A stretch of 64,000 nt of DNA. It comes from Ramazzottius varieornatus (lineage: Eukaryota > Animalia > Tardigrada). Each line of letters begins with the position of its first letter. Positions within the stretch are counted from its first letter, which is position 1. Where the stretch lies: the NCBI GenBank assembly GCA_001949185.1, contig BDGG01000001.1, positions 1,298,263 through 1,362,262 on the forward strand, written 5' to 3'. A program made the translations under genes and the position numbers. Below, piece after piece: positions 1 through 64,000 of the stretch. Below the pieces are notes generated by a model. That model did no database searches and was not told where the DNA came from. It was given only the letters and a program-made list of their open reading frames with translations.

Positions 1-1
1 G

Positions 2-208
2 ATCGTACTCAGTTGGAAAGGCCACTCGGCCAGCATTATAACCTATGATATTCCAGCCGTTAACGGCCTCATCCACGTTCTGGATCAAGTACTCTTTGAC
101 CAAGACTTCGATATTACTCAAGCCTCCCTGTCCCGTAGTAATACTTTGACTTCTTCTGTTTTCATAGCTGGCCAGTTGTTTTCATTGGGTCTGTTTCTGA
201 TATCTTGA
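2..208 (+). CDS. 3' end of fasciclin (FAS1) domain protein with hydrophobic, GPI-like C-terminus (partial)
   Basis: Frame 2 reads ...SIITYDIPAVNGLIHVLDQVLF..., the FAS1 H2 motif (DIxAxNGvIHvIDxVL), followed by a Ser/Thr spacer and hydrophobic tail (VFIAGQLFSLGLFLIS) ending at TGA 206-208. Confidence 0.8.
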   Translation: MVLSWKGHSASIITYDIPAVNGLIHVLDQVLFDQDFDITQASLSRSNTLTSSVFIAGQLFSLGLFLIS

Positions 209-815
209 GTTAAATCTTTTTGTTTGATGTTGCTTCCCCGGCAGATACAACATATTTGACATCGTTCCAGTTTCCGAAAACGGCTCTCGTGGTGGGTTAA
301 ACAGCCGCTCGTGGCTATGCGCGCTGCACTTAATTCTATTGTAGGAGAGGCCCAGTTATTAGCTGAGCCCCTGTTTGAGCAAGATAGGTTTTGGACTTGG
401 CGATTTTATCGAATACTTTGTAGTTATGATTAATGGAAAAGGATCGACGGGAAGCAACAACATAAGTTCTAAAAGTCTGGTGCCGTCGATAGAAGTTCTG
501 CTCTGTCGGAGTGTATAAGTGGAACAAGCGGAATAACCTGAATGATAGTCTATGAACGTTCTATCTTATTAGAAAACTTTGGCTGTTCGTAAATTGGACA
601 TGTGGAACCTGCGTAATAAGCAAACCTTCAAGTCTCGGTCAGGTTCTTGAAGTGGTTATTCTTTCAACATCTGATAAGCGGGACATGCGGAATAAGTGTA
701 TGCTTGCATCGACCCGACCGGGTCGAATGGGTTAGGAACATTTTCATTTGTATCATCGACCCGTTCGACCAGGGTCGACCCGTTATAAGTTAGTTAGGAG
801 AATCGGCGGTAAAGG

Positions 816-955
816 TACCGTAGACCAAATTATCGCGTGAACAGTAAATGATGCCCGGAGAAAGTTACAGAGACGACACTGAGTCATCTGATCGTACAGG
901 GCAACGATGACTCATCACGTGGTTGAGTGCGCGATAATTTGGTAGCACTACAGTA
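816..955. mobile_element. MITE family A, copy 1 (left TIR partly deleted)
   Basis: Ends in cacgtggttgagtgcgcgataatttggtagcactacagta. The internal sequence matches 37648-37806 in the opposite orientation. Confidence 0.8.
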
Positions 956-996
956 TTGTTTCCAGAGACAGCTGTACGTAGCTAACCATCTTCTGG

Positions 997-2546
997 TCAT
1001 ACAGTACATTCCCCCAACTCGACGCCAGAAATGGACCATGTTTGTGCGATTGATTTGCCAGATTTTCGAGCGTAGCTCGAAACTAGCCAGATTGAAGTTC
1101 TGACCACAGGTCGAATAGTCAAAAGGAAAAAGCTTGAAGTAGCGAAAGTCTGGGTGGTGTCCGAATCGGAGTGCACAGCGGTCAGATACGCTGGGCACAG
1201 CCGTATAACCAATCAAATACTAAACTGTCCAGAAAATATGCACCGGAAGAGTTTGCCAGTGCACGTCTCCAGCTGCAGCGGTTTGCTATAGACAGGACTG
1301 GCCCTTAACACCCCTGTGTCGTCTGTTTTGTGTTGTTTATCTTGCTGCCACTTGTATTACCTTCATTACCGCAGCAAAGTGCAGCAAATCTAATCTGCCG
1401 TACAGTTCGACTTGACGAACTACATGCGCAGCTTCATAAGAATAAAAACTAACCTAGTGTCTTCTGAGCAATGGTGTGGAGTAAGAACGGGTAGTCGATG
1501 CCGGTTGGTGACTGGCTGTTGAAGGTAAGATCATGTACACGGAAGTCTGAACCTTTCCCAAATAACTGCTTGAGCGCGCCACAGTTATTCCGGTAAAAGT
1601 TATTCGGGGTCCTTCAGCTGCTGTCGCACAGAAGGAAAACTGTTCTCCATCCGAAGTTGACTAGAAGCCTCCTCACAAAAGCCTGCAGGGCGCTGTCGTC
1701 GATCGCGCTCAGCGATAATGTAGTGGAGTATGTCTCCCGGGCGTGCATGTCCGAAGGATTTCCCGCCCTTGGAATAGAAAAAAAGATAATTTGGTCTTTT
1801 TAACGCGGTCTGAAGCAAAGAGATGTCAAAGTTGTTTTCGTCTTTTTGTCTTCTCTTCAGTTCCGCAAACGGTAGCTTATAATGACCCACACGGTGAGAA
1901 ACGGAGCGTTCCAACCTACAAATAAAACATACAGAAGAGCGGCATCGAAGTCACTTTGGCGGCACGCACGATCTGCAGTACAGTATGCTAGAAACTGATG
2001 CTGACGATCGCCAAATCCACCGCTCATATATAGCTCGCATACCTAGGAAGAGAGGAGCTACTTCCTGGATGTTTGGAGAGCAGCCTGCAAAGAGCAAGCT
2101 GGCTGTACGTCCGCATGCTTAAGCCGACGCGGAGGGCCAAAACTGTCATCGGTGTTGCGCACTTGATCCAACTTACCGTGCGTCATGGCCATCACCACGT
2201 AATCGGACGGTTTACCACGATAATAATATCTGCTGACCAGGTCCACAATGTTAGCGGTCATTGATTCACAGTCCAAATCGGTGCGCGTGATTGGCGCCAA
2301 GTGAAACTGCAGATACGTTCCGTATTTCTGGTTTGCTGTCTCAACTCCCGCTTCAAACGATGGGTAATAATGACGATAGCTGTTCTGATAAATAGCCAGA
2401 AGTAAAATGTTGATTGGTAGGATCCCTGTTGCGTTTGTGTATTCTACTAAGGCTGTCACCATGATGTTTCCGTATTCAGTTGCAACTGGAATCCCCCACA
2501 CGCAACGAACAGTAAGAGTTATGGTTGCAACAATCCAGCGCACCAC
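997..2546 (-). pseudogene. Degenerate ANF-receptor/receptor-guanylate-cyclase-type extracellular domain gene
   Basis: Exon 2177-2546 reads ...YPSFEAGVETANQKY...LDCESMTANIVDLVSRYYY. Downstream fragments read WNAPFLT and PDFRYF..FDYST. No continuous spliced frame could be built, and the 3' end abuts a MITE. Confidence 0.45.
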
Positions 2547-3435
2547 ACGAAATCAGACAGTTCCAAAGTCTACGGAGTTTGCTGAGCTTTATGGATCGCA
2601 GCTGAAAGATTATTGCTAGAGTACTCGAGCGGTGTTGACGTCTGGATGGAACGACGAAGGCTAGTTATCCTGGCCGTAACTGACAGCTGGCCCTGAGCGG
2701 CAATGCTTCCGTCCTTTTTACTGATTCTCGAGTGCGGCTCAGTTCATTAGAACTGACAACAAGATCACGGTACAAGCCCAAACTGTGCATGAATGGCAAA
2801 GACAAGTGTTGAAAGCTGGTAGTCTGCTCTGTCAACCCCGATACGCAAATGGCGTCCTTTCTTTGCTTTGAGGTTGAGATACCTTTATTGAGAAGAACAT
2901 ATTCTGGTCTAAAATAATGAGGAGCAAAGCTCGGGAATGAGGAGCAATCTCCAGAACACGATACTCAGAATCAAGTTCTGATCATAGGTTAAAAAGTTGG
3001 GAAGAACAAGGTGGAAGCCCCAACTTCCCGTTATCGCGTAAGCAGCAAGCGGATCGGTTGTATGTGCTGTGCGCAGTTATTTCAATCCATTAATTCAAAT
3101 ATCAACCGTGCAGAGACCACGTGCACCGGAAGTGCTCGCTGATGCGCGTCTCTCAGTAGAGCGTGTTACGCCCCATTCGTGCTTACGCGTCGGCGACAGA
3201 AGACAGCAGTTGAAACGCTTTTTGGTGACGTCATCGTTCGCACTTCCAGCGGCGAAAGTTCTGCGGCTGCAACAAAAGTTCCTGAGTACGAACGGTCCAT
3301 TAGCTTTTTCCGCTCGGTTTTTCGCATTAACTTCTTCATTTAGTGCCGTATTCCGCAACCTACGGGAATCAGATTGAGCAGCCTGCGGAAAATGTTTTTC
3401 TGGCGGATTTTCACTTTGGCGCGTTTTCTATCTTC

Positions 3436-3524
3436 CTGTAATACAACCCCTTCTGTAATACAACCCCTTCTGTTATACAACCCCTTCTGTAATACAACCC
3501 CTTCTGTAATACAACCCCTTCTGT
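3436..3524. repeat. 17-nt minisatellite (ctgtaatacaacccctt) x5
   Basis: Tandem copies are directly visible, with one substitution. Confidence 0.9.
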
Positions 3525-6073
3525 ACTCAGCCAGGATCTCTTGCATAGAATCTATCGAGGTATATACTAACTCAGCGAGAAATGGCTGATGACGGGGATA
3601 ACGAGGAGATGCATGAAAGGAATCTTGAAAGAGCAAAGGCAGTCGGCCACTTCCGACAGGTTGTGGTCTATGACACGACACCACACCATATGACATGACC
3701 TGACGTGACATTCCGTTTCTGCCGCATCGGAGTATGAACGACAGGCAGTTTTACGGAAAGGTGCAGAGAGTAAAAACTTAGCGAAAAAGTTGTAACATCA
3801 TGCCTGCGTCGGAAATTTGCGAAACGTTGGCAGCCGCATTACTTGATTGCAAACTTCTCGCCTTTGACTTCTGTCGCCGACGCGTAAGCACGAATGGGGC
3901 ATTACTCGTGTTAAGACCGGCTTTTAACACCCGTGTTTTTAGGGTGGTATTCTCATAAATTTCAGCCACTCGTTCTGATTTCATTACCGCGGCAAAGTCC
4001 GAAAAATTGAGCCTACGGTACGGTTTAAAATTCCGAAGAACATGATGTTATAAAAGGCCAGTTCCGAGCGAAAATGCTTTGGACGCATTCTTTTATGGAG
4101 GTACCCATCTATCGAAACTTGCTCCTTGAAAAATCGGAGAGATCTAGATTCGCCAGTCACTTTCACGATATCTCTCCTGATATAGCTTCAAAGCGGCAGC
4201 GGTCTTCTTCGGTTAACGGCGGAAACTAAACACGGAAAGGAACAAGCAATGCTCAAAACTGTTCGGCAGCCAGCCTTGCAGGCGCTATGAAATGCTCACG
4301 AGACTGTGACAAAGACAGTGTGACACACTCCGCAGCGCCCAACAGGCGGCACCGTCGAAGAACTTTAACCATCGGGCAAACGCAACTGGCCCATTGCCGA
4401 AGAAGTTTGGCGATAGTCTAGTCGTTCGAAATGTACTCCATATTTTTCAATTTCAAGAGAGAGAAATCACCAGATTCAACAAGGCCGCTCGCCATCTTCT
4501 CTACTGTTTGGTCATGGGACTCTCCAAACCTTTCGGACATAAGAAAGTGTTGTTTCCGACTACTGTATGCTCTCCCGAAATTCTCGTACGTCACTGATTC
4601 TCAAATCAGTTTTAGTTCTAGTTTTACACTCTGAATGGAGTGACGGACGTGAATTTCGGGAGAGTATACAGTACTTGGCATGTGGTTGAAAGTGGAGAGC
4701 AGAATGAACAAACATGTGCGTCGACAGATGTAAAAGGTTGATCCTAATTGCTCGAATAGTTTTTGAAAAACGTGGTAAATCAGTCTCTGGTTGGTTACAG
4801 TTATGCTTCCGCTCGATGGATAGACCATCTCGATCTTGCGAATGATACATGATTTGAGGTCTCAATTTTGATCGCTTGATTACCCCAATCAATGTAACAA
4901 CACCATTTACCGGCGAAAACTGACCTTTTCGAGCAAAATATTTCTATCCAGCTTGTAGGACAGGTTGAGTTATCTCCAAAAAAGTTTGCACGATAGACAA
5001 CGGTTCGGCCTAGTTTATGAAAACTAGTTGGACATCTTTCGTTCAAATCCAAAGGAGTACCTGTAAATAACTCAAGAAAGATGCTCAACGTCTTGCTTAC
5101 TAGCAAGTTTGATGCGCATATTTTTCACCAAAACCAGAATTGTCAAACGCAGGTATTTTCTCCTGGACTAAAATGTCTTCTCTACAAGATTGCATCAGCA
5201 GAATAGTTTTTCCAAGCTTCATACAGTGACAAGCGAACCCGAACCAACCAAATTTCCATCCTGAAACCGACCCTCGGTTTCCGGATACTTATGAGTTTCT
5301 CAAAACTGTTTTCTCCCGATCCTGTGATCTGAACGACATTTTCCGCGTAAGATCTCAACGCCCTGGCTACTGGGGGGGGGGGGGAAGGGGGAACTCGGTG
5401 TCCCAGTGTAGAGTTAAACTGCTAGGAAAACTTTCGTATGGCGTCCCTATGAACAAAATTGTTGTCTTTGCCTGTGGAAAACATTACGTTAACGCATGGA
5501 TGAAAGAACCGCCGATTATTGTTTCTCCCCACCAGCAAAAAAGTATGTTTATTCTCCGGCCAGTTTTTGCTTCATGTGGGAAGTTAATTTTTTGTGCAAG
5601 TTTCGGTTCATGAAAACTCCTAAAGAAATGGAAAGAGAGCGGAACCATTCCTTCACAGAATGCAATCTGTGGATTGTGAGTACGGACTGTCCAATGGTCT
5701 CAAGCAAATTGCGAATGTTTGGTATATCGATTCGCTTAGTGGCGCATTTTGCGGCTGCAGGGGTGGAGCAAACGTACGGTGCCCTGAGCTCTGTTATGTG
5801 GGCGAACGGTAGTTGGTTGTTTCAGACCACACCCCCGTTTTAACCAGTCACAAAGTGGGATGTCTGATACTTCCCCATGGTCGCCTGCCGCTGTAGAGTG
5901 CGTGGTAGCCAGGGTGTTAAGGGCTTGAGCTAGTTGTAGGCAGAAGTTGAAAATAGGGAAAGTTTCGCAGAACGTTTCACAGTATATAGCGGTGCAAAAA
6001 CTATTCAAGTATTAGAATCAACCGGTACAGTCGAGCAGAACTCAATGCTGCCGCGTAACGTTTACGTGTGGTA

Positions 6074-6545
6074 GTACAGTAATGATGAGCCTTACATTTT
6101 ACATTACACTACATTTTACATTATAATTACACTATTACACGACATTACAACCGCCGGGAAGTTGTAATGTAAATGCAAAATGTAATTACACGTTCTACAA
6201 GCCGAAAATCTGTGGTATGTTTGAGCGTTTTGCCGCGAAAAATCTAAACCCGGCTGATTTACGTGGGACAATTGTGAGAAACTTCGTCAATATGGCCATT
6301 TTGTAAGCTTATTCACCTATTTGTGGAAAACGATTGCAGAGAACTATGTTTTGTGCAAACGCAGTAGTTGTTGGTCTGACATTTTACTCGCTCCATATCA
6401 CTTGTATAGGTTATAAACTACTCTGTTTGTAAAATGTAAACTGGTGTAAAATGTAATTACGATTTTACAATTACACCATTTTACATTACATTTACACATT
6501 ACACATCACACGGACCATCTGCGTGTAATGCTCATCACTACAGTA
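6074..6545. mobile_element. MITE with TTACA/TGTAA pentamer-rich subterminal regions
   Basis: Left end tacagtaatgatgagccttaca and right end tgtaatgctcatcactacagta form an inverted pair. TTACA runs occur near both ends. Confidence 0.7.
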
Positions 6546-6574
6546 CAGTCAGCTCCTTCGAAATCCGTACAAAA

Positions 6575-6666
6575 TTTTTCGGTTTCGTTTTGAGGCCTGC
6601 TAAACACTCACCGCACAGCATGCCATGACAGAGACCAAAATTACGTAGCACATGCATTACACCGTG
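6575..6666. repeat. Dispersed repeat, copy 1 (matches about 46065-46166)
   Basis: ttttcggtttcgttttgaggcctgctaaacactcaccgcacagcatgcca aligns with ttttcggtttcattccgaggcctgcaaaacgttcaccgcacagcatgcca. Confidence 0.7.
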
Positions 6667-6870
6667 CTACAATTGCTGTAATCAAGTAATCAAGTAACAG
6701 GGTTACGGCCGTAGCGTGCCTGGCAAGCAGTATTGTGCATTTGAAATGACTTCAGAGTTTTGAAATCGAAAAACTTTGTACGGATTTCGAACGAGCTGAC
6801 TGTACTAGTACTTCTCATCACCAACACTTGCTTGTACGCTAGGATGTTGCGTCACACTGTCGATCAAAAT

Positions 6871-7811
6871 CTACGACCATTTCTTGTTCTTGTAGGGCAG
6901 GCCTTTGTATCCCAGATTCGTATCGTCAAAGCAGTCCACGCAGCGCAAACCATAGTTCTTCCGCTGAAGCTTGATGGCTTCGGCGAACCAAATCAACTGG
7001 TCAAGTGCGGCGTCCAAACCGGATAAGAGCGATTCATCTTTTGTGGTTCCATCTGGCGTCACAACTTCTTCCACTTTCGGGATAGCTACGAGTTATAAAA
7101 CGCTACTTGCAGTACTCAGAAAACATTTTATGTCTGTTTGTTCATGTGGACTTACCAACGAGGCTCGGGACTTGAATCAACCCCAGGTCAGATAGGAAAC
7201 TCCTCAGCTGCATCGCTGCGCGCACTCCGCCGAAGCGCCCTACACGATATCAGATACATACAGTTGTGTGAACTATTTGCCGGCGTTTGGTACCAACAAT
7301 TTTCTGTGCTGAAAGTTACCTTCCTGACTTACCTTTGGAGTAGGATACGACAGCCGATGGTCGAAAGGCGTAAGAGTTTGGCGGGAACTGGTTCATCAGG
7401 TTCAAAAGTCCTGGGGCAATGGATCCGTGATACTCGGCAGTCAGGACGACGAAGGCGTCGGCATCTTTGATTTGTTGATTGAGCGCCAGAATATTCTCTG
7501 GCACTATTTCCGACTTGTTGTAGTACTGGATTGGCTTGATCACTTTGTCAAACTCCAACTTGAGAGCATCTGCGCAAGAGCACATTTTTGGTCAGGGAAG
7601 AAGTACGGTAATATTGGTAAAATAAAGTGTATCAGTGCGGGGATCATATTGTATACTCTGCGTACGTAAGCTTACCAAATACAGTAACGTTGATTGACCG
7701 CTCCTCTAGTCTATCCTGAACGAGCTTCAGCACCCGATCGGCATTTCGGGGCTGACGGACAGATCCAAGGAACAGGATGATATTTAATCCTGCCGCTACC
7801 AATGGCGCCAT
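6871..7811 (-). CDS. NADPH-dependent FMN reductase / azoreductase-like flavoprotein (FMN_red), copy 1; exons 7811-7676, 7569-7333, 7239-7156, 7085-6871
   Basis: Flavodoxin-fold motifs FLGSVRQPR, ADAFVVLTAEYHGSIAPGL, RPSAVVSYSKGRFGGVRA and QLIWFAEA. All introns are GT-AG and the phases join in frame. Confidence 0.9.
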
Positions 7812-8144
7812 GACGTCAGCGAACGTTAAGAGCACAGCCAAGTTTTGGTCAGATGCTTTTTACGACACCGGAATACTGACACACACTGTGAGCACCGCGA
7901 AGTTCACGGCTCAATCTAGATTTGAGCAAACAAGGAAGCCTATGATGGTCAGTGCTGATTTCCGGACCAGGAGATAACGCTAATCGGTAGATCTTTTTAA
8001 ATTTACTTTAGCCTGACACCACTTGAGCTGATGAGAGCATGCACAATTAAAACGCAATCGAGAAAAAAGACGTTCAATCAAAAAATCAGCTTTCCTTGAC
8101 AAGTCGATTTTCGGCAAACATACTAAATCAAAGGCTTTAGACTT

Positions 8145-9093
8145 TCACAGAATCCACTTTTTTCCTTTGTAAAGCAATTCCTTGACCTATAAGAAGAAGA
8201 CTTCGAGAGACTGTGCTGTGCTACGATTCAAGCACACCATAAGGAAGCGTTCACATCACCTTGCTGTACTCTTTAACCGTGGTTGCAAACCAGATGAGTT
8301 CTTCAACTACCGCTGCAGTCGATGCCAACACTGTGTCATCCTTCGTTTGTCCGTCTGGCGTGATGGTGTTTTCGACCTTGGCGATTGCTACAGAACCGAA
8401 TCAGCTACAGTGAAGAATAATGAAGTAACGAAGCAATGAATTGCGGGCTGCCTTACCGAGAACGCTAGGGATGTGGATCATGCCCAACTCCGAGAGGAAT
8501 GTCCGTAGTTGTGTGGAAGCTCGAATGCCACCGAAGCGTCCCTTGGAGTAACTGACGATGGCTGCCGGTCGGTAGGCATAACTCAGGCCGGGAAACTGGT
8601 CCATCAGGGTGGAAAGAGCTGGCGCCACCGCAGAATGGTATTCTTGATGAATAAAAAAATCGCTCAAGTTTAATTTTGATCAAAATACGTGCAGGGTCCT
8701 TCGATACAAGGTGTTACCTGGCGTAACGATAATAAACCCATCTGCTTTCTTTATCCTCGCGTTGTTGTCCAGCAAATGCTGCGGCGCGTCTTCCTGCTTG
8801 GGGTAATAATGAAGCGGAGTAACCACCTTGGTGTAGTTGTACACAGCCATTTCCACCGGATCTGCATGCAAAGTACAAAGTATTCACTGGTAAAGAAATC
8901 CGTAGAAAATCGTACAGTGATCCTGAATGTTGTGCTTTACATTTCCGCCGTACTTACCAAAGATTTCAACGGAAACATTGTGCTTAGCTATGAAGTTGGT
9001 CAGATACTTTTTGACGCGTTCGGCATTGCGGTTCTCTCGGACCGAGCCCAGGAAGAGGATAAAATGGAGCCCGGCTGGAGTCAGGAAAACCAT
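8145..9093 (-). CDS. NADPH-dependent FMN reductase, copy 2; exons 9093-8958, 8861-8718, 8642-8457, 8387-about 8260, about 8186-8145
   Basis: Motifs FLGSVRENR, ADGFIIVTPEYHSAVAPAL and SYSKGRFGGIRA. The last exon, VKELLYKGKKWIL*, mirrors the copy 1 ending KGLPYKNKKWS*. Confidence 0.88.
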
Positions 9094-9562
9094 GATGGCA
9101 ACCTCCGGCACGCAGAAGATCAAGAAGAAAATCAAGGATGCAAAGTTGGTTCTTCGGAGCTACAGAAAAACCAGCACGCACTGTTCGAGTGATGTCGTCC
9201 TAGACAAAAGTGAGTCGGTGTATCGGAAATCAGACAAGCAGCCGAACTTTGCTTCCAGACCGAGTCCAGTTGTGATTTTAATCTACAGCATCGGCGTGTA
9301 GGCTAATCTTAGCGTCGCCCGTAATTCTTGACATTCTTGAACGGTGTTACATAACAAAAGGCTCTGGAAAACATTATCTGACACCACCGGAAAGACCGGA
9401 AAGACCAACAGAAGTCACCACTACCGCTCATAAAATAATCTAAAAACTGCAGCCAGGTGTGTGAATTCAAATCGAGAAAATTAGAAGTCAACTTAATGCG
9501 ATGAAAGATTTCCGTAGCAGCCATGAATATTTCCCTCAGGAAGGAGAACGCCCCGCAAAATT

Positions 9563-11882
9563 TCATGTCATACTGCAAAGAAGATAGTTTTCAGAGTGCA
9601 GCTTAAGATCACTGTAAAGGACGTACAAGCAAACTGCCCAGTAGGCTATGATGGAACAGAGATACAGGAGGGGGAACATCACGCGGCAGATGGCATCCAG
9701 CCGATCGCCACGAGTGATCACTTCCTTCTTGACGGAATAGCTGCTGCCGGCTAGCAAGGGCGTGGCCATCGGTGTGTAAATCATGGTATCCATGTTGTTC
9801 ACTGTCTTGTAGCACATGACGTCGCGGCGATTCCAGTAGTTTGCTATCACCGAAACGATCAGGCTGAAGGCCGCGAACAGCGCACACAACTGACCCCAGA
9901 ATCCATACGCTACGACACAATACACATTTCCTAGTTGTAGAGCGCAGCTCTGGGATTAGGGACCATGTTACCATTGCCGTAAGAAACCCGCAGTGCTTCA
10001 GACTTCCCTTCCGTTTGAAGCTGGTAGATGGTCAGCAAGGCTGCTAGTCCCAGAAGCACTCGGGGTGTCAGCATGTCGGGGTGCATCCAGAAAGCTAACC
10101 ATGACAGAGCTACAAGCATTGCCTGAAAAATCCCCTCATCACTCATAGCATTTAATGCATCAGATAGCGCCAAGAAAACCAGTCAACTTACGGTTGGGAC
10201 GTAGTAGTGGACGATGTAAGGTGGAACCATGCGAGCAAAGGCGATGTTAACCGTCAGCATGGTGAAGTTCTCTGATGAAATGTGACAATATTAATACATT
10301 CAAAGATCGATTCTCTTCCACACTAGCCACTGCTTTGTCGTTGAGAAAGTTTACAAGTACCGTTATGGGTGGAAAGTACTTCGCGTGTAAAGCTGGTGTT
10401 CTTCAATTCGAAGCGTCCTTGAGTATTCTGAAAGTGTGCGACGGTGATGGGCATTGTGCCATTCCATTGCAGATCGACCTGGTCAGCCGTGTAGCCATCT
10501 GGACATGGTACCATGGTTAGTTCGAGTCGAATATCGATACGTCAAGTAACGGCAACAGGAAGGAAGATTACGACTCACAGCTTCCAAGGTTGATGCGGCA
10601 TGTTTGATGGTCCAAGGGGAACCAAGTGAACGTCATTGGACAGGTCGACGTCAGAGATATCCTATAATACGAGGTACGAATTAGTGGGTACCGTAAAAGG
10701 GCTTCTGCGCAATGCCGAGGACATACTTGGTGCTCATGTATACGGTACCACTGGGGTAAACCCGATACAGAACGTCTGCGAATAAGTAGTTTCATTGAAG
10801 AGTAAATTCGATGCAACGACAGTAAGCCGCTGCGCAGGTATTGACATAGAATACACGCACGATGGGTGATTATGGGACCTTAAAAACTATGGGACAGGCC
10901 TTTTCGCTACGGCGGTACGGAAGAACGTACGTACACGACCGATTCACAATAATACACTTTTTGACACTTTTCTACGGTCGAATTTCCATGTTGCCGTCGT
11001 GTCCGCCTGTCCCATAATTATCCATCGTGCATGTACGGATACAAGGGAAAAAGTAGAGCTTACTGGGCGTCAATACGTGATGAAAGTGGGCATTCTTCTC
11101 GTTGTTGAAGAAAATATCAGGAATCCATAATTTAGGGTGGTTTTCCTGGACGAAAAGGTATGGGTGGCGAGGGTTGGCGGGATGCACTAGACGTTCATCC
11201 GTCCATGTCAATCGCATCGTCAGCGTTGTGTGTAGCTCCTGTCGGAATGGAAATTATTAATACGAGCTGTGAATTCAACACTAAAGAAGCAAGCGTACAA
11301 CTTGACGATGATCAGTCAAGCCGGATATTCCTGCACTTACCATTTTGGCATCGTCTAGCGTAAAATCTCGGATGTATATACTGACGTTAACCACAGTGGG
11401 AGCACCTACCAGTGTGAAACAATGAATGAATAATAAACGCGCTTGTTTTTGCTTTGGGTAACCCAAGCTCGATCTCAAAGACTCGGTGGTTGTTGATCTC
11501 CCTTACCATCTTCCAGTTTTCCGGAGAGGGCAGTGCTATCGTGCACGTATGCTCCGGGCCGCGTCCACTTGTCGTACTTCGCCAACAAGTGGCTCAACAT
11601 TGCGTGGTCTCCCAGTCCTTGCACGCTTGTCTTCCCGTGTCTGCAAGCGGAAGAGAGAGAGAGAGTAAGAGATAGAGGGGTAATAAAGAAATAACATTCA
11701 AGGAAGGTAAACGAGTTTTTCCAAGCTTGACGTGTTAATTGATTGGATGTGGCATATGATTGTCGAATTACAGCCACTTACTTGTTGTGCGACGGATCTC
11801 TTGCGGTTAAATTCCGCTGGGGATCTTGATGGCCGATGGCAAATACCGTTCCAAACAGAACAGAGGCCAACAAGCACCGCAT
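9563..11882 (-). CDS. Divergent Cys-loop ligand-gated ion channel subunit (GABA/Gly/GluCl-like anion channel clade), about 10 exons
   Basis: Signal peptide MRCLLASVLFGTVFA; motifs YDKWTRP, WTDERL and LWIPDIFFNNEK; Cys-loop CPMTFTWFPLDHQTC; M1 YVPT/AMLVALSWLAFWM; M4 LDAICRVMFPLLY. Confidence 0.92.
10852..11035. mobile_element. MITE family B, copy 1 (intronic in the Cys-loop gene)
   Basis: Inverted ends tacacgcacgatggg..tatgggac and gtcccataattatccatcgtgcatgta. Homologous to 13190-13381 in the opposite orientation. Confidence 0.75.
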
Positions 11883-13189
11883 CTCTCGGATCAAAGTTCA
11901 ATCCTTTGAGCAGACCCTCACCGGCTGAACAAAGCGAAATGGAAACGAGACTAGCAAGGGAATACCGGGCTGCCTTTTTCCAGACTGAATTTCCAAAGTG
12001 ACAAACAAGAGGTAAAAACGAACGTCTTGGAAGGTACACGAGACTGGGTTCTCCGGTGTATGAAGTGAACGAGGCATGTCGAAATGATAATAGCTTCAGG
12101 CATTTTGTGCACTTGCTGGCTGATGTTGTCGTACTCCGTCGAGCTGTTACTGTGCCTAAGCTGGCACCGGAAAGCAATGTAAAGAAAAACAACTTGTCAT
12201 GGGTAATAATCACCTGCTGACTGTAAACATAACCGGTTTTCATTTTCACGCAGCCTAGGAATATAATACAATGGTGTACTGATAAGGTAAGGTTAAACGT
12301 GTGGTACAGGTAAACAGAGGTTTCATTTTTCATGTGAGCGACGATCTTCTTAGACTTGCGTGATAAGTTGCAAAGTGCGCGGGTTGAGTACAAAAGAAGA
12401 CCGAGTACGTGGCACAAATGAGCTAGGTGGCGCCACGAAAGGCACACGATTAAACAAAATTCGCTCAGTACCCAAAGAAGGCTACGGGAACCATACTTCA
12501 AAATTATCATTACTTTTGTGTCACCGGAGTGCCTGTGGCGACTCTCGGTGTTATGTTAAGTCGTGTCATGTCAGGTAAGCTTGTGGGCATTCCCAGCTTC
12601 CCAGCTGTGGATGCCTTGCAAGGCATCGTGCCAAGGCTTACACAAGTCAGTTCTCTTTTGTCTGTACCAAACGGTCCTGCTCTTGATTGACTCATGCTGA
12701 TTTTTCAGATGTAATATCTTCCCCGTGTTGCATTCTATTTCCGTGTTCCCTTTATGCCCTGAGCTTGCTGGTGGCGTCTCTGAGAGGCTTGTTGAGGATA
12801 GGGTAGAAGTCTGATCAACTTTCGTTACTTGCTTTGGCTTGTTGCCAGGCCTCGAAGTGACAGACCTTCTGGCCTGGATCGGTCGTGAGTCGGGGTGAGA
12901 GATCCTCGTCCAGCGAAACCTAGACTAGTGCGCATGTTTTCTGTTGGCGAATACCTGCGGTCACAGGGCGAGAGCCTCGTTGTCTGTCGGAGCAGAGCCG
13001 GGAACTTGTCGAGGAACACTGAACTTGCAGGAAGAAAGATAGCTTTCTGAAGGTGTTACGTTGACTCCGTTACCGTTTGCTCTACACGTAAGTTTCAGAA
13101 CTTTTTACAGCTCGTAGCCTATTGTTGCAGTAGTCATTAAATCCAGAATGGTTACCTACACTGCAGCACTGGTACTTCCAGATTCAATC

Positions 13190-13381
13190 TACACGTAGAT
13201 AGAAAGTTATGGGACAGCAAAAATTGTGGGACAGGGGGAAACGACAGCAAAATGGAACTTCGAGAAGAGACAAAAAGTGTGCTACTGTGACTTAGATGCA
13301 TACGTACGTGCTTCCGTACCGCCTAGCGAACAGATGTGCTCCATAATTTTTACTGTCTCATAATTCCCCATCGTACGTGTA
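13190..13381. mobile_element. MITE family B, copy 2
   Basis: Runs tacacgtagat..ttatgggacag to ctcataattccccatcgtacgtgta. Internal cttccgtaccgcc is the reverse complement of ggcggtacggaag in copy 1. Confidence 0.75.
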
Positions 13382-13618
13382 CAGTGAAACGAATGGGCGT
13401 CCGCTTTGGTATCCTAAGGTAGTCGAGTGACCAAGCTATATCGAAAAACATTTCGTCGTGATCGGAGGGCGATTTAGTATCACAGCTAAACAATCAGGAA
13501 CCGCTTGAAAGTCTGTGGGTAACCGTCACGTCGTTTGTCTCGTAGCTACCACAGAAACTTTCACACAAAATGTTACCACTATAATTCCATGTCTCTGTCT
13601 TAGGCGTTAAAGCAGTGC

Positions 13619-13962
13619 TGCGAGGTGAACGACATAATTCGGGCATATCAATTTTCGTACCATAATTCGGGCAATGCGAAAGGTTTTAACATTACCTTTA
13701 ACGCTTGATTCATCCCTCATCGTACGGGTGTTGATACAACATTAGGCTTTTTAACATTGGACAGACCCATCTCTATCCCACGCCAAATTCCCGTAATCTA
13801 CAACGCTTTCCTGTTCTCAAACCTATTGAAACCTCGAGGAGAGGGATCAGTCTACCTCAGGAAACAAGAAGCGGTTCATTACGCGCAGCAGGAGCTGAGA
13901 AGAAATATGCCCGAATTACGAATGAAAAACCCCTATGCCCGAATTATGTCGTTTACCTCGTA
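13619..13962. mobile_element. MITE family C
   Basis: TIRs cgaggtgaacgacataattcgggcata and tatgcccgaattatgtcgtttacctcg, with an internal repeat of taattcgggca. Confidence 0.75.
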
Positions 13963-14081
13963 CTGAAAAATATTAAGCGTTAATTCGTCTTCTGGAATAT
14001 CCACAAAACTGCGCAAGCTGCTGTACTTATCGGGCCAAGAAGAAGGACTGCTGCAAAATGCAAGACCTTGGCTGTAACCTG

Positions 14082-15047
14082 ATGTACTTCCTCCATTTTA
14101 AACTTGCATTTATTACAACACGATATGCGCAGGCAGCTATGGACCTCAAATGTTATGATTGCAACGGCACCATAGGACTTGAGTCTTCCTTGAACTGTGA
14201 CACCGTATCTCCCAACAAAACTGCGATTTCTCAGATCTCTTTCTATGGCTGCATGACGACTATCGTTGACGACAACGTCCGTAAGTCGGAAGAAAGAACC
14301 CTGTTCGGCGCTGTCAGTAGCTAGCTGCTTGAAATAAAAGCTGACTGATGTTGAGGCGATATAGCACGATCGTTTTGATGCAGATGGACGGCAACTCATT
14401 CGGGCCGGTTCGCTCTCCGCCAATGCCACTGAGGGATGCGTTGATAAAGTGACCAAACAAAACTTCAACCGCCGAACATGCACTTGTCTCACAAGTCTCT
14501 GCAACATTGGACTTTGGGATCTAGCTCCGCCACCTGCGCCAGTCGTTACGGGGGGTTCTGAAAGTGACTCTGGTGAAACTCCCCAGAAGGAGCTGTTCCT
14601 CTGCTGGAAGTGCGACAATCTCAAAGATGGAGATTTGTGTCTGGATTCCGTTGTTTGCAAACCTGAGTCCTGCCAGACTGTTTACAATAAAACCTTAGGT
14701 TACACAAGCATACTTTTGGTTGACAACACTAACAGTGAGGATTTTGCGCCATGTGGTTTTGTTCTACAGGAAAGATTACGAGAGGATACGCGAACACGTT
14801 GGCAAAAAGCAAAACATGCGTGGTTAAGGTCATTGGCGGACCTCAGAGTGTCGCCTGTAACTGTCCTAATAGATTGTGCAATAACCAAACTGCGCAAGCA
14901 ATGGTCGCTCTAGCTGGAGTGGTACAATCCTCAACCGTACCCTCAACCGCGAGTCCAGCAGAACAGGGAAAGCGCGTACTTAACAGCTCAAGCAGATGGC
15001 GACAGCCACTCTTTGTGATCTCTCCAGCCACCTCTGCTCACCTATAG
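14082..15047 (+). CDS. Secreted/surface protein with two Ly6/uPAR (three-finger, quiver-like) domains; 3 exons
   Basis: Domain 1 runs LKCYDC...CTCLTSLCN and domain 2 runs FLCWKC...CNCPNRLCNN, joined by a Pro/Ser linker. Introns lie near 14281-14383 and 14699-14769. Confidence 0.7.
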
Positions 15048-17336
15048 ACGAAAACAGCTACTTCATGAAGTTCGTTTGGTTGATCCCTCCATTTACGCAG
15101 AGTGACATCTTCATTTCTACGGCGACACTGCCAGGAACACTGATGAGCTGCTGCACCTCGCCTGGAAGGAGGGTTCAAGTGGTTGAAGGTGGGACACAGG
15201 TCCAGGTGGTTGATTGATTACACTACGCAAATAACGAGGCGGGAGCGAATCTATGTTACGTCATCCACCGTACGATCAAAACAGAAGAAAATCGCAGCGC
15301 CAATTGGAGTACAGTATTTCTTCGTAAAAAGATAGGGCACGAGTTGGTTCCCGACCTTCGGCGTAACTGCTAACGCGTGTTCTTCACCAGTCTACGGCGG
15401 CTGCTGAGTCAGTCGGCATTTTGGCATGCTGTTGATTGCAGAAGGCGAGGTACTGTAGCTCTGCAGTGCCCGGGAAACTGGATTCGTTAAGTGGGATCGT
15501 CTCGAGCGCGCTCGTCATTTTGTCGCGACAAAGGTGTTTACGTATACGTGGATGACTTTACTGACCAGTGCGGGTCGTTCAGGGGAAGCAGTATGCCCAG
15601 CAGCGGATTTGTTCAAGATGATAATTACTGAGTCCATTGCCATATAAACGGTCGTCGTTCCAGGCGGGGATCTTGAACGTTTCAAACATCGTCACCGTGG
15701 TGGCCAGCTGCGCGCAAGCTGCCAAGTTCGTCCAGTCACTTTCGAATCTCAAATTTTTTGTGATGAAAGCTCGAGAAAGTATCCAAATACGCAGCAACCT
15801 TCCGATCCACAAGAACGACAACAGATCGCAGGAACGGCGCTGACTCTCTGGAGATTGTTGCGTACCACGCCTGCAAACACTTAGTCGAACAGGAAACTAA
15901 CCTCAGTTAGATCCGACACCAAAATACAGCACCGTGAAAAGGTGCCCCTGCACCGGCGATTCTTTAGCTGCTCGAAGAGGTCGATGTGCCAGAACATCTC
16001 GTCCAGGAGAAGTGCCGGGATGTCCTCGAAGTTCCCTTAAATCAACCCAGATACTCGCACATCGCCGGAAAATTTTGTGAGGTGACTCGTCAGTATTATA
16101 AACCCCACAGAAATAATTTGTTGAACTGGGCCAGTTTCTACCGGTAAAATAGGTGTTTGTCCGCTACTTGCACCAATCAATTCGATCAAAGTTGCGACCA
16201 CGGATCATATACCAGTCGCAAGGTGCAAAGATGATCCATCCAGCTAGCAGAAGTGCGACTGTAGTGGACCCGATGCAGATTTACCACAGATGTTGAAGAA
16301 CGATCGAGTCGGTTATACTGTGAGACCCCATTCTGTTCGTGTGCATCCAAGCCAGCACTTTGGTCCATAAACACGACCTGTGGTGTAATTCTTAAGTCCG
16401 TTTTGCGGGCGTGTTTATGGACCGAAAGTGCTGGATTAGATGCATAAGGGTAGAAATAGGGCTGTACATCTGCTGAAAATTCGGAGCCGATCTGATGGTT
16501 AGAAAAATGTCAAGGCCAGTTCGGCACCTTTCATAATTTTGTATTATGCGTAGACATGGAGTATGGCACGCTGCCAGACTTTATAGGACTTGCTGCCTGA
16601 GTAATCCATGCATCTCACAAGACCGTCAGACAGCGGATTTTCGTATCTCTTTACCAAGAAATTCAATGTTTTCCACAACTGGAAGGGAAAGCCATAAATC
16701 CCCTTAAACCGCGAGCACCACAGTATTGGAATTCCCTTACCACCCTTTCAGTATCGCGTTTCAAGCTCAAGTGGCTCTTATCAGATTTAGCTGACTCTTG
16801 TTCTCTTATCGATATCCATCACTTCAGCTGTTGTCATTCTTGTTTACTGGTTGTTTTCCTGCCGATATGTTTAAGCAACCAACCGCCGTGATTCACGTGG
16901 TGGGCTATCCCATTACACAGAAAGTCAACCCCAAGCCGCACTACGGTCAAAGGTCAGACCAGTTTGGAGTCTCACCCGGGCCATGCTGAGTTCACTGAAA
17001 GTATGCTCGATCTGATTTGAGTCATGATTTTCTGTTTCAGAACGCTCAGTCGTCGTTGTTTTGCTTCTTTGCGTGGTAAGTACTTCTTGACAGTCTTCCG
17101 TCAATTTAATTATGCTCAATTCTCAATAATTCTAATGGTTCTGTTTCTTACGCCTAAGATTGTAGAATAGTCTTGCGATCGCCGGCCATCGTTCTTCTAT
17201 CGTATTATACCGCTTCCTGTACTGCGGCTCTTTGACTCGACAGCTAACTTATCCGTCGCCCAGGAGCTGACAAATACCGGTTTTTCGCCTGAAAGTCTGC
17301 CACGGTTGTGGTACTGATTACCAATCTTCATTGACC

Positions 17337-20300
17337 ATGAAACCACCACGTCTACTATCGTTGACGTTGAAGCCATGGATATTATGTACTGTAGTCGGTA
17401 AGATACTAAATCATCAATTTGAATTCTTTTTAGAAGTCCAATACCATTCTGCACCATTCTCCATCGAACATGTCTGTGGTATTTCCACTTTAGTCACGTT
17501 GTACTTTCAGTTGCTTATTTATTGGTTGAGCCCATCGTTGCCAGACGGAGTAGCGGTGGAAGCGTCGGCGGTGGGCGGATGAGTTCGGGTAGGTCCAGCT
17601 TTGGAGGTGGCTTTGGTGGCGGTAGATCAAGCTTTGGTGGCGGTGGACGTTCATCCTGGGGAGGCGGCGGTGGCGGAGGCTTTGGTAACCGTGTCAGCTT
17701 CGCCTCGCCTGCCCGCTCATCTGGGGGTCTATTCGGTGGCTCTTCAGCAACCCGTTATGGTTCTTCAGGATCCTCGGGATCCTCTGGTCGATACGGTGGT
17801 GGACTGGGCTCGTCTTCCGCTACACGCTATGGCAGTTCGTCCGGTGCGGGATTTGGAAGTAGCAGCCCGTTGAGATCATCCAGTGGGTTTGGTGGTGCAT
17901 CAGCGACGCGGTACGGCTCGAGCAGTGGAGCGGGTGTTGGAGCGACAAGATATGGATCGTCTTCGGGATCAAAGATCGGAACTGGGACGGCGTTAGGTGC
18001 TGGCGCAGCAGGGGGCGCTTTGGGCACATATGGCGCTACTCGGCTCGGTAAGACATACTGCTGTTCTGCCTACAGTACAACTACACAAATGAAAACGCGT
18101 TCGGTAATAAATTCATAACCGACAAATGCCCTAATGTTAACCAAACGCAAGAGACAGTCACAGTTCAAAGCTCCTTATGATATGCTTTGAAGACCTCCAA
18201 AAATGTTTTGATAGAAGTTGGGAGAATATCGAATATCGTCTTGTGCAGCATTAAAGTTTCATAGTTTTTGAATTTTTCCAGGTGGAGGTTCATTCGGCAG
18301 TTCGGGTGCTCGTGCAGGTCTCGTGGGTTCCGGTACCCGATACGGTTCGCAAAGTAGCACTGGTGGGATATTCGGCAGCTCCGGTGCCGCAGGCGCCACG
18401 CGTTACGGCTCGTCCGCTCCGTCAGGTCGCGGATCACCTACCGATTCCATCCGCAATCGCTTCTCCGGCTCAGGTGTCCGTCAACCGGTCGCCGGTAACG
18501 CAAGACCCAACTACGGTTTCGGAAGCAGTAACACACTGGGCAACCGACCAGCTGTCAACACCCCACGCGCATCAGCTTCCTCACCGTCCAAAGTGGTTTA
18601 CTCTCCCACGTACAACACTTACAACTCCTATGGACGAGGCTCATCATTTGGTGGGCTCGGGTCTTCGGGATATGGAGGACTAGGAAGCAGTTACGGTGGA
18701 CGACGAGGCTTCGGTAAGCGAACGTCTTTACTAATTATAATATTAACATATGTTTCAAAGGCAAAATCGACTACAGTATCAAGAAAATGCCGCATGCGTC
18801 GAAATTAGCGTGGCCAGAATGTTCATCGAATATCGCACTCCAATAAATCACTTTCGTGGGGTTATTTCAACAGAATTGACTGTTTGTTTTTGTACTGAGG
18901 TACAGTACTAAATGATGGTGTTTTAGGCACTGGCTCGATGATAGCCACTGGTTTAGCTGCTGGTGTTGGTGGATACTACCTGGGTCGCGCCATGGGCTCT
19001 CTGTACCGGCCATACGGTTTTGGTTACGGTTACCCCGGCATGGGCTACGGTTATGGTGGATATGGCTATGGAGGCATGGGCTACGGCGGAATGGGCTACG
19101 GTGGGGGCATGTGTGACACTTGCTCCATGGGCGGCTACGTGCCTTATCGCGATCGTTACCGCGATTATTACCCAACCGACAACCAACAAGTCATTACCAA
19201 CCCAGCTAACAACAACAACAACAACGTTAATACCCAAGGTGCGGTGGCCAGTGTGAATCAGCCAGCGATAGCGGCAACGGAAGCACCTCAAAAAAGCGTC
19301 GATCTGTGCATGCTGGCTCGATGGAACCGTGAGCTACCATTCGCGGAACTGCCTAACATGGCACTGGACTTCCTGGCCACGAACCTCATTTCGGGTAACA
19401 CGACGAGTGACAAAGCCAAGTTCATGTACGAGTTCCTGACCGTGTCGGTGGAAGCTTATGAGAAGTACAACAGTTCCGCGGATATTTTCACCATACCGGC
19501 GAGTTTTGATATCAACACGTGCAACATCAAAGTCTCCAAGGTACGAAACAATTGGGACGACGGCAAATGTATTCAACCCGACCGAATGACAGGTGGCGCA
19601 TGTACCCATTGTGAATGGCTGAAAGTGTGAGCCACTTGGGAAAATGATACGGATCGAACTATCAATATTTACCCACGTCTCATTACTTCACCGTAAACTT
19701 TTTCACTAAATACACTGACGCATTCTGTTTCTTCGTAGACGCAACTGGTGAACGCCGCCACTGCGGTCCAACAGGAAGAACCCATCATGACGTCACTACG
19801 ACACATGCTATCTCTGTATTCGAACAAAAGCACGGACGCGGATGATCTGACAGGTAAGATTACTCCAACTCTACAGAGCAATTAACCGTGTAATTATAAA
19901 TTCTGGGCTTCCTCTTGTAGATGTGGTGAACGCAGCCAAGGCCTGTCTGCCCCAAGGTCCCAACATTACCAATCCGGAAGTTCTACCCTGCATCGACTTC
20001 TCCCTCAGTCCCGACCAGATGCTCAAGCTTGAGACACCTCATTCCATGTTTGGTAGCGCCGAGATCTGTCGAAGACAGCTATCGCCCGACATGTTCAAGT
20101 GCGTGCCCAAAGTCGTCGGAAATCCCTGCAAGATGGAACACTTGGCCACGCTGAACCTCTTCGCCAGGAACTTTTACTTGTGCAGCGAAGCCATCGGCGA
20201 AAACACTGTCGCTGGTCTGGAAGCACATTCTAGTGGCCCAGCGGCTGGTGGTGTACCTTCGGTGGCGGGACGAAGAGTGGAAAGTACCACATCGAGCGTC

Positions 20301-20440
20301 ATAGCTTATGTTGGAACGGGATGGGTCGGATCAACCACCGCCAAGCCAGGTAAGGACATCTTGATCTTCTTCGGGCATGGCGATCTTTAGGCTCATCAAT
20401 TTTTCACTTTGTAGGTTTCTGGTCGAGAATATTTGGATAA
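17337..20440 (+). CDS. Secreted Gly/Ser/Tyr-rich low-complexity protein with PrP-like hydrophobic segment and Cys-containing C-terminal domain; 7 exons
   Basis: A signal peptide spans exons 1-2 (MKPPRLLSLTLKPWILCTVV|VAYLLVEPIVA), followed by RRSSGG. TRYGS repeats, the segment ATGLAAGVGGYYLGRAMGSLYRP, YGGMG repeats and a Cys-rich domain follow. The last exon reads GFWSRIFG*. Confidence 0.8.
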
Positions 20441-20705
20441 GGAAACCGGACACCTTATTTTTTGTTATAGACAACTTGCTACTGTAATCAGTATTTTAAT
20501 CCCAAGTTTAAATTTCTTCTCTCTCTTTATTGTACCATTTTATTCGAAAATCATTCGAGTGAGTGGTTGTTTGTGGACTCACGCTTTCGGAGACGGACGT
20601 TACCTCATTTCGAGTGGAAACCAATACGGTTTAGAAAATATAAGCAGCGCTCATTGCGCGTGAACGAAGCTGAAATCACGATGGAAAGGGGGTTAGAAAT
20701 CTAGT

Positions 20706-23700
20706 TTAGAATTTGGACCAAGATGGTTGTGCAGTCTTGCGATGAATCTTGGTGGTGGTCGGTACAGCAACGGACTGAAGCTGCTGCAGTACCTGCATGT
20801 CTTGAAGCTGCTTCTGCTGGGTGGCGAAGTAGGCATCGTGGTACAGTGGCGCCCAGGCTGGCACGTAACCGACCGGTGGAGAGTCGAAGAGCGGTACATC
20901 TTCGGAGTGGGCTTGGATGCGGGAGTTACCGTAGGTCAGGAACTTGTCCGACCTGTAACGTAAAGAGCAAAATTATATTCCAAATTCCAGGCTTGAGAAA
21001 CAAGTGTACAAAAGTTTACAGGTTCTCAGCGAAATCAACTAAAGTTACTTACACTGAGCAGTCGACGTTGTACCACCAATCGCAGGTTAGAGTTATTTGC
21101 GAGAAGATGGTCCGGTTGGGGCAAAGGTAATCGGTCATCTGTCCTTTCTCATCGCACCTGTGACAGCAACACGGATAGTTAGAATATTGTATCAAAGTTG
21201 TTAGGCTGGAAAAGCTGGAAGGCGTTCTAAGCTGGGTGATGCGCAGATGGAAACGGAAGTGACCTGTGGTAAGCTTGACAGCCAGTTTCCGTATCAGCGT
21301 AGTATCCTTCGGCCTTGTGCTTGTCGCATGTGAACGACGTCAGCGGAACTTCGGTCAAGGCTGGGTAGGTGACGCCTGGGATGGCTTGTTCGAGAAGAGC
21401 ATTGATGGAGTCGGCGTTGGCTGGTGGCGCCATGAAGTCAAAGACATACTGTTGGCCTTGAAGAGCGACTGGATCGCGGACGGCGGTCGTGGCTACTGGC
21501 CGAACTTGGGACTGGATGACGTTGACGGATTGGGCTGGTCTTGCGTTGACAGTCCATGTCGGTTGTTGGATGTTAGACCAGGAAGCCGCAGGCCTGACGG
21601 GAGTGGAGACGATAGGAGTGGATACTGGAGCGGAAATGACACTGTTGTCTGGAACTTGTTGGATTTCGTCAACCGTCTCTTCGACGACGACCTACAAGAA
21701 AGAAGAATGGATGCATGCAACGAAATATTTGGTAGCTCGGCCAACAAATTCGACCACATCGATTTCGCAAGTGGCGTAAGTTGCTAATGGTATTGGCTGG
21801 AAACATGCGCCACTTGAGAAAGAGATTTGGTGGAATTTGCCGCTGAGCTTTCGTTTTTGGTATGGTTCTCTGCGATGTCTTGTAGAAATCGTGTATTGAG
21901 TGGTTCTTGCAGTTTTCTACGCTTTTTCGAGTGAAGTGAAGGTTGCTGCTTACCCCTCCAACTGCAGTGCTGGCGTCAGGTCTGTCGTGGGTCTCGGTGA
22001 CTTGCTCAGCGACGATGACGGGAGTTTGAGGGATACCATGGCTGATGGGCTTGGTATCTCGAATGGCTCCTTGGTTGATGACGTTGAAGGTGGTGGGTGA
22101 CGAAGGGACGGTCAGGCTGACGGGCTCCAGATGAACATCCTTCTCTCGTTGGAAAGTGGTAGGTCTGTTTGCCCACTTGGTACTAGCAATGGGGATCTGA
22201 TGCGAAGACTCACGGAAATGGTCGCCGTCCACTACGAACATGATGTTGTCTCGTTGACTGGGCTGGACCAAGTTCGTCTGCAAGGACAAAATATCAAATT
22301 AGCAACTCAGGCAATAAACCAGAACTTCAAGAAATAAAATTACCTGTGTTTGGTCCAGGGAAGTTCTGGACTGGAAGTTGGTCAGGGATGGTTGAGCGTT
22401 GACGGTGTCCATGCGGGTCAGGACCGTGGGAACACCGGACAGGATGTTGTTGTTGGACTTGTCGAAGGCCTTGCCGAAGGTCTGGGTGTTGTCTATGCGA
22501 CCAGCGGGAACATCGAAGTTGTTGTTGTTGTTGTTGTTGTTGTTGAAGGAAGAAGCACTGGTGGCGATGTTGGCTGTCAGGACGCGGGGCGTGACCTCCT
22601 TCTTGACGGGCTGAGTCAGGATGAACTGGTCAGTCTGGGTGAAGGAATCTTGGACGGGGAGTGGGGCTGTAGGAATGTTGAAGACACGACCTTGTCCAGC
22701 CTAGGGACGAGAAGAAAAACGTAAACGATTACCAGAGCTTGACTGTTGCAAAGCGCTGAAGTACTGTACATGTACTGTATGCCACAAAAATAACTACCGA
22801 AACTCATCGGTCGAACTAGAGTAAAATCAGTTTGATGGTACGCAGACAAAAATCTTACCGGAGCCTGGTCGATTTTGCTTTCCTGTTGGGGAGTAGACTG
22901 GTAGAAGCCATTGTTGAACTCGAACAATCGACCAGTTTCCATTGGCTTCTGCTGCAGAGTCTGGAAGGACTGGACGAGAGTAGGGTTGAGCTGCAGGTTG
23001 CCTGGGACGAAAGAGCGAGCTTGCTCAGTCTATCAAACAGAAACAAAATACTCAGTAAAGTTTCTTCGATGTGTAGCAGTAACATTATGGAGCAAGAGAT
23101 ATTTTGAACGGGAGCATGCAGAACATACCTGGATGGGCTTGCTTTCTGGCGTGAAAGGAAGCTGGATGTTACTGGAAGAAAACGATCGACCTTGCTCCGC
23201 TGGTTGTTGCTGGATGGTTGGTAAAGACTGGCTGAGGGTACTGGCGATGAACTGCTGGATGGCAGGAACAAACGAGCGTCCTTCTTCCTTCTGCTAAAAA
23301 CACAAGGCGAATTAATTCTCAGAGCTGCTTTTCAACTCCGCAGAGGATTCTTTAATTCGACAGGCTTTAGTAGACAGAGTCATGCAGTAAACTGTTCGCG
23401 AGCTTCGCGCACACCTGAACAGTCTTGGTTTCCTGGATCAATGGAACCTCGATGCTGGCGGACTGGAAGGAACGGCTTTGCTCCATAGGCTGTTGAGTAA
23501 GGTACTGAGCGGAACCGGATGTGAGTTTCTGGTTGATCGGGACGAATTCACGAGCTTGCTCAACCTGTTGAAGACAAAAATTCGGTCAATATTTAATTAT
23601 AAATCATAAACTACTAAAAAATCATGGGAAAAAATAGCTACAAGGACAAGCCATTTTGTACCTGAACGGGCTTGATTTCTTGATAGGTCTGGATGGGAGT

Positions 23701-24379
23701 AGACTGGATCTCGACGTGGCTGATGGCTGGCTGGAAGGACCGACTGGCTACCAGTGGCTGCTGATTCTGGACGTACTGGTTGGTCTGGTAAGTAACACCT
23801 GGCTGACTGACTTGAGGGAGCTCTCGGGCTTCTGTCTGAAAGGTCATGGTGGGCGTCGAGATGGCCTGGGACGAACTGAACGTCTTGGTCTGCACAGGTG
23901 TCAATTGGACGTTGATGGGGTTGAGGGACCGTGGGGAAGCGATGGTTAGGGCCGGAAGATCCTTGCGTTGGAGCGTGACGGTCTGAAGAGGCAAAGCTGG
24001 CGAGGACACAACGAAGGCGTCGAGGTCGCGGGGCAGAGCAGCGGAGACCAGCTGGGACGGTTGACGGTCTTCTTGCAGGTAGTGCTGCTGGGATGCCAGG
24101 GTGTGCTCCCAGTACTTGCGAGGAACTTGGTTGTGCCAGTGACGAGCTTTCCGGTTAACGACAGTGGCGTTCTCCACGGGAACATTGGACAGGGCGACTA
24201 CGGTGACGTTCTTGTTCTCGTCGGCAACCACGAACCCTGCAAACAAATACGCAGCGGTAAAAATCGGTTTTCCAATAAGTAGATCGACGAAAAAACGGGG
24301 TTTGCCGAAGATCTGAATTTTGGAAAAGCAACTTACCTATCGACGCTGCCAATGCAGCCAACAAGGTTAAACGAATCAT
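20706..24379 (-). CDS. Cuticular protein with C-terminal chitin-binding type-2 (CBM14/peritrophin-A) domain and long Q/S/V/P-rich region
   Basis: Signal peptide MIRLTLLAALAASIG. The domain TSFTCDKHKAEGYYADTETGCQAYHRC...YLCPNRTIFSQITLTCDWWYNVDC has the six-Cys ChtBD2 pattern. About 10 coding exons. Confidence 0.88.
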
Positions 24380-24477
24380 GACCTGTGGGAAAATTGAAAA
24401 TGAAGACAAAAAGAGACTGCTGAAGATAGTATCACCGAACACTCACTCGTGCTGCAGATCGAAACTTCGGAACGACC

Positions 24478-24506
24478 AACTGAAATGGAAAGCTTAGGTT
24501 TATATA
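24478..24506 (-). promoter_or_regulatory. TATA box plus Inr of the chitin-binding gene
   Basis: On the minus strand, TATATAAA (24506-24499) is followed by TCAGTT (24483-24478). A 5'UTR intron follows at about 24447-24383. Confidence 0.6.
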
Positions 24507-25326
24507 CTTTTCTGAGTAAAGCCTCCTCCAGTCTGGAGGCTTCTTCTTTGTCTGAAGCTCTTTTGGTAGCGGTCAAACCGATGCGAAAGGACTTTGCTTT
24601 GACGATGCTCAGCCTTCTGGCTTGCTATTGTCTTCCTTGTCGTGTAGAGAGAGATAGATAGAGAGAGAGGGAAAGTCTTGGGGAAAGTCTCGACCTGGAA
24701 TTTTAAGCGAAAATACGGCGACTGCATTGGACATCTCACGACTGGATTCTGTCTAAAAACAATGCTCAGCTTTTGTTTGGACGATGTCATTGATATTTGG
24801 AATCAAGCTCTTCAGGAACAACAGAGCGACAGCCACATTCATTTCTGCCGCCAGTTTCTAACTTTCCATAGGGCCAGAGGGTTAGTGGATTACCATGTTC
24901 GCGTGCAGATTACGCTTGAAGTTTCATCCTACCGTACATGATGTTGGAATTTTTGATCGAAGTAGAGCGAAGATATTTTGAGACGTCATTGAACAGGGAT
25001 AACTCTTCGAACTTAATCAAAGGTTCTTTTGACCAATATCGTTCTGAAACAGTTTGAGTCGTTCGGTACTTCCGTGTTCTCGATCCATGCGTAAGTGCAT
25101 CCATCCAGTAATTTCCCACTACATAAAACAACAGAGTTCTACTGAAAATACGTTACATACGTCACGGTACTTGACACTACCGTTCTCTAAACGTTGGTCA
25201 TCTTGACGTCGCCAGCAAAGCAAAGGCGAGACAAAAATTGTCGGATAGTCAGCTTCCCAGAAGTGTCTGTTCCGGTACTCAAGTACGCGAGTGATGCGAC
25301 CTTCGTTACTTCCGTTTCCCGAAACA

Positions 25327-25334
25327 TATAAAAG
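25327..25334 (+). promoter_or_regulatory. TATA box of Pro-rich gene 1
   Basis: TATAAAAG about 110 nt upstream of the ATG at 25438. Confidence 0.5.
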
Positions 25335-25437
25335 CCTCTGTTCTCACCATCAAACATTGAACCATAAGTTTAGACCTTTAAAACCTTCCTGCGATCTCTA
25401 GTAGCGCATTTTCTCATTTCTTCTAAATCTTACAAAA

Positions 25438-25785
25438 ATGTCCTTCATAAAGTGCTTCTGTTTGGCCGCGATTGTCGCTTGCGTCCTTGCCCAACCTGTT
25501 CCACCAGGACCTACTGCAGGCACCGCGCCACCGCCAGCTCCACCTACAGGTAACGCTACGGGTTCCCCGCCACCCCTACCACCGGGCGAGGCACCGCCGC
25601 AACCTCCTCCAGCCAACGCCCCTCCACCAGCGGGACCGCCTCCTCCAGCTTCACCTCCAGGTGCACAAAACGCACCGCTCGTGCCACCGGTCGGTAATCC
25701 AGCAGTCGCTACTATGGAAACCTCCCGCGCACCACAACAGCCCTCTGCTGCTCCTTCCACTCCCCCTCCTCCTCCTGGCAGATAA
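25438..25785 (+). CDS. Small secreted proline-rich protein, paralog 1 (intronless)
   Basis: Signal peptide MSFIKCFCLAAIVACVLA followed by QP; Pro/Ala/Gly-rich; N-glycosylation sequon NAT. Confidence 0.85.
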   Translation: MSFIKCFCLAAIVACVLAQPVPPGPTAGTAPPPAPPTGNATGSPPPLPPGEAPPQPPPANAPPPAGPPPPASPPGAQNAPLVPPVGNPAVATMETSRAPQQPSAAPSTPPPPPGR

Positions 25786-27017
25786 ACCAGTCAATGTTAA
25801 TTCTGACCTGTGCTTTCTTCGCGAACGTTTATTCATTTTTTCCGTGGTTATATCGCTTCTCATGATGCTTTCAATCTCAGTCTCGCGCCAGTAGCTTATC
25901 ATCGGTCGTAATGACACCGGACTGGAGAATGAACCATAAAGCCTATGTCTCCCTTCCGGAATGGTCTGTTGTACTCGATTTTTCTAACTAAGGTGAAAAC
26001 TGAATCGGGATGACCTAAGCAGTTCAGTGCCCACACGCGATGGCGTAATTTCGAGACCGCCAGGACTGAAGTGTGCGACCAAAATAGCGTATAAGTTAAG
26101 GTTGAAGTGCGGGTGTCGATTTGCCCATCAAGTCCTAAAATAAAAAATGCAAGTAACGCAAAAGCCAAGAGTACTGTATTACCTCCAAGGTTTTGCGCAG
26201 TATGCCATCATGCCAGTAAATTACACCCGCACTGATATCCCTGATTTTTTGCTTGTCGCCCATCATTGCACGTGATTTGCGAGTAGTCTTTGATTGAAGG
26301 CATCGATATTTTCGATGGCCGCCAGGTGATAATAACGGGCGTGTCAAGCGATTGTGCAAAACCTTGGAGGTAAAACAACTGTTTCCACTGGACATGGAAC
26401 ACACTGTATTGCTTCTCGCAAGTCGCACTTCGCTACCTACGTCATCATACACGTGCAGTAGAACTTCGGTCCGAAAAGCAAGCCTCAGCATGCCCCCTTC
26501 CCCCCTGAGTTATGAGTCACATGCCTGTTAACATACTCAACGGGCCTCAAGATGGCTACAAATCGAACGCTGTCGTAGATCCGCAAAATATGAGATCTTC
26601 GGTTCGGTCTGATTGTATGGTCGCATCCCTCCTTGCAATCAAGACAGGCCAAGTTCGCTAGCGTCTGCCGAATGCATTGTCAGCATGTCAGTGAACAATG
26701 AGTGCTAGCTGATCCAGCAAGAAAACTTGCGTGCTTCGAAGACAGCAGAGGTCCTTGTTTGTGTCTCCGTGACCATGTGCGTCAGAAACAGTACCAAAAA
26801 ATACACTTCTTTGAATTTTGGCTATCTGTGGTCCAACCTTGAAAACATGAACGAGATAGAAACTGCCGAATGGACGAATTTCCTTCAAGTGTCTGTTCCG
26901 GTATTCAAGTACGCGGTATCCCATTTCCATCTTCCGCGGTAGCAAATATAAACAGGTCACTTCCCCTTCCTTGCTACCATACCTTGAGTTTCCATCCTTT
27001 TCGTTCATTCTGACACA

Positions 27018-27473
27018 ATGTCGCTCGTCAAGTGCCTGTGTTTAGCTCTTATAGTCGGCTGCGTGCTAGCCCAACCTCCGCCACCAAGACCTCCTCCAGG
27101 TGGTCGACCACCGCCTCCACCAGGTAACGGCACAAATCCCCGACCACCACCACCTGGTCAGGGACCGCCGCCACCACCACCTGGTCAGGGACCGCCGCCA
27201 CCACCACCTGGTCAGGGACCGCCGCCACCACCACCTGGTCAGGGACCGCCGCCACCACCACCTGGTCAGGGACCGCCGCCACCACCACCTGGTCAGGGAC
27301 CGCCGCCACCACCGCCCGGCAATGGTCCTCGTCCGCTACCGCCAGGCCAAGGGCCTCCACCCCCACAACCAAACAACCGAACAGCCGCTGAATCGCCACC
27401 TCCCACCGGGTCTCCTCTTCCTGTAGATGGCTCCCCACCGCCGCCTACGCAAGACTTTTTTGCTCCCTACTAG
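27018..27473 (+). CDS. Small secreted proline-rich protein, paralog 2 with GQGPPPPPP repeats (intronless)
   Basis: Signal peptide MSLVKCLCLALIVGCVLA followed by QP, homologous to paralog 1. TATAAA at 26947. Confidence 0.88.
   Translation: MSLVKCLCLALIVGCVLAQPPPPRPPPGGRPPPPPGNGTNPRPPPPGQGPPPPPPGQGPPPPPPGQGPPPPPPGQGPPPPPPGQGPPPPPPGQGPPPPPPGNGPRPLPPGQGPPPPQPNNRTAAESPPPTGSPLPVDGSPPPPTQDFFAPY
27144..27312 (+). repeat. 27-nt coding tandem repeat x6 (ccaccacctggtcagggaccgccgcca)
   Basis: Near-identical copies, including at synonymous sites. Confidence 0.9.
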
Positions 27474-29082
27474 TTAAATGACGTGGTAGCCAAAGGGTTT
27501 ATCCTGTTTTTCCTTCTCATACCAAAAGAGATCTCGAGAAAGATCCTGCTGTATTTCGTTCGGGATTTCTGCTTTTTCTTTTTTCAGTCCCTTAGTTTTC
27601 GTATTTGGTTAAACTTGCTACCACCTCTTCAGAATTGTAGCGCCCTCGTACGGATCGCTTTCGTATCGAAAAACGTATAGATAGGTAGACAAGACATTGT
27701 TTTTTCCCTTCATGAAAGTTGTCTCGGTTGGTCGTGCAGGTCTCGACAGCATGACGACTTTTAGTAAAATCGGAGGAAGTCAATATGGACAACAACTTTT
27801 GCTACTTTTGAGTCAGTTTTTAAAATTCTATTTTGCCGTCTTTGCTGTTAGTGTAGTGTCTAAAGACCAAAATAAAATAGAAAAAATGATCACTGTACTT
27901 GTAAAATGCTCAAAAAGAAATATGTATGGCTTGAATTAGAAGTCGTGATTTTTGTCGTTGAAGGGTAATTTCCGGCAAAACAGATGAGCTCTGCGGTTTT
28001 CATTCATTTGTAGAGTAAGCTCACCATTCCTCTGTCTCCATTAGGTTTTTTATTACATTTAAAATCAAGCTCGAGCTTGTTACTCAAGTCTGGGTTTCTA
28101 GAGACAGATTTTCGTTTGTGCCGAACAGCTTTCTCTACCGGAAGTCAGACCGATAAATTTCCCCAGCCGTCTTGCATCATGTCAAAACAAGCTCTGCTTG
28201 GTGGAAGCAACTTAGAAAACTGACTGGACTACATGAAAAAAAAGCATTAGCGCGAGTATTGCATGGAATTGCATCACTCCTAAAATGTGAGAAAAATGGA
28301 ACGTTACTGCGAAACTTCGTCGTTTGTGCTGCACGAATATTGAGCAATTCAGAATGTGATTTCGTCTTTAACGGAATAATACTATGTATCAACGACGTTC
28401 GTAGTGTACTGCTGTTTTCCGTTCTCTTTCGATGTATCGCTATCGGGTTTTGAGTTCGTCGAAGTCGCTGAGTCAACGAGACCATTAACGTGTATGCTTG
28501 TCACATTACAAAGTCATTATGAGCAATTACGGCTCCATGTTTTCTTGATGTAAGCGCCTGTCCTTCAGCGCAGTCATTAACTCCATCAGCTTAATGGCTT
28601 CTGACAGCCAAATTTTGTTCACGTTCCGAGCCAATCCAGACGCCGTTTTCGGCTGCCGGCTATCGTCAAAGAATAATATATAGAATGGAGACCGTTTAGT
28701 CATGAAAACAACAGCTGCGCGCTCGACGTTATAACAACTTTGTCCAACTGCTGTGGAGCGGACTCATTTACGGCTAATGTACAGAAGCCGCCTGTCACTT
28801 GATACCCGTTAAATGCCCGCAGCTAATTTACATCCCAATAATTGACGCGATAAAGACAAGCTGATTTACTAAGCGCTCACTTAATCATTTGCCCATTCAA
28901 ACTACACAACAGTTAAACCACTTGGTGCCAAAGTTATACCGTTAGATATGCTCAATTTTAAACGTTCCAATTTACCCGTCGAAGGTTCTGAACATCTAAC
29001 TTCGGTCTAACCCAAAAAGGTCGAGTTCCGTTGATCTCATTCTATCCAATCGTTGTGTTCAATTTCCGATGTTTGCTCCACA

Positions 29083-30060
29083 ATGCCGTTTCAGTCGTTC
29101 ACAATTGCGGAAATTTTGAAACCGAACTCTAGTGGGGACAACGGGACCGAGCTTCCGTCGGTTGGCGTCAAGAGCCATTCTCACGCACGGGATCATTTTT
29201 TTCCTGCTTATTCATCTTCTGTTTTGTTCTGGAATAAGCCGATTCTGAGTTCTATGTCGAATACTGAGAGAAATGCTATCCCAAAAAGCTCAGCTGTTGA
29301 CCGGCCTTCAAAGTCTTCCAGTTCGAAGACAGCGCATGTCGAATCCAGCAGTTCGAAACGAAGGAGATCGCGAACCGTTTTCTCCGATGCACAACTCGTT
29401 TACCTTGAAGAAAGGTACGTGGAAAAAACTGCCGGTTGGGCGTTTACGTTTTGATTACTATAAAAACCCGCTGCGTCCGCGCAGTACGTACACATACGTG
29501 ACGATGCACCCCCGCAGGTGGTTGAACAGGCAGTAAAGCCGGACCGGATCTGTACTTCACGTGTACGATGACGTACTGCGCGGACGCAGCGGGTTTTTAC
29601 AGTACTTAAGTATGATTGATGCAACAAACGACCAGCACGAAAGGCAGACAGTTTTGTTACGAAAGCTTTTCTGCCTAGGTTTACTATAAATAAGTACCTG
29701 ACAACACCGGATCGGACCAAAGTCGCACGAAGTCTTGGTCTTACCCAACTTCAAATCAAAACCTGGTGAGTCGAATTCAGATGTGTAATGATCGAGTTAG
29801 ACTACAGTCTTGGTATAACGCTGTTTTCTACATGTAATCGTTGTTGAAATTTCGCGTAGTCGAAATCGGTCACTTTTTTGATTTCCGTTAACAGGTATCA
29901 AAACCGAAGAATGAGATGGAAGAAAGCTATATTGCGAAACGACGGCCATTCTGCCGGAGGGTTATCAAGTTGTCTCCAGAAGAACAAAGGTCGACCCCGA
30001 AAGGCGGAAGTACGGACGAGGATACCTGACGCGACGCCACCTGGTGACAGTGAGAGATGA
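29083..30060 (+). CDS. Barx: Barx-family homeobox transcription factor; exons 29083-29414, 29679-29765, 29895-30060
   Basis: eh1 motif SFTIAEIL; homeodomain [59 protein letters not shown]; downstream KNKGRPRK resembles the Barx basic region (KPKGRPKK). Confidence 0.85.
29456..29604. mobile_element. MITE in Barx intron 1
   Basis: TIRs tactataaaaacccgctgcgtccgcgcagtacgt and acgtactgcgcggacgcagcgggtttttacagta. Confidence 0.8.
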
Positions 30061-31800
30061 TGTGCCTCAGGTATATTAAACGCATCGACGTGCTCAACAT
30101 TTACTTGCATGGAACCAGAACCCCATTGTGGTCTTCTCGACTCATGAAACCATATCAGTTGGATTGTTTTTCAAGTACTACTGTGTTGTAGAATATTTAG
30201 GCTGCCGTTTCAATGAACAAGAACTGTGTACCGGCGACAGATCGTCAAGATGGATTGTCTCTTGTTTTCCGCTTCTCGCCGAGCACGAAAAATACACTTC
30301 ACCGGCATTATCTGGCGTGCAGTAGTACATAATGCAAGAAAAACTGACAGAATACTTCCTCCGTCCGTGAAGCGAAATACACATACTGCTGTTCTTTTTT
30401 TAAAAATCATTCATCTGGTTGAGCATACTTCGAGAAAGCGTTGCAGCACGAATGGTGGATACAGTTCACCGAGCAGCCTTCTGATTTTTCCATGAAACTC
30501 ACACAAATTTGACATAGAATTCCGCAGGTAGATCCCCGGATCTAAAACAGCCTGTTTTTAAACATCATTTAGGCTAAAATTCGAAGGAAAGCAACGCAGA
30601 AAAAGCCATTTTCATTCTGTCAAGAAGAGCTTTTTGTGTGTCCTAAAACAGGCAGTTTTGGAACACGGATAAATATCTATTCAGTACCAAAAAAGCTATA
30701 GTTTAGCTATCTCTTCGACCAAAAAAATCAGCGTAATTCAGGCCCGAATTCTGCTGTGCTTCCTAGCTAAAATAAAGGTGAAAAACATAATTTTTGGTTG
30801 TAAATTTAATTTCGTTGAAACTTGTCCAACCACGAAAAACTTCGTAAAATACCAAAAAGACAGTGAATTTCAAAATTGCACAAAGTGAAGCAGATAAACA
30901 ACCGAAACCGGAAAACATTATGTGTACCGAGCTCGGAATGAATTTCCTTAAGGCCGCAACAGTACGGTCCAAACAGAAAAGAATAATTACAAAAAGGTGG
31001 AAAAGGAGACGTGTCTTTCAAGTGCAGTTGAGATGACCTGTAAATTGAAGCAGTAGTTAGCCATCAGGTAGCCAGAATGTTCTTCAAAGAACATCCAAAA
31101 TGGCATCAGTCCCAAGCTGACTGAAATACGTACCACTCAGCTTACGTAGTGAAATCCGCGAGCTCGCTATTCGAACAAGGCTTCCGTCGTGCTTGCTGCA
31201 CGTGTCTTGTGATGCGCTATCCGTTTTATGTAAAGGGAACAACATAAACCTTGTGACGTGCAAAATGAGGTTCATCATATTATTACAAGAAGTCAGTCAA
31301 CGCAAGCACAATCAACGATGCCACAGGCACCAAAGGACTGGTAACGGCTTAGCACGCACAAGCACGACGCTCTTGGTAGCTCTAGTCAGCAATTGCGGGT
31401 TCTAAAGAGTGAGGTATTTACCTTGCACCTAATGTCTCCGAGCTCGGACAAACGAGGACGAAAAGCGACGCGATCGAACGAGATCACTACACGGTAGCCA
31501 AACGCAATCCGTTCAATTCCCTTGTCATGCTAGTCTACAGGGCAGCGGCGTTCTCGTCTCCAGAGTGGGTACTTTGCCGATCACGGATACGTTTCCATGA
31601 AGCGTTGCTTCTGGGAGCCGATCACAGGATAGGATCGCTTGTGTTCCGAAAAAAGGGGAGAGTTTGGAAAAGCAAAATTCAGAATGACCTGTTGTACAAA
31701 ACAGAACTGTTAAATCAAGCCGGGCGCGGTTGATTAAGTAGGGAAAATTTTCAGCTGTACTATTAAGGCTCCGCCTTCACCCGTTTTCTGTTCGGCCTGA

Positions 31801-34149
31801 CGAAGGGATTTAGCCAATGCTCCAGTCTTATTTCACAAACTGAAACGACAGATAGGTAAGGAGAGTTTTCTCTATCGACTGGGATAGACCAGGCCGGCAG
31901 GAAAAAATCCTGGAAGACACAACAGGAAGCGGAAGTGACGTCAGAATCTGGGCGGAACATGGTAAAGATAGAGACCATCAAGGAACATAAGTTTTACAGA
32001 AATGATATCTCGTAAAAATGATGGAAGCACAATGGAGCCTTACACCAGGCACACTTCAACAGCAACGAGTGGCTACAGTCAACTCGGTCACAAGGACCAA
32101 CTAGTCCCTCCAAACAAAATTCCGCAGGATTTACGTACTTGTAAGACCTGTCAATATATCCAGACAAATGCCAGGCTTGTGCGATGAGATTTTCAAACCT
32201 ACGAGAAGTGAGCTGCTGATAGATCAGCGAATGCAGCTTGAGAATAACGTCCCGATGGTGAACCTGTACAGATTGATCGTCCAGAAATATCCAATCTGAC
32301 ACCTTTCGAAAGTATCCTTTGTACATCCGAAAACACAGCACATCTAGAGGCTGGATCTGGCCGGTGACTTTAGGAGGAATCGTGATCATCTCGTACTCCA
32401 GTTTCTCTGGCTTGACTTCCTCTACAGCTTCTTGATCGGCAAACGTCGGCCAGGATCTGCCAGGAACATGCAATGTCCGTCCATTTGTAGGAAGAAAACC
32501 TTTTCGCACCATTCGACGACAAGCTCCTTTGTCGTTTTGCCGGTTGATGCGGTAACGTGAAGGTTGCTTGCTCTAAGCATCGTTCTTTTCACGATCGGCC
32601 CGAAGACACCTCTATCTTCCTGCAGTGTAATGGAAAGAAGGGGAAGATACTTTCGAGCACCTGGTGAGACACACATCATCACAGTGTAACTGTGAGTCAT
32701 GGAATTCTCAGACCGAGTGAGAGCAAGAAAGTGCTTTGCGCCTACCAAATCCAAAGTCCGAGCTGGCCTCATCTCGTATTCGAATCCAGAATGATCAGCG
32801 TTCCAGAGGCAGTCCAGTCCATATGCTTGAATCCTTGATCTGACGAGAGCAACGCATTCGTCGGCACTCTTCTTTCTATCTGGTTCTTCCTGCAGATACT
32901 TTTCTGTCACGAACTTGGTAATCTTGCAGTCGCAGATACCGTAGTACCTAAACCGCAAATTTGTTCGTTGAGGAATATTGACAACAGAAGGTTCACTCAG
33001 GCGTCCCTATCACCAAATAAATTAGAACACGATATGGCACTTACCGCTTAAATCTGCTAACCCAATAAGACGACGCTACAAAACCAGGAAGGCCGATCTC
33101 GCGATTCGCGGTGACAGCCCATCGCCGGATGTCTATGTCCTCCACTACGTGAGGCTTCTGCTTGGTAAGAAAGAACTGTCTTCCAGTCTCCAGTCGTAAC
33201 GCCTTCAGCTTATCGATACGCGAACCACCGTCTTCTACCTGCCGCTCCCATTCATTGAGCTGACGCACACTGGTAACTTTCTTGAATAAGGCTTTTACAC
33301 TTGACAGACTACGTCGCTTCTTTATAATGGCATTACTCCAGAATCGTACAGCACGTTTCTTGTAATCGAGATCAGCTCCTTGGCTGGACGGCACTTTTGG
33401 ATCGGGAATTCAAGGCACAAACAGCTCATGCGAAGAAGGTTCAGTTGCGCTTGAGTCAGGTTGTCCAAGGCGATCGTTTGGGGTTGGCTCAAAATCAGCT
33501 TCGCGATGTCCAGTCAACAGTTTGTTTTCTGTGACAGACTTTTCGAACTCTGCGAACGTCGGCATACCGATCTGTAGCTCGTACTGAAGATCGTCCTCGA
33601 TGGCCAAGATCGGACTTCCAGCTTGGTTGATGTGAATATCCAGGAAGTCTGCGAGCGAATGATGGATTCGGATAGGCTTCAAGTGTATACCTTATCAACA
33701 AGCCTACCATACCTTTGATGAGTGCCTTGAGCAACTTGTCATGGTCACTTGGAGAGTCGTTGGGTTGAAAATCCTGTTCATAGTCCATCTTCAAAAGCTT
33801 TAGGATGTTCAAGGGGTTAATAGAATCCATGTCTGCGATAACTGGAGGAGAGAAAACGAGAAAAGAGAAAGAAGTTTGACACAGCAATTAAAACTGTAGT
33901 GATCAGCTGCTCTTCTACCCATATAGTGTAACAGACCAATCAAATAGCGAATCAACCAGCACACAATCAAATTACTTGACTGATGCCGATGTTCCGCCCA
34001 GATTTTGACGTCACTTCCGCTTCCTGTTGTGTCTTCCAGGATTTTTTTCTGCCGGCCTGGTCTATCCCAGTCGATAGAAAAAACTCTCCCCTACCTCTCT
34101 GTCGTTTCAGTTTGTGAAATAAGACTGGAGCATTGGCTAAATCCCCTCG
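31801..34149 (-). mobile_element. Full-length Tc5/Tc4-like (pogo-related) DNA transposon
   Basis: TIRs of about 160 bp (cgaagggatttagccaatgctccagtc... and ...gactggagcattggctaaatcccctcg). The target-site duplication TGA (31798-31800 and 34150-34152) fits the TNA pattern of Tc4/Tc5. Confidence 0.92.
31994..33830 (-). pseudogene. Tc5-like transposase (CENP-B-type HTH + DDE_1 + C-terminal Cys motif), intron-containing and frameshifted
   Basis: Motifs FVASSYWVSRFKR|YYGI, LWNADHSGF, IPPKVTGQIQPLDV and KCAWCKAPLCFHHF. Intron at about 33043-32948; frameshifts near 33400 and 32460. Confidence 0.88.
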
Positions 34150-34479
34150 TGAGCTTTTTCAGAGCGTACAACCAAACTGGCTGAAAAATCAGTCACAAAG
34201 CTAAACGGTCCACCTGATTAACTACTCTGTCGCTCTGCTTTGATACAGCAGTGCGCGAGTGAATCGTGCAATTCTAACCGGGATCCCTTCATTTTGTTTA
34301 TACTCTAATCTCACGTATCGATGGTCTCACTGAGCAAGCAGCTTGGTGAAAGGGACCATGAACCACTAGTGCTTGTTCCTGACCAACATTTCTCCTCCCG
34401 CTTATTCCGACACAGCTCGCAGGAATGGCAGAAGCCATTTCAGAGACCGTGCACCATGGGGCAGCATCTCCACGTTCAA

Positions 34480-35850
34480 CCTCTTTACCAGGATGCTTGC
34501 CGTTGTGACCAACACGCTGCTCATCGTTCTGTAAGTCAGGGTTAAATCTGCCCGCAAACCTTCCAATGTTTACGTCATTAATCTCATTCTTGCTGTTATG
34601 GTCTACTTTTGCATTTTCTATCCTTTGCCTTTGTACAGCAAGAATCCCACCAGAACAAAAACACGGAGCTTCTGCATATTTTTCCGCTTCATCAACAGGG
34701 TGGTCGGAGGACTCATTATAAGCTCGCACTGCTTGATAGCACTCAACTGCTTCTGGGCTGTCTTCGCTCCCATATTTTATCGCAGTATCCATCGGGCGGA
34801 GTCACTAATTACGTAGACCAATACTAGTCTGTTTCGGCATTTGGTAGTACGTTGCATCCATCAACAAAGGTTTCAACAGCTATGGACACCGTGGACCTGC
34901 CGGCAAAAGCAACGTGAGTCCAGACCGACACTCGTAGTTTCGCCTACACAGAGTTATGTTGTGAGTTCCATGTTTTCAGTGCGGGCGAGACCAAAGAGCC
35001 GTTCCAGCTTGGTTGATCGCCAGCCTGGTCCAGGTGTACGCTCTACCCATACGAGGGAAAGGTTGTAAAGTTAGCCGTCCAAGTTCGCCTGTTCTCTCCT
35101 ACTTACTCCCAAACATTTATGGATATATCGATCGGTAAAATAACGGGCAAATGATCTTAGGTACAGTCAACGTGAAGATTCGAAAAATTCCAAGAGATCC
35201 GCAATTAAAAAAACGTTGAATCCCATGTTAAAAAGCGAAGACTGACAATCAAATCGTCAATCAAGCGCTAGACGCTACAACCGTGGCTAACATCACAAAC
35301 CCGGTATGGGGCGGCTAAGTTTACGACCTTTACCTCGTACTGTTTTAATTCGCCTGTCGTTGTATCCCTGCGTGTGTAGCAAATTCTTCGGAGGTAGCAG
35401 TCGAAAGGTAGCGGCTGTTAACCCGCCACCGACCGTTCCGACAGCTGGGAGCAATGAACAGGCGGTAGCACCACGATTGTCACTTCCTCATCCTCGTGTA
35501 AGCCACGTGGTGGCGCCACCTGTTGACAACCCCGAGGTCCGCAAGAATGTTTTTGTAGCCGAACCGGCTCTATTGGGGCCCAAAATTCGTTGGCGCTTTC
35601 GACGTGGCACAGTTTCCAACGGGAACGGCTCAAACCTCCTCACGTTGAGCTTGTTAACCTATTAATGCGACGATCTCTTTCCTCGTACCTCCGATGGCTC
35701 TGTTCTTCACACTGTCGCTGTTTGGTATTTATCTATACGGGATTGTCCCCTTCGAGCTGGTCATATTTTGCCTGTCCGGGATAATCAACTCACTGTTATT
35801 CCTGTTCACTGTGCGAACTCTTCGCAAAGCGCGCGCTATGGGCACTGCTT
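34480..35850 (+). pseudogene. Decayed rhodopsin-like GPCR
   Basis: TM1-3 read LAVVTNTLLIVL*...KPSNVYVINLILA...SHCLIALNCFWAVFAPIFYR with an in-frame stop. TM6-7 read PPMALFFTLSLFG...IINSLLFLFTVRTLR after frameshifts. Confidence 0.65.
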
Positions 35851-35929
35851 GTAGAAAGGCTTGAGTTTTCAGGGAAATTTCGGTGGTCGGAGGATCGAGC
35901 TTTCTCGACTGGAGCGGTTTTCGCACTTT

Positions 35930-36560
35930 TTATGAGCAGTTGCACATATTCAATTTCATAAACGCAATGCTACCGAGAACCCCACTTGGTTAGCTGTCTG
36001 ATTTATGCTTGTCTACAACCTGCCAATACTCTTCTGCTTGTTTTCCTACCTTTACGTATGTTGGAAGATTTACTGCACACGAAAAGTGGCGGTGGATATT
36101 TCACCGCGCACCGTCACAACGACTCAATGTGAACACCGCTACCACTTCGACATGAATACCCCTGCGTCAACACTCAACACTATCATTTCCGCCAGCTGAT
36201 GATGCTCACTTAAGGGTACATCTGGGGGACCAAGCGGTTCGCCGGGAGGAAACAGCGACTCCGACTAGATCCAGACGGAAATCCGAGTTGCTAGTCCGCG
36301 GCGGGAAAATTAAACATCGGAATCGCGCCAACTTCCCGACACTGATGTTGCTTACCATCACCATCGCTCTATCGCTATTTCCGATGGGCTTGTTCGTGAC
36401 CTTTTCCTTGTTCGGCGTCTACCTGTATGGGATCATCTACCTCGAAAATGTCATGCTTTCCTGTCCGGCATAATCGACTTACTGCTGTTCCTTTTCACTG
36501 TGCGAAGTTTTTGTAACGCGCTCCTTACATGTGTAAAGTGCGAAACGACTAGAGCTTTGG
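35930..36560 (+). pseudogene. Second partial GPCR paralog (TM5-TM7)
   Basis: VYNLPILFCLFSYLYVCWK and TLMLLTITIALSLFPMGLFVTFSLFGVYLYG...LLLFLFTVRS are homologous to the adjacent copy; internal stops are present. Confidence 0.6.
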
Positions 36561-37647
36561 TAAGAAAAAAGACTAGCCATTGTATTGATACGTCTCGATT
36601 TTTTACTGAAACAGCATTACACGAACGGGACCCTGCTGACTCTTTCCCCCGACTGCGACATCCATTATTTTATTTCAGTTACTGTACTTCTGCGCTGTGT
36701 ATTGTTACAAAATTTCGGCATTCTTGGTTGAATTACAGGCAATAATTTTAATGGAGTAGCATACACTGTAACAAAATATCTTTGCTGCGAGAGTACTGTG
36801 ATCGAACCGATAGATTTGCTGTTCTATTACTTCTTCGGAAAAGCCTACCGTGTTCGGAATTCTCAAAATTTGGTTCAAATATCGGTTCGTAATTAACGGT
36901 CAATGTTCAGCCAAGACTTGGTTCAGCAGAGTGGAGTATATACCAGAAAACATTTCCAGCGTCACGCTATTAAGGCAGCAGGTACAACAACACTATACGC
37001 GCACTATCGATACAAGAGTTAGAGCGATGGAAGCTTGGACAGCCAGTTGGCGCTTGCGGTGGCGCCACCAGCTCCCCCGAAACAGGTGATTGTGTTGCTG
37101 CATCAGCACAGCTCAGATCTCAAACTCTACCGTAACGTTGTGCTGCCTTTTTGTGTCTTCAGACTTTCGGCTTACAGGGATTGGAAGCATGTGGGTTCTG
37201 TGTACACAACATGCTTGTAGGGGTCATTTAGGGCATGAGAAAGAGGCGATTGCTGAGAACGGACCCGCTTGTGCCTCCTGTTTCCGATGTATCTACGGCT
37301 GGCGATGGCCAATGGTCAATAGGATAGCTGATAAGAGGAGACCGCTGGACGGTAAGATGATACTACACCATAAATCATTTCCCTTAGCGATGGCGACGAT
37401 CAGCAGGCCCTCTAAAAGCGGCATGACATTACTAAGACCAGAATCTCGAAAAGGAGGAATTTGTTCGCCCAGATGGACAACGGATATCTCGCTAGCTAGA
37501 CATATCAAGCATATGTCAAGCAGACACTCGATCTTCATTGTTAGAATTTGGGCACTTTGAGCTTCCGTGCAACCGAAGATGGCTTCGTGATAAGCATATG
37601 ACGAAAATCTGCAGAAGCTTAATTTTCTCCTAATCATTAGAGTGAAC

Positions 37648-37806
37648 TACTGTAGTGCTACCAAATTATCGCGCACTGAACCACGTGATGAGTCATCGCT
37701 GCCCCGGGGTGATCAGATGTTATCAGTTTAGCCTCGCAGGCTCTCACCCGGGCATCATTTACTGTTCACGTGGTTGAGTGCGCGATAATTTGGTAGCATT
37801 ACAGTA
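37648..37806. mobile_element. MITE family A, copy 2 (complete)
   Basis: TIRs of about 40 bp: tactgtagtgctaccaaattatcgcgcact..aaccacgtga and tcacgtggttgagtgcgcgataatttggtagcattacagta, with TA ends. Confidence 0.85.
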
Positions 37807-39988
37807 ATTGGAGCAGAATACTTGTCAAGTCTTTAAGTTTTGATGAGTTTTACCAGCCTCTGGTTTGACTGGTCGGACTGTAAAGTTTCATCATACTTCC
37901 TTGATCATTATATTTCAACCGATGCTGTGATGATTGTTTCAAGGCGAGAGACTATTAAGCGTTGCTGTGAAGTATGTGAAGAGCTTAGCCGATTTTACAA
38001 AGAGCCTCCTGGAAAGTGGTCCACGGCTACACGAGGAGCGAGAGCATCTGATTCAACATCATGAGCGGCCTCAGTGATAACATCGCAATACAAAAGCCGG
38101 CTTTATTTGTTGATGTGCTTTTTCCTGTGGGCAAACATCGAGTGTTGGGGCGGACAGCTCTATACTTTAAAGTTAACGCTTCAAAGGCTGTTAAAATGCA
38201 TGCGGTGTGTAGTTGAAGTACGAGGTTATTAATGATGCCGTGGTACACTTTGAGTTTGTCGATGATCCAGAATAGCCTCACAACCTATGCCGTTACAAAT
38301 CTACCATGAGCCATGGCTATAGTCTGAATCAAAGTGGGTCAAGCCGGTAGTCGCCAGCTTACACAGCTGCCAACTGGGCATAAGGCTTCCTCTACGGGTC
38401 GATTTACGGCTCGATGCCGAAAGCCGAATCGATAAGATAGCTCAGCAGTTGGCGGCGCACAGCCGACACCCAGCTGCAGTCAGTCTGCGGCTGATGAAGT
38501 AACAAAAAAACCCTCACAGAGTTCAATGCTTTGTCCTGTTAGCAATCCTGCATCTTTCCCAGCAACACGCCAGAATTTTAAAACTGTCAAATTAAGAAAT
38601 TGTGGAATCTACAGATGACTAGAAGCGACGACGTATATTGGAGAGAAAAGCAAACACACTGACAGGGGGCAAGCGAAGATATGTTCGAAGATAGGTTATC
38701 TAGAAGGTCCGGAATCTAGATTGATTCCGGAGCCCGAAGTACTGGTTAGCTTTGAGATGAAAACAAGCGGCTCGAATTATAAAGACCGGTGGTGCCCGAG
38801 TGGGCGGTCGTAGAGCCTCAAATTATTCAGACACAGGCCATTGGATCGATTTTCCAGACTGTTATGAGAGCCAGGCTGTGTCTGCGCAGCGGCCAAGGCA
38901 ATCGGCGTAAGCGAAGCTGCCTGTCCTGTCTCGCTGCTTTCGTTTTGGCTACGCTGATTCACGATTCATGAATCATGAATGCGTCTCATTCTGCTCATTG
39001 AGATCAGCCCGGCAGCAGCTTCACTTGCACTTTTCTGGCTTTATTCATTCTGACTCTCCTGCTGGACTGACCACGGCTTTGTTCCCGTCCCACATCTCTT
39101 CTATTCGCGTCTGGACCACACGGGATATGTCCAGCATCTTTGTGTGGGAGTAAGCTATTATTGCTCAACGCGGCGCTATTTCATCAGCATCTGTTTCGCT
39201 TGATTGTGTGAAACGCTACTGGTAGGTCATGGTTAAAATTGAACCTCGGTTTTGATTTGATTGTTTGTAAACGTTCAGCGTTAAGAGACAAATGCAGTCT
39301 CGTACCTTCCTGATGCAATCTGCTAAAACTTGGTGCAGTTCTTTTGAAACTCGTAGTTGAGTTTTTCGTGGTAGCGTGTTGATTCATTGATCGGTTTGAT
39401 TCGTCTTGGCGCAAAATATTGCAGCACGCGTTTTGTTTTCGTCGTTTCAGGTGAGCTTGCCGGACAAGTGTGGGATGCTAGACAGTCCTAACATACTTCA
39501 AACTCTTCTGGATTATAAATAGGACTAAGAATGCCCAGTTCCAGCCTGGTTGCTCCAGCGTATTCTGGCCTCGACGCTGCCATGGCTTCGTTGTCCAACG
39601 GACCACTCGGTTAGTGAGACTGAAACTTGACTGGCTACCTTTTGCTTCAGCTGGCTTTGCTCGGCTCTTACTCGCTCTGCTGCACTTTATCTTGCCACCA
39701 CCACAGAGTTCAAGTTCAATAATACCAGTGTGATGGTCGGGGCTTTTCCTCGAAAATTTCATACTGGTTTTGCCACATTTCCTTCCGAGGCGTGTCGCAA
39801 TAAAGACACTATCTTGCAGCTGACAATACTGAATCAGCAGCATCACCAATGACTCTTGTCGCTGATCTCATCAATCTCCCTTCTTTTACAGTCACCGCTT
39901 TCCATTAACGATCCATTGAGAAATTAGAAAAGTTACGATAAGAGCAGTGGAAGCAGTCGAGAAAAATCGTTTGTTTTTCTTCCAAAAC

Positions 39989-42900
39989 ATGAAATCATTG
40001 AAATCCACAGATGCAGGTTAATTTCGATGGAGCAATCGTGACAAATAAAATTTGTATTACCACGTGATACTCTACTGTTCTCGCAGTGTGAGCTGACACG
40101 TGGGTGTCCTGTTGTTTGGTTTCGGGATACCTGTTTCCTTCGCAGTGCCTACCAAAATGCGTGCCGGTCTATGGTGAGCCATGAGGTGGTGTCTCGACCA
40201 CCTGCAGTGGAATTTCACTTTTGCAGCTGTTGTTGGTTAATAAAATGCCTCATCGATCGATCGCAATCAGTAATCCGTGACTGATCAGCATGTTTTGTTT
40301 CCCTTTCTGCAGAATGCGATCAAAGAGCGGCCTTGCAGCTGGCGTTGCAGTTGAGCAGCTTCCACCTTCAACCGACCGAAGGACTTCCGTCCATGTACAT
40401 GTACAACAATGCCCTGCGCTACGCTGGGGGACCCCCATCGCCCAACACCATCACGGCAGCCGCAGCCGCCGCTGCTCTCTCCCTCAAAAGAACCCAGAAT
40501 ACGACGGAATGTGTGGCAGTCCCCACTTCAGAACATGTGGCCGAAATCGTGGGGAAACAAGGTGGGTAACCGTCTGCTTTAAAAGCCTCTTGTGATCTGA
40601 ATGTGCTGTCAAGGCCGTGCCGCAGCCATGATCTAACGGTGTCTGACACGAACCGGTCGGTTACGAGGGGTTTCGGTCCCGGGCGGTTCCCAAGTGGGGC
40701 CTAATGATTTTCAATGATTTCCCAAAACAATTAGGGTTCGTGAATCAGTCGATAAGATTAGCTTGGAATAAGGTCAATTTTGGTTTCGAGTCTACGTTTC
40801 CGTGGGGATTTCAAAGCGTGTCATTTCTCTAAGTGCTATCGAGCTGTCTGAGCGGTGCTCTGTTTGCAGTGAGGAGTTTACTTTGTGTGGAAGATAATTT
40901 ACGAGGTGTATCAAAGGTGGAAGTTTGAGTGTAGGCAAGACTAACTAAGAATCTAGTTGGTCTTGGTGTAGGAAAGCAGGACAGTCCATTCCACCGAAAT
41001 CGGTAATAGCTCGCTGGCGGTCAGACGACAACCGTGCTTTCCATAATCGCCGAACAAAGACTGGGGATAAGATAAAAGTATGCTCAAACAAAGGCTTTCC
41101 TGTGTCAAGTCTCCGGCACGGCTCAAAGCTCTCGCAATAGAAGGGAAGTTGGGGGAGCAGGAGGGCAAGTTGAACGCTTTCTCTTCCAGGCCAAAGTTGT
41201 CAATTCTGAGCTCAGAGCTTGAAACAAAAGAGATTAGAAATGCCACCCCATTTCATTCCCCTTCGTTAGCTCATCGAATGGGTTCGTTTACAGATCGGAA
41301 CAGCGGTGGGTAATTATGAAAGATAGAGGAAGAGAGACTCTTTGTCTAGTCCGAAGCAGCGAAACTCAACTTACCGGACCTGATTTCCGTTTTGGAGCTT
41401 GTCTTCTTTTCTTTGCGCACTTAATTCTGTTTCAACTTCGCATATGTTTCTGGAATTCTAAAGATGGGTACTTATCACAGCAAAATCACCAGACCACCTG
41501 CAAAAGCAAGAAAGTCGAGTGTGAAGGAAGTTAAGGCAGACGGAAGTAACGAGAAGTTGAACGTTGGTTAGTTGAGCAATGAAATGAAGGCCTAGTCAAC
41601 CATCAATTCGCGATGAAGTCACTGTGCTGCAACGTATTTCTAGGTACGGTGAATCCGAGACTTGTCAAGCTGGGTTTCTTACGACTCGTAAGTGGACCTT
41701 GGTCAGATCGAAGGCATCGAACTTGAGCACTCCTTTGAGAAAGTATTTTACAGAACCTGAAAGGATGTTTTGAGTGCAGGAAAGACGTGCTCGAATGGGC
41801 TGCTTATGTTTGTACAGTGGTCGACGAGTGTGAAGTTTCACCGCTGAAAATTTATGATATCTCGAGTCGGTCACTTTGTAGAGATCTCGAGGGGATTAAA
41901 TGCTTGCTGAAGCCGGATATCACGGGGAGGCTGGAGATGGAGCGAGATGTCTCCGCGTCTTGTTTTCGTGGCTTCAAAAAGCCGAAGCATGACAGACGCT
42001 CGAAGGCGACGAGTGGTACGAAGCTTGGGTTGCCTTGATCTGGGTCAATCAATATTTAACGACATAAAGTAGCAATCACCCACAGAAAGTTTCAAAGCCA
42101 GCCGAGAGTTAACTGAAGAGGAAGCAGCGACGTTGAATCGTCGTGGCGGAAATGGAAAAGTCAGACGGAGAAATCGATGAAACTGATCAACCGTTAAAAG
42201 TTCGAGTCTGGTGACATGCTAGCGTTTGAATGACACCACGTGGAAACTTTTCATCAGCGGGAGTAAGAATTTTCTTGGGCAAACCAACACGACAAGATCG
42301 TTTGCTCAGATGGCGCACGTTTCAGCACTATTCGACGATAGGGTACGCCATTTAGAAAAGCGATCTTCCCGAGCTCAAAGTGGCGCACATTTCCAGTGTT
42401 GATGGCTGAAATCGTGTTCCAATTGGGCGAACAGTGTTGTGGAGGTCGTTTACCGAGCACCCAACTGATTTTTCGGCCTTGTTCTTGCAGGCTGTAAGAT
42501 CAAAGCGCTAAGGACAAAGACCAATACGTACATCAAGACGCCAGTCCGGAATGAAGAGCCTGTCTTCGTGATTACGGGAAGAAGAGAGGATGTGGAGATC
42601 GCCAAGGCGGAAATCGTCCAAGCTGCCGACCACTTTACACAGATTCGCGCGCAGCGACGCCTTCATCCACCTCCGCACGTCCCTGGACAGGTATGAACGG
42701 ATCAAAACCCTCGCAAACGTTTTCATTAGAACCGACAGATTTTCTGAAATGAAGAGTAATTTTCGATTGGGATTTTGAAAGTGGAACACTGAATTTTACG
42801 GAATGTCGATTCTGCAGGTGACGGTCACGATGCAAGTTCCGCTTCGACTAGTCGGCCTTATCGTTGGACCCAAAGGGCAGACCATCAAGAAGATCCAACA

Positions 42901-44287
42901 AGACACTGCCACGTACGTCATTACACCCGGAAGAGACAAAGACCCCATCTTCGAGATCACGGGCTGCCACGAAGGCGTCGAGCGCGCCAAAGAGCTGATC
43001 GAAGATCACGTTCTGGCTCGAACAGGTACTGTCCTCGATCTCCACCCTGTTCTTTAACGACCTTCTGAGCTCATGTTTGTAATTCTGTAGGCAACACACT
43101 GGAAGAGCTTCTGATTCAACAGAACGACCCTACGCGACAACGTTCCTCTTCGCTCGATGACCGAATTTGGAAGGACAGTATGGACATGTGGAAGGACGCA
43201 GACCGGCTATTCGGCGGCAGTCCGGATAACCTCAGCGGTGGATCACGAAAAGAATCTGACTGTAGGAATTTGAGTTATCTTTATCGAAATGATTTTTCAA
43301 ATTGGAATGGTTTCGGAATAAAAAGTCTTTGAAAAAGTTGTCAGATTATGAAATAAGCTCTTATTGTAGTTGGGAATTTTGACATTGGCTGCTGGAACGT
43401 GGCGCCCGAGTCGCCGACGCACGATTCGACCGGAAGCAACGTTGTCGGAGGAGGCAGTCAGTTCTTCTCACCGACCAAGCCTCAACGAAGTCTCAGCCTG
43501 GCCAATCCAATCGACATTGGCCACTTCGACTACATGAACAACGACCATCGACGAGCGACTCGACTCAACAGCGATCCCATCCCGGCCTTCGGGAGTATCG
43601 GAGCTTCCATCTGGAACGTCGGAAGCATCCAGAATGGCGGTGGAGGAAGTCTGCAGAACGGGCCGAGTTGGATGAAGAACGGAAGCGAGAATGGCTTCAA
43701 TGGCGGATCCAACTTTGGCTTTGGGAACGTGTTCAACAAGACCTCTCTCACTTCCAACGGTATGCTCTAAATTCCTCCGTTTCCCTACTTTCAACTTAGG
43801 ATCGATGTATCCAGTAATAGCTGAAGAATTCTCGCAAAAAAATCCTATGTGGCGCAGGTTTCCGGTGTTCTTGGCTAGACGTACACACCACTTGGAAACC
43901 TCGACAAGACTGTTGTTCGAGTGTGGTTAGCTGAGAGAGTGCGCCACTCGAAATATCGGTCTTGCACAAGTCTGTTAACGCAGTTTGCTCATGTCTGAAA
44001 CACTCATGCAACGTTGAAAATCAAATCTAAGTCAGAATCAGTATCTAAGTTAGTTACTGATTCTCCTGGCTGTTTCCACAGGTGATTCAGACTCGTCTTC
44101 GCCAGCAGAGTCGGTGGTCAGCCAGAAAATGAAGCGTGATTGCATGGTGTGCCAAGATCAAGAAATCGTGGCAGCGTTGGTTCCTTGTGGACACAACGCC
44201 TTCTGCATGGGTTGTGCACGTGGTCAACAACGCTGCCCGCTGTGCTACGAAGCGGTACAGACTGCCGTCCGGATCCAGATGGAGTGA
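39989..44287 (+). CDS. mex3: MEX-3 RNA-binding protein (2 KH domains + RING); first exon tentative
   Basis: [10 protein letters not shown]; KH1 [20 protein letters not shown]|[17 protein letters not shown]; KH2 [22 protein letters not shown]; RING CMVC...[14 protein letters not shown]...CPLC; TGA at 44285-44287. Confidence 0.93.
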
Positions 44288-46064
44288 AGGACGGAAGAAC
44301 CAGTACGCGAAAGGAAAGAAGTACCCGAAAGAAACAAGGTTGTTGTCGAGCTTGTTTCCGAACAGTGTCATTTCAACTTTTGTGAGTTTTAATGATTTTT
44401 TCTTCCTGCTCTCCTACTTCATTGCCCCCAGGATCTTCAGAGAAATTGGACCATGCAGCAGAGTCTTTTTTGTGTGTTCGTCGTGGAGAGGAGGAAGCAG
44501 TCTAGTATGTCAGTCATTATTTAGAATTTTCTATTGGAAGATGATGGTTTTTTCTCACTGCGAAAAATGGCAGTTTTGTTGGCCGAAGTTTTCCTCCTTC
44601 CTTGTTCGTATTCTTTTCCTCCTTCGTCTTCGGACTGCTCAGAAGTGCCGTTGTTGTTTCTGATGGAGATGTGGACGGAATTACGGACAAGAAAACTTTT
44701 TTGTTGTTGTGCTGCTTCCTTGAAAGTTCTGTTCTCTTCAAAACTCTCTTCGTGATACTATTTTGGCACCAAAAATATGGAATTGAAGCTATAAGTTAAG
44801 CGTGGATCTTTCTTCACCTACCATGTGTTATAAAATCATATCCTCTTATTCCTTTGCCATGGATTTTTGATTTGTTAACGACGATGTTGTTTTTGTTCCT
44901 CCTTTGTTCTTTTTCTACCGGAAGTTGTCTCTCGCATTGGTATTATCCCTTTTTAGCATCTGAATGGAAACCCCGAATTGTCCCCCTACAGTTTTTCTGA
45001 TTCAAATCTATTTATCCTGATGTGAATTCTATCTTTAATGAAAATGCACAGAATCAGTCCCTCTAATTCGCACAGAGAGACTCGACATTTCGGTCTCCTT
45101 CGTAATTTTAAACTGGGTTGTAAGGCGGCTAGTGAGATCATCGATCGGTCGCGTACTCTTGTCCGTCGACGGCGGTGATGTCAATGCGGACTCGGATTGA
45201 GCGTAAGCATCATCCTTTAGCATCAGTAATATGATTACTGAATTTGCGAAGGTTCGAAATCTGGTTACGATATATGAGGTTATGTACGTATAAAAGTCGC
45301 ACGTCCAGAGGCCACAGGATGTAATTCCTTAACCCTAGTACCGTAAACTAATCTATCGTAAGCAAATGTCCAACTTTCGCAGATTCAGTGCTCACTCTAC
45401 GATTCTATTGATAAGAACGGCCGGAGCAATGAAGCAGCTAACTTAGCCAAGCAGCTACGGCTAAGTTTCATGTCTTCTGCCGAGTCCTAGGTAGGTCCTT
45501 ATCGGGACTGGACAGAGAGCCAGGTTCAAGATCTGTCGGCTAGAGAAGGGCGTACATGAGAGGAGCCAGAAAGACTGCCGACGGCGTGATGGCTGGGCTA
45601 CGTTGTACCGCAGGATCCGGAATATCCAGTTGTCGGCTGAGGAACTTGTGTCTCAGTCTGCGCAGTTCAACTGTGTGGAGATGAACAGACAGCTCACTGA
45701 AGTCGCTTCAGTCCGATTCGACGATACCTACCACGCGGCCATGGAACAGATATTCCAGACCTGTTCAAGTTGTTAACGCTTCGAAGGTACACGTGTGAGT
45801 TCGTAACCTACGGCGCCGTTTCTACGATGAGTTGCCATCGAACCTGAGATGTTCCTTGAGATGTTTTACCAGCTCCAGCTGCCCGTTTGGAGGAAGAAGT
45901 AGGATAAGGAAGGTTTTGCTATAGCCTCCATCTGTTGCACCCATCCAGCAACCATCACCATTGTACACCATGAATTCATGCACCAGAACGGCTTCCAGCA
46001 CGAACACAACCGACCGGACCGGGATGAATACATTGCAATCCATTCGTCAAAAATGTGTACAATA

Positions 46065-46166
46065 GTTTTCGGTTTCATTCCGAGGCCTGCAAAACGTTCA
46101 CCGCACAGCATGCCAAGCTACGAGCTCGTACAGCCTAAAATCACCTAACACATGTATTACACAGTG
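46065..46166. repeat. Dispersed repeat, copy 2 (matches about 6575-6666)
   Basis: Shares caccgcacagcatgcca and cacatg(c/t)attacac with copy 1. Confidence 0.65.
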
Positions 46167-49100
46167 TTTCATAACAAGCAACAAAGATGCGTGAATTCGC
46201 TGACAATGAAGACGAGCTTTTACCATGATTCTTTGTGAAGATCGGAGAACCGCTGAGCGTGCAGTTCTTCATTAACTGGGACTGTGCGTTGCTGACATGA
46301 CACTCTCAGTATATACAGTACGTACACAAATTTTTGGAGGCAATACAGTATATTCCGTAGTAGCGAATCTAACAGGAAAATTATGGTCTTGACGCCGAAA
46401 GAGTATCCGAAATTGCGACGGCCTCGATGGCTGCGAGAAAGTAGACCCTTTTAGACGTACCAGTTGGAATGGCGGCGGCTACAGGACGAAAATAAACTCG
46501 TCAAAAGGTGAATCGGGCGGAGGCTACTAATTCAGGTCTGTTTGTTTCCGAATATGCTCGATCAAAGTTTGTGTGGTACTGTAACGCACAGCGCAGTTAG
46601 CGCACCTACCACTGTATCAATATATAGCGTATATGTTGTTGGGATTTTACCGTACATTGCTGTGCAGGTGGTTACCCATTTGTACCATTCTGGAGAAATC
46701 ACAAAGACGCTGAAAGAGTGGATGCAAAGAGGTTCTATTGTGATACAGCCACTTCTGGCAATCCGTACACCTTGTCTTTGCTTGATAAGTTCGCTAAGGA
46801 GAGTAATCTTGTCGGAACTAATAATCCTTTTGCGCTCCAAAAGCCATCACTGCTCTGGTGCAGAACATCGAAGGTATCGGGTGGCGGCAAACAATTGCTA
46901 ACAAGGTTAACCGCGATAACGCCTTGAATTCTTCTCTTAGACTAGACTTGTCTGTTTGACACAGAATTTAATTTTTGAGTTTTGTTATAGTAATGATTCC
47001 GCATATCACCCGCACCACAGAAAATACTCCGCGTACACGCGCCTGGTCTGATTCCCGGCCAGACAAAACTGCCGGCCACCGGCCGAAAGCGGCAGCGCTT
47101 CGATTGATTGGCCACTTTTTCCTAGTCAGACAGCCTAAAAGATAGTACTCCTTCTAAAAATTTTAGCTACTTCCACCAACGAAAAAGCTCGTGTTATGAA
47201 GTCGTCCCGAGAGGGAAACCGAATTCAACCTCACTCTACAGAAGGCAGTGAAATTGTTCCAGCTTTGGCCCGCGAAAGAGTTCGTATTCCGGAAAAGTAG
47301 AACCTTTTTTGTGGAGCGCTCCGTAGTCCAAAGTTGCATTGCAATTAAATTACATTATAGCCGTCCGTTTTACAGCAACACAAAACCTTTAAAACCCCGG
47401 CTGCATCGACTGTGGCCGTATCAGACCAGTGTTGTACGATGGCGTACGCTTCTGTGCCAGCAAGCACGGCGCACAGACAACACGGTCAGCAATTTGGGAA
47501 GTTGCACTGAGAGAAAAACGCAGCTGGGCTTGCCAGACTGCCGTGTGAGTCAGCAATTTGTGGCGGTATAAGAAGCTCTTCCGCGCACCAGTCTGAACAT
47601 TGCGAACATGTATCAGTCGGAGCGATCATACGATCTGATATGGGCCCTCCTCCGTCACCCCACACAGGCAGCAAGCGTGCTGAAACGTCACGTTTTGAAT
47701 GACCAGTTAAAAACTCCGCCTAGGAAAGACGCCTATTAGCCTATAAATTACATGGCCACCCCATTGTTCTGTTAGTCTGCACGCACTGACACACTCCGCA
47801 TCGTCTATTCGCCATACCACGGCATGCATTCTGTGTGACGTAATCCAGTAGCACATTTTTTAGACTCCCTGCATTACGTCATGTTTCTTTTTGACAAAGT
47901 TCGCTTCATAAAGCGCCATCAAACCTTATGAGCGCACACGCTGCGTTGCATCAGCGTGGTAGTCTTTGATTTCTGCCGGAAAATTTCCAACAATGCCAGC
48001 TTCCTTTGGGTTCACGTGGACTTATCCACATTGAGACCACCTCAAACGTATTCTGCCTTATCTCGGAGAACCTCCGCTGTTTGGATAGTGGAACACTGGC
48101 CGACCCATCAGCTGTCGGGTAAGTGTGGGTTTGAGCAGATGTCCAAGTCATAACTACCGATGGCAAGATTTTTATGGATGATTCTTGATTACCGAATTTC
48201 AGATATGCCAGATCCAATGGGAGACTCTCGTTCAGGCACCTGGTGCGTCTATTTCCAGTTCTCATGGTAAACCTAGATTTCTGAAACAGATTAGAAGAGG
48301 CTCTTCTTCAGCATTCTTCAGAGATTTGTGTTGGGAAACGCGGACGGAATGTGTACTTGTTTTTGCAGGCACTGGCGCTGACAACGCCGGTTGGACCATT
48401 TGGGCTTACCCTTCCATCCCTCTGCAGACCTCCGATTCGTCCGAACATCTTCTTTCGCCACACGGGTACTGGTTACGCTCTGCTAAGTTCGCAATGCTGG
48501 CCTCTATGAGCTATACCGCCCCGTGATCAACCTGAATCCGTATTTTTTCCGAAGTTGACATTACACAGCGGTTTTCCCCAGCAGATCTAGTCGGCCTATT
48601 AACGGTCCTATCCTCTGCTCTTTTGTTTTTGATTTGAACATCAATCGAATAAAGTTCTGACTCCTCCGAATCCGTGAGAGCTGGTAACGTACTGTAGAAA
48701 AAAGGAAGGAAGCGGTGGCAAGAACTGGACTTGTGGGAGCTTGCCCATGAAGCTGCGAAAAAGACATCGAAAAATTTCCAAATATCGGTAGTGTGATGGG
48801 CGCAAAATAACGTTGCGCTTAGGCAGAGTCTATGGCTTAGGTTTACCGATTGCACCGTGAATCTGCTAACGAAAGTTGGCTCCACATTTTCCAAAAAGGG
48901 TACGAAATACTCTGCCAAAAATGGCTTCTGTCGGACCACGGTTCGGCCAGTAGCTGGCAATTCTTACCAGGTCGGGAATTAGGCCAGGTGCGTGTACTGC
49001 CTTGAAGTATACACCGCAGACGCTACCGTTTGTTCCGAACTTTTGAAATTTCAAAAATTGACGAAGTTAAGTAAAATAAATTGATACTGTCGCTATCTGA

Positions 49101-49210
49101 CAAGTGTCCGAACACTGCAACCGATCCGCAAGAGGGCGCTGCATGTTGTCAACCGCAATTCCCATTCGGCCACACCCAGCTACAGAGGGCCTCACAGCTG
49201 TGAGCACGAC

Positions 49211-49555
49211 ATGAACATGGCGGGCTTGTCAATGTAATATTACATGTCGAACTTGTCAGCGTCGGATCTGGCAAGATACTAGTCCGTTTTGCTTGCTTCT
49301 CGGTTTTTCAGATACAAAAACCTTGGGGAATCTAACCGTGCTGGTCCAGAAGCTAAGGAGAATACAGGGATTTCACGTCGGGTCCAACAGGAAGAGAGGT
49401 TTCTCCAGTGTTAAAAAGCCTGTGGGAAAATTATTCAGCGAGCCGCAAGGGGCACGCGTGTGTAGATATGGCAATAGAACGTGTCGCCACCGCGCGGCCT
49501 GAAAGCTGGCAAGTTCGCCATGCGATTTGGCATTGACAAGTCCGCCATGTTCACT
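49211..49555. mobile_element. Inverted-repeat element (MITE-like)
   Basis: tgaacatggcgggcttgtcaatg...cgaacttgtcagc pairs with gctggcaagttcg...cattgacaagtccgccatgttca. Confidence 0.55.
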
Positions 49556-50663
49556 TCGTATTGCCTCGGTCAGAATACGGCGTCGATCATATACACAAAA
49601 ATAGAGACGGGATAAGTGCGATTAAGTTCGGTTTGGTATATTTCGATTCGGTAAATCCTCACACCGAATCGAAAGTCTCGGTATGAAGTCCACACCGATA
49701 TTCTCGGTTTGGTAAGTCGTCACACCGAAAAATCGGTAAACCAAAACATAAAAAACTCTCTTGTCAACGAAAACACCAGACGGAGCTAGCCCAAAACGGG
49801 GAGTTCGTAAGCTATTCGGTGTGTCTTCAGTTGGTAGAAGCATTTCCCCATACTGCGTGGTTTGGCTGACCAGCACCAAATACCGTGAAAAAGCCGGAAA
49901 ATTCCCGATATTGTTAAAGAATCGGTCAAATGCTTATCTTTCCGGGTCTTTCTGTATGTTTTGATTTACCTAAAGATTTCGATTTGGTGTCAATCTGGTG
50001 CGAACGCACACCGAAATCGATTTTTCGGTGGGGTGCTCACACCGATATTTTCGGTTTCGGTATCTTCTCACACCAAAACGAAAAGTTCGATTTAGTTTCG
50101 ATAAATCACACTTATCCCATCTCTACACAAAAAAACAATGCAAGCAATTGGGTGAGGTTTCGCATTTACGGTCTATTGTGGTTTCCGTGGCCTCATGTTC
50201 AAAGTGTCGGTGATCCCCTAGAGTCCGCTGAGACAGATGCCGCGGTCCGCGGTGATATGCGAAGATTCGGTGGATACCACTAAACAAGCTGTAGTTAGCT
50301 AAGCGATGGTATAATTAAGTTTCCATCACTGTGTTGCAATGCTCCACATATCAGCAGGCGAATTCATTAGGCAATCTGGTTCAATAAGCTTAAGAAAATT
50401 TGTCGATTAAGAAAATTGGTTCAATAAGCTTAAGAAAATTGGTCGATTAAGAGCGAAAAACGCTATCGCCACCACTGCGTTTGCTCGTTCTTCAAGCAGT
50501 TCGTTTGTTCTCCTCAATTGGACAACAAGACCCAGAAAGCAATACAACAATAAGAGAACAGATGCAGTATAAAAGGGGAAAAAAGTACGCGCAGGGAATT
50601 CAGGGTTCGCAGATGTCATGGTAGCTTTTAGGATATCACAGTTACCGCCTGCCCCAGAGAACC

Positions 50664-52271
50664 ATGGAAAGTGTTTCACGGACCCTGTGGACCAGGGTGT
50701 TTTTGGTGAGCGGAAGCATCCTTCTCTGTTTACATCGCAGTGACGCACTAGGCCAGCGACCATTCAGCGATGTTGGAGCTGCTGGTGCTCCTGGATACAG
50801 CTGCACACTGAGCACTGTGTGCTCTGAAACCCGCAGTTGTCCTGTCGGCTGCCGATGTACTCTTCGAGGGATTCCCTGCCTCTCTGGTAAAGTCTAGTAG
50901 TTACTTCATCCTTGTGCCTTCGGGAAAAAAATGTAGCTGCCTCTTGGATCTATGGCACAACTATGCCGTTGTATAGGTTCGGTGTGCTCGTCGTTTAGTG
51001 GAGCATCGTCCCCGCTCTTTTGTTTGTGCCCAACGAGCACGATTTTCGATTCTACCACTAACTCGTGTGTGGAAGTAACCGCTCCCACTGTCAGGCCTGA
51101 TCCTGGTCCAGCTCCCAATATTTCTGTAATCAACCCCAAAGTCCCCGGTCTGCAGGCGACCGTCCGGCGATGCTTCCAAACACCTCAACCTGATGATGAC
51201 GAGGAAACTCGTCGCCTGAATTTACGGCTAGTCGTAAGTTCAGACAATACATACTGTCTGAGGATTTCATACCCTAGAACCATAGCTTGAGGATGTCAGC
51301 CACTCTACTTGACAACGTGTGTGTTGTTTCAGGTGACAAACAGCGTTTCATTGGATTTCTGTGAGGTGAAAGTGGTGGAAACCTATCTCGGCATATCCAG
51401 AAAAAAACTACGAAAATTCAACAAATGTTCAAAACGTGACTTTTTAGTGGACGTCTCCGGTGTTCAGTTTGTTGATATCAACAAAGGACTGAAGTGGTTC
51501 GTTCTAACGCACGAAGGACCGCCCGAAGGACCGAGAGGCGGCTACCTTATTCAGCGTTACAGCATCACTTGTACCGGCAAAAATGGACTTACTTCCAACC
51601 CCGTTCAATTTGTCGTAAGTGCTGCTTTCACGACGGAGTGAGTGCTTTGATTGCTTTGCCTGCTGAAATCAAATCTTAGGAAATTTAGCGGTTCATTTGG
51701 TGTATTTCAGGTCGCATTTCCAAGCTGTGCGAACTGCAAGTTCCAACGTGATAGTTGTCCCGTTGATGAATCCCGCCCAGGCAGACAAGGAAACGGCTGC
51801 GAACGAGGGCGGGTAACACGTCCGCCAAGTGCCCGGCAGTGTCTGCAATTCTATTTCGGAAACAACGCACCCAAATGTCCTAAACTTTACTTGAGAACGG
51901 ATAGGCTAACTGTTACTGGAAGAAACACTGTGTCAGCTGTGATGGAGGGCAGCAGGTGGACACCTGATAGCTTTGACAACATAGTGCACAGCGCAGAAGT
52001 TCCGATGAACATTCAGCCCGAGAAACTCATGAACCAACTACAACAACTAGGACAGACCGAGGACGAAGATATCGTGACACAACCGCCGGAGCATCTAGTG
52101 GATGATGACCAGAACGATGAGGACGATACTACAGCGGACACCACAACAACAACCACAACACAAGCACCTATCGAACAAACAGATGACGAACAGGATGACG
52201 AAGAGGAAGAAACCACAACGCACACCCCAAACCACCAGGACAACGTGGACGATGACGACGGTGAAGAGTAG
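50664..52271 (+). CDS. Secreted Cys-rich protein with acidic D/E/T tail, paralog 1 (4 exons), unknown family
   Basis: Signal peptide; Cys-rich N-terminal module; GPPEGPRGGYLIQRYSITC; VAFPSCANCKFQRDSCP; TATAAAAG at 50568. Confidence 0.8.
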
Positions 52272-53861
52272 GAACCGATTTGCGCTTTTGAAGGGCCCAG
52301 TGGTTCATCGGTTAATTTAAACTGCTGTTTCCTTCTCCTGGATAGCAACCTAAGTTCAAGTTTACTGTATCTGCATCACGTGCAAGGAAGTTTTATAAAC
52401 AGACCTTATATCTCACGATGCCGTGTGGGGTTTTTCCGTAGGCTATTGAGGTGTGTGTGGCGTTGTTCACACTGTTATGATCTGCAGCATCACATTTCAA
52501 AACACCCATTTCGCTCGAAGCTATATATACGTTAAACCCACTCAGTTAAGTGCCTGTCCGCGGTGCTACTCGAAGATCCGATTGAGACCAACGAGCAAGG
52601 TAGTTGTTGACCGCAGGCTCATACTTCTGATCATTGTCTTCGCGATGGTTTGCATTGGCTCGTCGAAATCGATTAGTTAAGAGGAAAAGTCGCTAACCGC
52701 CGTCTCCTTTGCTCGCTGGGCCTGAAGATGTCCGCTCGAACGAACAATAGCGCTCGGAGACTAAGAAACTGACCAACGGCTGATTAATCATGTCCTGTGT
52801 AGCATTTTAAAATTTTTAAGGCCATTTCGTAGACGTGATTATGAAGCGAGAGTGCTGGATTGGGTGGATATGGCTAGGAATGGAGTTCTACATTTACTAT
52901 CAAAGTTTGAAACCGACCAGATGGTTAGTTCAAATGTTAGCCGGTTTCGGTACCTTCCATAATTTTCATAGTTTGCGGAAATGTGGATTATGGCGCGCAC
53001 CCGAATTCTACAACACTTGCTGCCTAAGTGGTGTATGCATCTCACAGGACCATCGGATAGCGAATTTTGGTATTCATCACCGAGAAATCCAGTGTTTTCC
53101 ACAGCTGGTAGGCAAAATCCTAGATCCTCTTAGTGATTTGTCTAATGCTTTATGCAGAATGTATGGTTTTCCTCTCCTTTGTTTTATTTAGTTTTTTCTG
53201 TGTACAGCACCGTATCTGCGCCTGTGGGCTAACCTCTAATATACGGTAAAGGAATCCTTTCAATAAAAATCATATTTCTTGTGGCTGCCTTTCATGCTGA
53301 AGAACTGGTCCCGGAATGGGCGTCGGCAGTAAAAGAAAATTCGAGGAGCCATTTTCGATTATGCCAAGACCACAGAATTGCTCAAAAAGTGTAGAAGATG
53401 ATGCGCCATTTTAACCAGCTCGTCACGACCGATGGCTTTCTCGCTTCACAAGGCCAGCTGCCCGTCGTTTCTACCCGACCCGAGAAGTGCTTCGAGTAAG
53501 TGCAACGTCTCCCGCAATCAGTTAGCATGGTTTTTCCATCAGATTCACTGTTTCCGCGTCATGTCCATGCGATTGTCGAACTCATTAACGTTAGTGGCCC
53601 AAAGCACTGTACATCGCTGTAACAACGATTGTAGAGCAAAATTCGTATAATTAGACGAATATATTATCATGACAATAGCGAACACCGAAAACCAGCGCTT
53701 AATTGCTACACATAATGCGCGACCTTAATTGCAGCGTCGCAACATGCTGCATCTTCCGTTGAAGACGCTCACAAGGCTCATAAACACAAGCACAATGGGC
53801 TTTTCAGTGTTGGTGTTTTTCTGACCATAAGTTGTGCATGAATGCGAAGCTGTCAGACGCG

Positions 53862-55637
53862 ATGAGGTTCGACGCTGTTTTCCTCTTCACCTTCGGAATA
53901 ATCGGTGTTGCTCTTATCCATGCGCTGGACATACGGCCCTTCGATCAGTTCGGGGATGATGTAATCAGTGCTGCAGGTTACACTTGCCCAGCTGCATGCA
54001 CCAGCACACGAAGTTGTAGGCCGGGTTGTGCCTGCTTCCTTCCGGATATCGCGTGTGCTGGTAAGACTATCCACCAACATACAGTAATCCCATGTTACAC
54101 CACTCTTTACCTGTTTGCTCTTTCCAATCCAGGTGGGGCAGTCTGCACCACGTTTCCCGGAGGCAGCCGCCAACTATTTTGCCTTTGCCCGGGGGGTACC
54201 AGACAAGTCGGTAGCAGCTGTGTTACAAACGGTACCGTCACACCTTCAACCACGCCAGCGACCACCAAAGCTCCCACCTGCAGTGGCTCCTTTTTTCAAC
54301 GCTGCTTCCCCAGGAATCGGTATCATTGCTATAAGTGTAAAAGACAGTCATTTTGCGAACTGACCAGCCCAGAAAATAGCTGCCCTTGCCAGTCGCGCAA
54401 ACGTCGAATATGCTTCATCATCAAGATTCGTTCAGGTGCAGCCGCTCTTTGGAGCAGCCAGAACAAACGACAGGTTGGAAGCACATCGGCGGTCACGATT
54501 GATAACTTGCCTGTAGTTATTCGCCAGTGCAGCCAGACCAGCAGGCCACAGGGCAGTGAAACCAGCAAGCTTAATCTGCGTATCGAGGTAACAGTGCGGA
54601 AAATTAGCAAAAAAACTTTTTTTTTCTGCGTGACTGAAAAGCTTGTTTGGATATTAGTTTGAGCCTGGAGTGGACGTCAGAAGCTGCACCACAAAACTCC
54701 GGGAGACTTTTCTTTTCATATCGGAGCGCGCCTTGAAGACACGCAATTTCTGCACCGCAAAAGACTTTCTGTATAACAACAGGGAAAACCATATCTCTAC
54801 CCGATCGTTTGTTGGGGTCAAAGTCAAAGAAAGCCTCGGACGGGGACAATTCTATCTGACCAGACCTGGACCACCGGAAGGACCTAAAGGCGGGTTCTTG
54901 GTTCAGCGTTACAGTGTTTATTGTACGAATACCGATAGCGAAAGATCCAACGCCGAAGACTTTTACGTAGGTCCAGTAACTCGTACATTACGATAAGCTT
55001 AAAGGTACACTTGCCAATATGTTCTCAGAATTTATCAGATCGCGACATGAGTTTTTAGGTGGCGTTCCCCAGCTGCCGATCGTGCAGGTTTCAGCGTCGT
55101 GACGATAACTGTCCTGATGCAAAGCGTCACCCCCGACGGGCAGGAAACGGTTGCAGGGACGACGGTTTGCGCCTTGGCGGATCGGACGACGATACATCTG
55201 CTGCCATCACGCCCTGCCTGCCGTTTTTCGGTTGTACTCCCGATCCAAACGACATCATTACACTAAGCGATGAACCTCGAGACGGACCCATCCAGTCTGC
55301 AGACTTCGAGGACTTTGACAACGAGCCCTCGGGGGATGACCAGCTGGACGACTCTGCATCGGATGATGCGCAGTCCAGAAAGGCGGAAGTTTCCCTCGTG
55401 ACTACCACGGAGCAATCAAGCCAAGCCGAAGAGGACAGTGCCACATCGCAGCTAGGAGCAGCCGATACCGACGAAGACAGCGAAGATACCGCTGCTGATG
55501 CAGACGCAGCATCTACCGCATCTCAAGCATTCGCTGAGAGCAACAAGTTCGAGTCCTCCGACAACGGAGCCGAAGTCAGCGGGTCAGTGAAGAGCCAGTC
55601 GTCGTTCGAAGAGTCTTCGTCATCGGAAGACAAGTAA
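53862..55637 (+). CDS. Secreted Cys-rich protein with acidic D/E/S tail, paralog 2 (4 exons), unknown family
   Basis: Signal peptide MRFDAVFLFTFGIIGVALIHA; GPPEGPKGGFLVQRYSVYC; VAFPSCRSCRFQRRDDNCP; same intron positions as paralog 1. Confidence 0.8.
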
Positions 55638-56534
55638 CGGAACCGATGCTGGTCATTTAGCGGTTGCCGGTCTAAACTTCATGTACTATGTCAAATTACG
55701 AACTTGATCATGTATATGGCGGGGGATCATCATCATGGCGCAGTAATAGTTCCATCAAATAAAGTTTCTGTGTGTTTGGGTGTTGCCTGTGTGTACTATT
55801 CATTCTCCCATTATTACAGGGTATTACACGAACAAGTTGTCAGAAGACCTATGATAAGATCCCCGCGTTCTCTGCTCCAAATCTGTCAGCCGGACGCAAA
55901 GACTGCATTGTATGAATTCTCGTTAAAAGCCGGAATGGGCAAACCATGTGATTGTGATACCGCCGCGGGAAGCTTGTAACCTACTCAGTAGCGAAGTCCA
56001 TTAGCTCCACTTAACACTGAACTGTGCCAGTAGTCAACCTCACCAACATGCGCCGGTGTATACGTAGGCGCACGTTGGTCCACTGACCACCCACCCTTCA
56101 CGGACAGTTTATTGATTTCACCATTCATTAGTTCGTTGAAACTATTTGCACGCCGAAAACCTTTTGAAGTAAAAACAATCGTGCCACCAATGGCACGCGA
56201 TATGCCACCTGTTTCTCATGGTAGAACACTTAACTTTTGCAAACGCTGACATAGTGGCTGAGTATCGATCTCCAAGATCCACGCTGGCATGAAACATGTC
56301 CACTAGACGGTAGGATAACCATTTTGAACGCATCCCCTTCAAAAAAATTTCACACAGAGACATGATCACCCAAAAAAGGAAAAGAGCTTCGGGATATTGT
56401 GGTGAGTTTCCTCACCTTGCCCAGGAATCGATGCCGGCAACGCCGAAGATTCCGCTCACTGAGCTCTTTGCACGTCGAAGGACCGCCGCTTTCTCCGTGA
56501 GGGCTCCTTCCGCCCAGGGCGTAAGCGGCGATTA

Positions 56535-57070
56535 GAACATCGGTGTATCGCTCTTTCCTGGCCAGAAGTTTGTTTCACCCTGTGGCAAGGCGGAACTATA
56601 AGCATGACTATGCAAGGCAACTCGATTCTGGTCAACATGTCCACCGAAGAAATCATCTTCCAGACGAGAATGAAGGGATATCGTGCCAGATGAAACCGAA
56701 CAGGAACTTTGTCATGTACGATCGAAACACGAATCCTCTCTGGGCCAAAGGAGTAAGACACCCGAATCTGTGAAATTGCTGTGGTTGTGATGTTGATGAT
56801 TCCCCAGCGGAAAAACTCATGTTGCTGCTCTTTTTGCAGACCGACCATTGTAGCTGCGAGTTTGGAGCAGTATATTTGGCCGTGCAGGACAATAGAAATT
56901 TTGCAGTGCTCATAAAGGCGAGAGAACCTGTCTGGAGTACAGAAGATTCACTGGTCGGCAGAGTTCTCGGGGAGATGGAAACTAAGGATACCGTCATCGT
57001 CGATGTTCCAGGTGGTGATAAATCTTTCTCCTTGATGTTCTTAATGCCAACGCTGTTACATGTATACTGA
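56535..57070 (+). pseudogene. Bulb-type (B-type, GNA-like) lectin, frameshifted
   Basis: Reconstructed as SLFPGQKFVSPCGKAEL / MTMQGNSILV / MKPNRNFVMYDRNTNPLWAKG|TD...LAVQDNRNFAVLIKAREPVWST, giving three degenerate QxDxNxVxY repeats. One intron and two frameshifts. Confidence 0.6.
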
Positions 57071-57306
57071 GCTAGGAGTGGATTTGACCCTGTCATTCTT
57101 TTGGTACTAGAAAGTTCGAGAGCAGTTTCTTTCGTTCCGTACCCATTCGTACTAGTAACGTTTTTGCTATTATGAGCCAGAGAGCAGTAGAAATTTATGA
57201 ACCACTGATATACGGGAACATCGACGACAAAGTTGCAGGACGCCATGACGAGATTGCGATTCAACTACACTAGATTTTTCCACAAAATGAATTTTATACA
57301 TTTAGC

Positions 57307-58246
57307 TCAAGTAGTTCGTATATAGCCAGCGGCGCTGTGGTTCTTTGGATGGCAAATCCAGCATTTGCATCGCCGAGTTGCGATGACTTGGTAAACGACA
57401 GCTAGAACGTTGAGCAGAAGAGCGAGGACCAACAAGCACAAGGTGATGAAGGCCGTGATGACGGTGAAGCGTTGCGGAAGTGAGGAATTGCACAGGAGGG
57501 GATACAATGACAGCGTGATACCGTAGGCGGTGATACCGATGCCGTTAGCGAAGGGCAACAGCGAGCAGTTAACCATGAAGTACGATCGGCGGAGCCAGCT
57601 GTGCCAACCGTCGTCGATACCGCGCTTGTTAGCCAGGGAACCCATCAGTCCGCAGAGGACGTTGAGAAGACCGATCCAGGTACCGTACCACAGCCAGTCC
57701 ACACCGTCGGTCAAAAAGAGACCACAGGTGAACAGCGGATAGTGGCCTACGAAAAACTCGTGAATACGGAAAAGAAATAAGTACCTGTTCGTGTGACAGG
57801 GAGCATATTGGGTTCTAGTCCGGTGAAGGTACATGAGGAACAGGGAACCGTTTATTCGGTTTTGTTTAACGATGAGCCGATTTTCGGCAGCCCAACATTT
57901 TTCGCTACTTACTGTACATGTTGACAGCCATGGTCACGAGCCCCACGATGAGCTGCAGGTACGCCAGCAGACGCCATCTGGTGTGAAATAGACACTTATA
58001 GCTCGAAGCTGCGAACTGCTTATCGCTGGCAGTGGCGGAGTTCTTGCGGGGACCTGCTCGATCCAATATACCATCACTGCTGTCACGGCGGTTATTTCCG
58101 CCCATGTTGAAGCTGAGCTGGGAGAGAGCCACCGAATCTTGCCGCATGGATATCTGGCCTTGCAGTGGATGCATTAAAGGATCCCGTTTCATGGCAGAAC
58201 CAGCTTGACGGGTCTGCGGCGCGAACGTCAGCTTCTTATGTTCCAT
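57307..58246 (-). CDS. Four-TM MS4A/CD20-like membrane protein
   Basis: Cytoplasmic N-terminus, TM1 LLAYLQLIVGLV, TM2 GTWIGLLNVLCGLMG, two further TM segments and a Cys-containing C-tail. Intron(s) lie at about 57750-57910. Confidence 0.65.
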
Positions 58247-59555
58247 ACTGAAGTATCTGCAAACAAACTAATCCGATAGAAAGGCGCCAGTACTTGTTTT
58301 TAACCGTACAGCGGACCAACGCACCTTTTGAAATATCTCGATATCAAAAAGAATCCTGAAAAGTAATAGTAATTTGGGTGAGCTTTCAGATGAACCGATT
58401 ATTAGTGCAACGGATGAAATGATAACGAGTTTGTGGAAGCGGAAATATCGACCAGGATTCACGGGATACGAGCTAAGCCAACATCTGCATGAATTGTATT
58501 GAACGCATTGTGCAGCAAAAAACGCGAGACCTGGGTTTTGACTTGCACACTTGAATGTAGTGTGGAGCTACTAACAAGCAGGAAGGAAGACGATATATAC
58601 TGGTTGTGAAGGATGGAGGGAAACCGATACAGAGCGGAAGACCATGAGCGGTCTGTGTATGGAGAAGTACGACTGGATGCCAGCTTACGTCGGGAGGTGG
58701 TACCATAGCACGCAGTGAAGCCGGAAAAGTAGGTCTTGGCATGCAGTCAACTGACTCCATGTCGGTTTCCTATGTATCGATCTTGGTTGAGCTTGCGGTC
58801 CGTGGATGTTATTTAATGAGTCTCTGACGACCAGTTACTGTAAGCCGGCAAGAGAATTACACGCTTTTAAATTGGTTGATATGAAACTGCGATGCTATTT
58901 TTCTGCAGTCGTTAACGCCCACATAATTGGAATGTGTACGCATGGTACAGTAGACACCTCAGTATATATACTGTACGTACAACGTGGTCGTAAATTTTTA
59001 AAGTACAAATTTTCTGCAGGGCCTCGCTCGGATCAAGTATGGTAAGTCGTGAAAGTCTGCACGGTGTTCGGAAATTTTGAGATCGCTCGAACATTTCTTG
59101 TCTCGGATACCGCTGTGTACAAAAAGTCGGAAAAGGAAAGAAGCCGAAGGAAGAGAACACTTTTGCCTAGTGTATCACCTACGTGCGCGGAACTAAAATT
59201 GATTCACAGAACAAGGAACCAACGACAGTGAAGGCAGATTCTGGCTTCACCACCCGTTACCTCGTACTTAGAACGCGAAAATTGAGCTCTGAAATTGGGC
59301 GTTAGATGGAGCCAGATGGATGCAGCCAATCGGATTTGCGCATTCGGTAAACAGTAATTACATTTCTTCTCGTATCTGACATTTTTCTTTATAGTCACTC
59401 AAATCAGAACCCTAATAACCACGTAACATGCGTTGATAGTGCACAATGGTTCCATATCACACACGGCATTTTTCGAACTATTGATAGAGTACCAGCAGCA
59501 ACGAAATAGAGTAGTAGCGAACACGAATGTGCGTGGTGGTCTCAGGAACGTAAAA

Positions 59556-61178
59556 ATGGCCACGCCGATCCTTTTTGTAAAGTTCGGTCTAGTGCTCATC
59601 CTTCTTTCGTTGTTAGCGCCGAAGTCAGACTGCGCTGAGTACGTTCTAACTCCGGACGACAACTCTTTCCTCGACGACCTCCAGGAGCGAGCCTTTCGGT
59701 TCTTCTATGAGCACAGCAACCCCGTGAACGGTCTGACGCTGGACCGGGCATTTACTGATGGGAGACCTCCTCATGGCAAGGACAGTCACACCAACATTGC
59801 CAGCACGGCATGTACAGGTTACGCTCTTGTGGCCTATTGTATTGGGGTAGAACGTGGATGGATCACTAGGGCGGAGGCCATCGCCCGAACGACAGCTACC
59901 CTCACTCACTTCGCCCATCACGCCTACAATATCCACGGCTGGTTCTACCACTGGATCAACCAAGCAACGGGCGAACGAGAATGGAAATCGGAAATCTCGT
60001 CCATTGATACCGCCTTACTGCTAGGGGGTATCCTGACGGTTCGCCAGTATTTTGCAGAAGATAAGAACATAGTTTGTCTAGCCACTGAAATCTACGAAAG
60101 AGTCGATTTTCAGTGGATGTTGAATGGACACAAGAGTTGGCTGTCCCATGGATGGATACCGGCTGGGGTGGGCTGGGATAACGAACCGCACCCAGATAAA
60201 TTTCTGGAGAGCCGCTGGACAGACTATTCGGAGCAGACCATGCTGAACTTGTTGGCCATTGCGTCACCTAAATACCCCATAGACTGGAAAACATGGTACG
60301 GTATTTCAAAGCAGTCACACCGGCTCGCTCCTTGAAAAGATCGATGTAGTTACGAGCTCGTGAGTTAACTTCGGATTGGTGGTGTTTCTTCAGGTATGAC
60401 TTGAAAAGAAACTTTACCGAGTACGGTGGTTACAAATTCATGGCTGCTGTTCCTCCACTCTTTATTCACCAGTACTCGCATGCCTTTTTCGACTACCGAA
60501 ACAAACGCGAGCGCTATGAACAGTTCAACATGGATTACTTCCAGAACTCCATCACGGCAACCGAAGCGCAACGAGCTTTCTTCATGAGCGAGGAAACCCG
60601 CAAGGACTTTCCTACGTACAGCGAAAACATTTGGGGAATGACGGCTTCCGACACCGCGGCAGGGTACGATCCACTTTTTCTTCATGAGTCGGTTAACACC
60701 ATCGAAGGCCGATCAGTTACAGTATGTTTACAGGTACAGAGCATGGGGCGCTCCACCGCGCGATCCCGAAATGAACGGGACAGTGGTGCCATGTGCGGCT
60801 GGTGGGTCGTTGATGTTTGCGCCTGAAATCACTCTATCGGCCCTGAAAGCCATGAAGAGCCAGTACGGAGAGTCCATGGGTATCTATAAACGCTACGGAT
60901 TCACCGATGCTTTTAATCCAGATCCCCGTGCCAATTGGGTTAATCAGTACGTCCTTGGTATTGATGTGGGTATCACACTGCTGTCGGCGGAAAATCTTCG
61001 AACGGGAAACGTATGGAAATGGTTCATGACGAACCCCGAAGCCACAAATGCCTTAAAAATGGTCCGAATTTTGCCAAGCGGGACAGACCCTGCTCCCTCG
61101 TCGGCTACCACAATAAAGCCAATCTTCGCTCTGGTTATCGTACTGCTTGAATTGTGGCATGCTACAAGTACTATGTAG
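59556..61178 (+). CDS. Bacterial-type glycoside hydrolase of the 'glycoamylase' (PF10091)/GH144 beta-1,2-glucanase-like family; secreted with GPI-like tail; exons 59556-60295, 60394-60663, 60734-61178
   Basis: Motifs FLDDLQERAFRFF, GVERGWITR, HGWFYHW, EISSIDTALL, RWTDYSE, PLFIHQYSHAF, WGMTASD, GTVVPCAAGGS, YGFTDAFN and GIDVGITLLSAEN. Two GT-AG introns join in frame. Confidence 0.9.
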
Positions 61179-61394
61179 ATTTTTGTGTTTTTATGTCTGC
61201 TGAAAGTGATCATTGAAAGTGGTTGGTTTCGACATTATCCGCGTTTCGAGGCTTTGGCAGATTGAGAGCTCGTTAGACTATATCACTTGAAGTAAGGTGG
61301 AATAAGCGTGCTGCACGGAATGCTTTGTAGTGTGATAAGCCACCACATGGACAGACCAGCTCTGACCTGGCGCCTGAAAGATAAGACCGCTTTG

Positions 61395-63340
61395 TCAGAG
61401 GTTTGTGTCTGTGAATTGATTATTGTTTCCTGACGGCGCTGACCTGAAGGTTACGAACCCTCCGACGGTCAGAACGATCATTGTCAAGATGGCAGCCGAT
61501 ACCGCCACGGTGACACTGTAGGTCCGCCAACTTTGCTGAGCAGGAGTGCATGGACCTTCGAATCCCGAAAACCCGCAACGCGGCACATCAGGCGGCCAAG
61601 CAGTGGACTGATTAACTTTTCCAAGCGAGCTTTTGTCGAGCCATATGTAGGAGTGACTTGTTGGGTCGTAGCTGGCAGACAGCTAAACACATGAAGCGGC
61701 TGTACTACTCCAGATTATCAGTCGTTCAGGACCATTCAGGACCCAGAAGACCGTGTGACTAACCTGCATCTTCTGCGTGGATAAATCAAACGTGAAAATG
61801 CGTAGCTCGGCTGGACGGGACCCGCTTTCGTCAATGTAAGTCGGTCCCAGAGTCAAGTCGAAGGTGCGATTTCGTATGCTTTGGCGTAAGCGACGTCCGC
61901 TACAGGCTGAACCAGTTCGGCCCATATTTCGTAGATCTAATAATGTCTCATTGACCATGGCCGCGAAAATTTCTACACTGTTGAGGGTCTCTCGTGTTGT
62001 GTACAGATCGAGGGGTGAGGTTCCGTTTTCGTAGGTGGCGTTGTACAGTTTCATGGATTGCTCGGCAAGCTTCTGTCCCAGCAGGTGGTATTGTCCGTCC
62101 GCAATTTTCGTGGTGATCACGATGACGGTATGATACATTAGCGGATCCTTTCCCAGAGAAAGTCAGCCCATAAACAGATCGAGACTGGTGACCGGATAAA
62201 AATCAGCCATTCTTACCTTAGGCGGGGGGTGATCGAACCATTCCACGTGACCATAGAGATTTGATTGGACTGATTGTACTACGACGAACGCCTGCAAAAG
62301 CGTAGTCTTGTCAATAGCATGCATGTGCAGGATCGAGCTGGGGAGCTTACGTAATCTTGGCAGGATATATTTAGACTTCTTCCATTCCTCTGCAATAATG
62401 CTCTTTACGGGATATTTTAGGGCTTTTCGTAACATTTATAGTATTTTATACAATCAGCTTACCAATACTCTTAGCGCCGTTTTCGTGTCGGACAAGATGA
62501 AAATCACTGTAATGGCAACATACTGTAAGGAATTGCTTTGTTCGCTTACTTCGATAGCCCGATCGTGGCAGTTCTTTACGAAGACCCTTTATCACGAAGC
62601 AAATTGAAAGTGGACGGATGGGGAACCGGACCCCAGCATGCTGCTTACATGGCGAGCACTCGCACCAATGGGCCATGCAAGCTATGAACTGCTTCGTGAC
62701 TATTCTTACCTAGGCCCCTTTGCGTACTAAGTAAATCAGTCCTTACACACCTTTGGGCGAGGTCAGTCCGGAGTATTCGGGGACAAGTGCACGTACACAT
62801 GTGGGTGGTTACTAAAAGTTCATATTGCATAAGCGATATGCTTACCTCTACTCCTAGCCTGCGCGCTCTGTAAGCTTCCGGAGATAGTAGCTTCGTCAGA
62901 ACCATCAAAGTTTAGTATCGCGACTGAGTAAGGCCAGCTACTGCTGGATAAGCTAGCTGCCAATATTTCATTTGCCAACAACCGGTAGAAATCTGTCGAC
63001 ACTACGGAGTGGTCCAGTAAAAGCGACACGTGGTGCCAGTCAAAATTTTGTGTCAGTTTCAAGGCCGCTTGCCCAAAGCTCTTGTACGTTCCCACCATGG
63101 GAACTGCAGTTGGTGCTACTCGGTCGTTGAAGGTTTCTGCCGGCGCTACCGCCCTAAAAACTTCACAGGTGAAACAGTGTACACAGGTTAACCGTCGTAA
63201 TTTGCCAGTACTCACGATGAGAATAAGAGAACATCCCAGCCTAGAAATTCACAGCGTCATAACATTCTGTATCGAGTACGGCCGGGAGACACGATTCACC
63301 TGCCGCAAGAAGTGGAGAAACGATTTGCCCACCGCAGCCT
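61395..63340 (-). CDS. ANF-receptor ligand-binding-domain single-pass receptor lacking kinase/cyclase (NPR-C-like); 5' end unresolved
   Basis: Motifs WDVLLFSS, FDWHHVSLLLD, ARSR|VIFILS, SGRRLRQSIRNRTFDLTLGPTYIDESGSR and WPPDVPRCGF..GPC, then one TM segment and a stop about 16 aa later. Confidence 0.75.
62611..62682 (-). other. tRNA-derived pseudogene or SINE head in an intron
   Basis: Minus strand shows an A-box-like TGGCCCATTGG, then gctcgcc, then a perfect T-arm tgggg-tccggtt-cccca. The acceptor and anticodon stems are not intact. Confidence 0.4.
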
Positions 63341-64000
63341 GGAAGGACAGCATTGAATCCCCGCGATCAACTCTCAACACTCGATCGCTTAATTGGCATA
63401 TTAGGAGGGGGGAAGGGGGGGTCAAAGTTAAATTCCACCGACGGTGAGCTTTCGCCCGACGTTTTATACCGATCCGCCCCTCCTTTCCAATGAGCCAGTC
63501 AAAAGTCCTCCTTAACTCGGTGGGCTTAACCATCTTTGAGAGGGGTAGCAGTCGCTCCGGTTATTGCCTCAAAATTTTACGGCACTCTTGATATTTCCTG
63601 CTGACGTACAGTAGCCTTTGATCAATATCTGGTCCGTTTTTCTATTTTGTATAAAAAAGCCTCAGGTCAGTGAACGTGTAACCGCTCTGCGGAGATTCGA
63701 AGAAGACATCTTACTTTTACGCCAAAGAGCGGAACACTCGTCGTCCTCCAATATGACAAAAGCAGCGATTCAGACCCATCTGAAACTCAAGACGGAAAAC
63801 CCGAGCATAAGGAGCTGAAGCAACTTATGATTTCGGGACAGCTAATTACCGAAGGAAAGCACAGAGAAAATTCCTAAAAGAACTGGTGCTTCACGAATTC
63901 GGCTTTGTAACTCCACGGCACGAATAAAGAAAAGTTTGTTTATATGCACTGGAAAGCGAAATTGAAGTTCGAGTGCTAACTTCCTGTATTTGCAAGACAT

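What the first reader, a model, noticed from the sequence alone, without database searches (positions are those of the whole stretch)
59556..61178. Domesticated bacterial-type GH144/'glycoamylase' hydrolase retooled as a probable GPI-anchored surface enzyme
Seen: the full motif set of the bacterial PF10091 family, two spliceosomal introns, an N-terminal signal peptide and a C-terminal GPI-like signal (SGTDPAPSS...IFALVIVLLELW), all flanked by animal genes. Known: characterised members are bacterial endo-beta-1,2-glucanases, and beta-1,2-glucan is mainly a bacterial polymer (cyclic or osmoregulated periplasmic glucans). Inference: horizontal transfer gave this animal a cell-surface or gut enzyme for digesting or sensing microbial beta-1,2-glucans, an activity not generally described in animals.
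Basis: partly seen in the sequence, partly recalled or inferred. Interest (0 to 1): 0.85.

Follow-up and report, generated by a model that had tools for sequence, protein, structure and literature searches.

The report
Tardigrade beta-1,2-glucanase taken from soil bacteria
This is an intact, intron-bearing tardigrade gene for a bacterial-type sugar-cutting enzyme (GH144) that came from soil Acidobacteria, probably together with its partner beta-glucosidase; the transfer itself was already listed in a 2017 supplement, but what the enzyme is and how it is paired and anchored was not discussed there.

Summary
Window 59556-61178 (+) is a three-exon gene with two GT..AG introns of 98 and 70 nt. It is the annotated RvY_00471 of Ramazzottius varieornatus (484 aa) and is single-copy on a 9.3-Mb scaffold.

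- **Family:** it matches PF10091, and its best solved relatives are the GH144 endo-beta-1,2-glucanases XcSGL and CpSGL. The proposed acid (E226), proposed base (D151) and clan-defining F270 and Y338 are all kept.
- **Origin:** it and its Hypsibius exemplaris ortholog are sisters (99/93 support), nested inside Blastocatellia/Pyrinomonadaceae (Acidobacteriota) sequences.
- **Prior knowledge:** Yoshida et al. 2017 (S4 Data) already list the Hypsibius ortholog as a high-likelihood, expressed HGT with RvY_00471 as its homologue. They give no functional reading.
- **Paired donor genes:** in 66 of 80 donor-type bacterial loci a GH3 beta-glucosidase sits directly upstream of, or is fused to, the GH144.
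- **Partner in tardigrades:** tardigrades hold GH3 genes of the same bacterial origin. In Hypsibius one GH3 gene carries the gene ID and protein accession next to the GH144 gene's.
- **Anchor tail:** both enzyme types carry a signal peptide, a Ser/Thr-rich stalk and a short hydrophobic C-end that looks like a GPI signal.

The scan had already noted the GH3 side on other DNA of this genome.

The parts
59556..60295 (+). Exon 1 (residues 1-246 plus two bases of W247). [quoted passage not shown]
   Evidence: PDB matches for exon 1 alone: XcSGL 3.7e-26, CpSGL 2.6e-21.
60006..60008 (+). Codon GAT for D151, which aligns with the proposed general base E142 of CpSGL (Asp in XcSGL).
   Evidence: Alignment, numbering, residue roles from PMC12102758.
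60165..60194 (+). Loop insertion of about 10 residues (about residues 204-213) specific to R. varieornatus. It is absent from Hypsibius and from all 21 aligned bacterial relatives.
   Evidence: Alignment A1. pLDDT is low there (60-66).
60231..60233 (+). Codon GAG for E226, which aligns with the general acid E211 of CpSGL (E239 of XcSGL).
   Evidence: Invariant in A1.
60296..60393 (+). Intron 1: 98 nt, GT..AG, phase 2, GC 0.47.
60394..60663 (+). Exon 2 (residues 248-336). It contains F270, which aligns with CpSGL F268.
   Evidence: PF10091 at 6.9e-19.
60664..60733 (+). Intron 2: 70 nt, GT..AG, phase 2, GC 0.43.
60734..61178 (+). Exon 3 (residues 338-484 plus stop). It contains Y338 (CpSGL Y330) and D414 (CpSGL D400).
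   Evidence: PF10091 at 1.8e-28.
61077..61175 (+). Tardigrade-specific C-terminal extension (residues 452-484). It has a Ser/Thr/Pro-rich linker with small residues S459-S460-A461 as a possible omega site, then the hydrophobic stretch I467-W478, then HATSTM. It looks like a GPI-attachment signal.
   Evidence: Bacterial relatives end near residue 451. Hydropathy. The model shows a disordered linker then a helix at 466-483.
61395..63215 (-). Convergent downstream neighbour, not part of the gene: a multi-exon ANF_receptor-like ectodomain plus one transmembrane exon. Its stop codon lies 217 bp from the GH144 stop.
   Evidence: Colinear weak Pfam hits to profile positions 84-133 and 262-351; ORFs.

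Best explanation
The gene encodes a functional GH144-family endo-beta-1,2-glucanase. A tardigrade ancestor of Ramazzottius and Hypsibius acquired it from a Blastocatellia/Pyrinomonadaceae-like soil acidobacterium. It most likely arrived on the same piece of DNA as the GH3 beta-glucosidase that lies directly upstream of it, or is fused to it, in those bacteria. After transfer both genes gained spliceosomal introns, eukaryotic signal peptides and a Ser/Thr-rich stalk ending in a short hydrophobic C-terminus. The enzymes are therefore probably exported and tethered to the outer face of a cell membrane by a GPI anchor, plausibly on gut epithelium. The inferred mechanism is inverting hydrolysis. 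E226 would act as general acid through the substrate's 3-OH at subsite +2, and D151 would act as general base. The enzyme would cut linear or cyclic beta-1,2-glucan from bacteria or Chlorella-type algae into sophoro-oligosaccharides, which the GH3 enzymes would then trim to glucose.

Shown here: the gene structure, the family, the retained residues, the bacterial nesting, the tardigrade ortholog, the bacterial GH3-GH144 linkage, and the consecutive gene IDs and accessions of the two Hypsibius genes. Inferred: the substrate, the GPI anchoring, the tissue, the digestive role, and a single co-transfer event.
For: - **Family and fold:** PF10091 scores above cut-off on exons 2 and 3. Best PDB relatives of P0001 are the GH144 enzymes XcSGL 8xul (5.7e-52) and CpSGL 5gzh (2.2e-41). 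Other SGL-clan families score far lower: PgSGL3 1e-8, the cyclic glucan synthase domain 6e-4. The AlphaFold model (pLDDT 82, pTM 0.83) matches 8xul and 5gzh at target-normalised TM about 0.8.
- **Residues:** E226, D151, F270, Y338 and D414 align with CpSGL E211, E142, F268, Y330 and D400. Their roles come from PMC12102758.
- **Constraint:** 116 of 123 columns invariant in 21 bacterial relatives are kept in R. varieornatus, and 119 of 123 in Hypsibius.
- **Origin:** top hits are Acidobacteriota/Pyrinomonadaceae at 51-64% identity. In the careful ML tree the two tardigrade proteins are sisters at 99/93 inside that clade. Quick trees agree.
- **Integration:** two introns, a 9.3-Mb scaffold, single copy.
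- **Prior record:** the Hypsibius ortholog bHd07027.1 is listed as a high-likelihood HGT with expression above 1 TPM and 3 introns.
- **Pairing in bacteria:** GH3 lies upstream on the same strand in 38 of 80 bacterial loci and is fused in 28 of 80.
- **Pairing in tardigrades:** the best bacterial hits of the R. varieornatus GH3 are GH3-Fn3-GH144 fusions at about 60% identity. Hypsibius GH3 OQV12556 and GH144 OQV12557 have consecutive accessions on one 222-kb scaffold, and their gene IDs bHd07026 and bHd07027 are consecutive. Tardigrade GH3s form one clade (100).
- **Tails:** a stalk plus hydrophobic C-end occurs in both GH144s and in 5 of 6 named tardigrade GH3s, and in one metagenome GH3 that groups with them. 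PIG-T and a C13 peptidase are present in the genome.
Against: - No enzyme assay exists for this protein or for any member of its Pyrinomonadaceae subclade. Identity to characterised GH144 enzymes is only 26-30%.
- Both tardigrade branches are long (0.64 and 0.49 against a median of 0.15), so long-branch attraction or a change of function cannot be excluded. W278, invariant in the bacterial relatives, is F in both tardigrades.
- The GPI reading rests on inspection only. The hydrophobic stretch is interrupted by E476 and followed by six polar residues.
- In R. varieornatus the GH144 gene (C1) and the GH3 genes (C7, C14) are not linked.
- The GH3 and GH144 trees agree only in part on the nearest bacterial relatives.
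- Hypsibius adjacency is inferred from consecutive IDs; its DNA could not be fetched.
- No RNA evidence for R. varieornatus could be obtained.
Confidence: 0.62

Rival explanations
1. The enzyme is real and bacterial in origin, but it is secreted or held by its C-terminal helix as a membrane-spanning anchor. On this reading the tail is not a GPI signal.
For: AlphaFold draws an 18-residue helix at 466-483. Six polar residues follow the hydrophobic stretch. Two R. varieornatus GH3 paralogues lack any such tail, so soluble forms exist in the family.
Against: The uninterrupted hydrophobic run is only 9-12 residues, with no basic cytoplasmic stop-transfer segment. The same layout of small residues, a short spacer and a short hydrophobic end recurs in the Hypsibius ortholog and in most GH3 partners. 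The GPI transamidase subunit PIG-T is encoded in the genome.
Confidence: 0.25
2. The protein kept the GH144 fold but now acts on another substrate, or serves as a non-digestive sensor or immune lectin for microbial glucans.
For: Tardigrade branches are long. W278F is shared by both tardigrades at a column invariant in the bacterial relatives. R. varieornatus has its own 10-residue loop insertion. Linear beta-1,2-glucans act as immune elicitors in plants (title and abstract of PMC11630039).
Against: The proposed acid and base and the clan-defining F and Y are intact. 94-97% of bacterial-invariant columns are kept. The linked GH3 partner argues for a degradative pathway. All characterised GH144 and SGL-clan hydrolases are specific for beta-1,2-glucan (PMC12102758).
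Confidence: 0.15
3. Ramazzottius and Hypsibius each acquired the gene separately from similar Acidobacteria, or the GH3 and GH144 genes arrived in separate events.
For: By raw similarity the Hypsibius protein is closer to bacterial proteins (up to 68%) than to the R. varieornatus protein (58-59%). Intron counts differ: 2 here against 3 in the Hypsibius model. GH3 and GH144 are unlinked in R. varieornatus.
Against: Sister grouping at 99/93. Both share W278F. Both share the same kind of C-terminal extension, ending H-x-T..M. Yoshida et al. place them in one orthogroup. The GH3 and GH144 genes have consecutive IDs in Hypsibius, in the same order as in the bacterial operon.
Confidence: 0.08
4. The stretch is bacterial contamination or an assembly artefact.
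For: Best hits are bacterial at about 60% identity.
Against: Two canonical introns restore invariant codons. The gene lies 1.36 Mb inside a 9.3-Mb scaffold. Its composition is close to its flanks. An ortholog exists in a second tardigrade genome. No bacterial sequence is closer than 64%.
Confidence: 0.01

Closest known systems
GH144 endo-beta-1,2-glucanases: XcSGL (Xanthomonas campestris XCC2207, PDB 8xul) and CpSGL (Chitinophaga pinensis Cpin_6279, PDB 5gzh/5gzk)
   Same: Same Pfam family (PF10091) and the same (alpha/alpha)6 barrel. The general acid Glu, the acidic base candidate and the clan-defining Phe and Tyr are all kept. The local motif E-I-S-S-I-D-T matches the XcSGL type (E-L-S-S-V-D-T).
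   Different: Only 26-30% identity. The host is an animal. The gene has introns, a eukaryotic signal peptide and an added Ser/Thr-rich linker with a hydrophobic C-terminus. No activity data exist.
Standalone and GH3-fused GH144 proteins of Blastocatellia/Pyrinomonadaceae (for example the MAG protein H7Z37_03520, P0096, and the roughly 1170-aa GH3-Fn3-GH144 fusions such as P0173)
   Same: 51-64% identical to the R. varieornatus protein over the whole catalytic domain (up to 68% for the Hypsibius ortholog). The tardigrade pair nests among them. They are linked to the same type of GH3 that tardigrades also carry.
   Different: The bacterial proteins end right after the domain, use bacterial signal peptides ending in ...AQ, and have no introns. 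None has been characterised.
Tardigrade HGT candidates bHd07027.1 and bHd07026.1 in Yoshida et al. 2017 (PLoS Biol, S4 and S5 Data)
   Same: bHd07027.1 is listed with RvY_00471.1, this very gene, as its R. varieornatus homologue. It is classed as a prokaryote-derived, expressed, high-likelihood HGT.
   Different: There it appears only as 'DUF2329' in a table. The main text holds none of the words glucosidase, glycoside, DUF2329 or Acidobacteria, so the enzyme family, the operon-like pairing and the anchor tails go undiscussed. Their 2017 tree held no close Pyrinomonadaceae homologues for the GH144.
PF10091 'glucoamylase-like' genes laterally transferred to anaerobic ciliates (PMC13198582)
   Same: A eukaryote acquiring a PF10091 gene from prokaryotes.
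   Different: The recipients are protists, not animals. It is only a table entry there, and no link to this clade has been shown.

Membership tests
GH144 / Pfam PF10091 (endo-beta-1,2-glucanase family, clan GH-S) | Match to the PF10091 profile above the gathering score | tested here: met
   Exon 2 scores 68.7 bits and exon 3 scores 100 bits against a cut-off of 27. The three exons are colinear over profile positions 3-221. The whole-genome scan finds only this locus.
GH144 / Pfam PF10091 (endo-beta-1,2-glucanase family, clan GH-S) | Closer to GH144 than to the other SGL-clan families (GH162, GH189, GH192-194) | tested here: met
   By sequence: 8xul 5.7e-52 and 5gzh 2.2e-41, against PgSGL3 1.1e-8 and the TiCGS domain 6.4e-4, with no hit to TfSGL. 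By fold, GH144 chains rank 1-9.
GH144 / Pfam PF10091 (endo-beta-1,2-glucanase family, clan GH-S) | (alpha/alpha)6-barrel fold | tested here: met
   Model pLDDT 82.3, pTM 0.83. Foldseek probability 1.00 with target-normalised TM 0.79-0.82 to standalone GH144 chains.
GH144 / Pfam PF10091 (endo-beta-1,2-glucanase family, clan GH-S) | General acid Glu (CpSGL E211 / XcSGL E239) and acidic base candidate (CpSGL E142) | tested here: met
   E226 and D151 align with them. Roles come from PMC12102758. CpSGL D135 and D139 are Ser here, as in the active XcSGL.
GH144 / Pfam PF10091 (endo-beta-1,2-glucanase family, clan GH-S) | Clan-defining Phe and Tyr (XcSGL F286, Y367; CpSGL F268, Y330) | tested here: met
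   F270 and Y338, both invariant in A1. Y338 lies in a stretch of the model with low pLDDT.
GH144 / Pfam PF10091 (endo-beta-1,2-glucanase family, clan GH-S) | Hydrolysis specific for beta-1,2-glucan with inversion of the anomer | not testable with these tools
   Needs recombinant protein and substrate.
Horizontally acquired, domesticated gene of an animal | Nested within a clade of non-metazoan sequences with support | tested here: met
   The surrounding clades have 98-100 support, and the named members are all Acidobacteriota.
Horizontally acquired, domesticated gene of an animal | Physically integrated in the host genome with host gene features | tested here: met
   Two GT..AG introns, a 9.3-Mb scaffold, and a convergent multi-exon receptor-like neighbour 217 bp away.
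Horizontally acquired, domesticated gene of an animal | Persistence in related species | tested here: met
   Ortholog BV898_13201 in Hypsibius exemplaris, sister at 99/93. Same orthogroup in Yoshida 2017.
Horizontally acquired, domesticated gene of an animal | Transcription and correct splicing | tested here: inconclusive
   The Hypsibius ortholog is marked 'hiexp' (above 1 TPM) in Yoshida 2017 S4 Data. Splice sites are supported only by the restored invariant W247 and G337.
GPI-anchored surface protein | N-terminal signal peptide plus a C-terminal signal (small omega residues, a short spacer, a hydrophobic end of about 10-20 residues, no cytoplasmic domain) | tested here: inconclusive
   By inspection and hydropathy the layout fits: S459-S460-A461, spacer TTIKP, then I467-W478. 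It recurs in the Hypsibius ortholog and in the GH3 partners. No dedicated predictor was available, and E476 and the HATSTM end are atypical.
GPI-anchored surface protein | Host has the GPI transamidase | tested here: met
   PIG-T (Gpi16, PF04113) exons on C2 at 2e-47. Peptidase_C13 loci on C6 and C1; these were not resolved into PIG-K versus legumain.
GPI-anchored surface protein | Release by PI-PLC or chemical proof of the anchor | not testable with these tools
   Experiment needed.

The most novel reading that the evidence does not exclude
One piece of acidobacterial DNA carrying a two-gene beta-1,2-glucan operon (GH3 beta-glucosidase followed by GH144 endo-glucanase) entered a eutardigrade ancestor. 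Both genes were then domesticated in parallel: introns, signal peptides, mucin-like stalks and GPI signals. The GH3 gene was later amplified to about ten copies. This would give tardigrades their own membrane-tethered pathway from beta-1,2-glucan to glucose. It would be the first such pathway in an animal, possibly aimed at the cyclic beta-1,2-glucans of Chlorella-type algae and of bacteria they feed on.
Probability: 0.4. Interest if true: 0.72.

Novelty: new member of a known kind. Interest (0 to 1): 0.52.

Why it matters
The literature read here describes beta-1,2-glucanases (GH144, GH192-194) as bacterial and GH162 as almost exclusively eukaryotic; no paper found here ascribes one to an animal.

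If the protein is active, tardigrades have an animal-encoded route to digest a glucan that bacteria use as periplasmic or cyclic glucans and that Chlorella also makes.

The paired GH3-GH144 origin would be a rare case of a bacterial operon-like unit surviving transfer into an animal genome. Both genes would have been refitted in the same way for the eukaryotic secretory pathway. That makes 'how are transferred bacterial genes domesticated' directly testable with two linked genes and their about ten paralogues.

It also gives the uncharacterised Pyrinomonadaceae GH3-GH144 fusions a predicted function.

Tried and rejected
- Exons were searched by reference one at a time. Full-length work used the database record P0001, which a search returned and which each exon translation matches exactly.
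- **Literature blanks:** no paper holds tardigrade together with GH144 or the locus tags. GH144 together with 'horizontal gene transfer' gave only microbiome papers. No supplement text is held for Hashimoto 2016.
- **Contamination rejected:** see the rival explanations.
- **GH3 remnant beside the gene in R. varieornatus rejected:** tblastn of tardigrade GH3 against the window gives nothing better than E = 0.41, and PF01915 hits lie only on C7 and C14.
- **Close unnamed hits as possible tardigrade genes rejected:** P0026, P0083, P0096 and P0002 all have bacterial-type ends and no C-terminal extension.
- **Upstream neighbours:** Pfam scans of the upstream ORFs gave nothing.
Full report
**What is in the sequence.**
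- Reading window 59000-61800 and its ORFs gives a three-exon gene on the + strand.
  - Exon 1 is 59556-60295, exon 2 is 60394-60663 and exon 3 is 60734-61178.
  - The introns are 98 nt (60296-60393) and 70 nt (60664-60733). Both are GT..AG and both are phase 2.
- Each exon translated in its own frame occurs exactly in the database protein RvY_00471 of Ramazzottius varieornatus (P0001, 484 aa).
- The two codons split by the introns give W247 and G337, which are invariant among 23 aligned homologues. The splice sites are therefore well supported even without reads.
Exon-wise searches were made by reference, and full-length work used the database record P0001.
- The genome is 55.8 Mb in 200 contigs. 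The gene lies at about 1.36 Mb on a 9.33-Mb scaffold and is the only PF10091 locus in the assembly.
- Exon GC is 0.49-0.52 and intron GC is 0.43-0.47, against a window mean of 0.47. The bacterial relatives have a median gene GC of 0.55.

**What family it belongs to.**
- The three exons match Pfam PF10091 colinearly; exons 2 and 3 score far above the cut-off.
- Against solved structures, the best sequence matches of P0001 are the two characterised GH144 endo-beta-1,2-glucanases.
  - XcSGL (8xul) scores 5.7e-52 and CpSGL (5gzh) scores 2.2e-41.
  - Members of the sister families of the SGL clan score many orders of magnitude worse.
- An AlphaFold model built on alignment A1 has pLDDT 82 and pTM 0.83. 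It matches the GH144 chains first, with target-normalised TM about 0.8.
- I used the residue roles set out by Nakajima et al. 2025 (PMC12102758) and the HMMER alignment to CpSGL, whose chain numbering equals the paper's. The mapping is shown in the table below.

| CpSGL residue | Role | Residue here |
|---|---|---|
| E211 | general acid | E226 |
| E142 | proposed general base | D151 |
| F268 | clan-defining | F270 |
| Y330 | clan-defining | Y338 |
| D400 | conserved; mutant keeps activity | D414 |
| D135, D139 | mutation lowers activity | Ser (as in active XcSGL) |

- Of 123 columns invariant in 21 bacterial relatives, R. varieornatus keeps 116 and Hypsibius keeps 119. Both share one derived change, W278F.
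- This is the signature of an enzyme still under purifying selection.

**Where it came from.**
- The closest proteins in 5.8 billion are unnamed metagenome proteins and MAG proteins labelled Acidobacteriota, Blastocatellia or Pyrinomonadaceae.
  - Identity is 51-64% to the R. varieornatus protein and up to 68% to the Hypsibius one.
  - The only named eukaryotic hit is BV898_13201 of Hypsibius exemplaris.
- A scan of one genome per bacterial species returned 80 loci. All but one carry Acidobacteriota-type titles; the exception is a MAG labelled Heliomicrobium.
- In the careful IQ-TREE run (LG+C20+F+G4 PMSF, 48 rows) the two tardigrade proteins are sisters with 99 ultrafast bootstrap and 93 SH-aLRT. 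They sit inside a Pyrinomonadaceae-type clade, with long terminal branches of 0.64 and 0.49.
- Quick trees with distant outgroups and with other taxon sets give the same placement.
- The two tardigrade proteins also share a C-terminal extension that no bacterial relative has.

**Already known.**
- Yoshida et al. 2017 (PLoS Biol, S4 Data) list the Hypsibius gene bHd07027.1 as follows.
  - InterPro domain DUF2329, the older name of this family.
  - HGT index 315.5 and tree class 'prokaryotes'.
  - Expression above 1 TPM and 3 introns.
  - 'High-likelihood HGT: phylogeny, expression and perdurance'.
  - R. varieornatus homologue RvY_00471.1.
- The main text of that paper holds none of the words glucosidase, glycoside, DUF2329 or Acidobacteria.
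- I found no paper that links tardigrades with GH144.
- PF10091 transfer into anaerobic ciliates has been tabulated.
- So the transfer is catalogued, while the functional reading is not.

**The partner enzyme.**
- Several bacterial hits carried GH3 domains as well. The representative of the 50% identity cluster that best matches the tardigrade protein is a 1130-aa GH3-Fn3-GH144 fusion.
- In the 80 bacterial loci a GH3 gene lies directly upstream on the same strand in 38 and is fused in frame in 28.
- The R. varieornatus genome holds GH3 loci on C7 and C14.
  - One of them, RvY_12018, is 61% identical to the GH3 part of that fusion protein in a single uninterrupted match.
  - Its best bacterial hits in the large database are mostly GH3-Fn3-GH144 fusions of Pyrinomonadaceae at about 60% identity.
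- Tardigrade GH3s form one clade with full support. That clade also holds one metagenome protein with a tardigrade-type tail.
- In Hypsibius the GH3 protein OQV12556.1 and the GH144 protein OQV12557.1 have consecutive accessions on the same 222,042-bp scaffold. Their gene IDs in Yoshida's set, bHd07026.1 and bHd07027.1, are also consecutive, and both are flagged as high-likelihood HGT.
- The order GH3 then GH144 is the bacterial order.
- Two bacterial GH3s, P0343 and P0351, appear to share a contig with the GH144s P0122 and P0118; this is inferred from identical source and contig length. All four lie close to the tardigrade clades in their respective trees. Other bacterial lineages are placed differently in the two trees, so congruence is only partial.
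- I read this as probable co-transfer of an operon-like pair, followed by separation and GH3 amplification in Ramazzottius.
- Earlier notes of this scan describe the GH3 genes of this genome in the same terms and mention a partner enzyme. I reached the link before reading them.

**The ends of the protein.**
- The N-terminus has a signal-peptide-like hydrophobic core.
- Residues 452-484 are absent from the bacterial relatives. They consist of a Ser/Thr/Pro-rich linker, small residues S459-S460-A461, a five-residue spacer, a 12-residue hydrophobic stretch and six polar residues.
- The Hypsibius ortholog has a longer Ser/Thr-rich stalk and an 11-residue hydrophobic end.
- Five of six named tardigrade GH3s, and the metagenome GH3, have the same design.
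- PIG-T and C13 peptidase genes are present in the genome.
- This fits a GPI-attachment signal better than a transmembrane anchor, but no predictor or experiment was available.

**Function.**
- All characterised GH144 enzymes act on beta-1,2-glucan.
- Pairing with a GH3 fits a known bacterial theme: in Listeria innocua a GH3 beta-glucosidase sits in a beta-1,2-glucan gene cluster (abstract of PMC4757417).
- The substrate is usually called bacterial, but cyclic beta-1,2-glucans are also reported from Chlorella pyrenoidosa (PMC11842490).
- From my own knowledge, laboratory R. varieornatus is fed Chlorella, so an algal substrate is as plausible as a bacterial one.
- A digestive role on the gut surface is inference.

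**Limits.**
- There is no RNA evidence for this species.
- The Hypsibius DNA could not be read.
- There is no GPI predictor result and no biochemistry.
- Branch lengths are long, so grouping by long-branch attraction is not fully excluded. The shared tail and the shared W278F argue against it.

Noticed in passing
window 61395-63215 (-): The convergent neighbour has two exons with weak but colinear ANF_receptor matches, followed by an exon encoding a single transmembrane helix and a very short tail. It looks like a receptor ectodomain gene without a kinase or cyclase part within the window.
   Followed up: partly
G000 C7:432977-1120162 and C14:845260-846204 (loci L083-L088): About ten bacterial-type GH3 beta-glucosidase loci, several in tandem on C7. 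L086 (RvY_12018) reads as one 847-aa open frame. L085 and L088 show 1 and 4 in-frame stops inside the match, which may be introns or decay.
   Followed up: partly
protein P0327 (JGI metagenome contig, 5.3 kb): A GH3 that is 70% identical to the Hypsibius GH3 and carries a Ser/Thr-rich stalk and a hydrophobic C-end. It is probably a gene of an unsampled tardigrade sitting in an environmental metagenome.
   Followed up: partly
bacterial loci L003-L082: In Blastocatellia/Pyrinomonadaceae the GH3 and GH144 genes are adjacent in 38 species loci and fused into one protein of about 1170 aa in 28. The fused forms cluster in the GH144 tree, so fusion or fission seems to have happened only a few times.
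   Followed up: partly
window 60296-60301 and 60664-60669: Both introns start with GTACG after a G-ending exon and both are phase 2. Whether this reflects a tardigrade donor-site preference was not examined.
   Followed up: no
window 50664-55637 and 18927-19320: Other first-reader notes on this window concern an unrecognised secreted family and a prion-like core. The ORFs at 53832-55637 gave no Pfam match in my scan.
   Followed up: no
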